A stretch of DNA of 64,000 bases. Origin: Waterburya sp. GTDB lineage: Bacteria > Cyanobacteriota > Cyanobacteriia > Cyanobacteriales > Xenococcaceae. How positions within the stretch are numbered: the stretch's first letter is position 1; each line of letters begins with the position of its first letter. The notes under the pieces are model-generated. The model searched no databases and had not been told where the DNA came from. It was given only the letters and a program-made list of their open reading frames with translations. The stretch spans positions 192,001-256,000 of the forward strand of contig CBDCJV010000002.1 in the NCBI GenBank assembly GCA_965217895.1, in the 5' to 3' direction. Shown in pieces: positions 1 through 64,000 of the stretch. Position numbers and translations under genes: made by a program.

Positions 1-139
1 TAACTGATTGCCTCAGTCATAGAATCAAAACCATGAACTCTCAGTAGGTTAATAACCCAACTTTTAATCAAAGAGATGTTTGTGGATGCTTTGCCGTGAA
101 GTTGAGGGCTGTTATCTTCTTTCGTTACGACATCCTTAA

Positions 140-181
140 ACGGCACTCAATACGGCGACGCAGGTTCGCCGTCCGTGCCTC
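140..181. repeat. 42-bp hairpin micro-insertion in ISAs1 transposase
   Basis: Removing it restores HWGIENRWHW-V-KDVV. Hairpin GGCAC..ACGGCGA/TCGCCGT..GTGCC. Confidence 0.7.
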
Positions 182-253
182 CCCAATGCCAACGATTCTC
201 GATACCCCAATGTCGGCCAATACCTTGGGGAATAAGCCAAGAAGTTGCTGTTC

Positions 254-610
254 ACAAGTAGCAGATAACAAGTAGCGCAGCCTGGAGGCTGCCGACGTTG
301 CTCCGCAACGGCCAGACGCGAAGCGCGTCTGCAAGTTCAACCTCTGCCACAGCAAGCAAAGCTTGCAAAGTCGTCGAAGACGACGACATGGAGCGATAGC
401 TCCTGTGTCAGACAAAGGGCTTGCCCGCATGTATTCAAGAGTTGAATTATTTTTTCATCTTTTCCTCATCAATGAAGAGGCTGCATATCCAACTTCGGAG
501 TTTTTCTTAATTGCTATCTGCTATTTGCACACGCTGGAGCGTGTCGCCATCGCGAAGCGATGTCGGCGTTCTCCAGAACGCGCTACTTGCTACTTAACTC
601 CGAAGGAGTT
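254..610. mobile_element. MITE-like insert made of stacked hairpins
   Basis: Interrupts the transposase between YYISSL and TATSWLIPQGIGRHW. Inverted AAGTAGCA ends. Two inverted copies of a three-hairpin module at 275-332 and 527-583. Confidence 0.6.
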
Positions 611-830
611 GGGTAAAGAACTAATATAATAAGTCGCCGAATCCGATTCGTAATCGTGATTACCTCTTGTTCGCGAACGGAAAATTTTGATGATACTATG
701 AACTCCAACCCATTGAGAATCAATGTTTGATGGAGGAGCCAATACTTCTACAGTTCGATGAGTTAGTCGATTTCTTGTCTTCTCGATCTGCTCAAAGCAA
801 CTAATCGCCTTTGTACTTGTTGCTTGAAAT

Positions 831-881
831 TCAACAGCGGAGTGGAATAAGCGCGGGAAACCCACGCATTTCCTCCGCTCA
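831..881 (+). repeat. 48-bp TCA-flanked hairpin element, copy 1
   Basis: TCA-AC-AGCGGAG-TG-GAAT-AA-GCGCGGG-AAA-CCCACGC-ATTT-C-CTCCGC-TCA. Excision restores QIEFQ in the transposase. Confidence 0.85.
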
Positions 882-1333
882 ATTTGTCGATGTAATGTTT
901 TTTGATTTCTTTTGACCACAATTAGGTAGTTATTACCACTGTCGATAATTGCTGAGACTGTTTTTTTTGACAATGTAGAGCATCTATCGTGAACACCACT
1001 CCTTTTAAATGCAGCAATTCTAATAAGTCTTGCACGGCGACAATCTCACTTTGTTTCTTATTTTCCCTAACTTTTATGCCTAAAATTTCCCCGCCTTCAT
1101 GAGTCAAAGCCGAAACCATCATGACGAAGTTTTGCTGTTGTCCATAACAGTCGTTGACAGTATTTTTCAAACTTTTGCCATCAATTGCAATCCATTCACC
1201 TGCTTTTCGCTCATCAGGTATTTGTTTCAAATAGTCAATTAAGCTTTTATCCCAGTCTTTTAAAGTCATTGAGCGGTTAAATTAGGTTTTATATCAATTT
1301 ACCGCACTTTAGCTCTAGAATGAAACAGCCCTA

Positions 1334-1372
1334 CCAGATTTGGGGGGCTAGGGGGCGAGTGCGTAAGTCCTA
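1334..1372. repeat. Right end of a TAGGACTTACGCA-type MITE, cut by the ISAs1 element
   Basis: TTGGGGGGCTAGGGGG..TGCGTAAGTCCTA matches the end of the MITE at 25168-25428. Confidence 0.7.
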
Positions 1373-1429
1373 TTTAAGATTCTTACCTTGCCCGAAACTT
1401 TAACCTAGTTGTAGTTCAAAGATTTAAAA

Positions 1430-3055
1430 TTGGCTAAATACACTTCTCTATTCTCAGAAAAAAAATTCAGCAGATCTCCTCTAAAATTTCTGGTTAGATT
1501 TTCCTCTATCTTCTCAATTGCGATCGCAACTTTGGTGACAGTAGCTGTATTTGAGCGTCCAACCATACCCGCAGAAAGAATTGATTTTAACTATAGTTTG
1601 CTCGGTTTTAAGATCCAGGTCGAAGACCTAGAAGCCTTTGCCAAACATGGAGAAATCAGCAGTAGTCTCAATTTTTATCTTAAGCGTATCTCACCGAAGC
1701 AAACTGAGAGATTACAAAAGCTTCTGCGCCAAAGCTACAATGTTAATCGAGTTTTGGTCTATCGCTATTCCCGTACTACCTCTGGGATTAAAATATTGCA
1801 GCGCATCGGCGAGATTATTCAATTACCTGGAGGCATCAATGGTTTTTATGGTTTGCGGGCTGCGGTGGTACAGAGTGCAGGATCTCCTGACGGGGTTAAC
1901 TTAGTTGATTTTTTAAAACGTTTCCCTACAGACGTTAACCTCAATCTTTCAGAATTACTCAAGCTGGTTAAGCAAGTCTCTAATGCCGAAGATGATACTC
2001 AAGAGTTTATTACCAGCTTAGACGAAGGGAAAACCTCAAAAGCAACTTCAGCAGATTTTAAAAAAGCTCCTAATTTTTCCAAGAAGGGTCAATTTCAAGT
2101 AACTAAACAGACATTAGACTTTTATGACCCTAAACGCGATCGCAATTTAGTTACCGATCTTTATCTACCTAAAAACAGCAAATCTACTCCTGTAATAGTA
2201 GTTTCTAATGGTTTAGGTGCAAAACGCGATCGCTTTCAAGATTTAGCAAATCATTTGGCTTCCTATGGCTTTGCGGTGGTTATTCCCGATCATCCTGGGA
2301 GCGATCGTCAACGACAATTAGACTTTGTTAGAGGTTTATACAAAGAGAATTTTGATGCCACAGAATATACAGATCGTCCCTTGGATATTAGCTATATTTT
2401 AGATGAATTAGAAAAAATCAATCAAAAACAGTTAAATAATAATCTTAATCTGGAACAGGTTGGTATTTTTGGTTATTCTATCGGCGGGACGACGGCTCTT
2501 TCTTTGGCAGGGGCAGAGATTGATTTTCCCCAACTAGAACATGATTGCGCTCAACAACTCGATCTGCTCAATATTTCCGTATTATATCAGTGTCGTGCTT
2601 TGGATATGCCGAGAAAAAAGCAGTCTCTAAAAGATAATCGTATCAAGGCTGCATATATGTTTGTGCCTTTTGGCAATAGTCTTTTTAATAAACAGAAGCT
2701 TAAAGAAATATCAATTCCTGTGATGTGGCAGGTTGTAGATCGAGATTTTTTAACTTCGCTGCTAAATGAACAGGTGCCTTTATTTAAATCTTTGGAAAAT
2801 AGCGATCGGCATTTGGTAATTTCCGAAAGATTACCCCATTCTAATGTCACTTTAGCAAACGAGCAGCGATCTTCGCAAGCAAAGGCTTTTAATGTGGCAA
2901 AAACTTATCAAAACATCCTCTCGTTGGTTTTCTTTGAAAACTACCTTACCCAAGATCGAAAATTTCGCCCTTACTTAAGCGCAGAATATATAAGGGCGAT
3001 CGCTCAAAAACCCTATAGTCTGCATATTTTAGCCAAATCATCAGACAAAAGCTAA
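1430..3055 (+). CDS. DUF1400-containing alpha/beta hydrolase
   Basis: N-terminal AERI..LEAFAKHGEIS domain, SNGLG, DHPGS and GYSIGG nucleophile elbow. Confidence 0.85.
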   Translation: MAKYTSLFSEKKFSRSPLKFLVRFSSIFSIAIATLVTVAVFERPTIPAERIDFNYSLLGFKIQVEDLEAFAKHGEISSSLNFYLKRISPKQTERLQKLLRQSYNVNRVLVYRYSRTTSGIKILQRIGEIIQLPGGINGFYGLRAAVVQSAGSPDGVNLVDFLKRFPTDVNLNLSELLKLVKQVSNAEDDTQEFITSLDEGKTSKATSADFKKAPNFSKKGQFQVTKQTLDFYDPKRDRNLVTDLYLPKNSKSTPVIVVSNGLGAKRDRFQDLANHLASYGFAVVIPDHPGSDRQRQLDFVRGLYKENFDATEYTDRPLDISYILDELEKINQKQLNNNLNLEQVGIFGYSIGGTTALSLAGAEIDFPQLEHDCAQQLDLLNISVLYQCRALDMPRKKQSLKDNRIKAAYMFVPFGNSLFNKQKLKEISIPVMWQVVDRDFLTSLLNEQVPLFKSLENSDRHLVISERLPHSNVTLANEQRSSQAKAFNVAKTYQNILSLVFFENYLTQDRKFRPYLSAEYIRAIAQKPYSLHILAKSSDKS

Positions 3056-3132
3056 AAGTAATTTTTTTATAACATAATCCAAACATCTGCTTAATTTGAG
3101 GTAACTTTGATGAGTTAAGACTACTTTAGAAG

Positions 3133-4524
3133 TTGTTTATGAATCACGGTAGCTATGATGTAGTGGTAATCGGAGGTGGTCCTGCTGGATCGACTTTATC
3201 TACCCTGTTGGTCAAGCAAGGGTACGCGGTTTTGCTGCTAGAAAAAGGAAAATTCCCTCGTTTTCATGTAGGAGAGTCTTTATTACCCGCAACTCAAGCG
3301 ATTTGGCACAAGCTAGGTATTGCTGAATCATTAGAAAATTTAGCACAGAAGAGATATAAAGACAGTGCCGAATTTAGGATTGGACTTTCTCCTCATAGTC
3401 CAGATTATGAGTCTGCAAACATTGACTTTACCAAACCCGAAAACTGGTCGGCAAAAGATTTTCCGAATCATCCTTACGCCTATCAGGTTGAACGTAGTCA
3501 ATTCGATCTCTTGCTGTTAAATCATGCTCGCCAACAAGGAGTGAAGGTGTGCGAATCAGCAACGGTGCGAGAGATTATTTGGTCAGGGGATAAAGCGACT
3601 GGCGTGCGGTGGCGTGACGATGACGGACTTGAGCATCTTACCTCAGCTAAATGTATTGCCGATTGTTCTGGAAGACAAGCATTAATTGCCAAAAGTAAGA
3701 ATCTGCTAGTAGAAGATAAAACTATCAAAACCTCGGCGGTGTTTGGTCACTTTAGCGATGTTACTCCTAACCCTGGAAAAGAACAGGGTGCAATTAGCAT
3801 TTACTTTATTGCTAACGGCTGGATTTGGTTTATTCCCCTGCAGGCAAACAAAATGAGCGTGGGAGTAGTAGTCAACAAACCTGAAAGTGACTGGTGGCAC
3901 AAAAAAAATCCCCAGGATATTCTACTTACCTACATAAACCGCTATAAATTTTTGCAAACTAGATTTGAGTCAGCACAGCAAACCTCAAAAACTCGGCTGT
4001 TAAGCAACCTATCCTATGCTGCCAAGCAAACTGCGGGAGATGGCTGGCTATTGGTAGGGGATGCTAATTTCTTTGTCGATCCTTTTCTTTCTTCGGGGGT
4101 GCAGGTAGCCTTTAAAACTGCCGAAAAAGCGGCGATCGCCATTAACGAATATCTCCAGAATAACAGTAATTTAAAATCTTTCCAAAATTATGCAAAATGG
4201 TGTCAAAGCTATAAATTCCATGTTGTTGTGACCATGCGCTTGATGTATGGCTTGATGAAATATCAGTTTGCAATCCGCACATTTGTTACAGCAGTAAGGA
4301 ACAGTTTAAAGATCAAACCCAATCGATTAGAACGGGGGTTTATTGCCTGGACACTTGGTAACTTTGATCGCCATCATTGGTCACTATACTTTATGTGGCT
4401 TGTCTTTTACACACTTATTGTGGTTGCTAAAATACGCCAGTTTATACTGCGTCAAAATCCTTGGTCAGATTATTCAAAGTTTTGTCCCCTGATTAACAAG
4501 CCCATACCCAAACCTCATTGTTGA
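3133..4524 (+). CDS. FAD-dependent oxidoreductase, flavin-dependent halogenase-like
   Basis: GGGPAGS, FPRFHVGESLLP, WIWFIP (WxWxIP) and GDANFFVDPFLSSGV motifs. Confidence 0.8.
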   Translation: MFMNHGSYDVVVIGGGPAGSTLSTLLVKQGYAVLLLEKGKFPRFHVGESLLPATQAIWHKLGIAESLENLAQKRYKDSAEFRIGLSPHSPDYESANIDFTKPENWSAKDFPNHPYAYQVERSQFDLLLLNHARQQGVKVCESATVREIIWSGDKATGVRWRDDDGLEHLTSAKCIADCSGRQALIAKSKNLLVEDKTIKTSAVFGHFSDVTPNPGKEQGAISIYFIANGWIWFIPLQANKMSVGVVVNKPESDWWHKKNPQDILLTYINRYKFLQTRFESAQQTSKTRLLSNLSYAAKQTAGDGWLLVGDANFFVDPFLSSGVQVAFKTAEKAAIAINEYLQNNSNLKSFQNYAKWCQSYKFHVVVTMRLMYGLMKYQFAIRTFVTAVRNSLKIKPNRLERGFIAWTLGNFDRHHWSLYFMWLVFYTLIVVAKIRQFILRQNPWSDYSKFCPLINKPIPKPHC

Positions 4525-4749
4525 ATAATCGTGTTGTGAAGTTATGCTGTTAAAATTATCGCTACTAGCAAAAAAACCTAACTCTATATTGCGATCGCTT
4601 GTTGTTTTGAAGATCGACTTCAAGAAGTGGCGCATTTATCTGCATCTGTAAATTATTGACCAAATGGATAAATAAAACAAAGCTAATTCACATCAAGTAT
4701 GAGGTATCCTAGCATAGAGAATAAGCCAACCAAACTATGAAGAAAAGCG

Positions 4750-6030
4750 GTGTTAGATCTCAAACTAATTAGAGCCAACCCTCAGCACATTCAAGAATTA
4801 ATTAATCGTCGTAATGGTAGTTATGACATCCAGCCAATTATAAAATTAGATAGTGCTTCAAGGGAGCTAGAAACTAACCGCAGCCAGCTTAGCGCGCGGG
4901 GTAACGAAATTGGCAAACTGATTGGCAAAAAGATTGGTAGCGGTAGCGATCCTCAAGGAAATGAGATAAATCAGCTTAAGGCTGAAGGTAACAACCTAAA
5001 AACCCAGTTAAGTGAATTAGAACCCCAAGAAAGAGAATTAAAAGCCAAGATTGAAGCTCTTTTATTAGAATTACCTAATTTACCTGATGAATCTGTCCCC
5101 GTTGGTAAAAGCGAGGACGATAACGTAGAGATTAAACGCTGGGGCGATGAATATATAGCTAATAGCGAGAATGTATTGCCTCATTGGGAAATAGGCGAAA
5201 AATTAGGCATTTTAGATTTTAAACGGGCAGTGAAAGTAGCCCAGAGTCGCTTTGTTAATTTAGTTGGCGCAGGGGCAGCATTAGAAAGGGCTTTAATTAG
5301 CTTTATGCTGGATATGCAAATTGAAGCCGGTTATATTGAAGTAATGCCTCCTGTATTAATAAATAGTGCTTCTTTACAGGGTACAAGTCAGTTACCAAAG
5401 TTTGCCGAAGATAGCTTTAAATGCACCAACGATGATTTGTGGTTGACTCCTACATCCGAAGTACCTCTTGTTAACCTATATCGAGATGAGGTTTTAGAAG
5501 ATACCGAGTTACCGATCCGCCATTGTGCTTACACTCCTTGTTTTAGAAGAGAAGCAGGCAGTGCAGGTAGAGATAGCAGAGGTTTAATCAGGCTGCATCA
5601 ATTTAATAAAGTAGAGTTGGTTAAAATAGTTGCCCCTGAAACTTCTGATGCCGAACATCAAACTTTAGTAAAGAATGCCGAAGCTATCCTCCAAGCTTTA
5701 AAACTACCTTACCGTATCTTAGAACTCTGCACAGGGGATATTGGTTTTGGGGCTGCAAAATGCTTTGACCTAGAGGTGTGGTTGCCCTCGGCAAAAATGT
5801 ATCGTGAAATCTCTAGCTGTTCTAACTGTAAAGATTTTCAAGCCCGTCGCGCTAATATTCGCTTTAAACAAGCAGGTAAAAAAGGAACACAGTATGTTCA
5901 TACCCTTAATGGTTCGGGCTTAGCAATTGGACGCACTATGGCAGCAGTACTAGAAAATTATCAGCAGCCTGATGGCACAGTTAGAATACCTGATGTGCTG
6001 CAACCATATTTAAAGAGAGAAATTTTGTAG
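4750..6030 (+). CDS. serS: Serine--tRNA ligase
   Basis: MLDLKLIR start, coiled-coil arm, [21 protein letters not shown] and [12 protein letters not shown]. Confidence 0.97.
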
Positions 6031-6039
6031 ATATTTATT

Positions 6040-6160
6040 TGTGGGCGAAAGAAAAGTGGGCGAAAAGCCCTTCGGGTTCGACATCGGAAAGCATTCCCTT
6101 GCGCCTTCGGACGACGCGGGGTCTCGACCCACCGCAACTGTCTCACCTTTCGCCCCTACA
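6040..6160. repeat. Nested palindromic repeat cluster between convergent serS and thyX
   Basis: GGGCGAA..TTCGCCCCTACA shell (compare 29991-30020). It contains a GGGTTC..CAACTGTCTCACC element, itself interrupted by an inverted GACCCCGCGTC..CAAGGGAATGC element (6091-6123). Confidence 0.7.
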
Positions 6161-6174
6161 GTTATTAACTAACG

Positions 6175-6638
6175 TTATTTCTGTGCGTGAATTGTCCAGG
6201 CTGCCATTGAGACTGGGACAATTGGTTCAATTAACTCAATGATCGCACTGGCATAAGCTCCAATTTCGCTTTGCGCCCCTTTTCCTAAGCGTAAGCCAAT
6301 AAAATTCAAAAGAGCCTGTAAACTGACTGTCCAGACCCAAGACGTATAAACAGAAGGAACTAAAACCCCTCTAGCCTGCTCTCTACCTACGCCCAACTCT
6401 AAAAGCTCAGAATACGCCTGATAGCTATTTTCGCATTGTTCTTGGTATAGGTTGATCGCTTTTTGATTAACTTGGGGCTCTAAACTCCCAAGAGTCGCCT
6501 GTTTATTATTTTTTGACTGCTGCCTAAAGGTAAGAGGAATATAAAATTCGTTACTGTCATCAATTGATACATAGCGAAAACTTTTCTCATTCCAGCCAAG
6601 TTGCTCCTCATTGTGATTACTAGCTATGACGTGCTTCC
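6175..6638 (-). CDS. thyX: Flavin-dependent thymidylate synthase ThyX, exon 2
   Basis: Open frame (W)KHVIASNHNEEQLGWNEKSFRY...GVGREQARGVL...LRLGKGAQSEI. Joined to exon 1 it gives a 717-nt, 238-aa ORF. Confidence 0.93.
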
Positions 6639-7514
6639 CAGTTGTGTTACAAGTAACCCGATGCCGATTACTTTCTTACAGTTTCCTGCAAGCTCAGACT
6701 ATATCATAATCCTTCTATTACAGTTAGGATTCTCCGCGCTTCGAGTTCTCTTAAACCCTACTCCCCAATGGGATAGTCGTTGCGCCTTCCGATGGACTAT
6801 CGGCTTGGCTCAGGATTGCCATATTTTCTGCTTTGTCAACAGACAAACTGTAGGTGTCCCCTGAATTCACGGAGTACGCATCTAGAATTTCTTCTAAATG
6901 GGGCATTGTGTATTTTTCAGTAAGTATGTCAAATTGGATAATTCCCGCTTGTACTAACTGCATAGATATTGACTCTAGCCGATCATGAATTTCTCTATGA
7001 TGACCATTGCTTTGACAAATATAAAGATTGTTAGGCTGATTATTTAGTTTGTCTCCGTCAATGTGGTGAACTCTCTCATGTTTAGTAAGAGGACTACCTT
7101 TTTGAAGTTCTGCGACTAAACGGTGAATTAGACAATACTTGTCTTTTCTACTTGTGTAGTTATGCCCGCGACCCAAATAAACTTCTTTATATCTACTGCT
7201 ATTTATGTATGCTTTACCTATCTCAATCCTGTGCCTAGGTTTTACATTTCCTTTATTCCAAGCAGGTCTACCTTTATTTGCTTTGCCTATAGATCTATTC
7301 TTACAAGTTTTACAGGGGTGTATGTCTGATTCTCGAATCTTTTTAGAATAATTAACAACACGCTCATTCAGACAAATTTCACATCGGAGTTTTACTCGTC
7401 TAGTGTATCTGTATTTACGCTTTGCACCCAAACCCCTTAGAGTTCTTGCATTCTCCAAGATTTCGATGAGCATATTTACACCGTCATACGACACTTACCA
7501 ATCTTACACAGTTT
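6639..7514 (-). mobile_element. Group I intron (IA-like, with P7.1/P7.2) in thyX, carrying an HNH endonuclease ORF
   Basis: Exon 1 ends in U and the intron ends in G. Core elements: P GTGAATTCAGGGGA, Q GGCAATCCTGAGCCAAG, R GGCGCAACGACTA, S GATATAGTC. P3 CTCCGTG/CGCGGAG, P7 GACTA/TAGTC, P9 CTTGCAG-GAAA-CTGTAAG. IGS at 7482-7492 pairs with the end of exon 1. Confidence 0.93.
6751..7494 (-). CDS. Intron-encoded HNH homing endonuclease (start GTG 7494 or ATG 7473)
   Basis: CxxC..CxxC, a KGRPAWNKG (NUMOD3-like) motif and HRLVAE..VHHIDGDKLNNQPNNL..H HNH motif. Confidence 0.85.
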   Translation of the reverse strand: MSYDGVNMLIEILENARTLRGLGAKRKYRYTRRVKLRCEICLNERVVNYSKKIRESDIHPCKTCKNRSIGKANKGRPAWNKGNVKPRHRIEIGKAYINSSRYKEVYLGRGHNYTSRKDKYCLIHRLVAELQKGSPLTKHERVHHIDGDKLNNQPNNLYICQSNGHHREIHDRLESISMQLVQAGIIQFDILTEKYTMPHLEEILDAYSVNSGDTYSLSVDKAENMAILSQADSPSEGATTIPLGSRV

Positions 7515-7767
7515 ACCATTGACGACATACATACAAAGGAGCTTTTACTTTAAATTTAAATACAACTCCACGAAAAGGGCTAGTATGTTCATGTTTGATT
7601 AAATAGTTGATTAGTTTAATATCTTTTTCACCAAGCTTATTAGAAGTCTTTTCAAAAGATGCTCTGGCATCATTCACTATACTTAAATCATTTCCCATAG
7701 AATCAATTAATTCAATTCTACTTTTGCCGTCATTTAAAGGATCTCTTGATATTAGAGTATTGTCCAT
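7515..7767 (-). CDS. thyX: Flavin-dependent thymidylate synthase ThyX, exon 1
   Basis: DPLNDGKS..MGNDLSIVNDARASF..HTSPFRGVVFKFKVKAPLYVCRQW. Lies directly downstream of dcd. Confidence 0.93.
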
Positions 7768-7823
7768 AATTAAACTATTTGTATATATTTGCTTTTTTCA
7801 ATCTAGATTACTTTAGTTCGTAA

Positions 7824-8426
7824 TCAAACCTTCGGTAAGGTAACGCCAGAACCTTGATTTTGATATTTACCGCCTCGATCTGCGTAGGTGGTTTCGCAAG
7901 ACTCCCCCTCGAAAAATAATAACTGCACCACGCCCTCATTAGCGTAAATTTTTACATCCGCACTAGAAGCATTACTAAATTCTAAAGTTATACTTTCTCC
8001 CTGCCAAGAAGCCTCTAAGGGAGTCGTATTCGCTATCACACCAACACGAGCATAAGTAGATTTGCCAAGACAGATAGCGGTCACGTTGGCAGGCATTTTA
8101 ATACTTTCTAAGGATGCTCCTAAACCGTAACTATTTGCAGGGATAATAAAGTAGGATGAGCCATCATCATCATTGTGTAACTCTGCCTGTTCCAAGTTTT
8201 TGGGATTAAACTTTTTGGGATCGATAACAGTTCCTGGAATATGGCGAAATATCCGAAAATCGTGAGGAGACAGACGGATATCGTAGCCATAAGAACTTAA
8301 ACCCCAACTGATAGTAGATACTGCTTTTTCTGCACCCAAAACTGCTTTTCTGATTGATTTTTTCTCAAAAGGAGAAATCATACCTTGACAGGCTTGCTCG
8401 ATAATCCACTTATCATTTTTAATCAT
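7824..8426 (-). CDS. dcd: dCTP deaminase
   Basis: GLSSYGYDIRL, GKSTYARVG, YANEGVVQLLF and YADRGGKYQNQ. Confidence 0.95.
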   Translation of the reverse strand: MIKNDKWIIEQACQGMISPFEKKSIRKAVLGAEKAVSTISWGLSSYGYDIRLSPHDFRIFRHIPGTVIDPKKFNPKNLEQAELHNDDDGSSYFIIPANSYGLGASLESIKMPANVTAICLGKSTYARVGVIANTTPLEASWQGESITLEFSNASSADVKIYANEGVVQLLFFEGESCETTYADRGGKYQNQGSGVTLPKV

Positions 8427-8742
8427 CTTTGAGATACTGTTGCCAACCCTGACTATTTGTAAGCAGAGAGTATCTTAACAAGCAAAACGTTAATCTTAAT
8501 CTTTATTTTTTCTGAGGGATAAGGCGATCGCATAGCTAGATTAGGCATCGCCTTTGATGATTAGCTTGTAAATACTTCGTCTAACCCGACAACATCAAAT
8601 CTTCCCCTGACAACCTTTGAGGCGAACTAAGTGCTTCTACATCTTTGCCTAAACGGTAAATTTCTACTCTTTTCTCATCAGGGTGAATCAGCCAACCTAG
8701 TTTGACACCACATTCTTGATATTCTTTAATAGAGAAATTAAT

Positions 8743-8872
8743 ATAGCGATTCTCAAATCAATAAGATACATTAGCTAAGTTCTGAAAAAAAGTGCAAAAC
8801 CTTTCCCCCTTTTACCTTTTCCCTTTAACTAGACACAACTAAGGTGTATCTCGTAAATAAGAGAAACGCTAT
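8743..8872. repeat. MITE-like inverted-repeat element
   Basis: ATAGCGATTCTC..AGATACA / TGTATCT..GAGAAACGCTAT inverted ends around CCTTTT(C/A) heptamer repeats. Confidence 0.55.
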
Positions 8873-8912
8873 ATTATTCGAGTGTTAATAATTTTGTTAG
8901 CTAAAAATTGTT

Positions 8913-10574
8913 CTAAAAAGAAAAAACCGTTCGTAGAGTCCCAGAGACAATTGTGCCATTACTATCCTGGTTGGCAGCATTAGTAATTACTTGAACTAAA
9001 GGTGTGATGCGAATATTGTCATTGACGGGAAAATTGTAGAATGCCTCAATGTTAGTTTGAGTAGCGTTACCAATCTTATCAGCAATAAAAGGTTGACCGA
9101 CAGCAACACCACTAATCGCACCAGACATAAACAAATCAGGAAAAGCGATTCCCACTATCCAGTAACTTGGATTAATATCCCCAAAGTCTGTATTGTTATA
9201 GCTGCCATAGCCGTAACGTCCAAAAACAGCAATTCGCTCTGAAATTGCCCACTCAAAGTTAGCTCCCACAACATCAAAGCGATCGCCCAATATTTCTCCG
9301 CCAGTGTACTGAAAACGCATGGTAAAATTATTAACAGGAGTGAATTCTACTTCAACTGCACCCTGATAGGGGTCGCCAAATAGCCCACCCTCGCTTTCAC
9401 CGTCGGGATAAAGAATATACCCGATGGGAAAAATACCAGGAACAAAAGACGAATTATCTGAGTTCGGTTCATTTGCCAATGCAGCTACATAAGCAGCTTT
9501 TACTCTAATACTTTCAACTGGATTCCAATCAATTACAGCACCCGCACCTAAACCTTGAATGGGAAAAAGAATGTAATTCTGTGATAATGACAGGGTGGAA
9601 AAGTTCAAAAAGCTAGGATTAATATAACTATTAGTATCTACATAATCAGTCAAACTAAGAGTAGAACCAAAGGTTAAATTAAGCTTATCAGACGGAGAAA
9701 AAGTATAGTAAAGACGAGAGATACCAAACTCTTCTACAGGTGGTTTTGCCGAGTAGTCTAGAACACTACCGAAAGTGGGTTCTAGAAAACCACCTGTATT
9801 ATCATCAATTCCATCGCTACCAATTTCTAGCCAGGTTACTAAAGAATCAGTACCATTAAAACTCGTATTGAGTTCCAAAGTAGTTCGATAAATTAGGGTG
9901 GCATTAGGATCGTCTGTGGTAATTTCTTCACCCGTTACATCAATAATGCGATCGCCCTCAAAGCCCCCTGCTGTTGCCCCTAAAACAACTAATGTTGTCA
10001 GTTTAGTAGTAGTAGAAAATTGATGGCGAGGCACGCTGCTTCGCAAGCAGCTTGTGCAATCGCCATGTTGATTTTCTTCTAAAAAAGCAGTTCGTTTTTC
10101 TAATTTGTCAACACGACTTTCTAAAGTAACTAGCTCGGCTTCAAATTCTTGTCTCAATCTTTGTAAGGTAGCTAAATCGTTACTAGATATTGATGTTTTC
10201 TCTTGAGCTATTAATTGCTCAACTTGTTTAAGCACCTTGTTTAAAGCTACTGCAAATTCATAGCGAGTTAGAGAGCGATCGCCTTTGAATGTATTATCTG
10301 GGTAGCCCGTGATTATACCGTAACGCTTAATTAAAAGCTGAAGTGCTTCATAAGCCCAGTCTGTTGGCTGAACATCTGAAAGTTTGCTCACAGGTGTAAC
10401 TTGCCCGACTAAAGCAGATACAGGCTCTTGAGAAATAACCTCTGGAACAGCTTGAGCAGGATAACTCTGAGTAATTAAAACTAGAAAGCTTAAACTATTA
10501 ACAAAATACAAATTGCAGAAAGAACACTGTAATTTCATTTGACTTAGACAGAGTTCGCTAATAAATGTTTTCAA
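8913..10574 (-). CDS. SLH-domain OprB-type outer-membrane porin
   Basis: SDVQPTDWAYEAL..GYPDNTF..TRYEFA SLH domain, coiled coil, FSTTTKL and C-terminal LRTVFSF. Confidence 0.92.
   Translation of the reverse strand: MKTFISELCLSQMKLQCSFCNLYFVNSLSFLVLITQSYPAQAVPEVISQEPVSALVGQVTPVSKLSDVQPTDWAYEALQLLIKRYGIITGYPDNTFKGDRSLTRYEFAVALNKVLKQVEQLIAQEKTSISSNDLATLQRLRQEFEAELVTLESRVDKLEKRTAFLEENQHGDCTSCLRSSVPRHQFSTTTKLTTLVVLGATAGGFEGDRIIDVTGEEITTDDPNATLIYRTTLELNTSFNGTDSLVTWLEIGSDGIDDNTGGFLEPTFGSVLDYSAKPPVEEFGISRLYYTFSPSDKLNLTFGSTLSLTDYVDTNSYINPSFLNFSTLSLSQNYILFPIQGLGAGAVIDWNPVESIRVKAAYVAALANEPNSDNSSFVPGIFPIGYILYPDGESEGGLFGDPYQGAVEVEFTPVNNFTMRFQYTGGEILGDRFDVVGANFEWAISERIAVFGRYGYGSYNNTDFGDINPSYWIVGIAFPDLFMSGAISGVAVGQPFIADKIGNATQTNIEAFYNFPVNDNIRITPLVQVITNAANQDSNGTIVSGTLRTVFSF
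10021..10071 (-). repeat. 48-bp TCA-flanked hairpin element, copy 2 (in frame in porin)
   Basis: TCA-AC-ATGGCGA-TT-GCAC-AA-GCTGCTT-GCG-AAGCAGC-GTGC-C-TCGCCA-TCA. Excision restores LEENQFSTTTKL. Confidence 0.88.
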
Positions 10575-10590
10575 TTATTTCTGTAATGAA

Positions 10591-11754
10591 TTAATGCCTT
10601 GATTTGATGAGAAAGGCAGAAAAAGCGATGAGCGATAGTAAAAGTCCGACAGTACAAACCCCACTCCATTGCCAGACTTTCCAGCCATAAGCACCGAGAA
10701 AAGAGCCGACTGCACCGCCGACAAAATAAAATGTGATAAATAGTGCATTCAAACGGCTGTGTTTCTCTTCGGGTAACTTGTAGAGCAATGCTTGATTAGA
10801 CACCGTTGTTACCTGAACTCCCAAATCCAATAAGATTACCCCAACAATTAGTCCCCATAAGTGATATCCAAACAACCAAAACACCAAAAAAGATACAGTT
10901 GTTGTAATCAAGCCCAATGCTATAGCGAGTCTGGGATTTCTGCGGTCGGCAAGTTTGCCAGCTAGCGGTGCTGCTGCTGCTCCTACTACTCCAATTAAAC
11001 CGAATAGCCCCGCTACCTCACTGCCATATTGGTAAGGTGGCTGCTCTAAGAGAAATATCAAAGTACTCCAAAAGACGCTAAATGCTCCAAAAGCCATCGC
11101 TCCTGCAATCGAGGCTTCTTGTAATACGGGTTCTCGCAGCAATTTCAACATGGAGCGAATTAATTGCTGGTAATTCAAGATGACCGCTGGCTGACTTTTG
11201 GGCAGAATTTTCAACACGGCGATCGCCAAGACTAGCATAACTCCACTAGCAATCCAATATATTGCCCGCCAGCCCAACTCTACACCTACAAAACCACTTA
11301 CGGTACGAGATAGAAGAATGCCAATAAGCAGTCCACTCATTACAGTACCTACTACCTTACCTCGGACGGATGGAGGAGCTAGCACAGCAGCAAAAGGAAC
11401 GGCGATTTGAGGTACGATTGTGGTTATTCCAATAATAAAGCTGGCAATTACTAACCAGGAGATCGTTGGAGAAACGGCTGCGGTAGCTAACGCTAGCGAA
11501 GTTCCAATTAACATGGTGACAATCAACCGCCTTCGCTCTAGAAGATCGCCAAGAGGGACGATTAAAAAGTTTCCTAGCGCATAACCAATTTGACCTAATG
11601 TTGGAATTAATCCTGTGTCTTGGGCGGAGGCATTAAGGCTTTTAGCGATCGCTGCGAGTAGAGGCTGATTGTAATATAAATTGGCAGCAGTAGCCCCGCT
11701 AGTAATTGCCATCAACCAGACAATTTTGCGATCTATAACAATGTTGCGATTCAT
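10591..11754 (-). CDS. MFS transporter
   Basis: About 12 hydrophobic segments, ANLYYNQPLL and PLGDLLERRR motif A. Confidence 0.9.
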   Translation of the reverse strand: MNRNIVIDRKIVWLMAITSGATAANLYYNQPLLAAIAKSLNASAQDTGLIPTLGQIGYALGNFLIVPLGDLLERRRLIVTMLIGTSLALATAAVSPTISWLVIASFIIGITTIVPQIAVPFAAVLAPPSVRGKVVGTVMSGLLIGILLSRTVSGFVGVELGWRAIYWIASGVMLVLAIAVLKILPKSQPAVILNYQQLIRSMLKLLREPVLQEASIAGAMAFGAFSVFWSTLIFLLEQPPYQYGSEVAGLFGLIGVVGAAAAPLAGKLADRRNPRLAIALGLITTTVSFLVFWLFGYHLWGLIVGVILLDLGVQVTTVSNQALLYKLPEEKHSRLNALFITFYFVGGAVGSFLGAYGWKVWQWSGVCTVGLLLSLIAFSAFLIKSRH

Positions 11755-11840
11755 AATAATTGGATTGGAAGCATAAAGGTTGAATCATTACAGGTAATGT
11801 AAAACTCAGCCGAAGCCTGCAAAGTTGAGGTGCAAAAGTA

Positions 11841-12485
11841 TTAACCTTTTCTATCAGTCTTGCTGTAGCTAGGCTGCCAAGTTTCTATAACTTGCAGTAT
11901 CGCTTTACGAGCTTGGGCTAGAGACTTTTGACGGGCTGACTCTCCCATCGCTAGATTCTCTGCATGGATAAAAGTAATATTTGTAACGCCAATAAGTTCA
12001 AAAATAGCCCTCAAGTATGGTTCTTGAAAATCAAGGGGGCTACCTTCGTAGCTACCGCCTCTAGTTGTAATTACTAAGATTTTTTTAGAGTCTTTAACTA
12101 AACCTTGATAGCTATTGGATGTTACGGCAAAGGTGCGTCCTACCCTAATAATCTGATCGATGTAAGCTTTGAAGTTAGCAGGAATACTGTAGTTATACAT
12201 GGGAATACCAAACACGCAGACTCGTGCAGCTAAAAACTCATCAATTAATTTGTCAGAAATTTCTATTGCCGACTTCAATTCTGGTGTTAGTTGTTCGGCA
12301 GAATTAAATGCTGCTGCAATCCATAATTCATCGACAAAAGGAACGGGATTATGTCCCAAATCACGATAAGTAATTTTGTCTTCAGGATAGGTTTCCTGCC
12401 AAATACGATTGAACTCATTAGTCAAGGCACGAGATAGAGAGCGATCGCCTCTTGGACTAGAATCAAGATGAAGTATGCAAGTCAT
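11841..12485 (-). CDS. azoR: FMN-dependent NADH-azoreductase
   Basis: LDSSPRGDRSLSR, PMYNYSIPANFKAYID and TRGGSY. Confidence 0.88.
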   Translation of the reverse strand: MTCILHLDSSPRGDRSLSRALTNEFNRIWQETYPEDKITYRDLGHNPVPFVDELWIAAAFNSAEQLTPELKSAIEISDKLIDEFLAARVCVFGIPMYNYSIPANFKAYIDQIIRVGRTFAVTSNSYQGLVKDSKKILVITTRGGSYEGSPLDFQEPYLRAIFELIGVTNITFIHAENLAMGESARQKSLAQARKAILQVIETWQPSYSKTDRKG

Positions 12486-12601
12486 TGATTAATGTGTCTT
12501 ATCGACTTTATAAAAATTTGTCTTTATAAAATCAATTATTATGAGTTTGAATCAATGCTGTCTTGCACAATCTCTCAATTTTCAGCACATTCTTATAGAA
12601 C

Positions 12602-13510
12602 TTATTGAAGTAGGCGAAACTGTTTGGGAGTTACACCAACTAACCGTTTAAAATGACGGCTGAGATGGCTTTGATGAGAAAACCCAAGTCTCAAGGCAAT
12701 GTCTGCGATCGTCAGATCGTTTTCTAGTAGTAATTGCTTGGCACGCTCTATGCGACACTGAATCACATACTGATGGGGTGGAATTCCAACTGCTTGTTTA
12801 AATAAAATAGAAAAATAGCTTGGACTTATCTGTACCAGTGTTGCTAATTCAGCTAAAGCTAAGTCTCGATCAAGATGCTGATAAATGTAGTCAATTACTT
12901 GTTGTAACTTCCGCTTTGACAAAGGATTTAAATCGTTTTGAGAACGGTGCTTTTGGTTTGAATAGTGCCGTACCAAGTGAGTCATTAAAACAGCAATTAG
13001 TGAATCGATGTAAAGACGGCTACCAAAGCCACTAGATTGCAGTTCCGATTTAAGTGCTAACCCGACACTGTGAATCAATGGGTCAGACTTACTAAAACAG
13101 GGGATAAATTCAATATCAGCTACATCAACCAGATCAAAACTTTGACGAGCCAATATACTAGGCTCAAAACTTAGAGTAATAAATTGATACTTTCTGTCCC
13201 AATACGCAGAGTTAAGTACATCATTTGGTACGAAAGTGATACTTGCATTGCCAAGCTGACTATTGTGCAAACGATGCTCGATCATTTCCTCAATTATTAA
13301 AGACGAAGGACTATGATCGTGAATAATAAGGCGATGCTGCTTGGAATAATTGCTAGAAAGTTTATGAGGAGGATGACAATGATAATGTAGCTGAATTCCA
13401 TTCCATCCTATTGGCTGGCTAGAGAGCAGAGGTAACTGCGGATAAAGCTGAAGAACATCATCCTCTTCAGCAAAATCGACTATTAAAGTTTTCTTTTCTA
13501 GCATCGCCAC
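12602..13510 (-). CDS. AraC-family transcriptional regulator
   Basis: C-terminal double HTH ending GFSHQSHLSRHFKRLVGVTPKQFR. Confidence 0.92.
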   Translation of the reverse strand: MAMLEKKTLIVDFAEEDDVLQLYPQLPLLSSQPIGWNGIQLHYHCHPPHKLSSNYSKQHRLIIHDHSPSSLIIEEMIEHRLHNSQLGNASITFVPNDVLNSAYWDRKYQFITLSFEPSILARQSFDLVDVADIEFIPCFSKSDPLIHSVGLALKSELQSSGFGSRLYIDSLIAVLMTHLVRHYSNQKHRSQNDLNPLSKRKLQQVIDYIYQHLDRDLALAELATLVQISPSYFSILFKQAVGIPPHQYVIQCRIERAKQLLLENDLTIADIALRLGFSHQSHLSRHFKRLVGVTPKQFRLLQ

Positions 13511-13582
13511 AATTTCTCTGAGAATATTTTTAGATAGTATAGTATGCAGCTATTTTAGATTTTATAAGTATTATCAATCGAG

Positions 13583-14150
13583 TCAATGCTTATCGGCATG
13601 AATTCCGATATTAATAAGTAAAATATTGCTAATGGTCAAAATTGCCCAAAACCCAAACAGGGTATTAATCGTACCCAGATTTTCAGATAAAAAGCCGATC
13701 GCCACTACGGGTAAACCATAGCCAAGATAAGCACAGACAAAATAACCCGATGTCACTCTCGCCGACTGCGAACCGCCTACTTTTACTACTTGAGCCAATC
13801 CACCCAAATAAGTAAATCCATAACAAGCCGTTCCTGCGATCGCCACTCCTGCTATTACTAAAGCCAAAACATTAAGCCACGCCCCACAGGTAAAGCTAAG
13901 ATAGCCAATAACCAGTAAAACAGAGCCTAGTTTTAGCGATCGCCTCTCCTCTAACTTACGAGCAAAGGATTGAAGCAAAACCCCAGAAATCACAAAGATA
14001 AACAACATCACACCCGACCAATTGGGCAAACCGTATTGTTGTAACTGTTGTGGCAGAATGATGCCGACAATTCTCGCTAAAGACCAAGCTAAGGCGATCG
14101 CTAATTCCACCTAGTAGAATCAAAGTTGGTAATAAACCTGCGATATAGGT
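13583..14150 (-). pseudogene. MFS transporter pseudogene (5' end cut at IS982; internal deletion at a HIP1 site)
   Basis: YIAGLLPTLILLGGISDR (TM2/motif A) joins out of frame at GCGATCGC 14094-14101 to the C-terminal half (AIALAWS..YLGYGLPV). Confidence 0.7.
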
Positions 14151-14273
14151 AACCTGAGTTCGGGTTAAGCAGATTGAGGCAAAAGCCAATCAAGGCGGAG
14201 ACTAGGCTTTTTAGGTTGATGACAATAAGCGATTAATCCACAAAGAACATTAACGCAAAAATTTACTGGCGAT

Positions 14274-14294
14274 GCCTTCGGCTAGCTTCGCAAT
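14274..14294. repeat. 21-bp insert in a HIP1-like site (SDR5-like)
   Basis: Excision restores GCGATCGA and the peptide HSRHRSP. The insert supplies an in-frame TAG. Confidence 0.75.
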
Positions 14295-14625
14295 CGATGG
14301 CGAGAATGTTTGATTTGAGAAATATTTTTGAGTTGGTCATTAATTGTCTCAATAATTGATCGGTGGCGGGATAGAAGTTTGTCATGAAGTCGCATTAATT
14401 TATTCTTCATATTACGTCTGGGTTTAGCAAAAAACTGAATCCCAAACTCTTCGAGCAATTGATTAGCAAGCTTTTGGGAGACATAGCCTCTGTCTGCAAA
14501 AAATTTACCAAAAAGACCTTGAAGCAAGTCAGGAATAGGACGACGATCATCAAAGTTTCCAGGAGTAAGTTGAGCATTTAACAGTTGACCGATCTCGTTG
14601 ACTACTAAGTGGAGCTTAAAACCAT

Positions 14626-14673
14626 CTTGGTGCGCGTTCCCATGCTGGGGAAACCCCAGCGGGGTCGCACCGC
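14626..14673. repeat. 48-bp hairpin insert of a different family in IS982 transposase
   Basis: GGTGCG..CCC..GCTGGGG-AAA-CCCCAGC-GGG..CGCACC. Excision restores DWFYGFKLH. Confidence 0.75.
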
Positions 14674-14747
14674 AAAACCAATCAACCGAAGTTTTACCTC
14701 TTTGAGCTAAACCATCAAAAACTTTGTGGCGTTTAATTCGGCGATTG

Positions 14748-14798
14748 TGACGGTGGGGTATGCTGGGGTTTCCCCAGCTTATACAACCACCGTGTTGA
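14748..14798 (-). repeat. 48-bp TCA-flanked hairpin element, copy 3
   Basis: TCA-AC-ACGGTGG-TT-GTAT-AA-GCTGGGG-AAA-CCCCAGC-ATAC-C-CCACCG-TCA. Excision restores KVCHNRRI. Confidence 0.88.
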
Positions 14799-15377
14799 CA
14801 AACTTTGAGACTAGTAGCATCAACAAAACCAATCCCTGTACAGTTTCCAAAACAACGTTTGAGGTAGACACACAACGGAATTAAAGTTGAAGGAGTCCAT
14901 TCCACAAATCTTTGATAGCTAGGAAGTCCTGGAAAAGCCAAATGCCAATGCTGTTTTACATAGTCAAGATAAAAGTGTTTAAAATTGCGATAGTGATTTT
15001 GATGAAACGCAATTAAAATCGTCATTATTTCACTCAAACAGAGGTTTTTCGCTCTGCGTCTTTTTATTCCGCCATGACTTAGCAACTTCTTTTGCCATTC
15101 AGGTTCAAAAACAAGACAAAAATCGTCTACATCACAAAATAAAGCATCTAAACTAAACATAGGGCAGGTTTACTGAAGAAAGTTGTTATTTTCAGCTTAC
15201 TACCTGTCCTTTTTCTTATCCCGAACTCAGGTTAAGTAATAAAATAAGATGAGGTCTAAAAGGTTGGGTTTTTTCTACCGTCAGAAAGGTGCAAAGATCC
15301 AAAGCTTAATTCTAAGATGAGATTATCCACAGCTTGAATTTTAATTCAAGTCAACAAAGAATGAGGGATAATTAATT

Positions 15378-16160
15378 ATGTCTGAATCAAATGAATCTAA
15401 AAAAGAAAGAATTATTGCCGATCTGCAACAGGCAAAACAAACAGGAGAATTAAAAACCGATAAAATTCGCGAGATTGTTAAAAATGCGATCGCTCAAACT
15501 ATTACCGAATATAAAGAAGGTAAAAGCGAAGTTGCTAACCTAATTGAAGATGCGATCGCTGCGGTTACAGAGACTTTTAAAGAAAAAAGCGGCGAGATAA
15601 AAGAAGAGGTAACTGCTTCTATTCAGGGAGCAATAGACGGTATTAGTGAAGCCAGAAAACAAAAAATTACCCAAACCCAATCAGAAATTACTACCCTAGA
15701 AGCAAAAGTAGTAGCCGAAGAACAAGAGCTACAGAATGATATTGATAACGCTCTGGCAAAAGTAAAAACCAAAAGCGAAACCGAACCAGATAAGCTTAAA
15801 GTTGCGATCTCCGAAGCTATTACTGGAATTAGTAATAGTGAAGAATTTGCCATTTTACAAAAACACTATGCTCGCTTGAAGGCACAAACTTCTGTATTGC
15901 AGGCAAACTTAGCTAACCGTTATGGAGAACAGTACGAAGAGGTAAACAAGCATTTAGAAGAAGCTAAAACTTGGTACGAAAAAGCCAAAGAAGATCCAGA
16001 GGTATTTACTGAGCCAGCTAAACGTAAAAGAGCCGAATTTGAGCAAAAATTAGGTGCAACTGGCGGTGCAGTAGCACGGAAGGAAAAAGAAGTTAAAGGG
16101 TTACTCAAAGAACTCTGGAAAGAAGTCAGAGAAATATTTCAAGAAAAAACAGCAAAATAA
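15378..16160 (+). CDS. Alpha-helical/coiled-coil hypothetical protein
   Basis: 260-aa E/K/A-rich ORF with a GAGGG RBS. Confidence 0.75.
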   Translation: MSESNESKKERIIADLQQAKQTGELKTDKIREIVKNAIAQTITEYKEGKSEVANLIEDAIAAVTETFKEKSGEIKEEVTASIQGAIDGISEARKQKITQTQSEITTLEAKVVAEEQELQNDIDNALAKVKTKSETEPDKLKVAISEAITGISNSEEFAILQKHYARLKAQTSVLQANLANRYGEQYEEVNKHLEEAKTWYEKAKEDPEVFTEPAKRKRAEFEQKLGATGGAVARKEKEVKGLLKELWKEVREIFQEKTAK

Positions 16161-16204
16161 GTTTGCCCAGCCAAACCGTTAAATAGAATCCCAATATTGT
16201 AAAG

Positions 16205-16714
16205 TCAGTCTCTTGGTATAATCTCAAACTCCTGTAGTGCGGGAACAAAGTTTTGATTTTCGTGGCTAGGGCGACTAAGCTTAATCAAAGCAAAACGTTG
16301 TTCGGGTGATAAGTTTGACCATTGTTTTAGGGAAATATCAGCCTGACATTCTTGAGCTTTGATTTGGACACTATTGGGAACAGATTGAGCATCTAACCAA
16401 GGAGGTTCAGGATCTATAGTTAATTCCTTGGCTGGTTGTCCAGTTTTAACGGTGACCAAGTTTTGCAAATATTGTCTGTAAGCTTCAGTTTCTAATACGC
16501 TAAGGCAGGGCATATTTACCAATGTCTCGCGTTCTGAATGACTAAAATGATTCCAATCTACCAGTTTTAGCTTTATACCACAGTTATCTAGCTTCATTCT
16601 GACCTGCATCGGAATACATTGCAGTGAACCAACAAAATCTGCTTCAAATTGAAAATAGTTTGAATTTGTGCTTTCTCCATTTGAGAAGTGTGGTGTAATT
16701 TTTGAATTGTCCAT
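16205..16714 (-). CDS. Nitrate reductase-associated protein (NarM-like)
   Basis: FQFEADFVGSLQCIPMQVRMKLD and QRFALIKLSRPSHEN. Confidence 0.85.
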   Translation of the reverse strand: MDNSKITPHFSNGESTNSNYFQFEADFVGSLQCIPMQVRMKLDNCGIKLKLVDWNHFSHSERETLVNMPCLSVLETEAYRQYLQNLVTVKTGQPAKELTIDPEPPWLDAQSVPNSVQIKAQECQADISLKQWSNLSPEQRFALIKLSRPSHENQNFVPALQEFEIIPRD

Positions 16715-17022
16715 TGGTTTATATTGATTGCTATTGAATAGTTGGAAATTGACTATCTCACAAAGTAGAAAGTAATTAAGCGTATATCTAATCTAATATT
16801 TATTGCTTTAAGATTATTATGTTTACAGTCAGAGATTACTCCGCCATAAAACGACAGAGCAATCTCTGAGCGTCGATCAATATTGAATTTATACTTTTAA
16901 TCATATTAATTTAAAGAACTGAGATTGTATCAACGTAACTCGTAGTTTAGAAAAAGACGTGGTTAAGTATGATTTTAATAATGATGACTGTAAAATAACG
17001 ATAGAAAAAAAGCCTTTAGCAA

Positions 17023-17439
17023 ATGTCTAAGCCTACTCAAGCTCATCTTGAACGTACCGTAAATAAAAACGATCCTTTAGAAGTTAGGCAAAAAACCTTA
17101 AGCCAGATGCAGTACTATATGGGAGCAAAACTGGTTGAGGTTAGAGTAAATCCTCAAGCCGTTATGTATCGTTGGTCAATTGAAAATCGAGATGATCGAC
17201 AAATTTGCACTCTCAGTGCCTTTTGGGGTGACTCTAAACAAAAAATACTTTCTGGAGAAGAGCCTCTTCAAGGACAAGAGCTAACCAATTGTGCTAGGGC
17301 TAATGCTTCTAGTGGCGCAGAAATGGCAGCTATGGTTTGCGGTTTTGGTTCAGATATTGAACACTTTAAGTCTACATTAGAGGAAACGGTTCAAAAGCTA
17401 GAATTGTCTCCTGAATCCTTTAACAAGCTTTTAAGTTAA
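17023..17439 (+). CDS. Hypothetical protein
   Basis: 138-aa ORF with typical codon usage; no motif recognised. Confidence 0.7.
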   Translation: MSKPTQAHLERTVNKNDPLEVRQKTLSQMQYYMGAKLVEVRVNPQAVMYRWSIENRDDRQICTLSAFWGDSKQKILSGEEPLQGQELTNCARANASSGAEMAAMVCGFGSDIEHFKSTLEETVQKLELSPESFNKLLS

Positions 17440-17544
17440 CAACCTAGCTGCCTGACACAAGTATCTCAAAAGTTTTCAGTGTATAGGTTTTATTTCTTGT
17501 ACCCCGAAGGTTGTTTTTATATTTGGAGGAAATCAACTTCATAT

Positions 17545-18282
17545 TCATTTAAATTCAATTTTTTCTATTTGGGATGAGTTTATTTTGGCAACCGCAGCTT
17601 CTGCTGCTTTTTTTTCAGCTTCTTGTTTGCGATGACCAACTCCTATACCAAAAACCCGATCTAAAACTAATACTTGCGCTGTAAATTGTTTAGCATGATC
17701 TGGACCTGATTCTGCAATAATTTTATAGATTGGTTTTGCCTGATAATGAGCTAATGTCCACTGTTGAAAACGATTTTTGCTATCGATAAATGTCTCTTGG
17801 GGTTGTGTCACATTGCCTGGTGTGTTTAAGTCTGAGGTTGATGAATCATTGACTAGCTTTTCTACCAGCGGTTTAAAAATATTGATAATATATAGGCGGA
17901 CTGGTTCAATTCCTGCATCCAGAAAATAGGCACCCAAAGTAGCCTCGAAGGTGTTGTTGAGTAAGGAAGGATTGTTTCTCCCACCGCCTTTTGCTGCACC
18001 TTTGCCCAAGCGCATTAGCTCTCCAAGACCAAATTCTGCACCTAGCTTACCTAGCTGTTTTTCGTCTACCAAGCGCGATCGCAGGTGAGTTAATTGAGCT
18101 TCATTGATGCTAGGATACATCTCATACAACATTTGGGCGATAACAAAACCCAGAATAGCATCTCCCAAAAATTCTAAACGTTCATTATCTGCTTGTAATG
18201 AATGTTCATTTGCATAAGAGCGGTGGGTCAATGCTAAATTGAGCAGTGCAGGATTTTTAAATTGCGGTAGTTTTCCCTTCAT
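17545..18282 (-). CDS. rnc: Ribonuclease III
   Basis: ALTHRSY, NERLEFLGDAIL and a C-terminal dsRBD (GPDHAKQF..KQEAEKKAA). Confidence 0.93.
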   Translation of the reverse strand: MKGKLPQFKNPALLNLALTHRSYANEHSLQADNERLEFLGDAILGFVIAQMLYEMYPSINEAQLTHLRSRLVDEKQLGKLGAEFGLGELMRLGKGAAKGGGRNNPSLLNNTFEATLGAYFLDAGIEPVRLYIINIFKPLVEKLVNDSSTSDLNTPGNVTQPQETFIDSKNRFQQWTLAHYQAKPIYKIIAESGPDHAKQFTAQVLVLDRVFGIGVGHRKQEAEKKAAEAAVAKINSSQIEKIEFK

Positions 18283-18499
18283 TTTTTACCCAGTTTTACT
18301 TTTATCGCCGTCAAAGCAAAGGTTAAGATTCTAAACAATTATTTCGCACAGAGACGCAAAGAAATTTAAGAAATGTCCTAATCTAGAATGCGATTGCTAT
18401 AACTATAATTAAATTACGATCCTGGCAACTTAGAGCGATCGCATCTGCTTTAGTTTTAGCAGTAACAATTAAATCAGTCAGCAATTATTAATCAATTTT

Positions 18500-18667
18500 A
18501 TGTTACTCGCGGTTATTCTCGGTGTGCTTTTAATCGCCAACTGGTTTATAACTAACGCTTTAGTGTTGTTCCCTATTAATCTAATGTTTCGCTTTGCTTC
18601 TTTTGGCTGCTGGGGACTAGTTTTATTAACTGTATTATTCTTTGTTTGGTGTATCGGTGAAGATTAA
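18500..18667 (+). CDS. Small two-TM membrane protein (55 aa; below the ORF-track cutoff)
   Basis: ATG 18500 to TAA 18667: MLLAVILGVLLIANWFITNALVLFPINLMFRFASFGCWGLVLLTVLFFVWCIGED. Confidence 0.55.
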   Translation: MLLAVILGVLLIANWFITNALVLFPINLMFRFASFGCWGLVLLTVLFFVWCIGED

Positions 18668-18913
18668 CTTATTAGTAGTTAAATTGAAAATTTACTCTCA
18701 GTTTTGACAGCGATAAAGCTCGTATTTATCTTGATAGATCGATAAACCGATTTAAAGGAACATTATACGTCTGATGTGAATTAAAAGACCGAGAAATGCC
18801 TTCAAAACAAGTAACCAAAACTGAAATAGATTAACATTCTGAGGAAAAGAAAAGGCTAATCTTGCTGAATCTGCGTCTAGAGCGATCGCCTAGCTTAAAC
18901 TATTAGATAGGAT

Positions 18914-19696
18914 TCAAACATAACAAATAGGAACAACATCTAGGAATTTCTCACCATTCATAGCTAACCTTAAAGGGCAATCTTTAGTAGGCCAGTGACT
19001 ACGATCTTCATAGACATATAGCTGATGCTTGGCGGGTAAGCTATCTGAGTTAATTTGCTCAACTCGACTAAAGTGAGCTTTATAACGTTCAAAGTATTCT
19101 AAGCCAGGGGCGCGGACGTGATATTCTTCTTGAGGATTGGGTTCGGGATATTCAATGGTTTGCTCTGCCACTAAAGGTACAGGTAAGATGGCAATTCCTT
19201 TGGGTTTTAAAATACGATGAATTTCGGCGATCGCTTTTAAATCATCAGGAATATGTTCTAAAACGTGAGAAGCAAACACAAAATTGTAGCTTTGATCGGC
19301 AAAAGGCAGATTTTGGATATCTACCTGATGATCTACCTCTGGCATATAAAGATCGGCTGTTTCGTATCTGCCAAATTTATTAGCAAAGTAACCTCGGAAA
19401 AAATTCTCAGGCGCAAAATGAAGCATACTCAAAGTTGAAGTATCGAACTTTGATAATAAGCGATCAATTACTAAATATTGAATACGATGTCTTTCTAAAG
19501 CTCTACATTTAGGACATTGTGCGTGCTTGCGGTAGGCAACAGTAGCTTTCAAATCTTTAAAAGCACCAGTATAGTTACAGACTGGACAATTAAATTGTTC
19601 TTTGTTGAGATTTTGTAATTTAAAGATCCAAGATTTAACTTCTTTTTTTAATTCTCTTGCTTGGTTTTTTGGATTCATGATCTTGGCAAGTCGCAA
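18914..19696 (-). CDS. Class I SAM-dependent methyltransferase (type 11-like)
   Basis: CPVC..CPKC..ERHR, LHFAPE and SHVLEHIPDD..EIHRILKPKG. Confidence 0.85.
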   Translation of the reverse strand: MRLAKIMNPKNQARELKKEVKSWIFKLQNLNKEQFNCPVCNYTGAFKDLKATVAYRKHAQCPKCRALERHRIQYLVIDRLLSKFDTSTLSMLHFAPENFFRGYFANKFGRYETADLYMPEVDHQVDIQNLPFADQSYNFVFASHVLEHIPDDLKAIAEIHRILKPKGIAILPVPLVAEQTIEYPEPNPQEEYHVRAPGLEYFERYKAHFSRVEQINSDSLPAKHQLYVYEDRSHWPTKDCPLRLAMNGEKFLDVVPICYV

Positions 19697-19739
19697 ATTT
19701 GAGTTAAAAGTAATTTACGCTATTTTGACTTGATTTATA

Positions 19740-19933
19740 GGCGTTGCTGATTTGAATTATGAAACCGAGAAGTAATCTGTTCGTAGCTATCAGCTATCAG
19801 CTATCAGCCATTGGTGACAAGTTAAGAAAAAGCAATATTAGTCAACTTCTTGGTGCATTCGCTCTTTGCTGGAAACCAACAAGAGCGCGATGTACAGCTA
19901 CTACATATAGCGTCTTTTGTTTCGGACAACGCC
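19740..19933. repeat. GGCGTTGC-ended MITE with AGCTATC heptamer repeats
   Basis: GGCGTTGCTGA..CAACGCC ends. Related copies at 26622-26848 and 31069-31189. Confidence 0.6.
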
Positions 19934-20178
19934 AAATATGGATTAGGAAGAGTTAGTATGGCAATCGCCATCAGATATTTAAAGTTCATGAACAACAGTT
20001 CAAAAGCTAAGAGCCAATAGCTGAGAGCTAATAGCTAAAAACCAGTTGACAAAAAGCGTAGTCCTTTAACTTGTCACAGATGGCTAATGGTTCATGGCTA
20101 ATTGAAGTGTATTTTATAAGTATGAGAATTGCTGTATGTGAGTTGATTCTCATTTTCGTCTTAAATTAGGGTCAATTT

Positions 20179-21708
20179 GTGTCACAGAATCAGAAATCTT
20201 CACAGACCAAATATCAAAATTACTTTGATACCGATAATTTAACTGCGGATTTGAAAAAGCGATCTATCCGTGGCGGGGCAATTGTTTTTGTTACCCAGTT
20301 TAGTAAGTTTTGGATTCAGATGGGGTCAACAGTAGTTTTAGCGAGGCTACTTACTCCCGATGATTATGGCTTGATTGGCATGGCGACGGTAATAATTCGC
20401 TTTGTGCAGCTATTTAGAGATCTGGGTTTATCTGATGCTACTATTCAGCAGTCAAAGGTCAATCATCAGCAAATTAGCACGCTTTTTTGGATCAACATTG
20501 CCTTTAGTTGTTTGATAGCTTCGATCATAGCTGCGATCGCACCACTGGTAGCTAATTTTTATCATCAGCCAAACCTAGAGGGAATTGTTTTAGCATTGGC
20601 GAGCATCTTTATTTTTAGTGGCTTAAGTGTTCAGCACCAAGCATTACTCAAGCGCAAAATGCAGTTTGCCATTTTAGCTAAAATCGAAATTATTTCTCTG
20701 ATTTCAGGGGTGAGTGCTGCTATTGTTTCCGCAGCTATGGGGGCTGGTTACTGGGCATTAGTCATTTTACAGTTAGCAACGGTTATAGCCAATACCTTCT
20801 GTGTCTGGATTTACTGTGACTGGCGACCTAGTTTGCCTAGTCCCAGGGCTGATATTGGTTCGATGTTGGCGTTTGGTGGCAATTTATCAGGCTTTAATGC
20901 GGTTAATTATTTTGCTCGCAATTTAGATAATATTTTAATTGGTCGAATTTGGGGCGTGCAGCCTCTAGGTATCTATGAAAGAGCTTATCAGCTAATTTTG
21001 CTGCCAATTCAGCAGATCAACAATCCTATAGGCAATGTGGCAGTTACCACCCTTAGTCGCTTACAAAATCAACCAGATCAATATCGCCGTTATTATTTTA
21101 AAGCTATTTTACTTATTACTACTATAGGTATGCCAATGGTGGCTTTTATGTTTGCCTGTACTAAACCATTAATTTTGGCAGTTTTGGGAGAACAATGGCT
21201 GGAGGCGGTGGTAGTCTTTCGCTGTTTAGCTCCTGCTGCCTTTATTGGTACAATCAACGTAGCCGAAGGCTGGGTCTATCAATCATTGGCGTTTACTGAC
21301 CGTATGTTTCGGTGGGGAATAGTTTTTGCTATCTGTAACGCACTGGTGTTTGTGTTCAGCGTGCGCGGAGGAATAGTTAGCGTCGCGATCGCCTACAGTA
21401 TTTTTATAATTGCGATCAAAATTCCCTCTATTGTCTATTGCTATCACAAAACGCCTTTAAAGCTTGCTGATTTGGTTCGTACAATCTATCGACCTGCTAT
21501 AGCGGCGATCGGCGCAGCAGGAATAATTATGCTTTTTGAACATTGGTCAGTGGTTGATATTCAAGCTGTCGTTAATTTATTAATTTACGCAGTTCTCTAT
21601 AGTTTTTGTTATATTGTCCTCTGGCTGCTTTTGCCTAATGGTCGCTCTACTTTATTAAACATGATCCATATAGCTAAAAACTTAAAATCAGACAAGCAAA
21701 TAACCTAA
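20179..21708 (+). CDS. Wzx-type polysaccharide flippase
   Basis: LARLLTPDDYGLIGM, DLGLSDATIQ, RNLDNILIG; multiple TM segments. Confidence 0.9.
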   Translation: MSQNQKSSQTKYQNYFDTDNLTADLKKRSIRGGAIVFVTQFSKFWIQMGSTVVLARLLTPDDYGLIGMATVIIRFVQLFRDLGLSDATIQQSKVNHQQISTLFWINIAFSCLIASIIAAIAPLVANFYHQPNLEGIVLALASIFIFSGLSVQHQALLKRKMQFAILAKIEIISLISGVSAAIVSAAMGAGYWALVILQLATVIANTFCVWIYCDWRPSLPSPRADIGSMLAFGGNLSGFNAVNYFARNLDNILIGRIWGVQPLGIYERAYQLILLPIQQINNPIGNVAVTTLSRLQNQPDQYRRYYFKAILLITTIGMPMVAFMFACTKPLILAVLGEQWLEAVVVFRCLAPAAFIGTINVAEGWVYQSLAFTDRMFRWGIVFAICNALVFVFSVRGGIVSVAIAYSIFIIAIKIPSIVYCYHKTPLKLADLVRTIYRPAIAAIGAAGIIMLFEHWSVVDIQAVVNLLIYAVLYSFCYIVLWLLLPNGRSTLLNMIHIAKNLKSDKQIT

Positions 21709-21784
21709 AACAATACATATTTTTTTGTATTATTAACTTTAATCATCAATTTAAATACTTTCAGATTAACCATAACAAACTGAT

Positions 21785-22552
21785 ATGACTAGCTCTATTG
21801 AAGTTAAAGAATTTTATGATAATTTTACTAATACCAGAATGCTGCAATACAAGCTGTATGGTAATTTGCGTCTAGAAAAAGCAATTAGATTGATTACCAA
21901 TTATTCAACTCCTAATAGTAATGTTCTCGATCTTGGCTGTGGCATTGGTATTGTCCCCCAACAAGTAGCTAATAAGTTAGATCGGGGTAAAATTTTGGCT
22001 TGTGATTTGGGAGAAAATAATATTAAATACGCTCAACAGACTGTTAAGTCAAATAAAATTGAGTTTTTGAACGTTAATATTATTGAAAACTTTACAGAAA
22101 TTCGTAATAAATTGTCTTTTCCAGTGGACTTAGTAACTATGGTTGATGTAATTGAACATTTGCCGCCTGAAAGCTATGGTCAACTATTTAGTAATCTAAG
22201 TCAAGTAACAAGCGATCGCGCTAAACTAATTTTGACTTATCCCAGTCCTGAATATCAGCTTTATTTACAACAGCACGATCCTCAAGAATTGCAAATTATC
22301 GATGAAGTCATCGAAATTAAAACTTTGATGCAGTTTGCTTTGCAATCTGGATTTGGTTTAGAGTACTTTTCTTATATTGATGTTTGGAAACAAAATCAAT
22401 ACATTCACTGTGTATTTAGCAAAGAACGAGCCTGTAATCCCATTACCGAAGTTAGTTTGTTTGCAAAAGCAAAATGTAAAATAAAAGCCTATAAATCAAA
22501 ATTATTGCTGCCTTTTATAAAACGAAAATATAGCGATCAATCTAATAAGTGA
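21785..22552 (+). CDS. Class I SAM-dependent methyltransferase
   Basis: VLDLGCGIG motif I and DVIEHL. Confidence 0.88.
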   Translation: MTSSIEVKEFYDNFTNTRMLQYKLYGNLRLEKAIRLITNYSTPNSNVLDLGCGIGIVPQQVANKLDRGKILACDLGENNIKYAQQTVKSNKIEFLNVNIIENFTEIRNKLSFPVDLVTMVDVIEHLPPESYGQLFSNLSQVTSDRAKLILTYPSPEYQLYLQQHDPQELQIIDEVIEIKTLMQFALQSGFGLEYFSYIDVWKQNQYIHCVFSKERACNPITEVSLFAKAKCKIKAYKSKLLLPFIKRKYSDQSNK

Positions 22553-22659
22553 TTTAATTATTATACTTATTCCTTTAAGTACCTAAAATTGCTAATTGCT
22601 ATTAATTATTTGTTCGTTAGTGACTTGTAGTATTTAATTTAATTGTCTAAAAATAAGAG

Positions 22660-23904
22660 ATGAGAATTGCGTTTGTAGTAGATCAATTTCCAACTTTATC
22701 TGAAACCTTTATATTAGGACAAATTACAGGATTAATTGATCGCAATCATGAAGTAGATATATATTGTGATCGCTCTGGAAATATTAGCCAAATGCATCCC
22801 GAAATAGAAGAATATAAACTTTTAGAGCGCACTTATCAAACATTTATTCCTACAAACTTATTTGTACGCCTTTTTAAGGCAATTTTCTTATTTTGCTTAA
22901 ATTTTTTTAAAGCTCCCAGAATTTTGCTGCGAGCGATTAATTTTATTAAATATAATCGTTCTAATTATGGAGATCCAGCAGGTTTTTTAAAGCCTTTTTA
23001 TCTGGCTCTTCCTTGGCTGAATAAATCACCCTATGATGTTATTCTTTGCCATTATGGACGCAACGGTTTAAAAGCTTGTTTATTTAAAGATTTGGGTATA
23101 ACTCAGGGAAAAATTGCGGTCGCTTTTCATGGCTATGATATTTCTCGCTATCTAAACATACATGGACAAAATATTTACCAACATCTTTTTAATCAGGTAG
23201 ATTTACTTCAGTCAATTAGTCAACACTGGCAAAAAAAGCTAATCGAACTTGGATGTAATCCTGCAAAAGTAAAGATACATCATATGGGGATTGACTGTCA
23301 TAAATTTAAGTATATTGACAATCAAAATAATTCTTCGATTTGTTTAGTTAGTATTGCTCGCCTAGTAGAAAAAAAAGGGTTGCAATACAGTATTCAAGCG
23401 GTGGCTCAATTAATTCCTCGCTATCCTAATTTGCAATATCAAATTGTAGGTGATGGGGTTTTAAGAGCAGAATTGCAGCATTTAATTGAGAGTTTGCAGG
23501 TTGCTGACAACATCAAATTATTAGGCTGGAAAAAACAACAAGAGGTTGCAGCTATTATTAATCATGCCGATCTAGTTTTAGCTCCAAGTATCACTAGCCG
23601 TGATGGTGATTGCGAAGGTATTCCTGTATCTTTGATGGAATCTATGGCAAAGGGTTTACCCGTAATTAGCACCTATCACAGTGGCATTCCTGAATTAATT
23701 GAAGACGGTATGTCAGGATATTTGCTACCAGAACGAGATATTGACCAATTAGCTAATAAAATAGAGCATTTAATTACTAATCCTACGCTTAGAGTTGAGA
23801 TGGGTCAAAGAGGTCGTCAAAAAGTCGTCCAAGATTATAATATCGACTTACTTAACGATCGCCTGATAGAAATTTTACAACAGCTTATTTTAGTAAAGAC
23901 TTAA
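22660..23904 (+). CDS. GT4 glycosyltransferase (WcaL-like)
   Basis: FPTLSETFI, FHGYD, RLVEKKG and EGIPVSLMESMA. Confidence 0.9.
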   Translation: MRIAFVVDQFPTLSETFILGQITGLIDRNHEVDIYCDRSGNISQMHPEIEEYKLLERTYQTFIPTNLFVRLFKAIFLFCLNFFKAPRILLRAINFIKYNRSNYGDPAGFLKPFYLALPWLNKSPYDVILCHYGRNGLKACLFKDLGITQGKIAVAFHGYDISRYLNIHGQNIYQHLFNQVDLLQSISQHWQKKLIELGCNPAKVKIHHMGIDCHKFKYIDNQNNSSICLVSIARLVEKKGLQYSIQAVAQLIPRYPNLQYQIVGDGVLRAELQHLIESLQVADNIKLLGWKKQQEVAAIINHADLVLAPSITSRDGDCEGIPVSLMESMAKGLPVISTYHSGIPELIEDGMSGYLLPERDIDQLANKIEHLITNPTLRVEMGQRGRQKVVQDYNIDLLNDRLIEILQQLILVKT

Positions 23905-23949
23905 TTATAGTTTGGGTTGTCGTCTGCATGGCGAAAATAATTACAACGA

Positions 23950-24351
23950 TTAACCAACCCAGTTATCCAATTTCAAATTTGGGACGCGACTAAACTCTTT
24001 CATATTATTAGTAATCAAAGTTACCTTTAGGCTGAGCGCATGAGCAGCAATTAGAGTGTCTAATGAGCCTATAGAAATTCCTCCTTTTTCTAATGTAACT
24101 CTAACATCGCCGTAGATTGTGGCAGCAGTATGATCAAAATCTGCTATTTCTAAAGGCAATAAAAATTGTGCTAATGCCTGTTGATTTTTTGCGGGAAATT
24201 GGCTTTTTTGAACACCAAATTTCAGTTCAGCAACAGTAATGGAAGAGACTCCAACCTCACCTACTTGATATGCGTTAAATTTCTGCAATACTTCTGGAGG
24301 TTTGCGCTTAATTATATAAATGCAGATATTTGTATCAAGTAAAAATTTCAT
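23950..24351 (-). CDS. vapC: VapC PIN-domain toxin
   Basis: LLDTNICIY, ITVAEL, DTLIAAHA and TNNMKEFSRV. Confidence 0.93.
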   Translation of the reverse strand: MKFLLDTNICIYIIKRKPPEVLQKFNAYQVGEVGVSSITVAELKFGVQKSQFPAKNQQALAQFLLPLEIADFDHTAATIYGDVRVTLEKGGISIGSLDTLIAAHALSLKVTLITNNMKEFSRVPNLKLDNWVG

Positions 24352-24398
24352 TCGCCAAGCTAGTTAGATATGCTGGAGGATGCTAATGTTCCGCTAGC

Positions 24399-24632
24399 TT
24401 AAAAGGCATTTTCTCGCTCTTGAGATTCTGGCTGCTGGCGTGGTTCACTCAAAAAATCATCGGAAAATTGTTCTAGGCTATCAAAAAGTGTTTCCCAAGA
24501 ATCTTCATAAGGTAAAAGTACTATTGCATTACCCACCCGTTTAATTAAGACTCTATCTCCAGCAAAACGATACTTTTTGGGTAGCCGAACCGCTTGGCTT
24601 CGACCATTTTGGAATAATTTAGCTGTTTCCAT
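24399..24632 (-). CDS. vapB: VapB antitoxin (AbrB/MazE fold)
   Basis: AKLFQNGRSQAVRLPK, located upstream of vapC. Confidence 0.93.
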   Translation of the reverse strand: METAKLFQNGRSQAVRLPKKYRFAGDRVLIKRVGNAIVLLPYEDSWETLFDSLEQFSDDFLSEPRQQPESQERENAF

Positions 24633-24942
24633 AATTGATTTGATTTAAATATATATTTTTAGTATATATCTTTGGCAAAATTAGAGGAGGCGAAGCAGAT
24701 TGTATTGAGATTTATGGTTTGGAATATCGACTGCGTAGCGAAAATAACTAAAATTTTGACGAACTATAATTTAGATATCAATTATCCATCAACTCTTCTC
24801 CAAGGGTACTGCGACCATAGCACCAAGGATGTAGTGCTTGGTCGCAGGGGAATTGGAGACTAGGTTTTTCTTTTGAACGGTTAATTTAATATTCATCAAA
24901 TCTTTATATACAAAGGGATCTAGCTGTTATACAATCAATCTT

Positions 24943-25128
24943 GTACCGACGAATAGGTATCTAACGGTGGTCAGCCGTAAAGTTACGACCAAACCTGAAT
25001 TAACAGGTTCTCAAATGAGGAAGGTATCACCTACTTTGGTAAGTGAGTCTGGTAATCCGATTAAACGGAATGCAGATGCAGTAATGTGTCTGAGAATCTG
25101 AAACCATAATTTTTAATTTGGTTTTAGA
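24943..25128 (+). ncRNA. ssaA: Probable 6S RNA
   Basis: TACAAT -10 box at 24930. Rod-like pairings (CCGT/ACGG, TTAC..CCA/TGGTAA, CTCA/TGAG). CTCAAATGAGGAAGGTATC..TACTTTGGTAAGTGAGTC resembles cyanobacterial 6S RNA as I recall it. A 3' hairpin follows. Ends are approximate. Confidence 0.6.
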
Positions 25129-25145
25129 GCTTCAATGTCCATTGC

Positions 25146-25518
25146 TAAGTAAGTAGGCAGAATTAAATAGGACTTACGCACTCGCCCCCTAAATCCCCCA
25201 AGGCGAGCGACCCCCTAAAGGGTTCAACAGTTTGCTCAACGGGGGGAACCCCCGCACAACGCAACTGTCTCACCGCGTCGCCGTCAGAGGTCAGACCCCG
25301 CGTCGCCGTTAGGCGCAAGGGAATGCTGACCTAGCAAGGGAATGCGCGAGAGGGGGACTTTTAATTCTTGTTCCCCCAAACTTGGGGGGCTAGGGGGGGG
25401 CAAAACTCGTTAAACTGCGTAAGTCCTATTAAATATAAAACCAAATAAGCAAGATTTTACTTCCTACTTTTTACTTTTTACGAAGACTATCTTCTAATTA
25501 ATTTCACCCACCTACTTA
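25146..25518. mobile_element. TAAGTRGGTGGG-type MITE with nested elements, inserted at TA in the ribD 3' end
   Basis: Right part nearly identical to the MITE at 33348-33455. TA duplicated at 25146-25147 and 25517-25518. Confidence 0.8.
25168..25428. mobile_element. TAGGACTTACGCA-type MITE nested in the previous MITE
   Basis: Perfect inverted ends TAGGACTTACGCA/TGCGTAAGTCCTA with further hairpin elements inside. Confidence 0.8.
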
Positions 25519-26608
25519 AATATCCTTCAATTAAAATATCTGAATCAATTACCTGAGTAGTTATTTGTTTTAATTGCAGTGCTTCTGTCATTTTGCTCAA
25601 GCCCAAATCGCCGACGGGGGATGGTGCAGATGTTCCACCGATGATTTTGGGAGCGATAAATGCCATTACTTTTTGAATTGTACCATCGGCGATCGCCTTA
25701 GCTGCTAATGTTCCTCCACATTCCCATAATATTTTAGATAGTTCTTTTTGATATAGATGTTTCATGACTATTTTGGGAGTGAGTTGAGCAACCTCGATAA
25801 TTTTTACTCCTTTGCTAGTTAGTTTTCTCTGAAGTACGGGGTTGCTGTTTATTTCCGTAAACACCAGAGTTGGGGCAATATCTGTCTGCCAAAGATTGCA
25901 CTCAGCAGGCAGATCTAGGCTGCGACTCATGACGACTCGTAGGGGATTATGTTCTGTCACACCATGAGTAGTTAAGTTGGGGTTATCTTGGCGTACCGTA
26001 TTTCCGCCGATAATTACCGCATCGCAGATGCTTCTTAGCTGATGCACTAGATGACGCGATGCTTTTCCCGTTACCCAAGCACTATGTCCTGTGGTGGCTG
26101 CGATTTTGCCATCTAAGGTCATGGCATATTTAAGTATGCCAAAAGGCTGTTGGTAATTAATACGGTGAATAAAGGCTTCATTTAGCTGACGACAGGCAGT
26201 TTCTTCCACACCGACAATGACTTCTATTCCCGCATTCTGTAGCTTTTTGATTCCGCCTCCAGCCACGCGCGGATCGGGATCTACCATTCCCGCAACTACC
26301 TTTGCTATCTGTGCCTTAATTAAAGCTTCCGTACAAGGTGGTGTTCTGCCATAGTGATTGCAGGGTTCAAGATTTACATATACTGTTGCGCCCTGGGCTT
26401 TTTCTCCCGCAGCCTGTAGAGCAAATACTTCGGCGTGGGGTTGTCCTACACCTGGATGAAAGCCTTCCCCCAGAATTTTGCCATCTTTAACTACAATTGA
26501 ACCTACTAAAGGGTTAGGTGACGTTTTCCCTGCTGCGCGCTGTGCTAATTGTATGCACTTGTGCATCATTTCGGCATCAAAAGCAGATATTTTCTGTTCA
26601 TCTTTCAT
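25487..26608 (-). CDS. ribD: Riboflavin biosynthesis deaminase/reductase RibD
   Basis: PNPLVG, HAEV, LEPCNHYGRTPPC, KYAMTLDGKIA and ECGGTLA. Confidence 0.96.
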   Translation of the reverse strand: MKDEQKISAFDAEMMHKCIQLAQRAAGKTSPNPLVGSIVVKDGKILGEGFHPGVGQPHAEVFALQAAGEKAQGATVYVNLEPCNHYGRTPPCTEALIKAQIAKVVAGMVDPDPRVAGGGIKKLQNAGIEVIVGVEETACRQLNEAFIHRINYQQPFGILKYAMTLDGKIAATTGHSAWVTGKASRHLVHQLRSICDAVIIGGNTVRQDNPNLTTHGVTEHNPLRVVMSRSLDLPAECNLWQTDIAPTLVFTEINSNPVLQRKLTSKGVKIIEVAQLTPKIVMKHLYQKELSKILWECGGTLAAKAIADGTIQKVMAFIAPKIIGGTSAPSPVGDLGLSKMTEALQLKQITTQVIDSDILIEGYLSRWVKLIRR

Positions 26609-26621
26609 AGTTAATTAGGGA

Positions 26622-26848
26622 GCGTTGCCGAATATGTAATGCTAAAACATTATTTATTCTAGCCGTTTGCAAACAAGAACTTCTTAAACGCTAATAGCTT
26701 AAAGCTACGGACAGTGTTCTTTTATGTGTCATTACTGTCTTGAACGAGTTGCTCATTGAGGGAAAGCCAAGGCGCGTTTTGAGTGAGAAGTTTCCCACTC
26801 AAAAGCCGCCGTCCCAAGACCGCACTCGTTCGCTAAATCAGCAACGCC
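26622..26848. repeat. GCGTTGC-ended MITE with a nested hairpin element
   Basis: GCGTTGCCGAAT..AATCAGCAACGCC ends. Internal GAACGAGT..ACTCGTTC element contains a TTTTGAGTG/CACTCAAAA hairpin. Confidence 0.6.
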
Positions 26849-26937
26849 AATTAGAGCTTACTGAAAAACTTAGATTTGATAAGATATCTGCTTGAAAGCT
26901 AAAAGCTAAAAAGTCATAAATGACGGTGCTTGAAAGC

Positions 26938-28008
26938 TTATGATAATTGTTTAGGAAACCAAAAAGAAAAAGTAGTACCTTTACCGACTTCGGATGCCAC
27001 CGTAATTTGTCCTTGATGGGCATTAATGATTTGCCGACACAGATAGAGTCCTAAGCCTTTGCCAGATCGCCTATGGTTGCCTTGATGGTAGCGTTGGAAA
27101 ACAGCCTCTCGATCCTGTGGAGATATACCAATGCCTGTATCTTCAACCGTAACTAATACCTGAGAGTCATTTTGACCTAAAGATACTTTTACTGTACCCT
27201 TATCGGTAAACTTGATAGCATTGCCAATCAAATTAGTAAAAACTCGACGCAGTTCAAGGCGATCGCCCTTAATTTCTGGCACTTGCGAAGCTATATCCTG
27301 CTTTAGCTCTATTCCTTTTTCAATTGCTAATGGCTGAAGTTCAGTCACTACTTCGACTATTAGCTGCTGAAGATCTACGGGGATAAAGCTCAGGGTTTTT
27401 TGCCCCAATTCATATTGATGAGTTTCTAATAAAGTATTGAGCATTTGTAGCATATTTTGATTGCTGCTGAGGATATTGGCGATCGCTTCTTGCTGCTCAT
27501 CGTTAATATCACCAAATGCTTGCTGCCCAATTAAATCTAACATTCGGTTGGCAGCTACCAATGGTGTCCGAAGATCGTGAGTCAGACAAGATACAAAGTT
27601 TTCTCTTTGGTCTATTGTTTCTTTCAGCCTCAACATAGAGCGCACCCTCGCCTGTAGCTCATCTATCTGAAAAGGCTTGCGCACAAATTCATCTGCACCT
27701 GCATCCAATCCTTCAACTAGGCTAGATTCCTCTCTAGCTGTAACTAACAGTATGGGAATAAAAGGAATATTGCGGTCTTCGCGAATGCGTCGTGTAACTT
27801 CATAACCATCCATCCCAGGCATCATCACGTCTAATAAAATTAAACTGGGAGGAGCTTTTTTGATCTGTTTTAAAGCCGTTTTGCCGTCATGAGCTACAAC
27901 AACTTGATGACCTTCTTGTTCTAGGGAAAGCTGAATTAGTAAAAGATTATCAGGAATATCATCGACCGCTAAAATGTAGTTGCTTTTCGTGGGTTGTGTA
28001 ACAGACAT
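26938..28008 (-). CDS. Hybrid receiver-histidine kinase
   Basis: REC (LLDVMMP), HisKA (LTHDLRTPL) and HATPase (NAIKFT, DTGIG, GLGL). Confidence 0.93.
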   Translation of the reverse strand: MSVTQPTKSNYILAVDDIPDNLLLIQLSLEQEGHQVVVAHDGKTALKQIKKAPPSLILLDVMMPGMDGYEVTRRIREDRNIPFIPILLVTAREESSLVEGLDAGADEFVRKPFQIDELQARVRSMLRLKETIDQRENFVSCLTHDLRTPLVAANRMLDLIGQQAFGDINDEQQEAIANILSSNQNMLQMLNTLLETHQYELGQKTLSFIPVDLQQLIVEVVTELQPLAIEKGIELKQDIASQVPEIKGDRLELRRVFTNLIGNAIKFTDKGTVKVSLGQNDSQVLVTVEDTGIGISPQDREAVFQRYHQGNHRRSGKGLGLYLCRQIINAHQGQITVASEVGKGTTFSFWFPKQLS

Positions 28009-28062
28009 TGATTAGTAAAAAATTTTCATAAATACGAATCAATCTAACTAACAATCTCAGAT

Positions 28063-29337
28063 TTAAGCATCATACCTGCGAGGTATTTCTATAGTAAAGG
28101 TCGAACCTTCATTCAGCTTGCTTTCTAGGTTAATTTTGCCACCCATCATCGTCACTAAAGACTGGCTAATAGCCAAACCTAAGCCTGTCCCTGCGTGTTG
28201 ACGGGTGAAACCTTGATCTGCCTGGCGAAAAGCCTGAAATACCTTCTCTCGATCTGCTGGAGCGATGCCAATTCCTGTATCCGTAATGGCGATCGCAATT
28301 TTGTCTGGGTCTAGTTCCCAAACCTTAATTTTTACTGTTCCTATGTCGGTAAATTTTATGGCGTTAGAAACTAGATTAACGATAATTCTTCTAATAAAAT
28401 TGGCATCCTGAACAACATAGGAATCTTTCAACTTTACTTCTGCTGTTAACGCAAGCTGTTTTTGAGCAGCCAAAGAGCATATCTCTTTAATAGATAAATT
28501 AACTAGATTGGCTAGATTGAATCTTTGGGGTTTAATTTCTAGTCTGCCTGCCTCTAGCTTAGAAAAGTCCAGCATTTCATTGATCATATCTAACAAATTT
28601 TTACTGTTGTTAAAAATGCGCTGAATAAGATTTTGCTGTTGCTCAGACAGTGAATTGTCATATTGACGTAATAAAAGCTGAGAAAAGCCCATAATAGAGT
28701 TCATGGGAGTCCGCAATTCGTGGGACATGGTTGCCAAAAACTCGGACTTAAGCTTAGAGGTTTCTTGTAGCTGGATATTCTGAAGCTTAATTTGTTCTTG
28801 CTGCCTTTCTAATTCTTGATTTTTGAACACTAATAATTCATTACTAATCCGCAGACGTTTATTTGCCAATTCAACTGCCAGTTCTGCTTTATGAATCCGA
28901 ACAGCACTATTTATTGCCTTAGCCAAACTTCCTGGTTCAATTTTGGCTTTTGATAAGTAATCTGCTGCTCCTGCCTTCATGATCTCGACGGCAATTTCTT
29001 CATCTCCTTGTCCCGTCAAAACTATGACAGGCAAATATAGACTAAGAGCTTTAATTTGAGACAGTAAATGTAAGCCATCAATATCTGGCAAACGATAATC
29101 GAGTAATACTAAATCAAAACTATGTTCGATATGATTTGAAGCTGAGTTGGAACAATTAGTTGGGACAACATCGTCAGAATTTTGCTTGACCTCTAGCTGA
29201 GATATGGCATCTGCGCCATTTTTAGCCTCAGTCAAACTGGCTGTCAAACCAGCTTTGCTTAAAGCTCGTCTAACCGCTAGGCGATCAACTTCGTCATCGT
29301 CAACCAACAATATAGAAAATCGTTCTTCACTCATCAC
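28063..29337 (-). CDS. Hybrid receiver-histidine kinase
   Basis: REC (LLDYRLP), MSHELRTPM, NAIKFT and GTGLGL. Confidence 0.93.
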   Translation of the reverse strand: MMSEERFSILLVDDDEVDRLAVRRALSKAGLTASLTEAKNGADAISQLEVKQNSDDVVPTNCSNSASNHIEHSFDLVLLDYRLPDIDGLHLLSQIKALSLYLPVIVLTGQGDEEIAVEIMKAGAADYLSKAKIEPGSLAKAINSAVRIHKAELAVELANKRLRISNELLVFKNQELERQQEQIKLQNIQLQETSKLKSEFLATMSHELRTPMNSIMGFSQLLLRQYDNSLSEQQQNLIQRIFNNSKNLLDMINEMLDFSKLEAGRLEIKPQRFNLANLVNLSIKEICSLAAQKQLALTAEVKLKDSYVVQDANFIRRIIVNLVSNAIKFTDIGTVKIKVWELDPDKIAIAITDTGIGIAPADREKVFQAFRQADQGFTRQHAGTGLGLAISQSLVTMMGGKINLESKLNEGSTFTIEIPRRYDA

Positions 29338-29350
29338 TTATCATTCACTA

Positions 29351-29779
29351 TTATGGCATCTCGCATAAAGTCCAATACTTATTGAGGGCAACCATCACCT
29401 CAGCAAAATTTGAAAAAGTGACTGGCTTGAGAATATAACCAGCAACATTTAGGTTGTAGGCTTCGATTCTATCTCTATCCTCATCAGAAGTAGTTAAAAC
29501 AATTACAGGGGTGCGCTTTAACTTTTCATCATTTCTCAGTTCTTGCAAAAATTCTAGACCATTCATCTTCGGCATATTTAGGTCTAGTAAAATTAATCTT
29601 CTGGTATCTGGTACGGTCGGCTGCCCATTTTGCGATCGCAACATTTCTAAACCCTCTAAGCCATTTCCTGCAACGTATAAGGGGTTAGATATTTTAGATT
29701 TTTTGAATGCCCGCTTAACATTCATTACATCAACCTCGTCGTCCTCCACCAATAAGATATTAATTACTTTACTTTCCAT
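29351..29779 (-). CDS. Single-domain response regulator (Rcp1-like)
   Basis: LLVEDD, LLDLNMP, VLTTS, KP and YW end. Confidence 0.93.
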   Translation of the reverse strand: MESKVINILLVEDDEVDVMNVKRAFKKSKISNPLYVAGNGLEGLEMLRSQNGQPTVPDTRRLILLDLNMPKMNGLEFLQELRNDEKLKRTPVIVLTTSDEDRDRIEAYNLNVAGYILKPVTFSNFAEVMVALNKYWTLCEMP

Positions 29780-30255
29780 ACCTGTCTTTGCTTTTGGTTA
29801 ATCATTGAATTTATAGTCACTTTGAGTTTTTGACTTAATTAAAATTAGGTTTATACTCTTTTAAAAGTCAAATTTGCTATACTATGAAAATTTCTTATAT
29901 TAATATTATTTATCATTATCTATAGTAATTCTTCCGCTCGTAGTTAATGTCTATTGAAAGTTATAGATCGTTAGGTGTAGTCAAAAGTTCTGTAGGGGCG
30001 AATAGCAGTTCGCCCCTACAGAAGTCAAAAGTTTTTAATTTTTAGGGTTTTTTAAAAATGGTTAGTTTGCTAAAGGCTAAAAGCTAAGAGCTAAAAGCTA
30101 AGAGCTAAGAGCTACGAACAATATTACTAACGGTTTCCTAACTTAAGTCAGCAACGTTAACTAAAAGATATACTTCTAAAGAAAGATGTTATCAATATTC
30201 AAATATTGCATAGTCTAAAAGGCATAGGTAAAAAATATTTTTTATTAAATTTAGA

Positions 30256-30993
30256 ATGAGCAAGATTAGTGTCGTCTTAATTGAAGATCATGACTTAAGC
30301 CGAATCGGTCTGTGTGCAGCCCTCAAGCAATACTCAGATATAGAAATTATTAATAATGCTGCAAATGGCGAAGACGGCTTCAAAAAGGTGACGACTCATC
30401 AACCTGATGTTGCTTTAGTGGATATAGGTTTACCCGACATTGACGGCATTGAGGTAGCTCAAAAACTCAAGCAGTACCAAGCAGAAAATTCTGACTTCAA
30501 TACTAAAATATTGATGTTGACCATGCACGATAGCGAAGATTCAGTGATGGCTGCTTTCGCTGCTGGGGCTGATTCCTATAGCCTCAAAGATGTGAGCATG
30601 GACAATCTGGTGGAGGCAATTCGCACCACTCACGAAGGAAACGCCTGGATCGATCCAGCGATCGCTCGTATTGTGCTTAAGCAGGCTCAATCTACCAAAG
30701 ATACTAGCGCAACCGTGGCTGAAAATATTCCTCAAGCTGAAGATGATACTCAAGCTATTACTGCTATAGCTGAAGAATATCAGCAGCTAATTGAAACTTA
30801 TCCGCTCACCGACAGAGAATTAGAAGTGTTGGAATTAATTGTAGCTGGCTGTAGCAACGCAGAGATATCAGCCAAGCTATATATTACCGTAGGCACAGTT
30901 AAAACTCATGTATGTCATATCCTTAACAAGCTGTGTGCTGATGACCGAACCCAAGCAGCGGTTAGAGCTTTACGGGCAGGGTTGGTTAAGTAA
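30256..30993 (+). CDS. orrA: NarL/LuxR-family response regulator, OrrA-like
   Basis: IEDHDLSRIGL, AAFAAGADSY, WIDPAIA and a LuxR HTH (LTDRELEVL..TVKTHV..DRTQAAVRALR). Divergent from a hybrid-kinase cluster, as I recall for Anabaena orrA. Confidence 0.75.
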   Translation: MSKISVVLIEDHDLSRIGLCAALKQYSDIEIINNAANGEDGFKKVTTHQPDVALVDIGLPDIDGIEVAQKLKQYQAENSDFNTKILMLTMHDSEDSVMAAFAAGADSYSLKDVSMDNLVEAIRTTHEGNAWIDPAIARIVLKQAQSTKDTSATVAENIPQAEDDTQAITAIAEEYQQLIETYPLTDRELEVLELIVAGCSNAEISAKLYITVGTVKTHVCHILNKLCADDRTQAAVRALRAGLVK

Positions 30994-31068
30994 CTGGTAT
31001 TACGCATTAATTGATCTCTAAAGATTAGGTAGAGGGTAGTGGGTAATAACTTATAATAACTTATCTGT

Positions 31069-31189
31069 GGCGTTGCCGAATCGAGGGATGAATTATAAAA
31101 GTTTTAATTTAATACACGTCTGAAAAAGCTAAGAGCTAAAAGCTACGAACAGATTACTTATCAGTTTCATACTTTAAATCAGCAACGCC
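31069..31189. repeat. GGCGTTGC-ended MITE
   Basis: GGCGTTGCCGAAT..ATGAA / TTCAT..AATCAGCAACGCC ends with internal AGCTAA heptamers. Confidence 0.65.
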
Positions 31190-31318
31190 GAAAAATCTAT
31201 CATCAGAAGGATTTGCTTTATCTTCCTAAATCTATAAAAAGAAAGATGCAGTAGATAAGATTGGTGATATAAAATTAGTAGTCAATTGAAATAAAAAATA
31301 ACAAGGAAAATTAATTTT

Positions 31319-31501
31319 ATGAATCTTTTACTACAGATTGCCAACGCCGAGCCTCACTTTCCTTACCTAGCAGCAGGAGCATTGGTTGTAGGCTTTGTTG
31401 CTGCGGTGAGCATTGGTTCTATTGCTTGGTATAATTCTAAACGTCCTGCTGGCTGGGAAGATAAAGAGCGTCCTGATATTGTTCCCAAGGTTGACAAGTA
31501 A
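31319..31501 (+). CDS. psb35: Small single-TM protein, Psb35-like
   Basis: GFVAAVSIGSIAWYNSKRPAGWE signature. Confidence 0.65.
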   Translation: MNLLLQIANAEPHFPYLAAGALVVGFVAAVSIGSIAWYNSKRPAGWEDKERPDIVPKVDK

Positions 31502-31563
31502 TCGTCGCCAAACCTTTGGTACTCTTAATGTACTATTATAACAAAATTTAAGAGGAAAATGAC

Positions 31564-31869
31564 ATGGAAAACAAAACGCCCAACGACGCTAACTATGACC
31601 GCGGTATTACCTCCGCAGAAACAGCAGCCAGAATGGAAAGAGAGGGAAAAGACTTTAAAGATACTTCTCAAGGTGAAGGCGATTTAGATGCAACTGATGG
31701 TCAAACAGTAGACAGAGAAGGTTTAGCTAATAATTATGCTGTTGAGCCTGAGATGTATATTGATGAACCAGGCGACTTGCGAGAAAAGCAAGAAGCAGAG
31801 AAACAAGAACGTGCCGAAGAATTAGAAGATATTAATACACCTGGCGGTAAAGGCACGGGTATCATCTAG
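31564..31869 (+). CDS. Acidic hydrophilic hypothetical protein
   Basis: AGAGGA RBS; contains EGLANNYAVEPEMY. Confidence 0.75.
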   Translation: MENKTPNDANYDRGITSAETAARMEREGKDFKDTSQGEGDLDATDGQTVDREGLANNYAVEPEMYIDEPGDLREKQEAEKQERAEELEDINTPGGKGTGII

Positions 31870-32221
31870 GGAATCTAAATGATGGTAGGTACATTTTGTT
31901 TACCGACATTGGCATCAAGTTGTCTGTAATGTAGGAATATCAAAGGTAAAACTATCTTTGAGACATTTATTAAAATTTGGTTTTTGATCGCAGCCTCGGA
32001 AATTTTGGTTTCTGAGGTTTTTTAATTATCGGCATGACAGATATATCTGTAAACTAATAACTTAATACTAAATCCTGTTGAAGTAGGTTACTTGACTGTT
32101 AGATAGTAGGTAGTTTTCTTTGACCACAAACGACAAACTACTAACTACGAACTTATTGTTGAAGATACTTTTACCAATTCGATTTAGTATGAGTTTGATT
32201 ATGTATTTTTAAAATAATTAA

Positions 32222-33106
32222 TTGTTATTGGTGAGTATGAGCAATACAGTTTGGGAATTAGATTTTTATTCACGTCCAATTTTAGATGAGGAGGGAAAAA
32301 AGCTCTGGGAATTACTAATCTGTGAAAGTTCTGACGATATTGAGCGATCGCCTGATACTCTGTTTAAATATGCTCAATATTGTTCGAGTAAAACGGTTAA
32401 CTCCTTGTGGTTGAAAGAAGCCATTGAAAAAGCGATCGCTCTTGCCGAAACCACTCCTAAAAAAATTCGCTTTTTTCGCCGTCAGATGAATAATATGATC
32501 GTTAAAGCCTGCAACGAGGTGGGCATAAATCCCGTCCCTAGCCGTCGCACCTATGCTCTTAACAAATGGCTGGAAGAACGAATCAAAGATGTCTATCCCC
32601 AAGAATCAGGATTCGATCTCAATACTGCCAATACCCCTTCCGTGCAGTATCCGCCCCTAAATGCTATTTCTTTACCCGATGCTGTCAAGGGAGATCAAGG
32701 AGATAAATGGCTTTTTGTGAGCCTCAGCGCAACGGATTTTAATGACATGAAAGAATGGGATATTGATTTTCAAGAATCCTTTGCTCTTTCTCTGCTTAAT
32801 ATTGCCTCAGATACTATTATTCCTGGCTTAATTATCTATTCTCCCCGCGCTACACCTTTAGCTGCTTGGATGTCTGGTTTAGAAATGGGTTATTTAAACT
32901 TAGAAAAAGATATGCGCCCCCAGTTGCGTTTAGAGACTGGATTGAGCGATAGCTGGACGCTAGTTAATTTGACCAACAAAGAAACTGTCAAACAAGCAGA
33001 AGATTTTGAAAAAGCCAAACAAAAAGCGGCTGGGGTTCACTTTTTAGCTGTTCAATCATCTCCTAATTCTGAATCCTTTGCAGGATTCTGGCTGCTTAAA
33101 GAGTAG
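32222..33106 (+). CDS. Tab2/Atab2-family RNA-binding protein (start probably ATG 32238)
   Basis: WELDFYSRP..KLWELLIC, IRFFRRQM and FAGFWLL. Confidence 0.9.
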   Translation: MLLVSMSNTVWELDFYSRPILDEEGKKLWELLICESSDDIERSPDTLFKYAQYCSSKTVNSLWLKEAIEKAIALAETTPKKIRFFRRQMNNMIVKACNEVGINPVPSRRTYALNKWLEERIKDVYPQESGFDLNTANTPSVQYPPLNAISLPDAVKGDQGDKWLFVSLSATDFNDMKEWDIDFQESFALSLLNIASDTIIPGLIIYSPRATPLAAWMSGLEMGYLNLEKDMRPQLRLETGLSDSWTLVNLTNKETVKQAEDFEKAKQKAAGVHFLAVQSSPNSESFAGFWLLKE

Positions 33107-33347
33107 TATTCTACCTTTGGTGAACAAGAGTATCGCAGCACGTTGACTGGTTAGGACAAAAAAATGAACTGCTCGTAAATAAAAGTAACGAGTAACGAGT
33201 AGCAGATGTCCTAATACAAGTACATATTGCTGTATGTATTATTTCCAAAAATTCAAATTATGAACTAAGTTTTGCTCGCCTAATACTTCTCGGTTAATAA
33301 TTGCGCTTGGTAGATCTCAGTTTGGGTAATGAATAATGATTACCTAC

Positions 33348-33455
33348 TAAGTGGGTGGGTGAAATTAAATGTAAAACAAGCATAAGCAAAATATTACTTT
33401 TTACTTCTTACTTTTTACGAAGACTATCTTCTAATTAATTTCACCCACCTACTTA
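33348..33455. mobile_element. TAAGTRGGTGGG-type MITE
   Basis: Inverted ends TAAGTGGGTGGGTGAAATTA / TAATTTCACCCACCTACTTA. Confidence 0.8.
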
Positions 33456-33498
33456 TCTGAGGATAAATCTTAAATGTTAATTGCTAAATGATACTAGG

Positions 33499-34035
33499 TT
33501 ACTTTGATTTGGAAGGAACTAGGCGTTTTTCAAGAGATTTGAGGCGTTGTTTAGCAGTATCGTTTTCAGGATTGTATTTGATAGCTTCTCTATAGGTTTC
33601 TACCGCTTTAACGATCATCTGCTTTTTCTCATAGACATTGCCCAAATTGTTTAGAGCAATCACATATTCTGGATATAGCTTTAGTGCCTCTTTATATTCT
33701 CTGATAGCAATGTCGTATTGTTCTTGAGCAAAATAAGCATAGCCCATGGCGTTGTGAATCAAAGCTTGGTTTTCTGCTGGTAGTTCCTTGTCTGCTTTCA
33801 ACGCTTTTTTGAGCAAGTTAAGAGATTGAATAAACAGTTTTTTATCTAAATAAAGACTACCTAGTTCGTAATATTCTTCAGCAGTGCCTTTTTCGTTTTT
33901 AAGTTTACTTTGTAGACGAGAGAAAGTGGTTTCTTGCTTACGAGTTCTAATTACTTCGCGCAAAATATAAATAGCAGCGAAAACAAGTACGGCAAGTAAA
34001 GCGGAGATATATATTACAGGTAGATTCTCATTCAT
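33499..34035 (-). CDS. ycf37: TPR protein with N-terminal TM helix (Ycf37-like)
   Basis: LPVIYISALL TM helix, YYELGSLY, NAMGYAYF and ALNNLGNVYE. Confidence 0.75.
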   Translation of the reverse strand: MNENLPVIYISALLAVLVFAAIYILREVIRTRKQETTFSRLQSKLKNEKGTAEEYYELGSLYLDKKLFIQSLNLLKKALKADKELPAENQALIHNAMGYAYFAQEQYDIAIREYKEALKLYPEYVIALNNLGNVYEKKQMIVKAVETYREAIKYNPENDTAKQRLKSLEKRLVPSKSK

Positions 34036-34193
34036 GAGCGATCGCAGTATGGTTTATTTTGTCAACTTAATATTTATGATTACTGTAATTTTCACACATC
34101 TATTGATTTAAAATACCCAACAGTTAACAAAATTTTGGATGTTTTTGATTTATTTGCTATTTTTGCTCTTAATCGCTGATCAATAATCAGTAG

Positions 34194-34664
34194 TTACTCT
34201 AGCAGTTTCCAATCAGAAAAAGTGGCTGCCTGCCCACACTTTTTACCAAATTCGTCAGTTAAATTCCAGATTATCGCCTGTTCGATGAGGAATCTTTGAC
34301 CAGTAAGAGAAATACGTATTCCCTGATAATTATCAATATATCCCTGCTTTGCTGCTTGCTCTAGCATTTGCGCTCTGACAGATCGATTTAAAGCTTCGGC
34401 AGTAAGACGAGAAGGGGTTTTAATAAGTTCATCCCAACTTATCGACCACAGTTGCAGAGCCATTTGATTGCCGTAATTTAAAATAGGATCTGCTTGAGTT
34501 CCATGCGAAACCACTACAAAAGGTGCATGAAATAACTTTTGAGCTAATTGTTCTGGTGTATTTGCAGACGCAACCAAGTCTTTTTCTAGCAATTGCCTAA
34601 AATTTCTAGTCAAAATTTGACTCCAGTGAATAATTTCTGGCTGTTGCCAAATTGAGTGAGACAT
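34194..34664 (-). CDS. MEKHLA-domain protein
   Basis: APFVVVSHGTQADPILNYGN, PSRLTAE, YQGIRIS and GQAATF. Confidence 0.9.
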   Translation of the reverse strand: MSHSIWQQPEIIHWSQILTRNFRQLLEKDLVASANTPEQLAQKLFHAPFVVVSHGTQADPILNYGNQMALQLWSISWDELIKTPSRLTAEALNRSVRAQMLEQAAKQGYIDNYQGIRISLTGQRFLIEQAIIWNLTDEFGKKCGQAATFSDWKLLE

Positions 34665-35043
34665 CTTTAAACTTTCAATACTTCTTGGTTAACAATTGCG
34701 CTCGGTAAATCTTAGTTTGGGTAATGATCATTGGTGGCAAGTCAAAAAGTATTGCTCAAACTCCAGTTTCAAGATCACATAGGAAGTTTATCGCCATAAA
34801 AATAGAGACGTTAAATTTAACGTCTCTAAAACAATAACTATAAAGGAATATGTCAAACTACTCAAAAACTGTTTGTCAAATCTGGAAATTACTCCGCCCG
34901 CCAGTAAATGTTGAGCATGGGGAGGTAAAGACGATGAAATAGAAACTTTACTACCCCAGTACCCCAAATACTTCAATGCTCAAAGTAAGAGGATTTTATT
35001 TTTTTTCTACAAACAATCTCCCAATTGGTCGGTGCGCTTAATA

Positions 35044-35322
35044 TTAAGCAGCTCGACGGGTAATTAGACCCCAGATAAAGATAAGTAGCATTGCGCCTAA
35101 TACAGCAAAGATAACGCCAGGAATTGTCAAGGCACCTACAGAAGCTGCTCCCGCCCCTGAGCCACTACCCAGCAACATTGAACCAAGGTATCCTCCAACT
35201 AAGGCACCTAAGATTCCTAAGCCCAGTGTGGCAAAAATACCGCCACCTTGATGTCCAGGATAGATTAGTTTTGCTAATGCACCTGCAATTAATCCTAAAA
35301 CTAACCAAGCTATAATACCCAT
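35044..35322 (-). CDS. GlsB/YeaQ/YmgE-family stress membrane protein
   Basis: IIAWLVLGLIAGALAKLIYPG..GILGALVGG. Confidence 0.9.
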   Translation of the reverse strand: MGIIAWLVLGLIAGALAKLIYPGHQGGGIFATLGLGILGALVGGYLGSMLLGSGSGAGAASVGALTIPGVIFAVLGAMLLIFIWGLITRRAA

Positions 35323-35562
35323 GTTTTGCTCCTAAAAAATTTATTTATTTATTTTACTTGTTGAAATTAGAATATCCGTTATTTCGATCTTATTCGTCTA
35401 TCTAATGACGTATTTAATTTATACATCTAATTAAATACAACAATGTGCCAGCTTAAGATAAGTTAAAGAAAGCCAGCCTATTTTTTACTGGGCTGGCTAT
35501 TATTTTTTAAATGGAATTGTTTAACTTGCTAATCTCTGCCTGACAATTAACTAACTATTGGC

Positions 35563-36069
35563 TTAATCCAATAAATTAACTTTAACTACCTTGTTTTTCT
35601 CTTCTTCAGCTTTAGGTAGTGTTAGGTGAAGAATACCATCTTTATATTCAGCTTTAACCTCAGTATTTTGAATTCGCACAGGTAGAGAAATTACTCTTTC
35701 AAAACTACCATAGCCGAACTCAGAACGGGTTTTGTCTGCTAATTCTGCTTGAACTTCAGACTTGCGATCGCCTTTGATGGAGATACTTTTGGCTGTGGCT
35801 TCAATATCAATGTCTCCAGGCTGCATTCCTGGAACTTCTAACCTGAGAACTAATGCTTCTTCTGTCTCTATAAGTTCAGCAGCAGGGGGTTTATAAAAGT
35901 TAGCAAACTCGGCAAAAGTAGCAGGAGTTAAAGTATCATGGACGGCTGAAATGTTTGAGGCAACCTCAAACATCGCGTCCTCATCAAATATATGATTTAA
36001 TTGACGTCGAAAAGAGTTTATTTCTGTCCAAGGGTTACAACGAACAATTGCCATGTTTAATTTCTCCAA
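35563..36069 (-). CDS. Hsp20 small heat-shock protein with a 15-aa insertion
   Basis: PAAELIET, LEVPG, RSEFGYGSFERVISLP and YKDGILHLTLPK. Confidence 0.92.
   Translation of the reverse strand: MEKLNMAIVRCNPWTEINSFRRQLNHIFDEDAMFEVASNISAVHDTLTPATFAEFANFYKPPAAELIETEEALVLRLEVPGMQPGDIDIEATAKSISIKGDRKSEVQAELADKTRSEFGYGSFERVISLPVRIQNTEVKAEYKDGILHLTLPKAEEEKNKVVKVNLLD
35936..35983 (+). repeat. 45-bp TCA-flanked hairpin inserted in frame in hsp20
   Basis: TCA-T-GGACG..ATGTTTGAGG-CAA-CCTCAAACAT..CGTCC-TCA. Excision restores IFDDTLTP. Confidence 0.75.
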
Positions 36070-36258
36070 TGAATTCGTTTTTATTTTTTTCTAGCTTTAA
36101 TATGATCTTAGAAGAAACATTTAATGACTGTAAGTGTGGTTTGTTGCCTTTATTGGTAGCGTTTTCTGCCCGAACAAATATTCCTGGAAAACCGAATCTT
36201 TTTCATTATTAATTATTAGTTAAGGGCAATTCGCGAATTGCCCGTACAGTAATCGTTT

Positions 36259-37287
36259 TTAATCGCTGATAAATTCTCTGCTATCTATTTCTACAATAGT
36301 CTCAGATTCAGATTCGGATTCAGATGCAGCTTCTCTATTTTCTATTTGTATTCCTGCTAAATGTTCCAATCTTTCTTCGGCTTGAATAACTTCTTCCAAG
36401 GGAGTAAATACCGTCAAGCCTTCTGGTATACATTTAATCTCGATAGGAGTTGAACCAACTATTTCCCCATCTAAAACAACTTTTTGAGGTGGATTTGTAG
36501 TAACCTTGATCCATTTAGTTCGTAGATAGCCAACATCATCTCTTTCAGCAGCTTCGCCACTACTGGCACTCTGCAAAAGATGATAGGAAATTGCGATCGC
36601 TCCTGCTCTGCTTTCGGGAGCAATAATAGTGACATCTAGTAGCCCATCATCATAAACTACTCCTGCCGTGCCGTGCGCCAATACAGAGGTAGGGGGAGCA
36701 GCATTAGCAATAGTGATGGCATTAGCAGCTACCTTAATTACTTTGTCATCAGTTTCAATGGTAGCCTCAAACTTTTCAAATTCTCTTAGTTGCTTTAATC
36801 CTGATAGTACGTAGGCTAACATTCCTAAGCGATCTTTTGCCTCGCGATCGGCATCTTCTACGGTTTCAGCTTCAAAACCAATTCCCGCCAGCAAAATCAT
36901 TGGTTTATCGTTGCACATTGCTGCATCTACTTTTTTGGTAGCACCATCGACAATTACCTGACAGGCTGCTTCTATAGTGTCTGGGATACCTAAAGCGTTT
37001 GCAAAAGCATTTGCCGTGCCTCTGGCGATCGCACCCAAAGGAATATCTGTATCGATTAAAGCTTCAGCTACCATCGAAACCGTACCGTCTCCACCAGAGG
37101 CAATAATTATCTCTGCATTGTTTGCCACTGCTTTACGAGCTAGTTCACCACCGCTTATTTCTTTAGTGGTAAATTGTATATCAAGGTCGAATTCTGGCTC
37201 TAAAATGCGTTTAATCGTGGCTAAGTCCTGCTCTGAGTTGCCTTGTCCAGCAACAGGATTAAAAATCAAACAAGCTGAACGAGTCAT
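36259..37287 (-). CDS. YegS/BmrU-family lipid kinase
   Basis: IFNPVAG, SGGDGT, RGTANAFA and LDGE. Confidence 0.92.
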   Translation of the reverse strand: MTRSACLIFNPVAGQGNSEQDLATIKRILEPEFDLDIQFTTKEISGGELARKAVANNAEIIIASGGDGTVSMVAEALIDTDIPLGAIARGTANAFANALGIPDTIEAACQVIVDGATKKVDAAMCNDKPMILLAGIGFEAETVEDADREAKDRLGMLAYVLSGLKQLREFEKFEATIETDDKVIKVAANAITIANAAPPTSVLAHGTAGVVYDDGLLDVTIIAPESRAGAIAISYHLLQSASSGEAAERDDVGYLRTKWIKVTTNPPQKVVLDGEIVGSTPIEIKCIPEGLTVFTPLEEVIQAEERLEHLAGIQIENREAASESESESETIVEIDSREFISD

Positions 37288-37413
37288 AATATTAAATAAA
37301 ACATATAGATTTTTTCTACCCTAAATAATCTCCCCCAAAATTAGTTCTGTCTTAAGAGAGATAAACTAGTTGAGTCATTCTGATTTTTATGACTATAGTT
37401 AATTTTATTACTT

Positions 37414-38670
37414 TTAAACTAAATGATTGGAAGATTTGTTATATTCTTTTTCATCATTTTTGAGATTTTCATACCAAGCCATTAAAGGATAAGCACTAAT
37501 ACCGTGGACGATTATAGACAAGACAATTACGGTATAGGTAATCCAGGCAATTTCTTCGGCAACCTCTCCTTTAACTCCGTCGCCCAAAGCATAGGTCAGA
37601 TAATAAAGTGAACCCAAACCCTTAATGCCAAACCAACCCATAAGACTACGAGTTGTTTTTGGTAAACTTCCTCCTAACATACTTAGCCATACTCCAAAAG
37701 GACGAATAATCAAAAATAGCAACCCTGCAATTAATAAAGATTCTCCTGCATATTTCAACATCGGCTCAACTACTAAAATTGTGCCTAAAATGACGATCGC
37801 CGTTACTTCTAGGAGCTTTTCTATTTGTTCGGTAAATTCTAGCTGTGCCATGCGTTTATCTTGCTCGGCAAAGTAGGTGCGCTGCACCACTAAACCCGCC
37901 ACAAATACCGCCAAAAAGCCATAGCCATTAACTAATTCAGTTAGGGAGTAGGTTAATAAAATAATACTTATTGCCACAAAGTCTTCTAATAGTTCATCTG
38001 CTTGGCGACGTTTTTGGAGAGTGCGATCGACCCAGACTACTGCTTTTGCCACCACTATACCCATAATAATTCCTGCTGCGATCGCCCAAAGTAAATCAAT
38101 TGCTACCCAGCTTTTAAACCAGTTATCCCAATTAGGATCTTTGAACGCATAAATGCCAAAGTAAACAAAGGGAAACGCCAAAGAGTCATTTAAACCCCCT
38201 TCAGAAGTCAAGGCAAAGCGCAACTCATCTTTATCTTCTACGTGAGCAAGTTGTACCTCTGAAGCCAATACAGGGTCGGTAGGTGCTAGTATTGCCCCTA
38301 ACAACACCGCAGCCCCCCAACCCATACCTAAAATATAATGAGCAGCCAGCGTTAGGGCTAAAATAGAGATCGGCATTAGCAACCCAATTAATTTGATTGT
38401 CGATTGCCATGCCCAAAACTTTAAAGGGCGATTAATTTTAAGTCCACAGCCAAATACAGAGACAATGACGACAAATTCGGTTAATCTTTCTAAAAACTGG
38501 GTATCTGGTTTAATTTTGATTAATCCAAACCCATAAGAACCAAGTAAAATACCTACTACAAGGTAGATTAAAGCATAAGAAAGAGGTAGTCTTTTAATCC
38601 AGCCAGAACCTAGAGTTACTGCTAATAACAGCAAGCCGATAACTAACAGGCTGAGAATATAGGTGTGCAT
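37414..38670 (-). CDS. CPA1/NhaP-type cation:proton antiporter
   Basis: LAPTDPVLA, SEGGLND and WFGIKG; multiple TM segments. Confidence 0.9.
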   Translation of the reverse strand: MHTYILSLLVIGLLLLAVTLGSGWIKRLPLSYALIYLVVGILLGSYGFGLIKIKPDTQFLERLTEFVVIVSVFGCGLKINRPLKFWAWQSTIKLIGLLMPISILALTLAAHYILGMGWGAAVLLGAILAPTDPVLASEVQLAHVEDKDELRFALTSEGGLNDSLAFPFVYFGIYAFKDPNWDNWFKSWVAIDLLWAIAAGIIMGIVVAKAVVWVDRTLQKRRQADELLEDFVAISIILLTYSLTELVNGYGFLAVFVAGLVVQRTYFAEQDKRMAQLEFTEQIEKLLEVTAIVILGTILVVEPMLKYAGESLLIAGLLFLIIRPFGVWLSMLGGSLPKTTRSLMGWFGIKGLGSLYYLTYALGDGVKGEVAEEIAWITYTVIVLSIIVHGISAYPLMAWYENLKNDEKEYNKSSNHLV

Positions 38671-38908
38671 TATTATTGTTTTATTAAAGCAGCCTCAACT
38701 TAACTTAATGTTAAAAACGATTAAATCAATCGATCGCTAGATATTCAACTTAAGCGTTGGTAATTTGAAAATATGATTTTATAAAAGTCAATCTTGCGAA
38801 GGATACCAATTAGCATAAGATACTGGGTTAATAGATAGTTGAAGTCGAGAGATGCTTTCGGTCAGAAACCATCTCTGCCCTCGACAATAGCTCTTTGCAA
38901 GGGCGGCT

Positions 38909-39280
38909 TTGTCTCGCAATCTACTTGTTGAAATATTATTAAATCCCCTTAAACAAAAAATGTTTATCTTCGCAAAAATTGATTTTCGCCATCTTTTCGC
39001 TGTGTGTCTAATTTCAGTTGTTTTATTTATCGGTTCAGCGATCGCAGTTGATCGTCAAAATACCGCTTTTGCCGAAGTTTTGGAAAGAGATACGGTAGGT
39101 ATAACAGGAGATAAACCCCTGAGCGATACTGAGTATGAATCAGCAAAAGCAAACCGCAATCGATTACAGGCAGAGTTATCACAACAGGCTGAATCTAAAG
39201 CTGAAGCTAAAACCAACTCAGAAAGCGTTGCTGAAAAGCTTAATTTAGATGAAATTAAGACTCCATCGATTGATGATTAA
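38909..39280 (+). CDS. Secreted hypothetical protein (start probably ATG 38960)
   Basis: Signal-like hydrophobic stretch ending AFA, then a hydrophilic tail with EKLNLDE. Confidence 0.65.
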   Translation: MSRNLLVEILLNPLKQKMFIFAKIDFRHLFAVCLISVVLFIGSAIAVDRQNTAFAEVLERDTVGITGDKPLSDTEYESAKANRNRLQAELSQQAESKAEAKTNSESVAEKLNLDEIKTPSIDD

Positions 39281-39461
39281 TTAGAACTTACTAAAAAACC
39301 AATATTTAGGGATGGAATACTTTAAAAGCTTTTAGCTCTTAACTTTCTTTGCTGTTCCTTTGTTTTATTAAACAGAAAACGATGCCCACTTCTTGAATGC
39401 TTTAGTCAAAAAGATGGGCGATCGCTTTTTTAGATATTATTTTAGGTATTGTTAGAGAGAC

Positions 39462-40958
39462 TTAAGCATCGAGTAGATCGGATGATTTAGGAATCCAAAC
39501 AGAAACAGAACCTGCTAGACAACGGAAATTTGCCCAACCCTCTTCATTGGTAGTAACTGGTTCTTCTATATGTTCTGTCAGGTCAACATAAGTGTGATTT
39601 GGGTGACCTACTTCCATCCATTTAGTACCTTCCTCACCATTGCTCAAAACTACTGCTATTCCTCCTGGATGTTCCTCGTCACCCAGTCTTGTCCAGCCAA
39701 TACAGTTAGCATGGTCGAAGTAATCGTACTGATCGCCATAGGCATATTCTTGGCGTGTTTCCAGGAATTTATCAATTAGCCATTGGTGGGAATCCATAAA
39801 TATTTCATATTCTTGTCCATCTTTGCCAGTGTCTTTGTAATGTGCGCCATAGTAGTCAGCATAGAAAACGCAGGGATAGCCATCTCTTCTTAACAAAATT
39901 AAAGCATAAGCTAAGGGTTTAAACCAAGCTTCGACAACAGATTCTAAAGATTGCAAAGGTTGAGAATCATGATTTTCTACCAGGGTTACTGCCAAAGTAG
40001 GCTGATCTTTAACCAATGTGCCGTCAAAGATCTGACGCATATCGAAATTGTTGCCTGTTTTACCAGCTTCAGTAAAGTTATAGTGTAAAGGTGCATCAAA
40101 CAAAGCCACATCACCACCTGTAGCATCAATAAAGTGGTGCAAAGCTTCAATATTGTCTGACCAATATTCACCGACAGCAAACAAAGGCTTGCCTGAATAT
40201 TTTCTAACGTGATTTAACCAATTAGGAAAAAATCCTGCCTTGACGTGCTTAACTGCATCAAAACGAAAACCATCAACATCAGTCGTATCTATATACCATT
40301 CACCCCAGTAGTTAAGTTCGCCCCGTACTTCTTCATGTTCCATATCAAGGTCACAACCCATTAGATAGGCAAACGTACCTTTTTCTAAATCTACCTGCTC
40401 GTCAAATTGCTTGTCTCTAAATAAATAAATAGCATTAGCATCGCCATCATAAGCATTATAATCAACCGCGTCAAAATGCCACCAGTGCCACTCTAAGCTA
40501 GAGTATTTGCCTTTACGCCCAGGAAAAGTGAAATGTGTCCAGGTTTTAACTTTTTGCAAGTCCCCCATCGCTTCATGACGGTTATCGGGATTCATCGGCG
40601 TTGCTTCTGTCTCTTCTTCTTTGTCCGCCCCAAGCATATGATTTAACACCACGTCTGCATAGGTGCGTATACCAGCTTCTTTGGCTACTTTAATTGCGTT
40701 AACGTATTCTTCTTTAGTACCGTATTTAGTTCTAACCGAGCCTTTTTGGTCAAACTCCCCTAGGTCAAATATATCGTAAACGCCGTAGCCTACATCGTAA
40801 CCACCACCAGTACCTTTATATGCAGGAGGCAACCAAACCGAGGTAATACCAACTTTTGCAAGATGCTCGGCATTTTCTGCCAACTGATTCCACAGGCTAC
40901 CATTAGGTTCGTTGTACCAGTGGAAATACTGCATCATCACACCATTAAACTCGGACAT
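39462..40958 (-). CDS. Alpha-amylase (GH13)
   Basis: MMQYFHWY, DVVLNH, GFRFDAVKH, VGEYW and ENHDSQP. Confidence 0.95.
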   Translation of the reverse strand: MSEFNGVMMQYFHWYNEPNGSLWNQLAENAEHLAKVGITSVWLPPAYKGTGGGYDVGYGVYDIFDLGEFDQKGSVRTKYGTKEEYVNAIKVAKEAGIRTYADVVLNHMLGADKEEETEATPMNPDNRHEAMGDLQKVKTWTHFTFPGRKGKYSSLEWHWWHFDAVDYNAYDGDANAIYLFRDKQFDEQVDLEKGTFAYLMGCDLDMEHEEVRGELNYWGEWYIDTTDVDGFRFDAVKHVKAGFFPNWLNHVRKYSGKPLFAVGEYWSDNIEALHHFIDATGGDVALFDAPLHYNFTEAGKTGNNFDMRQIFDGTLVKDQPTLAVTLVENHDSQPLQSLESVVEAWFKPLAYALILLRRDGYPCVFYADYYGAHYKDTGKDGQEYEIFMDSHQWLIDKFLETRQEYAYGDQYDYFDHANCIGWTRLGDEEHPGGIAVVLSNGEEGTKWMEVGHPNHTYVDLTEHIEEPVTTNEEGWANFRCLAGSVSVWIPKSSDLLDA

Positions 40959-41155
40959 ATTAGAACTCCCTCCAAAGGCAGCTAAATAGTTATATATTAG
41001 TTAATTAAATTTTGTTCTCAACAATTAGATTGCAAATATTCTATTAGTATCGTTTAGTTTCTTGTTGATTGTTAAGTAATGTTACGCTGCTAGTTAAAAA
41101 TGCAAATCATTCTTAAGATAGATTTTATTTTGAACGTCTGGTGTAAATAAAAAGG

Positions 41156-41368
41156 CTATTTGATAATTTGGTTGATAACATGAATCACTGAATCAACAAA
41201 ATCAGTCTCCAGAATTACTGACGTTGTTTTCCACCATCGTGTTTTTAAGTCTAAAGTTCGCACCTGTTCGGCTGCTACAGAACCCTTAATTTTGAGTCCA
41301 TTAGGTAGCTGAATTAGTGTCTTAATTTCGGGCTTAATGGTATTTGTTATTGGTGAAACTATAACTAT
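41156..41368 (-). pseudogene. 5'-truncated PemK/MazF-family toxin remnant
   Basis: Startless frame IVIVSPITNTIKPEIKTLIQLPNGLKIKGSVAAEQVRTLDLKTRWW..IIK-stop (PIT and EQVRTLD motifs). Confidence 0.65.
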
Positions 41369-41633
41369 TCATGATAAATAGGCGATCGCATTTAAATCTC
41401 AACTTGGTGTTCAAGTTAAGCTCCCGATTAATCTGTGCCAAAAGTTTCTGCTACTATTAAAGGGTTAAAATATTCTCGTAACAAGACAAGGCGATCGCCT
41501 TGAGTTTGAATAACTGCTATATATATATATATTTATTCTCTGTGCCGTATCCGTATTGCGATCGCCTCCTAAAAAACTTATAGCTTGTAGCTATCCTGAT
41601 TGTTTAATTGTCTTAACCCGAAAGTAGCGTTAA

Positions 41634-42710
41634 CTAATTAGGAACTGTTATGCGTTCTAAAGGAATCATTTCCACATCAAGATAAATTTCTTGACCGATC
41701 TTTTGAGCGAGAGCAGATTTTACCCGCTCGATTTGCGCTTTAGAAATTGAATTAAGTGGTGCTGCTATATCTAAATCTACCCTCAAATAGCCTTTTTTCG
41801 GCGTAACTACAATTGAGTTGATATCGGCATTAGCAAAAGTTTCTGTTTCATTGAAAATAAAGTATTCAATTTGTTGGCGAACATTCTTGGTCACAATCAA
41901 CTCACGCATTGAAAGAGTTAAAGGAATACCCAACAAGAACATGACTGCCGTAGACATTGCTAGTCCTTTTTTCGCTCGTTCAAGGTTGCCATAGGACTGA
42001 AACAAAAATACCAAACTGCCAAAAAAGATAATGCAAATTAGGTTGGTTAAAAATAACAGCAGCGCACCAAGGGCAATATCAGCTTCTCCCTGCGCCATAC
42101 CAATACCCACCACACTAAGAGGTGGAACTAAAGCTACGGCGATCGCCACCCCAGGCATAGCACTAGAAATACTCCGACGAGTATTAGCAAAAGCCCCTGC
42201 TGCCCCTGCTGCCATGGCAATACCAAAGTCAATTAAAGTCGGCTTGACGCGAGACATGATTTCTGAATCTACGGTATCTAGACCAATGATTGAAGTAGCA
42301 AGCCAAGAAACACCAATTGTTAGCAAGATTCCTTTGAGTAGCGTAAAACTAGAGCGACGCAGCAGTCTACGATTGCCCATTGCCGTAGAATAAGCCATGC
42401 CAACGATAGGTCCCATCAAAGGTGCAACAATCATCGCCCCAATAATTACCGCAGCACTATTAGCCAGCAGCCCTAAAGTAGCAATAATTGCTGATAAACC
42501 CAGCATAAAGTGAAAGCTAAATGAGGGGACAGATAACCGCCAGATACTTCGGTTTAAGCTAGCAATAGGAGTCGCCTTTTCTTTTAACCAACGCCAATCG
42601 CCGTTATCCTGTTCCCAGAGTCGTTTGAGGTGAAGTTTACGATTTATTTGACGCAGAAAATATCTAATGCGAATAAGATATCGAGGATTGTAGGTCAGAA
42701 TAACTGTCAT
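41634..42710 (-). CDS. DUF389/TIGR00341 membrane protein
   Basis: NSAAVIIGAMIVAPLMGPI and PGVAIAVALVPPL. Confidence 0.9.
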   Translation of the reverse strand: MTVILTYNPRYLIRIRYFLRQINRKLHLKRLWEQDNGDWRWLKEKATPIASLNRSIWRLSVPSFSFHFMLGLSAIIATLGLLANSAAVIIGAMIVAPLMGPIVGMAYSTAMGNRRLLRRSSFTLLKGILLTIGVSWLATSIIGLDTVDSEIMSRVKPTLIDFGIAMAAGAAGAFANTRRSISSAMPGVAIAVALVPPLSVVGIGMAQGEADIALGALLLFLTNLICIIFFGSLVFLFQSYGNLERAKKGLAMSTAVMFLLGIPLTLSMRELIVTKNVRQQIEYFIFNETETFANADINSIVVTPKKGYLRVDLDIAAPLNSISKAQIERVKSALAQKIGQEIYLDVEMIPLERITVPN

Positions 42711-42843
42711 CTCAATTATTTATAAGGCGATTTTAATAATTACTGATAATTAGTAGTTGATAAAGCTCACTTCATCATTGGCTAAGTAACCAATAATATA
42801 AATCATTCTTCAGATATATTCAGTTATCTTAATGTACTTCAAG

Positions 42844-43440
42844 CTAAGGCGATTCTGATGCGCTAGACTCTAGATTTTCCTGCAAAATATCCAAAACAAC
42901 CTGGGGATCGGTTGCCTGCTGCATAATTTGCGCTTCTTGGTCGTAGCGATCGCGTATAGTAGGAATATCTTCGCGTAATTCTTCGACTAATTCGATCAGT
43001 TTGGCAATTTTCTGTTCTGTTAGTAAATTGATTTGTAAGATCAAGTGCGATCGCTGTTCGGCTAACTTATCTTGGCGATTTTGCTGGACTAATACCCCTG
43101 TAGTGATAAGTAAAGCAGAAACATCAATTCCCATTTCCTGGACATCAAACAGAGGTAGACCAAAGGGTAATATCTGTGGTGCTAGATGAGAACAGATTGC
43201 CCAACTGGCAAAAAATAATAATTGCAGATATAAAAATTCCGATTTGCCAAAAAAAGCGGCTATCTTTTCAATAATGCGATCGCGCCAGGGCAACTTTTGT
43301 TCTTGTTCTGCTTGGAAGCCAATAATTGCCTTGATGTTTTTGACTACCTGTTCAGATAAAGGATACCTTTTTCCGTCGATATAAACTGATTTGGCTGACG
43401 GGGGAACAATGGGAGGCAATTTATTAGAAGAGAAAACCAT
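42844..43440 (-). CDS. DUF1003 membrane protein
   Basis: IAAFFG..., LVQQNRQ and LQINLLTEQK. Confidence 0.8.
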   Translation of the reverse strand: MVFSSNKLPPIVPPSAKSVYIDGKRYPLSEQVVKNIKAIIGFQAEQEQKLPWRDRIIEKIAAFFGKSEFLYLQLLFFASWAICSHLAPQILPFGLPLFDVQEMGIDVSALLITTGVLVQQNRQDKLAEQRSHLILQINLLTEQKIAKLIELVEELREDIPTIRDRYDQEAQIMQQATDPQVVLDILQENLESSASESP

Positions 43441-43748
43441 GGAATAGACATCCTAAGTTTAAAGTTTAAAGTTTAAAATAATAAGCAACTATACCTGCAC
43501 TGTAAGCTAATTAAAATTAAACTGCTTCTATCTATAGAAAGAAAAAGGCGATCATTATACTGAATATGTGACCACGCAAAGAGGTGTACGGTTGACTGTC
43601 GCCGTTTCGTGAATGGGAAATTAATTACAGAACTATAGCTAAAATGCGATCGCACAAAAGTAGACAAAGCTGCGATAACTTCCAGGTAAAGTAATTCTAG
43701 TTAATGTTAGTTCGGGTTAAGATAATTAAACGGTTGAGGTAACTCTAG

Positions 43749-46700
43749 TTACATAATAGTTTTTTTGCAGAGTTTTCGATCTTGTAGATTGCTATGTTGT
43801 AGATAATCTTTTACCCAGTTACAGGCGTATTTTAGAGTGTCTAGTTGCAGGATATTATTTAGATTCCAGAGGATGACCTTAGAGTCTTCTCCCGCCGTAG
43901 CTAGAGTTTGACTATCGGGACTAAAAGCGATTGACCAAACGGAATTATCATGTCCCTGAAATGTTTGCAGTTGTTGCCACGTTTGATTTTTATTTTGCCA
44001 CAAAATTATTTTGCCATCATCGTCAACGCTAGCCAAATATTGACTGTTAGGACTGATAGTAACTCCTTTTACCGCAGCATCATGTTTTTCCAAGGTTGCT
44101 ATTGTTTGTCCCTCAAGATTCCAAATTCTCACAGTACGATCTTCGCTACCAGAGATAATTGAATTGCCGTTGGGACTATAAGCAACCGTTCTTACAGCGT
44201 CTTGGTGTCCCTTGAGGGTATGTAACAGGTTGCCATTCATATCCCAGATTTTGACTGTATTGTCTTCGCTAGCGGAAACTAATTGATTCCCTTGAGGGCT
44301 AATTGCAACGTCCCAGACTTTCTGAGTATGTCCTTTGAGGGTATGCAGGAGATTGCCATTAATATCCCAAATTTTAATTAGGTTATCGTCGCCAGCCGTG
44401 ACAATTTTTTGACCATCAGGACTAATATCTACTGCCCAAATAGCAGCGTTATGCGCTTGAATAGTATTGATTACTTTGCCATTTGTTTGCCAAATTCTTA
44501 GGGTTTTATCTGCACCTACTGAGGCAATGGTTTTGTGATAAATTGCGACATCATAGACTTCGGCTGTATGACTGCGAAAAGTCTTAAGTAAAGTCCCTGC
44601 TTGATTCCACAGCTTAACAGTTTGATCGTCGCTAGCAGAGGCAATCAGATCGTTACTATAGTCTACAGCGATCGCCACATCTTGATGACCAGATAAAATT
44701 TTAACTAGATTGTTATTTGGCTGCCATAGTCTCACGGTTTTATCCCAGCTAGCCGAAGCAATATCACCATCAGGAGTATATGCCACATCCCAAACTCTAC
44801 TAGTGTGTCCTCTGAGGGTAGTTATTTCAGTACCGTTGCTGTCCCAAATTTTAAGCCTTTTATCGGCACTAGCGGAGACAATTTGATTATTAAGGGGATT
44901 TACTGCCACACCATATACGGATGCAGAATGTCCTCTAAGAGTAGCAATTTCAGTACCGTTGCCATTCCAGATTTTGAGCGTTTTATCTCGACTACCAGAG
45001 ATTATTTTTTTACCGTCAGGAGTAACTGCCAACGCGCGGACACCTGAACTATGTCCTGTTAAAGTTTTAATCGCTTTACCCTGCTGCCAAATTTTAATTG
45101 TGCCGTCTTCACTTCCTGAGATGATCTTGCCATCGAGACTTATAGTAATAGCTTCAACTGCTGCGGTATGTCCTCGTAGAGTGCTAACAATATTACCCTG
45201 TTGCCAAACCTTGATCGTGCCATCTTCGCTACCTGTAACTATTTGATCATTTGGCTTAATCGCAACACTGGTAACTGGCTGGGGATGTTGCAAGGTATCT
45301 AGCAACTTACCGTCTTGATTCCACAATTTTACAGTGCGATCGCGACTGGCAGAAGCAATAATGCCATTAGAACTAATTGCTACATCTACCACCCAACCAT
45401 CGTGTTTTAATATTTTGCTAGGTTGCCAGCCTGTTGAGTTTTTGTGCCACAGTCTAACGGTATTATCTGTAGCTGCGGTAGCCATCAGCTTGCCGTTGGT
45501 AGAAACTGCAATACTGTAAATGCGATCGCTATGTCCCAAAAGGCGATCGTATTCTTTGATTTCGTATACCGACTGTTGCAAAGCGGTATTAACTTTCTGC
45601 GTTAGATCTTGATTAACTCGCCAGGATTTTTTTAGCTGCTGCTTGGCTTTAATGGCTGTAATTAAAGCATCAAGTTTTTGATTGGAGGCAAAGAGTGCTT
45701 CGCTAGACTGTACGAGAGTATTGATGTTGCTGAAGTTAGTTTGGCGAGATTTAAGATAAAACCCCGCAAGCATTGCCAAGGAGAAAAGAATAAATAGTCT
45801 TTGCCATCTAACCAACTTCTTTTCTTGCGCCAATTGTCTGGCTACAATTTCGGCTTTTTGAGCCAATTGTGCTTGTCTTTGCTCTTTAATATCTAGAAAT
45901 TCGCTTTTTCTTAAAAACTCGTTTTCTTTTGCCGTAATACTGTGCTTACTTGCCCAAGTTTGTGCTTCGTCTAAGGCTGTCCCTCGTAATAGATGAGATC
46001 GATCCTGTTCGGATTTTAACCAAGCTGCGATCGCATTTTGATAGGGACTTATGGCTGTTAACTGTTTAACAATCCATGCTTTATTAAAAACTTGTTCATA
46101 AATAGGATTACTAACTCTTAATTTTCCCTGTCGTGCGCTGACTAACCCACTGAGGCGTAATTCTACTTGCTCATCACTACCGTCGATAGCTATGCCTTGC
46201 TGTTTAAGTATTTGTTGATAAAGAGTCAGAAATCTCGCTCTATTTTGGTGATTATGTAAAAGGCGATCGCGTATAGTTTTAAGATGTTCTGGTTCGTCTT
46301 GAATTTCCCAGTTATCTACCAAGCGATGTTGAATTAATCGAGGTATGTTTACTTGTGATTCACTACATCGAACGGTTAAAGAACAAAGTTTTTGAGTTAA
46401 AAAAGGCTGTCCTTTTGTCCAATATAAAATCTCTTGTAAGATTGCTGATGATTCGGTGAATTTATTTGATAAACCTGCTATCAATGGTTGCGCTTCGGTA
46501 AAATCAAACCCTGTAAGCCCAATAGCTTTACCAATATTAAAAGGACTAAGTTGTTTATCTATTCTTAAACTTGAGGGCGTTGCTACACCTAATAAGCAAA
46601 AAGTTAAGCGATGATATTGTTTAGATTCAACTCTTTTTTCATAACAATTGCGAATTAAAATTAGAAACTCATCGCGAAAATCGAGATTAATAATATTATC

Positions 46701-47132
46701 AACTTCATCTAGAAAGATAATAATATCTGCAAGACAATTAGCTAACAAAACATCTTCAATAAAGCGATTAAACCTTTGAATAGGGGAAAGTTGCAAATGC
46801 GATCGCCACCAGTTTAGATCGTCATCAATTCCCGTAGTCAAACGCAGCTTGCGCCATAATTCAGCAGCTAATCCGCCATACCACTGTTCGGCTGTAGCAA
46901 ATCTACCTAAGATTCCCAAATCAATTGCTACACATTTAAAACCTTCTTTTGCTAGAGTTTTCATTGTTCTAACTCTTAGGCTTGATTTGCCCATTTGCCG
47001 AGAATTAAGTACGTAGCAAAACTCTTTTTGCTTTAAGGAATTATATATATCGCGATCGGCTTTCCTAGCAATGTAAGTTGGATGTCCATAACGTAAACTT
47101 CCTCCAACTTTGAAATAGTTATTATCAAACAT
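43749..47132 (-). CDS. AAA_35 NTPase, TM helix and about 14 WD40 repeats
   Basis: YIARKAD, SRQMGKSSL Walker A, IFLDEVD Walker B, WTKGQPFLTQKLC and repeated GH..SAS.D.TVKIW. Confidence 0.93.
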   Translation of the reverse strand: MFDNNYFKVGGSLRYGHPTYIARKADRDIYNSLKQKEFCYVLNSRQMGKSSLRVRTMKTLAKEGFKCVAIDLGILGRFATAEQWYGGLAAELWRKLRLTTGIDDDLNWWRSHLQLSPIQRFNRFIEDVLLANCLADIIIFLDEVDNIINLDFRDEFLILIRNCYEKRVESKQYHRLTFCLLGVATPSSLRIDKQLSPFNIGKAIGLTGFDFTEAQPLIAGLSNKFTESSAILQEILYWTKGQPFLTQKLCSLTVRCSESQVNIPRLIQHRLVDNWEIQDEPEHLKTIRDRLLHNHQNRARFLTLYQQILKQQGIAIDGSDEQVELRLSGLVSARQGKLRVSNPIYEQVFNKAWIVKQLTAISPYQNAIAAWLKSEQDRSHLLRGTALDEAQTWASKHSITAKENEFLRKSEFLDIKEQRQAQLAQKAEIVARQLAQEKKLVRWQRLFILFSLAMLAGFYLKSRQTNFSNINTLVQSSEALFASNQKLDALITAIKAKQQLKKSWRVNQDLTQKVNTALQQSVYEIKEYDRLLGHSDRIYSIAVSTNGKLMATAATDNTVRLWHKNSTGWQPSKILKHDGWVVDVAISSNGIIASASRDRTVKLWNQDGKLLDTLQHPQPVTSVAIKPNDQIVTGSEDGTIKVWQQGNIVSTLRGHTAAVEAITISLDGKIISGSEDGTIKIWQQGKAIKTLTGHSSGVRALAVTPDGKKIISGSRDKTLKIWNGNGTEIATLRGHSASVYGVAVNPLNNQIVSASADKRLKIWDSNGTEITTLRGHTSRVWDVAYTPDGDIASASWDKTVRLWQPNNNLVKILSGHQDVAIAVDYSNDLIASASDDQTVKLWNQAGTLLKTFRSHTAEVYDVAIYHKTIASVGADKTLRIWQTNGKVINTIQAHNAAIWAVDISPDGQKIVTAGDDNLIKIWDINGNLLHTLKGHTQKVWDVAISPQGNQLVSASEDNTVKIWDMNGNLLHTLKGHQDAVRTVAYSPNGNSIISGSEDRTVRIWNLEGQTIATLEKHDAAVKGVTISPNSQYLASVDDDGKIILWQNKNQTWQQLQTFQGHDNSVWSIAFSPDSQTLATAGEDSKVILWNLNNILQLDTLKYACNWVKDYLQHSNLQDRKLCKKTIM

Positions 47133-47151
47133 CTATATTATTAAATAATTA

Positions 47152-48456
47152 CTAATCAATTATCCTTGGTAAAAAATAAAGTTTATATAGTTCACAACTA
47201 GGCATAACCGTATTATTTTCTTTCGACCATTGAATTAATCCCATACGATAAAGTTGATAAGCTAAAAGCGTTTCTACTTGTACAGAGCCAGAGCTTTTTA
47301 ACACTTTTAAAAATATCTTGTTGAGCTTGCTATTAGACTTCAAATTAATTAAATGTTGCCGCAGATAACTATTATAAATTCCCGTCTCGGTTGCAGCCTT
47401 TTCTAATAATTCATCCAGACTTTGCTCAGAGTTACTTGATAAGTTAGACATAATCAAATCAACTAAGTAAGGATGTCCTCCGAGCATAAATATTAGCTGC
47501 TCAATTTCTGTGACAGAAAAATTTAAGCTGTAAGACTTTGCCAATTCTTTTATTTGCTGCCGATCAAATGGTTTTAATTCAACAGGTAAACCGACATTAA
47601 AAGGCGACTGATTAATGTCTAAACTACCAAAGTCTTCAGTAGAATAGACTACCACAAGTCGCAACTTTTCCCAAAGTTCATCATTATTAGCTTCTTCATA
47701 CCAACTGCGTAATAAATAAAAAAAATCTTGACTAATATTTGGATAATTTAACAGGCGATCAACTTCATCTAAACCTAATACCAAAGGTTGCTCAGATTGT
47801 TCTAAAACTTTTTCTAGATATCTAGTACAACTAAGCATACTGCCTCGGTCTTGATTCCAATAGTCATCGAGATTTAGATTTAGTTTTAAAGCATCGCTAA
47901 GATAAATGCAAAACCAGCGTAAAAACTGATCTAGGCTATTAAATTTGCTTGTTTCTATTTGTAATAAATTAATATGAACCGTGGGGTATTTTTGTTCGCT
48001 AGCATAGTTCAATATATTATTTAGCAATTTTGTCTTGCCCATTTTACTGGGAGCTTTAATTCTAATTATTGCTCCTGGCTGCAAGATAGTTTGATAACAT
48101 TCGGCTTCAATTGATGAGGTTTGTAAACTAGCATGATTTTGCTTGTTTAAAAAACCTTCTGATGCTTGAAAATCTTCTAACAGCCAATCTCTTAATATTT
48201 GAAAGCTTCCCGCACCTTGTCTTTTTTGTAATTCTACACAACCGTCATCTCTAGTTTTAAAAACCTTATAAATATTGGTCAGATGCTTGACAAAAGATTC
48301 AAAGCTACTCACTTCTGCTAGTTGCCAAATATCTTCTATTTTCTTGAGCCAATTTTGATGAGCAAAGCGAGTCAAAAATACGCTTGTCTGAGTAGTAGTT
48401 AAATTAAACTTTAGTGCTTGATGCTCTAAAAAATCATTCCATTGGTTATCAAACAT
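47152..48456 (-). CDS. AAA_35 NTPase with an N-terminal helical (possibly DNA-binding) domain
   Basis: IKAPSKMGKT, LGLDEVD, QSPFNVG and GGHPYLV. Confidence 0.88.
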   Translation of the reverse strand: MFDNQWNDFLEHQALKFNLTTTQTSVFLTRFAHQNWLKKIEDIWQLAEVSSFESFVKHLTNIYKVFKTRDDGCVELQKRQGAGSFQILRDWLLEDFQASEGFLNKQNHASLQTSSIEAECYQTILQPGAIIRIKAPSKMGKTKLLNNILNYASEQKYPTVHINLLQIETSKFNSLDQFLRWFCIYLSDALKLNLNLDDYWNQDRGSMLSCTRYLEKVLEQSEQPLVLGLDEVDRLLNYPNISQDFFYLLRSWYEEANNDELWEKLRLVVVYSTEDFGSLDINQSPFNVGLPVELKPFDRQQIKELAKSYSLNFSVTEIEQLIFMLGGHPYLVDLIMSNLSSNSEQSLDELLEKAATETGIYNSYLRQHLINLKSNSKLNKIFLKVLKSSGSVQVETLLAYQLYRMGLIQWSKENNTVMPSCELYKLYFLPRIID

Positions 48457-48653
48457 ATATCATTTGCTATTTATAGCTAGCTTTTTTATTGGCAATATAG
48501 TTTAAATATATGTTCAATAGTGAATTTTTTTCAAGATTGAGTGAATTTTCTACTTTTTTTCCAGTTATGTGTTTTTAAACAATAAAGTTTCTATATTTTT
48601 TAGATTGGATAGTTTAATTCTTTTAATTATATTTAGTTTTAAAGCATAAGTTC

Positions 48654-49229
48654 TTGGTTTTAATAAATCAGGAGAAAAACAATATGACTATTATCAGTGG
48701 TACTATTTACGACGATAATTTAGAGGGAACTTCTCTAGATGATTCTCTTTTTGGCGATGCAGGAAATGATAATTTAATTGGTAGTGAAGGAGATGATTAT
48801 TTAGATGGTTGGAGTGGTAACGACGAACTCAATGGTGATACCGGCGATGATGTCTTATTAGGATATACGGGTAACGATAGTTTGTTAGGAAGTACAGGTA
48901 GCGATATCCTTGCAGGTGAAGCAGGAGACGATCTTCTCAATGGCTACGGTGATACTGAGTCTGAATATGACATCTTGAGTGGTGGTGAAGGTGCAGACAC
49001 CTTTGCACTCGGCGATATATCTAAAGTTTTTTATCAAGGATTTGGCTTTGCTACAATTACCGATTTTGAATCAACTGAAGGAGATAAACTTCAAGTTTTT
49101 GGCAGCATCGAAGATTACTCTCTCTCAGAGTTTTATGGTGGTACAGATATTTACTATCAGAATGACTTAATTGGTAACGTCGCCAACACCCCTGATATAT
49201 CACTAGAAAACGATTTCATTTTTGTTTAA
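48654..49229 (+). CDS. Hemolysin-type (RTX) calcium-binding repeat protein (start probably ATG 48684)
   Basis: Tandem GxxGNDxLx nonapeptides, GGEGADTF and ATITDF; GGAG RBS. Confidence 0.9.
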   Translation: MVLINQEKNNMTIISGTIYDDNLEGTSLDDSLFGDAGNDNLIGSEGDDYLDGWSGNDELNGDTGDDVLLGYTGNDSLLGSTGSDILAGEAGDDLLNGYGDTESEYDILSGGEGADTFALGDISKVFYQGFGFATITDFESTEGDKLQVFGSIEDYSLSEFYGGTDIYYQNDLIGNVANTPDISLENDFIFV

Positions 49230-49488
49230 TTAACTGTTGAAACTTTATCGCTTTACCAATCAACCTGTTCCAACAGTCGTTGTTATCAGCAATCTTAAAA
49301 ATCATGAAAATCTTAACTATACTAAAGCACATAAAATCAACTGATTGTCAAATATACGCATCTTAAGGGTGGTTAGGTAAGCAGCAGTTACATAAAGACC
49401 AAGAACAAACTAAACAAAAATCTAATGGATCTAAATTAGAACAGCTTTTTTTAGCAGAAAATCTTAAATCGAAGGGGAAGTCAAAAAA

Positions 49489-49905
49489 ATGTCAGACCAA
49501 AAATCTTTAGACAAAGAATTGCATAAGAATTTGCCAGTTAGAAAAGCATATCAGTTTCTTCAAATTAGAGTTCAGCTTTTAGGCAGAGGCATAACCAACG
49601 AAATTATGAATCTTTACGTGAATGGAAAAAAATTAAAGTATAAAGTAAAAACAATGCATGAATTTTTAAACTTTTTAGGTGTTCAGGGTTTTCGCATTGT
49701 TACAGCAGAATTAGAAACAGAAGGCGTTGATAATAATTTTTCTAAAGTTCATTTTTATACAATGCAGCGTGAAATTTTTACGCAAGATGATCTCACTGAG
49801 GATATTTTCGCTACTTTAGATAGAACTAAACAAGGGGCAGATTTTGGAGAATCTGTTAGGAACTTTTTAGAGTTTACAACAACGCTTGATAATTTACCTA
49901 TATAA
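49489..49905 (+). CDS. Hypothetical protein
   Basis: 138-aa ORF with a purine-rich upstream RBS; no motif recognised. Confidence 0.6.
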   Translation: MSDQKSLDKELHKNLPVRKAYQFLQIRVQLLGRGITNEIMNLYVNGKKLKYKVKTMHEFLNFLGVQGFRIVTAELETEGVDNNFSKVHFYTMQREIFTQDDLTEDIFATLDRTKQGADFGESVRNFLEFTTTLDNLPI

Positions 49906-49974
49906 AATTAGCGAATATTTGCGCGATCGCATTTTATCAGACTTCAAGCGATCGCGCACCGTATCTAAAGGAAA

Positions 49975-50057
49975 ATCGCAATCAAGCTGTTGATTTAGTC
50001 AAGGTTGAAGTCGATTCTAATTCAGAGTTTGGTTATTCTTTTGCGCCTGTTGATTAA
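49975..50057 (+). pseudogene. 3'-end remnant of a solute-binding-protein gene, copy 1
   Basis: Encodes RNQAVDLVKVEVDSNSEFGYSFAPVD-stop. Confidence 0.6.
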
Positions 50058-50205
50058 GTATTTAGCTACCTATATAGCAATTCTATTTCAGTTATGAATT
50101 AATCGACTGAGACAGGGAACAAGGAATAAAAATTGTTTATGGATCATTTAGGATTGCTATAGTTGGGCGAAACAATGGCAAAAAGAAAAGTAAAAAAATT
50201 AAGCG

Positions 50206-50598
50206 ATGAAAAGCCTCAAATTAATTTCAGCTTTGATGTTTACACTAATTCTAATTTGCTTTCTTTTCCCATTTATTACTTATGAGTTTATAGATATTTA
50301 TACAGTAACAGGTTTTGAGATTGTAACTAGTATAACTGATAATCCTAACTCTGGTGATAGCAAAGTTATCTATACTTATGTCTTGGCACTTATAGGACTA
50401 GGAACAGGCTTCTTTAAGTCACGAAAAAGTACAATTATCGCTTCTGGATCAGGAATATTTGGGGGAATATTACTACTATGGCTATGGGTAGAGACAAAAA
50501 GCTTTACATATCAATTTTTAACTTACGAAATCGGCTTTTGGAGTATTTTACTATTATTTTTTGGAGTCGCGTTTGTTAATCATTATTTGTCAAAATAA
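50206..50598 (+). CDS. Hypothetical 4-TM membrane protein
   Basis: Four hydrophobic segments, CFLFPF..TGFE and GFW. Confidence 0.7.
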   Translation: MKSLKLISALMFTLILICFLFPFITYEFIDIYTVTGFEIVTSITDNPNSGDSKVIYTYVLALIGLGTGFFKSRKSTIIASGSGIFGGILLLWLWVETKSFTYQFLTYEIGFWSILLLFFGVAFVNHYLSK

Positions 50599-50628
50599 GC
50601 CTCAAATGCGATTGATCGCTTTCTTGCA

Positions 50629-50760
50629 ACTGGCGCATCAGGAACAATTAAGTTTTTACCTTCAGGCGATCGCAATCAAGCGGTTGATTTAGTTAAGGTT
50701 AAAGTCGATCCTAATTCTGAATTTGGTTATTCTTTTGTGCCTGCCAATTCAAACAAATGA
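50629..50760 (+). pseudogene. 3'-end remnant of a solute-binding-protein gene, copy 2
   Basis: TGASGTIKFLPSGDRNQAVDLVKVKVDPNSEFGYSFVPANSNK-stop. G..G.I.F...GDR is typical of LivJ-like binding-protein C-termini. Its TGA overlaps the next ATG. Confidence 0.7.
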
Positions 50761-51610
50761 AAAATTTACCTCCATTGATTGTCTGTTTTTCGGGAGTCGC
50801 GATCGCTGTTGGTAATTTCTTAATTGAAAAGCCATATCCACAAGCTATCTCTGTAACCTGTCAGACACTTAAGAATACCATTATTGTCAACAGTAGTCAA
50901 TTTGTCGGCTCTTTACAAGCCAAACAACAGGCAGTTATTAAAGCAGAAAACGAGGGAAAAATAAGTCAGATTTTGGTTCAACCAGGAGAAAGCGTTAATG
51001 CTAATACTAGTGTTTTTTTACTAGATAATGGCAGTCAAATTAAAGCACCTATATCAGGAATAATTGCTGAGATTTCGGTCAATTCAGGAGAATTTATCAC
51101 TAAAGGTCAAATATTAACTAGTATTGTTAACAATCAAACTCTAAACCTTATAATTAGTGTTCCGATTGAGAACTCATCTCAACTAAAAATTGGTCTTCCT
51201 GTAGAAATTATTGACTCTTCAAGAAATGTTATTTTAAAAAGTAAAATTAACTTTATTTCTCCTGAAGTCAATCAAGAAGGTATCATAGCTAAGTCTATCT
51301 TCCACAATAACGGAAATTTCAGGACTAATCAGTTGGTCGCAGCTAAAATTATTTGGTCGCAAAAACCTGCAATTTTAATTCCAACTGAATCAGTATTTCG
51401 TATAGGTGGAAAAAGTCTTGTCTTTATAGTAGAAGAAAAAAAAATAGTGGCTCTATTTCGGTTGCCGAACCAAGACCTGTTGAATTAGGTAATATTCAAG
51501 GAAAACAGTACCAAGTCGCATCTGGTTTGAAAGCAGGAGAACAAATAATACTATCAAATATTATCAATCTTTCTGACGGCATTTCCATACAATGTCTCAA
51601 TAACTTTTGA
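50757..51610 (+). pseudogene. RND efflux periplasmic adaptor, frameshifted at an A9 run and lacking the helical hairpin
   Basis: Lipoyl halves GKISQILVQPGESV and IKAPISG are adjacent. After the A9 run (51436-51444) another frame continues RPVELG..YQVASGLKAGEQII to TGA 51610. Confidence 0.75.
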
Positions 51611-51822
51611 AGCTTCCATGCCAATTTATTATTAATGATAAATTTTAGCTTGTGTATGGTTGCCTTATTTCTATAAATAATCTAGGAATTTAATTCCAGT
51701 TTTTTTCCAGTTAAATCTCTGTCAGAACAATTAAATTTCCATATTTTTTAGATTGGATAATTTAATTCTTTTAAGTATATTGAGTCTTAAGGTTCAAATT
51801 ATTAGCTTTAATTCGCGTGCAA

Positions 51823-51905
51823 ATTGCAACCATGCTGTTTAGTTACTAAAGGTCGGAGTTGATTCTAATTCAGAATTTGGCTATTCTTTTGTCCCTGCGA
51901 ATTAA
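51823..51905 (+). pseudogene. 3'-end remnant of a solute-binding-protein gene, copy 3 (degenerate)
   Basis: ..LLKVGVDSNSEFGYSFVPAN-stop; similar to copies 1 and 2. Confidence 0.55.
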
Positions 51906-51927
51906 ATGAACTTGAACGGAACAGATT

Positions 51928-53130
51928 ATGAAAAGTTTAACCATATTAAGACAAACAATCACCTTAAGTTTTATAAGTTTTATTAGTTCAAGCGTTTTAT
52001 TTACTCCTCTTGCTAGTCAGGCTTTAACTGTTGAGGAAGTAACCAATCCTCGTCACAATAATGGTGGTTGGGTTACAGATTCAGCCGACATTCTTAGCGA
52101 GTATACTGAACAGCAACTAAATCAGATGATTTCTCAATTGGAAGCTGGTAATGGTACAGAAATAGCCGTTGTTACTGTACCAGAAACTTTTCCTGCTGAC
52201 TCTCCTAAAACTTTTGCAACGCAACTATTTAATTACTGGGGAATTGGTAAAGCAGACAAAGATAATGGCATCTTGTTTTTAATTTCTAAGGAAGATAGGC
52301 GTGTGGAAATTGAAACTGGTTATGGTATTGAAGGGATCTTACCCAATACCCAAGTAGGCGACATTATTGATACTAAAATTACCCCCCAATACAAACAGGG
52401 TAATTACGATCGCGGTACACTTGATGGTACAAATGCTTTAATTGAGGCGATAAATTCTCCTGCTGTCAAAAGTCTGCAAACATCTTTACCAAATAGAAAC
52501 TTGAATATACTTTTTATCTTAGCTGGAATAGCAGTGACTTCAACAGCGGGAGGACTTTTATGGTTGTGGAAAAAATCGAATAAGATTTTTGTCGATCCTC
52601 ACAAAACTACGATCTCTCTTAATCGCACTAATAGCCGAAACATTCACTGTGCTAAATGTAGTCAGCCAATGGAAAAGGTTGAAAATATAATAAAGTTAAC
52701 CAAAACCCAGCAGGTAGCTAAAAAAATTGGCGCAGTTAGCTACAGAGGCTATAAATGTTTAAACTGTAGTAATGCAATACAGCCATACTCAATTATTGCT
52801 TATGCTTCTCATTCTTCTCGCTATCAATATTGTCCTGAATGTGAAGAGTTAACGGTTACTTGTACTGGAGAAACTTTAAAACCCCCAAGCTACCACCGTA
52901 AAGGAAAACTTCTTGTTAGTGATATATGTCATTGCTGCGATTATCTTCAGGAAAAAATCGAAGATATCCCCTGTTTAATTCGTACTTACAAAAATAGTGG
53001 CAATAGAAGTAGTAACAGCAGTATTTATTATGGTAGTTCTTGTGGAGGCTCTAGCGATAGCGGTGGAAGCTCAGGTAGTGATTTTGGTGGAGGCTCTAGC
53101 GGTGGCGGTGGTGCAGGAGGAGATTGGTAA
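51928..53130 (+). CDS. TPM-domain protein with TM helix, Cys-rich region and Gly/Ser tail
   Basis: VTDSADILS, EIAVVTV, WGIGKADKDNGILFLIS, RRVEIETGYG, four CxxC-type pairs and FGGGSSGGGGAGGDW. Confidence 0.9.
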   Translation: MKSLTILRQTITLSFISFISSSVLFTPLASQALTVEEVTNPRHNNGGWVTDSADILSEYTEQQLNQMISQLEAGNGTEIAVVTVPETFPADSPKTFATQLFNYWGIGKADKDNGILFLISKEDRRVEIETGYGIEGILPNTQVGDIIDTKITPQYKQGNYDRGTLDGTNALIEAINSPAVKSLQTSLPNRNLNILFILAGIAVTSTAGGLLWLWKKSNKIFVDPHKTTISLNRTNSRNIHCAKCSQPMEKVENIIKLTKTQQVAKKIGAVSYRGYKCLNCSNAIQPYSIIAYASHSSRYQYCPECEELTVTCTGETLKPPSYHRKGKLLVSDICHCCDYLQEKIEDIPCLIRTYKNSGNRSSNSSIYYGSSCGGSSDSGGSSGSDFGGGSSGGGGAGGDW

Positions 53131-53258
53131 CTTCTTTTAGCTACGAAAAGACACACTTTGTACGTCATATACTAAATTACCAACGCCATAATATTTTCCT
53201 GTACAAATACACCATAAAGTTCTCATAACTTTTAATTTATAATAGAGATATTTTTATT

Positions 53259-54077
53259 ATGACCGCTAAAAATAGTTTTCCCTATAAACTAATTACATAC
53301 TCTGGTCTAGGATTTTTGTTACTCTTAGCTTTAATTGTATTTAAGCCATTTGCTATCATAAAAGCTGGCGATCGCGGTGTGGTAATGCGCTTTGGAAAAG
53401 TTCAAGCAGCAATTCTTGATGAAGGTATTCATCCAATTATTCCTGTGGTTAATTCAGTTCAACCTTTAACCGTGCGCGTACAAAAAAATGACGTTGATGC
53501 TGCTGCTTCTTCTAAAGATTTACAGGATATAAAAATACAAGTTGCCCTTAATTGGCATATTAATCCTGAAAAAGTCAATACTGTTTTTCAACGTATTGGA
53601 GATGAAGAACAAATTATCAATCGAATTATCGATCCTGCGGTTTCAGAGATCGTAAAAGCTGCTTCTGCCCAAAAAAATGCCGAAGAAATTATTACTAAAC
53701 GCAATGAAATTAAGCAACAAATTGACGTAGAACTCAAACAAAGACTTGATGATTATGGAATATTAGTTGATGATGTGTCCTTAGTTAATATTGCTTTCTC
53801 CCCAGAATTTACTAAAGCGATTGAAGCCAAACAAATTGCTGAACAACAGGCAAAGCAAGCTGACTATGAAGCCTTAAAAGCTGAGAAAACTGCCCAAGCA
53901 GAAATTAATCGGGCAAAAGGTCAGGCAGAGGCTCAAAGATTACAAAAGCTGACCTTAACTCCTGCACTGTTGCAAAAAGAGGCAATTACTAAATGGGATG
54001 GCAAATTCCCGATGGTGATGGGAGGTGATGGGGCATTGCCTTTTATTAATATCGATCCACAAAAGATTAGTCAGTAG
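53259..54077 (+). CDS. Prohibitin/SPFH-family protein
   Basis: GDRGVVMRFG, SKDLQ, FSPEFTKAIEAKQIAEQ and KWDG. Confidence 0.93.
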   Translation: MTAKNSFPYKLITYSGLGFLLLLALIVFKPFAIIKAGDRGVVMRFGKVQAAILDEGIHPIIPVVNSVQPLTVRVQKNDVDAAASSKDLQDIKIQVALNWHINPEKVNTVFQRIGDEEQIINRIIDPAVSEIVKAASAQKNAEEIITKRNEIKQQIDVELKQRLDDYGILVDDVSLVNIAFSPEFTKAIEAKQIAEQQAKQADYEALKAEKTAQAEINRAKGQAEAQRLQKLTLTPALLQKEAITKWDGKFPMVMGGDGALPFINIDPQKISQ

Positions 54078-54137
54078 AAAATAGAAAAAGACGCAGCCTT
54101 ACAACCACGCCTTTAAAACTAAATTATTGTTAATCAA

Positions 54138-57100
54138 TTAACCAGCAACAGCTAATGCACCTGCAACAGCAGCAGCGATCGCGGAAATCAAAGCGGTAAA
54201 AAACAACCACCACGAAGCAGTTGCAGCAGCTTTACGAGTATCTTCTACCTGTTTGGCAGCCTGTTTTTTGGCTGACTCTATACGCATTGCTGCCGCGGTT
54301 TGGATACGTTCTGCACGTTGTAAAGCGCGATCGCGGGTTCTTTCGATCTGGCTAATAATGCGCTCGGCATCGGCTTGAGAGATATCATCGCGAGAACTCA
54401 TGACTGCAACTAAAGTATCGCGATCGACGCTAGAAAAGCGATCTCTGAGGGCAGTAAAACCAGCTTGAGGATCGTCAAACATCACGTTTACATCTTGTCT
54501 GATGCCATCATAAGCTAGTTCAGGACGATCTAAGCTATCAAGATAAGATTTAATTTTTGCCAGAATACGGTCAAGTACAGACTTGATTTGATCTTGCACC
54601 TTCTGTAGCTGCGCCATGGCGTTATCTCTCACGGCTAACACCTGATCGACTACTTGGTTGACATCTTCTTCAGAGATATCTTCTCTTTGAGTTAATAAGG
54701 CAACTAAAGTCGAGCGGTCAAACTGTGACAATCTGTCTTTGAGGCTTTCTGCACCGGCACGAGGATCGTTAAGCAGTAGTTCTACATCGCGCTTAATACC
54801 TGTAGGGCTTAATTCTGCTTTATCAGTAGAGCGTAGATAATCAGCGATCGCACTTTGAAAATCTTGAACTTTCTCCTGAGTACGAATAGCTGCACGACGG
54901 GGTGCTTTAGCAATGCTGCGGATGGTAGATTGAATATCATCGATCACCTGATTGACATCAGCTTCGCTTAAGTCTCGACGCTGTGCCAATAGCTGTACCA
55001 AAGTATCGCGATCCATAGCTGCTAAACGTTGACGAATAGCTCTAGATCCGAGTTTGGGATCGTTGAATAATAAACTGAGATCCCGTTCAATACCTTTGGG
55101 GTTAAGTTCAGGCTTGCCAGTTTGACGCAGATAATCAGCGATCGCCGTGGTGGCCTGATCGTATTGTTCCTGGGCTTTGCCTACTAATTGCCCTGGTGCG
55201 TTAACAACTCGCATCCATGTACCTTCAACACTATCGAGTACATCTTCTATTTGCTCTTCGCTTAAGTCTTGACGTTGAGCTAGTAGCTGAGTCAGGGTAT
55301 CGCGATCAAAGTTGGATAATCTGGCTTTTAATGCCGAACTTCCTGCTTGAGGATTATTAAGCATTAGCTGTAAATCTTGCTTGATGCCATCTGGATTTAA
55401 TTCGCCTCTGCCCGTATCCCTTAAATAAGACTGAACCTGAAGCCACTGTCTATCGGCAACGGTTTGAGCCTGACCAAGATTTTTCTGAGAATCTGCCAAA
55501 ACGCGATCGCGCGCTAGTTCTAATTCTCCTGTAATAGCTGATGCTTCAATTGCCTCTGTATCACTCCGTAACTCAAGCATTCGTTCTAAAGTCGGGCGAT
55601 CTAACACGGCTAAACGAGTACTCAACTCTTCATAGCTAGCGTCAAAGTCTTCAAGTATTGGCTTAAACTCCATTTGGATTTTCTCAGGAGTGAGATTTTC
55701 TTTGGGGGTGGTAGTTAAATATTGTTCTACTTCCACCATTAGTTCAATACTTTTTTGTCGTGCATGGGCTGCCTCAGCCGTAGCAATTACCTCTAGACGA
55801 ATTGCATCCAGTAGGTTTGCCGTGCTGCGAATTTGAGTTTGAGACAATAATCCTTTTTGCTTGAGAATCTCGACAAAATCGGGACGACTAATTTGTCTTA
55901 AGTCTGAAGCTACTGCCAGAGGATCGGCAGCAGGATCGTAAATCAAATCGCGAAATTCTCGATCTAAGTTAGCTTGCTTTAGCTGCCAAGGATAGGCATT
56001 GAGCAAGTAGTTTTTGATATCTTTTTTGACAGTAGTTTCGGGGGTACTGGCAAGTCCTAACTGAGATGCAGCCTTGTTGGTTTGTTCGCCTAAGTGTCCT
56101 CCTAAACCTTGTAACTGCTCGGTAATTTTATCAACATCTATATCGCTAAGATCGCTACGTCCCATGACTATATTAGCCAAGCTACTAGCACCAAAGGATG
56201 TTGCCGCTTTCATTAAGGGGCTATTAGATTGAGAGCGACGATTTTTACCTATTTCGCCGATTAAAGAATCTAATTTGTCTCCAAAATCTGTACCTGTAAG
56301 CTGTTCTCTGGTTGCCGACTTGAGATAGCTGGCAAAACTGCTAACAGGATCGCCAGAGGGAGCAACCTTGCTATGAGTTTTGTTCCAAACCGACTCTAGC
56401 TTACCAGCAATACGATCTGCATCTTTTTTCGAGATGTCACTGCGATCGCTAATTAACTGGACAAAAGTGTTGCGATCGACGCTGCGAATACTATCGCTAT
56501 CTAAAATGGTATGCAGATTTTCATCATCTAACAACTGTTCAAAATCTTTGGCTATCTTATCTACATCTAATCCCGCTGGTTTGAGAGAATGCAAAAAGTC
56601 CTCAACGTTTTCCCGCATCGAAACAGGATCGATCGCCATTCCCAATTCTTTTCTTACCGCAGCGGCAGCAGCTTCTGCTGTATTAACTACCTGTTTACTA
56701 GCTGCACCTGCACCTATGGCAGCGGTGGCAGTACCTAAAATTGACTGCATTCCCGATGTGGCAGTACCAACAACTGAACCTAGTAGCGAACCAATTGCCC
56801 TAGAGCTAAAAGTTACCATGAGAGCAAAAAACGCCGCCCAAATAACCAAGCCAACAATTGCCCCTGAAAGTGGAGCTATAAATAAGCCTAGCTTAACAGC
56901 TAGAAAACTAGCAATAAATAAAGCCAGACTAACGCTGATTAGAGTACCTAAGCCAACAGCAAAACCTATTTTTTTGATGGTGCTGCCTAAGCCACTAGAA
57001 CTGTGAGAACTATCGTCTGCTACGTCATATACGGTTTTCCCTTCTAGATCCTGTAGATTTTCTGTATCAGGTGTAGAAGAGCTACTAGAACTTCCGCCAG

Positions 57101-57293
57101 CCATAGAAATACCAGCAGCAACTCCCAAATTGGTAAATAATAGTTGGAAAGCAAAAGCTAAAACTACCCCTGCAATTAAAGCTGCAAAAAATTGAGGACC
57201 GTTGAATACAAAGGAGGCATCTTGAACTGCTTGTAAATTTGGCTCAGGTTGTACTATGACAGGAGCCTGGAGCAATATTTTCGTATAAAACAC
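54138..57293 (-). CDS. Large membrane-anchored helical-repeat protein
   Basis: N-terminal TM segments, several ~77-aa repeats (YLR.T.K.ELNP.GI.RD..LL..DP..G...L..RL..FDRDTLV.LL.QR.D.SE) and a C-terminal AAATASWWLF TM helix. Confidence 0.85.
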   Translation of the reverse strand: MFYTKILLQAPVIVQPEPNLQAVQDASFVFNGPQFFAALIAGVVLAFAFQLLFTNLGVAAGISMAGGSSSSSSTPDTENLQDLEGKTVYDVADDSSHSSSGLGSTIKKIGFAVGLGTLISVSLALFIASFLAVKLGLFIAPLSGAIVGLVIWAAFFALMVTFSSRAIGSLLGSVVGTATSGMQSILGTATAAIGAGAASKQVVNTAEAAAAAVRKELGMAIDPVSMRENVEDFLHSLKPAGLDVDKIAKDFEQLLDDENLHTILDSDSIRSVDRNTFVQLISDRSDISKKDADRIAGKLESVWNKTHSKVAPSGDPVSSFASYLKSATREQLTGTDFGDKLDSLIGEIGKNRRSQSNSPLMKAATSFGASSLANIVMGRSDLSDIDVDKITEQLQGLGGHLGEQTNKAASQLGLASTPETTVKKDIKNYLLNAYPWQLKQANLDREFRDLIYDPAADPLAVASDLRQISRPDFVEILKQKGLLSQTQIRSTANLLDAIRLEVIATAEAAHARQKSIELMVEVEQYLTTTPKENLTPEKIQMEFKPILEDFDASYEELSTRLAVLDRPTLERMLELRSDTEAIEASAITGELELARDRVLADSQKNLGQAQTVADRQWLQVQSYLRDTGRGELNPDGIKQDLQLMLNNPQAGSSALKARLSNFDRDTLTQLLAQRQDLSEEQIEDVLDSVEGTWMRVVNAPGQLVGKAQEQYDQATTAIADYLRQTGKPELNPKGIERDLSLLFNDPKLGSRAIRQRLAAMDRDTLVQLLAQRRDLSEADVNQVIDDIQSTIRSIAKAPRRAAIRTQEKVQDFQSAIADYLRSTDKAELSPTGIKRDVELLLNDPRAGAESLKDRLSQFDRSTLVALLTQREDISEEDVNQVVDQVLAVRDNAMAQLQKVQDQIKSVLDRILAKIKSYLDSLDRPELAYDGIRQDVNVMFDDPQAGFTALRDRFSSVDRDTLVAVMSSRDDISQADAERIISQIERTRDRALQRAERIQTAAAMRIESAKKQAAKQVEDTRKAAATASWWLFFTALISAIAAAVAGALAVAG

Positions 57294-57691
57294 GACTTTT
57301 TTCCTTTAATAATTAATCTTTTTGAAAAAACCTATTAATAAATAGGTAGAGTAAATTCTTGAATAATTTTCCAAAAAAAACTATGCCTTTAGTTTCTAGT
57401 TAGATTACCAAATATTTACCCGATCATCATCTTTCTTTGGATAGGAATGCTTAATTTATAAATATAGACATCTTCAAGTCATACACCTAAGGTTATATAT
57501 TGAACCTATCATTTGTATATCAAAGTGCTAAGTAGATTTCAATTATCTTTTAAAAATCTTAGTAAATATACCAGATTACATTAGAAAAAGAGGAAAAGCA
57601 AAACTATTCCTTTTGGTAGATTGATTGTTATGAAATTTAAATTAATCTAAGTAGTAACAATAAATACAGAAATCTCAAAGGAGATAATATT

Positions 57692-57874
57692 ATGAGTGCT
57701 GAAGATAGAGCTAAGGCTACAGCTAAGAATGTAGAAGGTAAAGCCCAAGAAGCAATGGGTAAAGTTACTGGAGACAAAGGCGATCAGGCAGCAGGTAAAG
57801 CCAAGCAAGGCGAAGCATCTGCTCGACACGCTGCAGAAGACGGCAAAGATGCAGTCAAAGATGCAGTTGACTAA
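57692..57874 (+). CDS. csbD: CsbD-family general stress protein
   Basis: KNVEGKAQEAMGKVTGD..AGKAKQ; AAGGAG RBS. Confidence 0.9.
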   Translation: MSAEDRAKATAKNVEGKAQEAMGKVTGDKGDQAAGKAKQGEASARHAAEDGKDAVKDAVD

Positions 57875-57916
57875 TCAAATAATTAATTTGATAGTAATTT
57901 AATTTATTAAAAATTG

Positions 57917-57947
57917 AGAAGGAAGCAAAATTTTCCTTCTCTCTTTT
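57917..57947 (+). terminator. Rho-independent terminator
   Basis: GAGAAGGAA..TTCCTTCTC hairpin followed by a T-rich tract. Confidence 0.55.
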
Positions 57948-57995
57948 GTTTAAATATCGCCTTGTTAAACAACATTTGGAGTTTCATTTATAAAA

Positions 57996-58430
57996 ATGAA
58001 GTTAAACAAAATCCGCCGTATTTTAACGGCTACCCTACTAGCATTGATGATAACAGTTACGGCTACCGCCTGTTCTTCTAGTAGTACTGCTACACTGCCT
58101 AATCCAACTTTAGACAGTAGATCTACTGCCTATACTCAACTAGAAAGAGGAGACAGTGTTGCAGGACAAAAATTTGGTGATTGGGTAGTTAGCACTAGCC
58201 AAGGATTAGTTAAAGATTCTTTTGTACGTGATAACAATAAGCTCGGTGTAGTTATTTCGGATAAAGTTAAGCCCACAGAAGTAAAAACATTAGCTAAAGC
58301 TTTGGCAATGGGTTTTCATCAAAATTTTCCCGATCAAGATCTAACAATTTTGATGTATGCACCAGACAAAGAAAGAATTTTGACTGCTAAATATGACGTG
58401 CAGTCTAACAACATTGAATACCAAGGGTAA
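57996..58430 (+). CDS. Hypothetical lipoprotein
   Basis: Signal peptide with an ATAC lipobox. Confidence 0.8.
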   Translation: MKLNKIRRILTATLLALMITVTATACSSSSTATLPNPTLDSRSTAYTQLERGDSVAGQKFGDWVVSTSQGLVKDSFVRDNNKLGVVISDKVKPTEVKTLAKALAMGFHQNFPDQDLTILMYAPDKERILTAKYDVQSNNIEYQG

Positions 58431-58445
58431 AACATTAAACATTGA

Positions 58446-58488
58446 CGAGCGACCCCGCGTCGCCGAAAGGCACAAGGGAATGCGCGAG
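58446..58488 (+). repeat. GACCCCGCGTCGCC..CAAGGGAATGC short repeat
   Basis: Flanked by CGAG direct repeats. Other copies at 6091-6123 (minus) and two in 25204-25350. Confidence 0.75.
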
Positions 58489-58551
58489 TTAAACATTTAT
58501 TAATGGGTCAATGTTTTCTATTTCCCTCACACTTTTTTAGGAGCAAGAATT

Positions 58552-59061
58552 ATGTCCAGTAGTGACAAGTATAAAAAACAAGTAATGAACGACCTAGCAG
58601 GTGGGAACGTCGAATCTCTCGACGGCTCTCCTGTGAGCGAGAATTACGACAACTTTGATGATTTTGCTCAACGTAGCACCAAAGAGGAAAGACACGGTTT
58701 GTTCCAAAAAGCTTTTCATCATGATAATGTTTCTCCGCAACAAATGGAGCCTGAGCTGCAAAAGGCGATCGCTCAAATTAAGCCTAATGAAAGAGATGAT
58801 GTAGCCAAAGACTTTATTAAGCATCTAGAAAAAAGAGGTTTAAAGGAAAGAGATTTAGAAAAACAGCTTGGTTTGTCTACCCATCACGCCAGTCGCATGA
58901 ATGCTGACGATGTTAGCAAGCTGGCAAGTTTTACCTATCATTCTCATCCTGATATCTTTCAAGAAGTAATGGCGGATCAACCCGCACTGTTAAAATTCTT
59001 TAGCAATCCCTTAGTCGGTGCAGCTTTAGGTGCAGTGGCAGCTAAGTGGTTACACCGTTAA
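58552..59061 (+). CDS. Hypothetical protein
   Basis: 169-aa ORF with an AGGAG RBS. Confidence 0.8.
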   Translation: MSSSDKYKKQVMNDLAGGNVESLDGSPVSENYDNFDDFAQRSTKEERHGLFQKAFHHDNVSPQQMEPELQKAIAQIKPNERDDVAKDFIKHLEKRGLKERDLEKQLGLSTHHASRMNADDVSKLASFTYHSHPDIFQEVMADQPALLKFFSNPLVGAALGAVAAKWLHR

Positions 59062-59238
59062 CTCAAATAAATAATTTGTTAAATCTTAGCAATATTATAA
59101 GGACGTTTTGTTTTACCTAACGTCCTTGTTTTTGTGGTCATTTGATGTTTACTATCTATAGCAGTACACACCTCAACAATTGGCAAGTTTAAAAGCCGTA
59201 GGTTTGCAAGCCAGCCATTCAACACTAATGATAAATAT

Positions 59239-60264
59239 TTAATGCTCAATGTTCAATGCAGACATATCTAAATCAAATTTGATGGCAATTTGGCTGAGTA
59301 CTTCCTGTTCTTTCAAAGTGATTTCACCTTTAGACTTAGCAATCCTGTAGCATCTTTCTAAGGTTAAAGGTGCAAATTCTGGCAACAGTTTGTTTAATAA
59401 GCTAGATAAATCTTGAGGCTGTTCTAAACTTTTAGCGATGTTTTTCACCGAAGAAGAAGAAATGTCTTCAATTACTTTCAAAGTTTCTGACCAATCTTGG
59501 TTTGGATAACTAACTCTGATCATCTGCGCCAAAATGCAGTCCATGATTTTAGACTGTTCTAAAGCAATTCGCCAATCTGCATCGGTTTTTTGCTGCATAG
59601 ATGCAACCTCTTTGTGATCGATCTTTCCCTGGTAGAAACGACAGGCTGTTTGACCCAGTACATAAAGCATTGCTGCATTAGTAGACGCACCTACCGCTGC
59701 ACCAATACCTGGAATGATTTCTACAATGGTCAAACCTGTTTTCATTACGTCTGCACCTAATGATAAGCCAAAGATAGCTAAAGCTTCTCCTCGTCTTGCA
59801 GACTCTTCTAAATCTAAACCATAGGCTGCTGCAATTTCATACACCATTTCGGTTTGCAGCTTAGTGGTGGCGATTAATTCTATCCCCAAAAATAATGCTG
59901 CAATAGGCGGAATGATATTGGTAAGTAGTCCTAAACGTCCACCTTCCCAAGTTTTTTCCACAATTAAGCGATGAGCAATTTCATTAGGAGTATCATTAGG
60001 ATATTGCGATCGCATTTTATCCACGGTAGTTTGTATCTTAGTAATGTCAACCTTGCCTAAAAAAGTCATCAACCAATCTAAACCGATGATCTTATCTGCT
60101 GACTTTAAAATAGGATTAGAGGCAATCCACTCTAAAGTCTCGCCTGTAGAGTGAGTGGTATGCTCTAGTAGCTTTTGAGCTTCGGTGGTAATGGTTGCAG
60201 TTAAATCACCCAAATTGTTAATTGCTTCGCTGATAAAGTTTTCAGGTGGAGTTGGTTTTGACAT
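59239..60264 (-). CDS. EcsC/DUF697-like protein
   Basis: LQTEMVYEIAAAYGLD and IPGIGAAVGASTNA. Confidence 0.75.
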   Translation of the reverse strand: MSKPTPPENFISEAINNLGDLTATITTEAQKLLEHTTHSTGETLEWIASNPILKSADKIIGLDWLMTFLGKVDITKIQTTVDKMRSQYPNDTPNEIAHRLIVEKTWEGGRLGLLTNIIPPIAALFLGIELIATTKLQTEMVYEIAAAYGLDLEESARRGEALAIFGLSLGADVMKTGLTIVEIIPGIGAAVGASTNAAMLYVLGQTACRFYQGKIDHKEVASMQQKTDADWRIALEQSKIMDCILAQMIRVSYPNQDWSETLKVIEDISSSSVKNIAKSLEQPQDLSSLLNKLLPEFAPLTLERCYRIAKSKGEITLKEQEVLSQIAIKFDLDMSALNIEH

Positions 60265-60437
60265 GGTAATGATTGTAATGCGTCTAATATAAATACTAAT
60301 CTAAATACTAAAAATTCCTGACTGAACCTTTGATAGAGTTTAGGAAAGTCAGGAAATAATTTATTAGTCTAATACACGTTTTAATGCGAATTAAAAAATG
60401 ATCGACCTTTGCTTGCAGTTTCTAAAAGCTAATAGTT

Positions 60438-60493
60438 AAGCAGTTGCGTTGCAGAGGTTTCCTCCGTTGAGCAAGCTGCTGAACTCAAAGGGT
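60438..60493 (-). repeat. G(A/G)GTTCA..TTGCTCAACGG..GCAACTG hairpin repeat
   Basis: Reverse complement matches 25214-25274. Confidence 0.65.
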
Positions 60494-60509
60494 TAACAGC
60501 TAAAAAATA

Positions 60510-60851
60510 TTAGTTTTTCAAGTTATCAAAGAAGTTGGCTGCTTTTTCTTTTACTGTCTCTGCATCAGGATTACTAGGATTGCTCATTTTATCAGCATCT
60601 GCTGCACCCTGGACGGCATTTGTTCCCTGTTGCGCTTTTTCGGTTATTTCGTTAATTCCTCTAGGATTAGAACGAGCTACATCATCAGTTTCTTTCTGGA
60701 TTTCGTTTAAGTTAGCTTCTCCATCGGTAGTCTTGCTAGTTGCTGCATTAGCAGAATAAGCACTAGAAATAAACAGCATTCCACAGACTACAACTGTCAA
60801 TATCAAACGAATAGAAGTCTTTAACCAGTTGTTCAACTTATTAAATAACAT
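60510..60851 (-). CDS. Secreted stress protein (low-temperature-induced-protein-like)
   Basis: Signal peptide ending ANA, GEANLNEIQ and G.NAVQGAADADKM. Confidence 0.65.
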   Translation of the reverse strand: MLFNKLNNWLKTSIRLILTVVVCGMLFISSAYSANAATSKTTDGEANLNEIQKETDDVARSNPRGINEITEKAQQGTNAVQGAADADKMSNPSNPDAETVKEKAANFFDNLKN

Positions 60852-61251
60852 AAGTTTTCCTCAATAATTTTTTATTACCTAACATTAATAGCAATTACCA
60901 TCAGATAATCACATCCGACTTTAGACATATATATTTGCTCATATAGGGAAAAAAGCTATGGATATACATGAATAATTAATGATTGTTAATTATTTAATTA
61001 ATCTATAAGCGTTATTTATAACAGGTTAAAAGTCTATCTAAATAGACTTTTATTTTATTTATATTTTAGAAGCATAATATCACCCATGTATCAAAGGTGT
61101 TGTAAAGAAACTTAAATATTACATCCTTTGATAGAAGAAACATAAATTTTGAGGAGCTAACTTTAATCGCATATAGATAGAGCAATCAAAATTTCGAGAT
61201 ATTTCTTCAGCCAACTACAACTAAATAGACTGTTATTCTGTTTGGAGACTT

Positions 61252-61455
61252 TTGATCGTGGATGCAAACATACCGAACTTTCAACTCAATTTAGAGCTAA
61301 GCATTGAACAAAAATTTAAGATGCGGATTTTTCAAGAGTCAGTTAAAACTATGAATCCTGAAGATGCTCGCTCTTTGTTACTGGAAGCTTCTCAACTGCT
61401 GATGGTTAAGGATAATATTATTAGAGGATTAATGAAACAAACTATTATTGAATAA
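61252..61455 (+). CDS. nblA: NblA/Ycf18-family phycobilisome degradation protein
   Basis: LSIEQKF..V..M..E.A...L.....LLMVKDN....LMK pattern. Confidence 0.8.
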   Translation: MIVDANIPNFQLNLELSIEQKFKMRIFQESVKTMNPEDARSLLLEASQLLMVKDNIIRGLMKQTIIE

Positions 61456-61464
61456 TATTATTTT

Positions 61465-62391
61465 ATGCTAGATAGAGCCTTCAAATTTAAATACCTTAAA
61501 GTATGGCGTAAGCGAAGCTCAACGAAGTTATCGCTCTGGGTAGATATATTTTCATCAGTCTTTTTTGCTTTAGGTATAGTTAATATTGCCCAATCACCTG
61601 CTTTTGCTTCCCCTGACTATAAGCTTGAAAAGCAACCAATCACCGTCGCGATCGATTTTCTTGACGTTTTTAAGGGTGCGGTTGATTATATTCAAGTAGC
61701 CAATATTTCAGATGAACAAGAAGTCGAAATTGGCAAACAGACTAATGCTCAAGTGTTAAACCAATACCAGCTATATGACAATCCTCAAGTTCAGCAGTAT
61801 GTTAGTGATTTAGGGCATGAGTTAGTAGACAACAGTAATAGTAGAAATATTCCCTTCAATTTTCAAGTAGTCGCTAGTGATGAGGTAAACGCTTTTGCTA
61901 TACCTGGAGGATATGTATATGTCACTACTGGCTTACTGAAAACAGCCGAAGATAGAGCGCAGCTAGCATCGGTAATGTCTCACGAAATTGCTCATGTTAA
62001 TGAAAGACACGGCATTAAAGGCTTAAAACAAGCAGTTGCTGCTAAAGGTATCGCCACAGCAGCAGGAGTAGATACTCAAACCTTGGCTCAAATTGCTTAT
62101 AAAGTAGCGATAGATTTGCCACAGGGACGTTCTTTTGAATACGAAGCAGACAGCAAGGGTCTAACTATATTAGAACAGGCTGGCTATCCAGCAGAAGCCT
62201 TTGCTGAGTTTTTGGCTAAGTTAAAAGGAGGTGGTGGCACACCTCAATTTTTAAGTACTCACCCTAGTAGCAAAAATCGTATTGAGGCTATTAGACAAAA
62301 AACCCAAGCCGACCAAGCCGCTAGTAATGCCACCAGTAATAAAGGTCAGGATAAAACCGAATATCAAAACAACGTTTTATCTTTGATGTAG
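61465..62391 (+). CDS. M48-family metallopeptidase
   Basis: VNAFAIPGGYVYV, HEIAH, EYEAD and STHP. Confidence 0.92.
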   Translation: MLDRAFKFKYLKVWRKRSSTKLSLWVDIFSSVFFALGIVNIAQSPAFASPDYKLEKQPITVAIDFLDVFKGAVDYIQVANISDEQEVEIGKQTNAQVLNQYQLYDNPQVQQYVSDLGHELVDNSNSRNIPFNFQVVASDEVNAFAIPGGYVYVTTGLLKTAEDRAQLASVMSHEIAHVNERHGIKGLKQAVAAKGIATAAGVDTQTLAQIAYKVAIDLPQGRSFEYEADSKGLTILEQAGYPAEAFAEFLAKLKGGGGTPQFLSTHPSSKNRIEAIRQKTQADQAASNATSNKGQDKTEYQNNVLSLM

Positions 62392-62475
62392 CTTGGGCAA
62401 AAATCTATCAATAGCTAGAGCGTATTTTTCTCTATATGGTTTTTAATGTTGGTAAGAATTTAATTTTAAGAAACT

Positions 62476-62766
62476 ATGAGTAATCAAGAACACGAAGAAG
62501 TATATCGTGAAAGCAATAGCGATGAGGGTCGCCGTACCGCCAATAAAGGTGATGTGGTTGATGAATCAAAATCCTTAGAAGAAAAAAAGGATCAGGTTGC
62601 TGTAGATACTTGGGATCCTGCTGGTCATGTTAAAGTTCCTACCTATTTTCCTGTAGAAAATGAGGAAGGAGAAGAAGAAGCACTACATCACGTTAAAGAT
62701 GCCGAAGAAATTTCTGATGTAATTCGCCAAGCTAGAGTTGATGAAGATGGCGATCGCAAATGGTAA
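62476..62766 (+). CDS. Acidic hypothetical protein
   Basis: 96-aa D/E-rich ORF containing VPTYF..LHHVKDAEEISDVIRQAR. Confidence 0.75.
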   Translation: MSNQEHEEVYRESNSDEGRRTANKGDVVDESKSLEEKKDQVAVDTWDPAGHVKVPTYFPVENEEGEEEALHHVKDAEEISDVIRQARVDEDGDRKW

Positions 62767-63080
62767 TAAATTTCAACCTTTTGACTTAGATTGAGCTTAA
62801 CGGATAGTGAACTTTGAGTAGAAATTTTTAATTACATCTGCTGTGCTTTTTCTGTGAGGTGCAGCTTTTTTAATTTAAAACTAAGCTCGAAAAACGATGG
62901 TGTAATGCTCACTAAAAATGTATATCCAAAGAAAGATGTCGCCTTCTCATAGCAATTATAAGCTTAAGATCATACCATTGAACATCAAACATTAGTGGTA
63001 TAAAAAAATACAGAATTAAATTAATTCTTCAAAAACTAAATTACCGATAAATCTCTAATAAATATTAACTAGGAGTTCTT

Positions 63081-63461
63081 ATGAATTTAACAAAATTAGC
63101 CACTGCTACTATTATTAGTCTTAGTCTTGCTTTGCCTACTGGAGCAGCATTAGCTCAAGATAAAAATGGAACTGTTGACCAAAACCTAAACCAAGCTGGA
63201 CAAAACGCCGATAATGCTGGAGAAAATCTTAAAGATGCAGGCGGTGCTTTGGGCAAAGGTGTTAAAAATACTGGTCAAGCAGCAGGACAAGGTTTAGAAA
63301 ATGCTGGAAATGCCATTGAAGAAAAATCTAACTGGGGCTGGTTAGGCTTACTTGGTCTGATTGGTTTATTTGGTCTAGCTGGCGGCAAGAAAAATACTGT
63401 AGTCGAGCGTCGCGATGATTTAGGATTAAACGATCCCACTACTACTACTAGATATCGTTAA
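63081..63461 (+). CDS. WGxxGxxG-CTERM protein
   Basis: Signal peptide, helical repeats and NWGWLGLLGLIGLFGLAG; AGGAG RBS. Confidence 0.88.
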   Translation: MNLTKLATATIISLSLALPTGAALAQDKNGTVDQNLNQAGQNADNAGENLKDAGGALGKGVKNTGQAAGQGLENAGNAIEEKSNWGWLGLLGLIGLFGLAGGKKNTVVERRDDLGLNDPTTTTRYR

Positions 63462-63525
63462 ACAGAAGTTAGTTATATTGCTGTAAATTAACAGCAAATT
63501 AAATATAGCTTGAACAAATAGTATT

Positions 63526-63554
63526 GAGGAAGAGCAAACTCTTCCTCTTTTTTT
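63526..63554 (+). terminator. Rho-independent terminator
   Basis: GAGGAAGAG-CAAA-CTCTTCCTC followed by T7. Confidence 0.75.
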
Positions 63555-63642
63555 ATGTAGCACTATCAACTATCTTTAGATAGATACCGACAATACCAAA
63601 AAAAACTAGTCTAAGAGTTGAGAAGTAAATTTTAGGAAAGCA

Positions 63643-64000
63643 ATGGAAACATTTGCGCGTTTTGGTTATGCAGCAAAAGGATTTGTCTATGGAGCAATTG
63701 GTATTCTAGCCTTGATGGCAGCTTTTGATATTGGTGGAGGTGATGCTACTGATACTACGGGAGCTTTACAGGCGATCGCCCAACAGCCTTTTGGTAAAAT
63801 TTTGTTAGGGTTAATCGCCATTGGTTTAGTAGGATATGTTATTTGGCGATTTATCCAGGCTATTAAAGATCCTCGAAATAAAGGCTCTGATCTAAAAGGC
63901 ATATTTACTCGACTCGGCTACATTTTGAGCGGGATTGCTTATGCAGGTGTTGCAGCAAATGCAGCCTCATTAGCTATAGGCTCAAGCAGTGGTGGCGGTG
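63643..64000 (+). CDS. DUF1206-family membrane protein (partial; runs off the window)
   Basis: ATG 63643: METFARFGYAAKGFVYGAIG..GALQAIAQQPFGKILL..GYVIWRF. Confidence 0.85.
   Translation, partial: METFARFGYAAKGFVYGAIGILALMAAFDIGGGDATDTTGALQAIAQQPFGKILLGLIAIGLVGYVIWRFIQAIKDPRNKGSDLKGIFTRLGYILSGIAYAGVAANAASLAIGSSSGGG

Follow-up and report, generated by a model that had tools for sequence, protein, structure and literature searches.

The window, i.e., the whole 64,000-nucleotide stretch of Waterburya sp. DNA that has been analysed, carries short hairpin inserts in three genes. The features concerned are the following:

590..1269, minus strand: host gene, a DDE transposase in two ORFs (Pfam match below cut-off, in the 922-1269 ORF only), which we take to be of ISAs1 type
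830..833, plus strand: target tetranucleotide TTCA of copy 1; its base -4 forms a G-T wobble with element base 4
834..881, plus strand: element copy 1 (AC...CA), 48 bp, antisense in the minus-strand DDE transposase ORF at 590-973; passenger of an IS present in 7 copies
836..837, plus strand: bases 3-4 of copy 1, its putative guide dinucleotide as suggested by covariation
8913..10574, minus strand: host gene, an SLH + OprB porin
10021..10068, minus strand: element copy 2, 48 bp, sense and in frame in the SLH/OprB porin gene
10069..10072, minus strand: target tetranucleotide ATCA of copy 2; its -3/-4 bases are complementary to element bases 3-4 (10066-10065)
14282..15160, minus strand: host gene, a DDE transposase with two 16-aa inserts, presumably of IS982 type
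14626..14673, plus strand: fourth insert, a sister 48-bp hairpin adding 16 aa to the transposase that hosts copy 3 (boundaries ±1-2 nt)
14748..14795, minus strand: element copy 3, 48 bp, sense and in frame in the DDE_Tnp_1_3 transposase; passenger of a 4-copy IS family
14796..14799, minus strand: target tetranucleotide GTCA of copy 3; a C follows the insert, as it does in empty paralogues

The three copies have been recovered with the positions and stems given in an initial annotation, as 51-mers that each fold better than 200 of 200 shuffled versions (z -3.3, -4.5 and -5.7). The annotation counted three inserts and had overlooked the sister hairpin at 14626-14673, which has the same upper module as the 48-nt element and a different lower loop and ends. 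Two of the three window copies (1 and 3) are carried on IS elements, and an element identical to copy 2 has been found at an unrelated site (C2:1386405).

The element is a 48-base noncoding mobile hairpin whose shape is kept while its sequence varies, inserted at many sites and often in genes. Its fold consists of 7 bp, a bulged T, 4-5 bp, an AW bulge, 6-7 bp and a short loop. Conservation by structure, as first proposed, has been borne out by the covariation: 92.8% of cells pair vs 63.6% after shuffling, double changes have occurred at 16 of 18 stem pairs, and 52 distinct lower-stem sequences are present among 147 elements, with the foot pair as the most variable pair of the stem. The element starts with AC-A-N, and the closing T has been found to be the last lower-stem base, covarying with base 3 (A-T in 129 and G-C in 17 of the 147); therefore, the ends AC...NTCA reduce to AC...CA without the paired T.

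About 50-80 family copies are present in the window's genome. Among its 4,326 TCA..TCA 51-mers, 34 form at least 15 of the 18 stem pairs, and positions outside that scan are nearly invariant in these (AC in 34/34; T of the loop, A of the bulge and C at the 3' end in 33/34 each). A looser descriptor has given 83 matches in the chromosome vs 6 in an order-3 Markov copy, in line with the anticipation of further copies. The expectation that plain BLAST would miss the family has proved half right, as close subtypes have been recovered (11 own-genome matches), but not all; an Rfam search with the three window copies has returned no match at E<=5. Sister families with the same core are 42-51 nt long. 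Carriers amount to 22/24 same-genus genomes. Genome G006 has 22 copies, G021 12, and both G002 and G303 have 0. The family has been seen in Xenococcaceae/Pleurocapsales-type genomes, and a copy of the 48-nt element is present in the cultured strain Stanieria cyanosphaera PCC 7437; it is rare in the other cyanobacteria searched and absent from most other families searched, and a model scan of phylum genomes has yielded no credible match in 148/150. The 14 pattern matches in phage sequences each reach merely 7-11 of 18 pairs, which is chance level, and 21/22 non-cyanobacterial pattern matches fail to fold.

Each of the three window inserts has an empty counterpart among orthologues, paralogues or contigs, which confirms them as 48-bp insertions. 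The porin insert is missing in 10/10 paralogues and 3/3 full-length orthologues, and the insert at 14748 in three distant transposase paralogues. At the copy 1 site, a single sample has contigs that jump 48 bases at 830/879, the intervening letters being not known, and all 7 assembled copies of the hosting IS are filled. The 56 in-gene inserts lie in both orientations relative to the host gene, as had been noted, with a weak sense bias (sense:antisense 34:22, p=0.03). The addition of exactly 16 codons holds for the three window inserts of 48 bp, but not family-wide, where 9/56 in-gene inserts introduce a stop. The reading frame stays open in 84% of in-gene inserts vs about 70% expected; the 16-codon fit is a matter of element length and mild selection, with no rule behind it.

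The TCA on either side of the element is not a duplicated target. The left NTCA is the target and the right NTCA is the element's own, and there is no target duplication, because element base 4 pairs with base 45 at 122/126 sites while the flank matches at 87, and empty paralogues carry the left-hand version at 7/7 informative sites. Complementarity links bases 3-4 of the element with target positions -3/-4. At 141 independent sites, the -4 base is Watson-Crick to element base 4 in 95 cases vs 37.4±5.1 shuffled (0/5000), and the -3 base to base 3 in 111 vs 97.5±2.6, C at -3 being found at 8/13 sites with G at base 3 vs 14/113 others (p=1.9e-4). At -5 and -6 complementarity is at chance, the signal ending abruptly at -5, and nothing comparable has been detected in flank-element covariation beyond -3/-4. 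The -4 rule persists when each lower-stem type is represented by one site (mean 36/55 vs 15) and in 45 new held-out metagenome sites (28 vs 12.1±2.9, 0/5000). The +1 base is A in 127/141 sites, giving the target consensus N-T-C-A-A. About one third of sites mismatch at -4, and the majority of the core-sharing sister families depart from the -3/-4 rule. It is likely that the target is read by element bases 3-4 through base pairing, a reading that derives from the covariation, in which pairing with base 4 is indistinguishable from homology to base 45 (just 4 discordant sites). The supposed recognition by shape is incomplete, as bases 3-4 predict the target.

We give a probability of about 0.5 to the reading that the element travels in the form of folded single-stranded DNA, guided by bases 3-4, with an HUH (Y1)-type transposase acting in trans and inserting it after N-T-C-A. 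On exposed single-stranded DNA the protein would bind the bulged stem and cut at or just after CA at both ends, which would release a 48-nt dumbbell circle with, in the predicted fold, CAAC as the lower loop. The target strand would then displace the last two stem bases so as to pair with bases 3-4, after which the circle would be joined into the target through strand transfer at CA. The stem sequence could drift since shape alone would be read in it, and variation of the foot pair would retarget the element. DNA rather than RNA is favoured as the moving form, because insertion is both sense and antisense and 7 top hairpins occur in both orientations.

An intact REP-type HUH gene has been identified in genomes G000 and G020, where these genes adjoin their own GTAG-type REPs and are not flanked by the 48-nt element; a lack of Y1 enzymes in high-copy genomes is not upheld, as subclass-2.4-like RAYTs escape detection in the Pfam search of genomes. 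IS200-type TnpA has given no match in G000 or G020, no autonomous version with matching ends lies within 4 kb of copies in G000, no cognate TnpA element with the same ends has been found in G000 and the loci examined, no neighbouring enzyme recurs at the 126 sites, and 72 candidate-enzyme loci gave 4 single matches. The HUH/RAYT, IS110 and RT genes that the initial annotation proposed to look for have matches in G000, but no enzyme has been tied to the element. Neither TnpB nor the IS110 family NF051857 tracks copy number. Element strands are mixed, with no visible replichore bias and an uninformative GC skew. The proposed guide sits inside the stem and not 5' of it, and base 6, which is T in 28% only, misfits the fourth guide position. 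A tentative, broader possibility is that the family founds a class of ~40-50-nt self-guided hairpins, in which the stem would serve as shape tag and as a target guide reprogrammed in nature and the enzyme would lie outside IS200/RAYT, IS110 and RT; this machinery would also account for the SDRs (small dispersed repeats).

The observations on the target also bear on a microhomology copy-in, in which host replication or repair (template switching, type IA topoisomerase-like transfer) would copy the hairpin or circle into NTCAA-matching sites while a host protein holds the fold. The consensus N-T-C-A-A and the circle junction agree over 5 nt, and identity to base 45 accounts for the sites no worse than base 4 pairing. 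Template switching would also be in keeping with the invertible top hairpins and with double changes that have few intermediates, and no dedicated enzyme has been found. We nevertheless consider this improbable, as plain homology should fade by degrees where the signal stops sharply at -5, the constancy of the bulges and of the length implies that a specific reader is at work, and the family is confined to one lineage. An RNA intermediate, said to have been suggested earlier for SDRs, would require the hairpin to be transcribed, excised or circularised, and reverse-transcribed into sites pairing with its end. Eight RT matches in G000, the slight sense bias and the G-T pair conserved in 31/147 elements, which fits RNA as well as single-stranded DNA, would agree with it; antisense inserts are common (22/56), however, loop sequence and orientation are free, Rfam gives no match, and target-primed copying would produce a target-derived right NTCA, whereas the right NTCA follows the element, which makes this route distinctly unlikely. 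Two-base-core recombinases leave a shared core without duplication, and a shared CA without duplication would be expected if the element were integrated at CA by an IS110-family enzyme or by a tyrosine recombinase that uses folded strands in the manner known from integron attC sites. Cyanobacterial IS110 genes above cut-off are present in 18/61 family genomes (including G000, G020 and G023), and a tyrosine recombinase gene lies about 400 bp from one copy. Yet this IS110 family has not been found in G006 (22 copies) or G021 (12 copies), whereas G002 and G303, which have no copy, do possess it; variable stems give a bridge RNA no fixed donor sequence, and the element-encoded -4 rule is left unexplained, so that recombination of this kind is about as unlikely as the RNA route. 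A non-mobile motif (regulatory RNA, terminator-like motif or chance palindromes) would suit a stable hairpin of which many copies are just IS passengers (47 copies at 25 sites), but is refuted by the empty sites next to filled alleles and conflicts with the 3 cases in which unrelated sites share an identical element, with the mid-gene location of inserts on either strand and with the excess over simulated matches.

Insertion contexts and sister families of 42-51 nt have led us to group the element with the Nostoc SDRs, as the initial annotation had suggested; SDR1-8 of Nostocaceae (Elhai et al. 2008, Genome Res 18:1484) are said to measure ~20-27 nt, with compensatory structure reportedly seen in SDR4-6, and the 48-nt element likewise keeps its structure by compensatory changes. 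Its relatives, mostly sister families, nest and occupy HIP1-associated, short tandem and other hairpin repeats, as SDRs do. The likeness extends to a cyanobacterial, noncoding, very small repeat with precise insertion and no known enzyme (PMC5861425, PMC4390886, PMC2884548, PMC3116915), and one of these papers gives the SDR size as some 20 bp (PMC2884548). It ends at the length, 48 nt against about 20-27 nt (~21-27 nt in the annotation), at the Xenococcaceae/Pleurocapsales-type hosts and near-random NTCA target, and, as far as the texts searched go, at the element-encoded targeting rule.

IS608 has an internal guide that reads a tetranucleotide, 3' of which insertion takes place; the first two guide bases meet -4/-3 (PMC5934647, PMC3201880). 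The element resembles IS200/IS605 members (IS608, ISDra2) and their non-autonomous derivatives in its strand-specific bulged hairpin, in insertion 3' of a retained tetranucleotide without duplication, in its own tetranucleotide at the right end and in the reading of -4/-3 by two element bases. Unlike IS200/IS605, a single hairpin is the whole element, the guide lies within a stem of free sequence instead of four bases 5' of each of two subterminal hairpins, and neither tnpA/tnpB nor a cognate partner has been found. For REP transposases, CA cleavage by one group-3 enzyme and bulge-dependent recognition in group 2 are described in PMC8266576, and in-frame REP insertions for subclass 2.4 (PMC6006769). 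Dispersed hairpins of 20-50 nt and a RAYT-type gene in G000 and G020 recall the REP/RAYT system, but the 48-nt element has no GTAG/GTGG 5' foot, its copies do not flank RAYT genes, and it occurs as single units rather than dimers. With Rickettsia palindromic elements and MITEs (Nezha, MaeMITE) it shares the non-autonomous hairpin found in some cases in frame in genes (PMC3733652, PMC3184786), while it is much shorter and has no conserved terminal inverted repeats and no target duplication.

What is new here is a testable element-target rule for an SDR-like, already known sort of repeat. In the mostly open texts searched, we have found no published description of the 48-nt family and no report of an element-encoded targeting rule. 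To our knowledge, how bacterial repeats below 50 nt move has been an open question since the description of SDRs. The family offers a quantitative handle on it: its fold and ends are defined and two of its bases predict where it lands, so that any candidate enzyme can be put to the test. The element would be among the smallest mobile elements carrying their own targeting information, and would be a natural case of the retargeting that has so far been engineered in IS608; in one lineage of cyanobacteria it adds loops of 16 residues to proteins.

The initial annotation had proposed three inserts of one stem layout in the window, and both the positions and the layout have been confirmed in the sequence, where the window corresponds to G000:C2:192001-256000 (contig C2 of source genome G000):

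834..881, plus strand: element copy 1, antisense in a DDE transposase ORF
10021..10068, minus strand: element copy 2, sense in an SLH/OprB porin gene
14748..14795, minus strand: element copy 3, sense in a second DDE transposase

The folding of every copy beats 200 of 200 shuffles, and each, treated as a circle, is predicted to fold into a dumbbell whose lower loop has 4 nt. Pairwise, the copies have 19, 29 and 32 of 48 bases in common, and an Rfam search with them has given no match. Mean identity among 147 distinct elements is 57%. Invariant are the terminal dinucleotides (AC at the start, CA at the end), a bulged T, one C, and the AW bulge together with the G-C pair lying above. The compensation claimed for the stems has been borne out in 59 sequences (the three window copies and 56 of 58 cyanobacterial loci, taken without a pairing filter, two duplicates omitted): 92.8% of 1,062 cells pair, versus 63.6% when shuffled and 36-47% with slid partners, and double changes (299 vs 85) are spread over 16 of the 18 pairs. 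The foot pair 4:45 varies and covaries most, and seven top hairpins have been met in both orientations. The non-standard pairs that endure consist of pyrimidine-pyrimidine combinations and a single G-T; mismatches that persist in the 147-element alignment are nearly all T-C or C-T, with purine mismatches rare, a bias for which repair acting on the folded strand may be responsible.

The expectation of more copies genome-wide has likewise held. In the source genome, 34 of 4,326 TCA..TCA 51-mers form 15 or more of the 18 stem pairs; of the unscored positions, AC is present in 34/34 of them, and the T of the loop, the A of the bulge and the 3' C in 33/34 each. A looser descriptor finds 83 matches (55 distinct cores) versus 6 in a simulated chromosome, and of 150 candidates scored with a covariance model 81 reach E<=0.01. 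The strict AC...CA descriptor yields 47 copies at only 25 independent sites, so that many copies are passengers of IS elements. With a sequence pattern free of pairing constraints, matches have been obtained in 22 of 24 same-genus genomes (control matches, at most 1) and, among 300 order-wide genomes, in 15/17 of the own family and 5/18 of one further family, matches elsewhere being few and partly due to chance; carriers named among the matches listed (best 80 of 109) are Pleurocapsa, Waterburya, Xenococcus, Hyella, Spirulina and Lusitaniella. Cyanobacterial records reach at least 15/18 pairs in 55 of 58 cases, non-cyanobacterial ones at most 12/18 in 21 of 22. A covariance-model scan of 150 phylum genomes has returned one relative and one weak match, Stanieria cyanosphaera PCC 7437 carries a copy inside an annotated gene on a plasmid, and 14 matches in viral sequences have all been judged chance.

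Empty orthologous sites have been found for the porin insert, whose 16 residues are missing in 10/10 paralogues and 3/3 full-length orthologues (genomes G022, G008 and G055). The copy at 14748 is absent from three transposase paralogues, all distant; for the IS at 590-1269, 7/7 assembled copies are filled, and one sample's contigs skip 48 bases there. Each of three source-genome elements is present in identical sequence at two sites unrelated to each other, which suggests recent movement. Bases 4 and 45 of the element form a pair at 122 of 126 sites, but a matching flank is found at only 87. Thirteen source-genome sites have empty paralogues; at 7 of them the left NTCA tetranucleotide differs from the element end, and where the two disagree the paralogues, some of them distant, carry the letter of the left copy in 7/7. 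Target duplication is thereby ruled out. The base directly after the insert is likewise target-derived, so that the cut falls at C|A or CA|. Elsewhere in the window, a group I intron with an HNH endonuclease ORF (~6640-7640, minus strand; Rfam RF00028 at 6675-6935), apparently interrupts a ThyX-like gene (Thy1 match just below cut-off), and contigs skip 1,003 bases at its site.

The 126 sites comprise 67 without a spanning ORF of 90 aa, 3 with a short one and 56 in ORFs of at least 120 aa. Both orientations relative to the host gene occur, as had been stated (34 sense, 22 antisense; 46% sense expected by chance, p=0.03 for the excess). The addition of 16 codons in frame stands for the 47 of 56 in-ORF inserts that leave the frame open (~70% by chance) and fails for the rest.

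The target consensus is N-T-C-A|A-W, with target bases counted leftward from the insertion. At 141 independent sites, complementarity links -4 to element base 4 in 95 (37.4+-5.1 shuffled) and -3 to element base 3 in 111 (97.5+-2.6), and at -5 and -6 it stays at chance level. Kinship among elements somewhat inflates the significance of this rule, an effect limited by resampling, where one site per lower-stem type gives a -4 mean of 36/55 vs 15, and by the held-out metagenome set. Of 15 later-added sites, 8 follow the rule vs 3.8 expected (75 of 5000 shuffles). In metagenome contigs, where the best 80 of 120 stretches gave 84 matches and 64 of these fold, the -4 rule holds at 28 of 45 new sites vs 12.1+-2.9, with no signal at -5 to -7, both among the matches listed. 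C stands at -3 in 8/13 sites if element base 3 is G vs 14/113 otherwise, and T is tolerated at -4 in 11/44 sites when base 4 is G. That the 48-bp hairpin is mobile, and that its choice of target depends on the element itself, is much more certain than any mechanism, with a probability of about 0.9.

According to the relevant passages of PMC5934647 and PMC3201880, IS608 inserts 3' of a retained tetranucleotide without duplication, ends in a tetranucleotide of its own, and reads -4/-3 by two element bases; the element resembles it in all these respects and differs in guide geometry, and hence works like IS608 rather than being IS608. Among REP transposases, dependence on bulges and cutting at CA are documented (sections of PMC8266576). 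Given this pattern and these precedents, single-strand HUH-type transposition is favoured, at roughly even odds, and the element would move by it with the enzyme in trans. Of the rival explanations, copy-in by microhomology appears rather unlikely, and an RNA/RT route and a two-base-core recombinase, about level with each other, are less likely still.

The cognate enzyme has not been found among neighbours, candidate loci or genome gene searches. The Pfam search of the source genome gives one RAYT, frameshifted, and in the Pfam Y1 search 8 of the 61 family genomes stay without a match, among them G020, which has 64 element copies. By motif scan, a REP-type HUH gene has been recovered intact in the source genome (184 aa), along with a 195-aa relative in G020; they show subclass 2.4 motifs as outlined in part of PMC6006769, and both adjoin GTAG-type REPs. 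At G000:C2:3519192-3521277 (contig C2 of the source genome G000), two such genes, one intact and one split, stand in tandem and flank a two-gene module whose second ORF looks PemK/MazF-type toxin-like by eye; they escaped the Pfam genome search. The suggested co-occurring REP-type HUH, IS110 and RT genes are present, as are TnpB and tyrosine recombinase genes (RT and tyrosine recombinase looked for in the source genome), but none is tied to the element. IS110 and TnpB families do not track element copy number, the source genome has no longer parent with matching ends within 4 kb, no enzyme gene recurs beside the 126 sites, and 72 candidate-enzyme loci contain 4 single element copies. Two divergent IS110-family genes (locus L032 ~130-345; L033 ~3010-2810, minus strand) have a common ~200-bp upstream stretch, which ends in a motif that we take to resemble a hammerhead core; Rfam has given nothing at E<=0.05 on five such loci.

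Related forms and repeatedly used sites have also been recorded:

14626-14673, plus strand: fourth, related insert of a second 48-bp hairpin family with a 3-nt/1-nt lower loop and the same upper module
G000:C2:669286, 521598, 3812905 (loci L176, L337-L358): net +45 nt sister form
G000:C2:629133, 2682405, 5104746 (loci L005, L010, L024, L042, L059, L178): variously filled repeated target site

The fourth insert, found also at G000:C2:~487590-487640, adds a further 16 aa to the transposase already carrying copy 3, and three near-identical IS copies bear both inserts. For one subtype's core the AC...CA ends are missing in 60/105 distinct contexts; sister ends give 42-nt, 51-nt, 48-nt and apparently 45-nt-net forms, whose surroundings are tandem repeats, HIP1-associated repeats or other hairpin repeats. 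Agreement with the -3/-4 rule is possible for the 51-nt form alone. In three host repeats unrelated to one another, the +45 nt form apparently substitutes two target bases. Some elements themselves harbour nested inserts, with lengths of 18, 24, 48 and ~105 nt (G000:C2:1290445-1290610, 2271432-2271530, 1027661-1027735, 4501319-4501387). One repeated target site holds several different variants across genomes, suggesting independent repeated insertion or replacement in place.

In the literature listed by the searches, no description of the family or its targeting rule has been found, and in passages of PMC3733652 and PMC3184786 none of the catalogued cyanobacterial REPs and MITEs is shaped like it. 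Small dispersed repeats (SDRs) of Nostocaceae are an already known kind, as described in parts of PMC5861425, PMC4390886, PMC2884548 and PMC3116915; the element is real, mobile and of this SDR kind, in a new form.

Follow-up and report, generated by a model that had tools for sequence, protein, structure and literature searches.

A probable phage-type group IA2 intron with an HNH endonuclease gene in the only thymidylate synthase gene found in a Waterburya genome

The only thymidylate synthase gene found in the Waterburya sp. genome, a chromosomal thyX, very likely contains a functional group IA2 intron of phage type; from the sequence evidence we put the probability of this reading at roughly 0.9. 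The insert is, by its sequence and predicted structure, a group IA2 intron, and it carries an HNH endonuclease open reading frame (ORF). The window is the whole 64,000-nt stretch of DNA that was analyzed, and positions given without a locus name refer to it.

The split thyX locus

The gene order on the minus strand is dcd followed by the split thyX, with serS downstream in convergent orientation, and the locus lies on a 5.2-Mb contig.

8426-7824, minus strand: dcd (dCTP deaminase), upstream of thyX; Pfam DCD match, E 3e-24
7767-7515, minus strand: thyX exon 1, 84 codons plus 1 nt, its last base being the U of the U.G pair; Thy1 model positions 1-74 and join test
7515-7513, minus strand: in-frame TAA across the 5′ junction, one base from exon 1 and two from the intron
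7514-6639, minus strand: group IA2 intron, 876 nt, with a terminal G at 6639 and preceded by exon U
6638-6175, minus strand: thyX exon 2; Pfam Thy1 model positions 82-191

Removal of the intron gives a 238-aa ThyX with the peptide RQWWKHVIAS at the join. This peptide is unique to one in-frame join among those scanned near the insert ends, and it is present in all 22 intact (empty) alleles from the genus. The coordinates, 876-nt length, splice sites and terminal G proposed in a first-pass annotation of this DNA are all correct by the join test and the 22 empty alleles, and its 238-aa product with RQWWKHVIAS was reproduced. A TAA or TAG stands at the 5′ junction in every cyanobacterial copy with a readable 5′ end, and T4 td likewise has an in-frame TAA at its junction. 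The ThyX assignment follows from membership in the Thy1 family and from alignment of the motif with RQWFRHR...SxRY of solved ThyX; an intact near relative (L015) matches a solved ThyX with E 2e-45, in an alignment that spans the motif and contains an 8-aa insert.

The gap between dcd and thyX is 56 nt with no terminator-like site in it, promoter-like sites at the locus are at chance level, and a dcd motif lies upstream of thyX in 27 of 31 loci. The two genes are probably co-transcribed, although this is a putative assignment from sequence. The earlier description of a chromosomal thyX behind dcd is supported. Two sequencing runs of a single sample, which may be the source sample, gave contigs that bridge both intron junctions; joined (intron-free) thyX was absent from these contigs, which carries no information on splicing.

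The genome is 99.89% complete and contains one thyX. The check for thyA or a second thyX that had been proposed earlier was run and found neither in this genome, nor was a thymidine kinase found; ThyA was also absent in all five intron-bearing relatives tested. Because thyX is the only copy and neither ThyA nor thymidine kinase accompanies it, splicing should be essential to the host. The first-pass claim that making ThyX would require splicing is supported.

Some features of the surroundings were recorded separately. A small dispersed repeat lies between thyX and serS (window 6051-6170; 27 blastn matches in the genome, 6 of them 60 nt or longer) and coincides with a spike in contig depth, and ORFs judged by eye to be transposase-like, one of them in two frames, occur at 590-1269 and 14282-15160 (both minus strand). 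The ThyX type here (KH rather than RH, with the 8-aa insert) differs widely from that of the other cyanobacterial families sampled, and the best phage match of an intact thyX allele from the genus is Synechococcus phage S-CBS4, at 51%. The thyX gene itself may be a horizontal replacement, judging from sequence comparison.

Ribozyme core and guide sequence

The covariance-model search suggested at the outset identified the core: RF00028 matches 6935-6675 with 79.8 bits (E 1e-18; cut-off 50). All 15 motifs listed in the first-pass annotation are present in the insert, and its P3, P4, P6a, P7, P7.1, P7.2, P8 and P9 hold across 13 homologous introns; P2, P9.0 and P9.1 had been overlooked.

7517-7505, minus strand: P1 5′ strand, comprising exon GGU, intron A1 and the extension 7510-7505
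7492-7482, minus strand: internal guide sequence (IGS) proposed earlier, from sequence complementarity only; overlaps the likely HNH-ORF ribosome-binding site at 7485-7479
6912-6902, minus strand: IGS / P1 3′ strand, just 5′ of P2; IGS 6905-6902, extension 6912-6907
6900-6879, minus strand: P2, 9 bp with GAAA tetraloop
6874-6868/6738-6732, minus strand: P3, core
6865-6785, minus strand: P4-P6a, core
6778-6774/6701-6697, minus strand: P7, core
6773-6762, minus strand: P7.1, core
6761-6759, minus strand: GUA linker joining P7.1 to P7.2
6758-6743, minus strand: P7.2, core
6730-6709, minus strand: P8, core
6694-6693 with 6641-6640, minus strand: P9.0, from covariation
6692-6675, minus strand: P9
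6673-6651, minus strand: P9.1; 8 of 8 pairs covary

Assignment to subgroup IA is supported and can be narrowed to IA2, of which P7.1 and P7.2 joined by G-U-A are a mark (PMC3428280). The P7.1-GUA-P7.2 of T4 td is nearly letter-for-letter that of the window intron and has the same fold. When the 68 pairs of the window structure were mapped onto 13 aligned homologous cores, 93% of cells were paired, compared with 75% in shuffles and 32-44% in slid controls, and 44 of the 68 pairs change on both sides; these figures are not probabilities, as the introns share ancestry and one of the aligned sequences, the window's, served as the template for the structure. In the 13 rows P3 is 100% paired, with 4 of 7 pairs compensatory, and P7 is invariant. 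In P2 (73.5% paired) and P9.0 (76.9%), Chloroflexota and phage rows are visibly misaligned, which depresses the values. Both P9.0 pairs show double-sided change in 5 of the 13 rows and are unpaired in 3 (phage rows whose 3′ end is misaligned); the covariation of P9.0 supports the 3′ splice site without recourse to the reading frame.

The guide sequence is best placed just upstream of P2, where G6904 pairs with exon U7515. The duplex of 7517-7505 with 6916-6901 has a predicted energy of -10.0 kcal/mol, and the P1 extension carries double-sided changes in relatives. Parsing of the IGS was tried on 20 introns and succeeded in 18 (L187 and L056 were not parsed), and in every one of these the base 13 nt 5′ of the GNRA loop of P2 (L2) is a G that can pair with the last exon base, U, giving the same U.G-to-L2 spacing as in T4 td. 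The next 3-5 pairs covary with the exon sequence, and 16 of 18 introns also keep the +1 pair. The IGS thus tracks the exon: GGU/GCC in cyanobacteria, CGGU/GCCG in Alteromonas-type phages, CUGU/GCAG in Chloroflexota and locus L240, and UGU/GCA in phage pVa5. The distance from the splice site to the conserved G varies from 8 nt (L179 and L196) to 610 nt (window), so that all length variation, together with the HNH ORF, lies in L1. In the minimal, ORF-less intron L179 (277 nt), P1 folds as a local hairpin (z -4.3); the P1 of the window has only 3 exon pairs and closes a loop of about 600 nt. P10 with the 3′ exon, an optional element of group I introns, is weak in the window: at its standard position there is a single G.U, compared by eye with 4 bp in the Alteromonas-type introns L057 and L304. 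A 7-bp IGS found in L040 alone was rejected, as it is not conserved and breaks the 13-nt spacing.

The first-pass annotation placed a U-G wobble at the splice site, and U7515 is indeed its U, but the partner is G6904 and not a base in 7492-7482. A working P1 of the exon with 7492-7482, leaving the ORF between P1 and P2, would account for a complementarity of 11 nt that sets a U.G at the junction (-7.8 kcal/mol) and also forms in the local minimum-energy fold, and a change there in the sister copy is compatible with it. That energy, however, is reached by 7.6% of shuffles, which is within chance; the pairing is not conserved and is impossible in L179 and L196, where 8 nt separate the splice site from the conserved G; and about 580 nt would lie between P1 and P2, against the 13-nt U.G-to-L2 spacing of T4 td and 18 of 18 relatives. 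We regard this placement as very improbable. GAGG-type sites occur in relatives at the same place as 7485-7479, and the helix with 7492-7482 could, from the predicted fold, compete with the true P1.

Endonuclease ORF and distribution of the intron

The insert had been described as carrying an HNH gene, and profile searches confirm it: HNH_3 matches the ORF above its cut-off (E 6e-8) and phrog_19902 matches with E 8e-34.

7473-6751, minus strand: HNH ORF, 240 aa, in loop L1; start set by alignment with homologues; CxxC...CxxC N-terminus

Residues H136, H137, N145, N149, H159 and H163 are conserved in the window HNH, with catalytic roles that we presume by analogy to I-HmuI; no solved-structure match was found for this protein. 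Position 94 is Arg, compared with Gly in all 15 other aligned homologues, and the window HNH may be impaired through this Gly94Arg change, as judged from the alignment. The sister copy in genome G019 (9 differences in 876 nt, 99% identical) keeps Gly94 and has a nonsense codon in the ORF, and none of the nine genus relatives with a readable L1 region has an intact HNH ORF. Among database protein matches, 23 of 62 are near full-length at 47-61% identity, which indicates that intact copies are common in metagenomes. The last 53 or so codons of the ORF overlap P1 3′ strand through core, with the stop in P7.2, a pattern known as “core creep” (PMC3073962), and the core read-through peptide is present in 31 of 31 top non-self protein matches. 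Among relatives the core stays paired while the HNH ORF decays; the intron would appear to be kept for splicing.

The closest ORF to the window HNH is the intronic ORF of L198 (48%), and the nearest phage HNHs are 36-41% identical; a scan with the pVa5 HNH returned that protein alone. Of 80 viral HNH loci, 11 have a free-standing HNH gene of this family with thyX immediately after it (9 of 29 high-scoring and 2 of 51 low-scoring; L059, L064, L067, L069, L073, L076, L077, L082, L086, L094 and L098), two of which are identical and one of which has thyX in two ORFs. These group together (SH-aLRT 83) in a tree that left out L055 and 43 other rows scoring below 45 bits; a sister relation to the intronic ORFs is not resolved in this tree. 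Under a collaborative-homing origin, such a free-standing relative would act on the intron's own site.

The survey of occupied and empty sites proposed earlier found the intron core in 12 of 39 genus genomes, and also found phage thyX copies. In a pattern scan, a ThyX exon 2 followed the match in 14 of 57 genome matches and 3 of 100 viral matches, and RF00028 recognizes each of these 17. Phase-0 and divergent copies escape the pattern, and some of the 14 genome matches come from genomes already counted among the genus loci. The remaining 43 genome and 97 viral matches are not thyX and are due to chance or to other introns. Among the genomes with a thyX intron are two of Elainellaceae, two of Herpetosiphonaceae (Chloroflexota) and a related one without classification, and the ORFs flanking these genes, read by eye, are housekeeping-like. 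A DNA search of 401 genomes of the phylum gave, apart from the window itself, only short motif matches; it missed the Elainellaceae copies and is a sample that does not show absence. In one metagenome-assembled relative without ThyA (G033; locus L043, 2598-3020), the core is degenerate and the first exon-2 codons carry several changes, a state that would reflect either decay or assembly error.

The best phage HNH matches are also inside split thyX genes, in Alteromonas phage AD45 at the identical nucleotide and in Vibrio phages pVa5 and 1.097.O 1 nt upstream. The phage affinity claimed in the first-pass annotation is supported; no close phage donor was found. In a tree of cores that left out L036 and L184, cyanobacterial cores form one group (99/99) apart from Chloroflexota and phage cores, and the Elainellaceae introns sit among those of the genus at an unresolved fork, with exons 64% identical.

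Mobility, alternative readings and known systems

The sequence beside the intron includes a tract that sets the window apart from its closest alleles.

7965-7515, continuing to about 6610 in exon 2, minus strand: candidate co-conversion tract from the end of dcd through exon 1; foreign-looking

Comparison with the nearest empty allele (L015) gives 46 differences in 220 positions 5′ of the site but only 8 in 176 at +25 to +200; between two empty alleles (L015 and L026) the counts are 10 of 220 and 5 of 176. Exon 1 is 66-87% identical to the three closest alleles in bins of 50-60 nt, and from just past the site to +300 the window is 90-100% identical to the two closest. The foreign tract is mostly 5′ and ends about 29 nt past the site; the window is identical to G019 from -450 to +150. 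This one-sided tract suggests homing. Other mosaic tracts lie nearby, for example at +300 to +400, so ordinary recombination could also explain it. On the exon tree, occupancy requires 7 changes of state, of which well-supported branches force 6, and the three thyX alleles closest to the window are empty. Occupied and empty alleles show only weak clustering on this tree (29-33 of 500 shuffles are as low), and repeated loss explains the pattern as well as repeated gain.

We propose that ribosomes would stop at the TAA spanning the 5′ junction, while the exon end GGU would pair with the IGS 610 nt away, closing the large L1 loop, and the GAAA-capped P2 would position the U.G pair. Guanosine attack, followed by recognition of P9.0 and the terminal G, would then join the exons and restore RQWWKH. 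The HNH would be translated from its own start in L1 and would nick or cut empty thyX near the site, and repair would copy the intron with a long 5′ and a short 3′ exon tract. Translation of the ORF would run through the ribozyme, so that one RNA could be either translated or spliced. One intron family occupies the same codon in marine phages, in Chloroflexota and in two families of cyanobacteria, with the direction of transfer a matter of inference, and within the genus the intron would be gained, decay to ORF-less forms and be lost. A broader scenario, tentative and as a whole rather unlikely, is that this IA2/HNH element owns one codon of the ThyX active-site motif in phages, cyanobacteria and Chloroflexota, having arisen when a free-standing phage HNH that cut thyX, and whose relatives still lie just ahead of uninterrupted phage thyX genes, moved into the P1 loop. 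The element would still home between chromosomes of cyanobacterial species with about 450 nt of dcd-thyX, and reading of the ORF through the IGS and core, with exon pairing over the ribosome-binding site, would set nuclease translation against splicing and so gate the sole dTMP source.

The intron may instead splice without this copy being mobile any longer, as an old resident of the genus, repeatedly lost, with an inactive HNH and a mosaic due to ordinary recombination. The Gly94Arg change, the nonsense codon in the 99%-identical sister, the well-supported cyanobacterial group and the nearby mosaic tracts all fit such a history, which we consider plausible though somewhat doubtful: the tract is mostly 5′ and ends close past the site, like those of Bacillus nrdE/F introns (PMC2504315), the closest alleles are empty, Elainellaceae introns fall among those of the genus despite divergent exons, and all putative active-site residues are kept. 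That the locus is a pseudogene, prophage remnant or mis-assembly with no splicing could draw on the degenerate core and altered exon-2 start of G033. It is, however, the sole thyX, between dcd and serS on a large contig, with both exons intact and both junctions bridged, and the same architecture recurs in many genomes, making that account extremely improbable.

Closely related systems are known. A group I intron with an HNH gene was reported, from an Rfam match, in the “td” gene of Vibrio phage vB_VspP_pVa5 (Katharios et al., 2017; PMC5746245); by its Thy1 match this gene is ThyX. The pVa5 intron has a homologous HNH in the same place (37% identity) and the same core and IGS position as the window, but it is in a phage and not a chromosome, and its insertion is 1 nt upstream, in phase 0. 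In its accessible portion the paper labels the gene td, compares it with ThyA introns and gives no experiment (PMC5746245). Its 279-nt ORF-free size and “57 aa missing” suggest to us that exon 2 was placed about 160 nt too late; both enzyme family and boundaries seem wrong. The novelty claimed in the first-pass annotation is lower accordingly, a homologous-HNH group I intron 1 nt away in a phage thyX being already published. Alteromonas phage AD45-P1 (NC_021532) has its intron at the same nucleotide with a homologous HNH (35%) in L1, but is a phage and carries a second, GIY-YIG ORF after P9 (L057:2430-3730). Its split thyX is annotated as two genes without an intron feature, and our literature search found no publication on it. 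T4 td is a ThyA gene, and its GIY-YIG endonuclease I-TevI lies in a different loop. The DNA polymerase gene of cyanophage Pf-WMP3 has an IA2 intron with the nicking HNH I-PfoP3I, whose ORF overlaps the core as in the window but starts in P6a, in an intron without P2 (PMC3428280). The T4 td, nrdB and Pf-WMP3 introns, all of group IA2, are phage introns.

Chromosomal group I introns are described in nrdE, nrdF and recA of the Bacillus cereus group (PMC2504315) and in cyanobacterial nrdE and thermophilic Bacillus flagellin (PMC3984707). The Bacillus introns share with the one described here phage relatedness, essential DNA-metabolism host genes, patchy occupancy, endonuclease decay and 5′-biased co-conversion, and one recA intron has its ORF in P1, as in the window; the tract is about 450 nt here compared with at most 145 nt in Bacillus (PMC2504315). 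The nrdE/F, recA and flagellin introns differ in host genes and phyla, and the thyX site is used in two phyla. Liu and Yang are said to have described, in 2004, an intein and a group II intron in the Trichodesmium thyX. Splicing in vivo is listed for these elements (PMC4143802); this too is a chromosomal cyanobacterial thyX, but with a group II intron and intein and not a group I intron. Our search of open papers found no group I intron in a chromosomal thyX, and none is described in the accessible portions of PMC10286775, PMC7886860, PMC8541194, PMC6125680 and PMC4649490. A 2025 database holds 42,459 group I introns and may include these, although “thy” is absent from its accessible text (PMC11835236). 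What we consider new is thyX as a host gene for bacterial-chromosome group I introns, of which we found no description, the corrected P1 and an unusually complete natural series.

In reviews, group I introns are listed for only a few protein genes of bacterial chromosomes (recA, nrdE/F and flagellin; PMC3984707, PMC2504315), to which thyX would add another, in two phyla and here on the sole dTMP route. Intact, nonsense, partly deleted, ORF-less and empty alleles, together with a candidate co-conversion tract, show the whole life cycle in one genus, and homing in chromosomes and the movement of introns from phage to host thereby become accessible to experiment. Complementation of a thymidine auxotroph would allow direct selection for splicing. 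Annotation at present reads these split genes as broken thyX.

Other intervening elements were observed along the way. Two genomes of the genus (G016 and G024; L046:2410-4876 and L047) have a group II intron with a reverse transcriptase in thyX after residue 102, with the group I site empty, and five genomes at the order level have ThyX frames of 440-633 aa (L049:1342-2661, minus strand, and L050-L053), of which the one tested carries an intein. The genome that holds the window has a second group I intron, of 274 nt (58.7 bits), which splits tRNA-Arg(CCU) (L054:4811-5090, minus strand; about 4,696,765-4,697,113), and its tRNA-Leu(UAA) is without an intron. Many viral pattern matches outside thyX (L245, L255, L239, L266, L325, L250, L285 and others) have recurrent downstream peptides and, from these sequences, look like group I introns in other phage genes.
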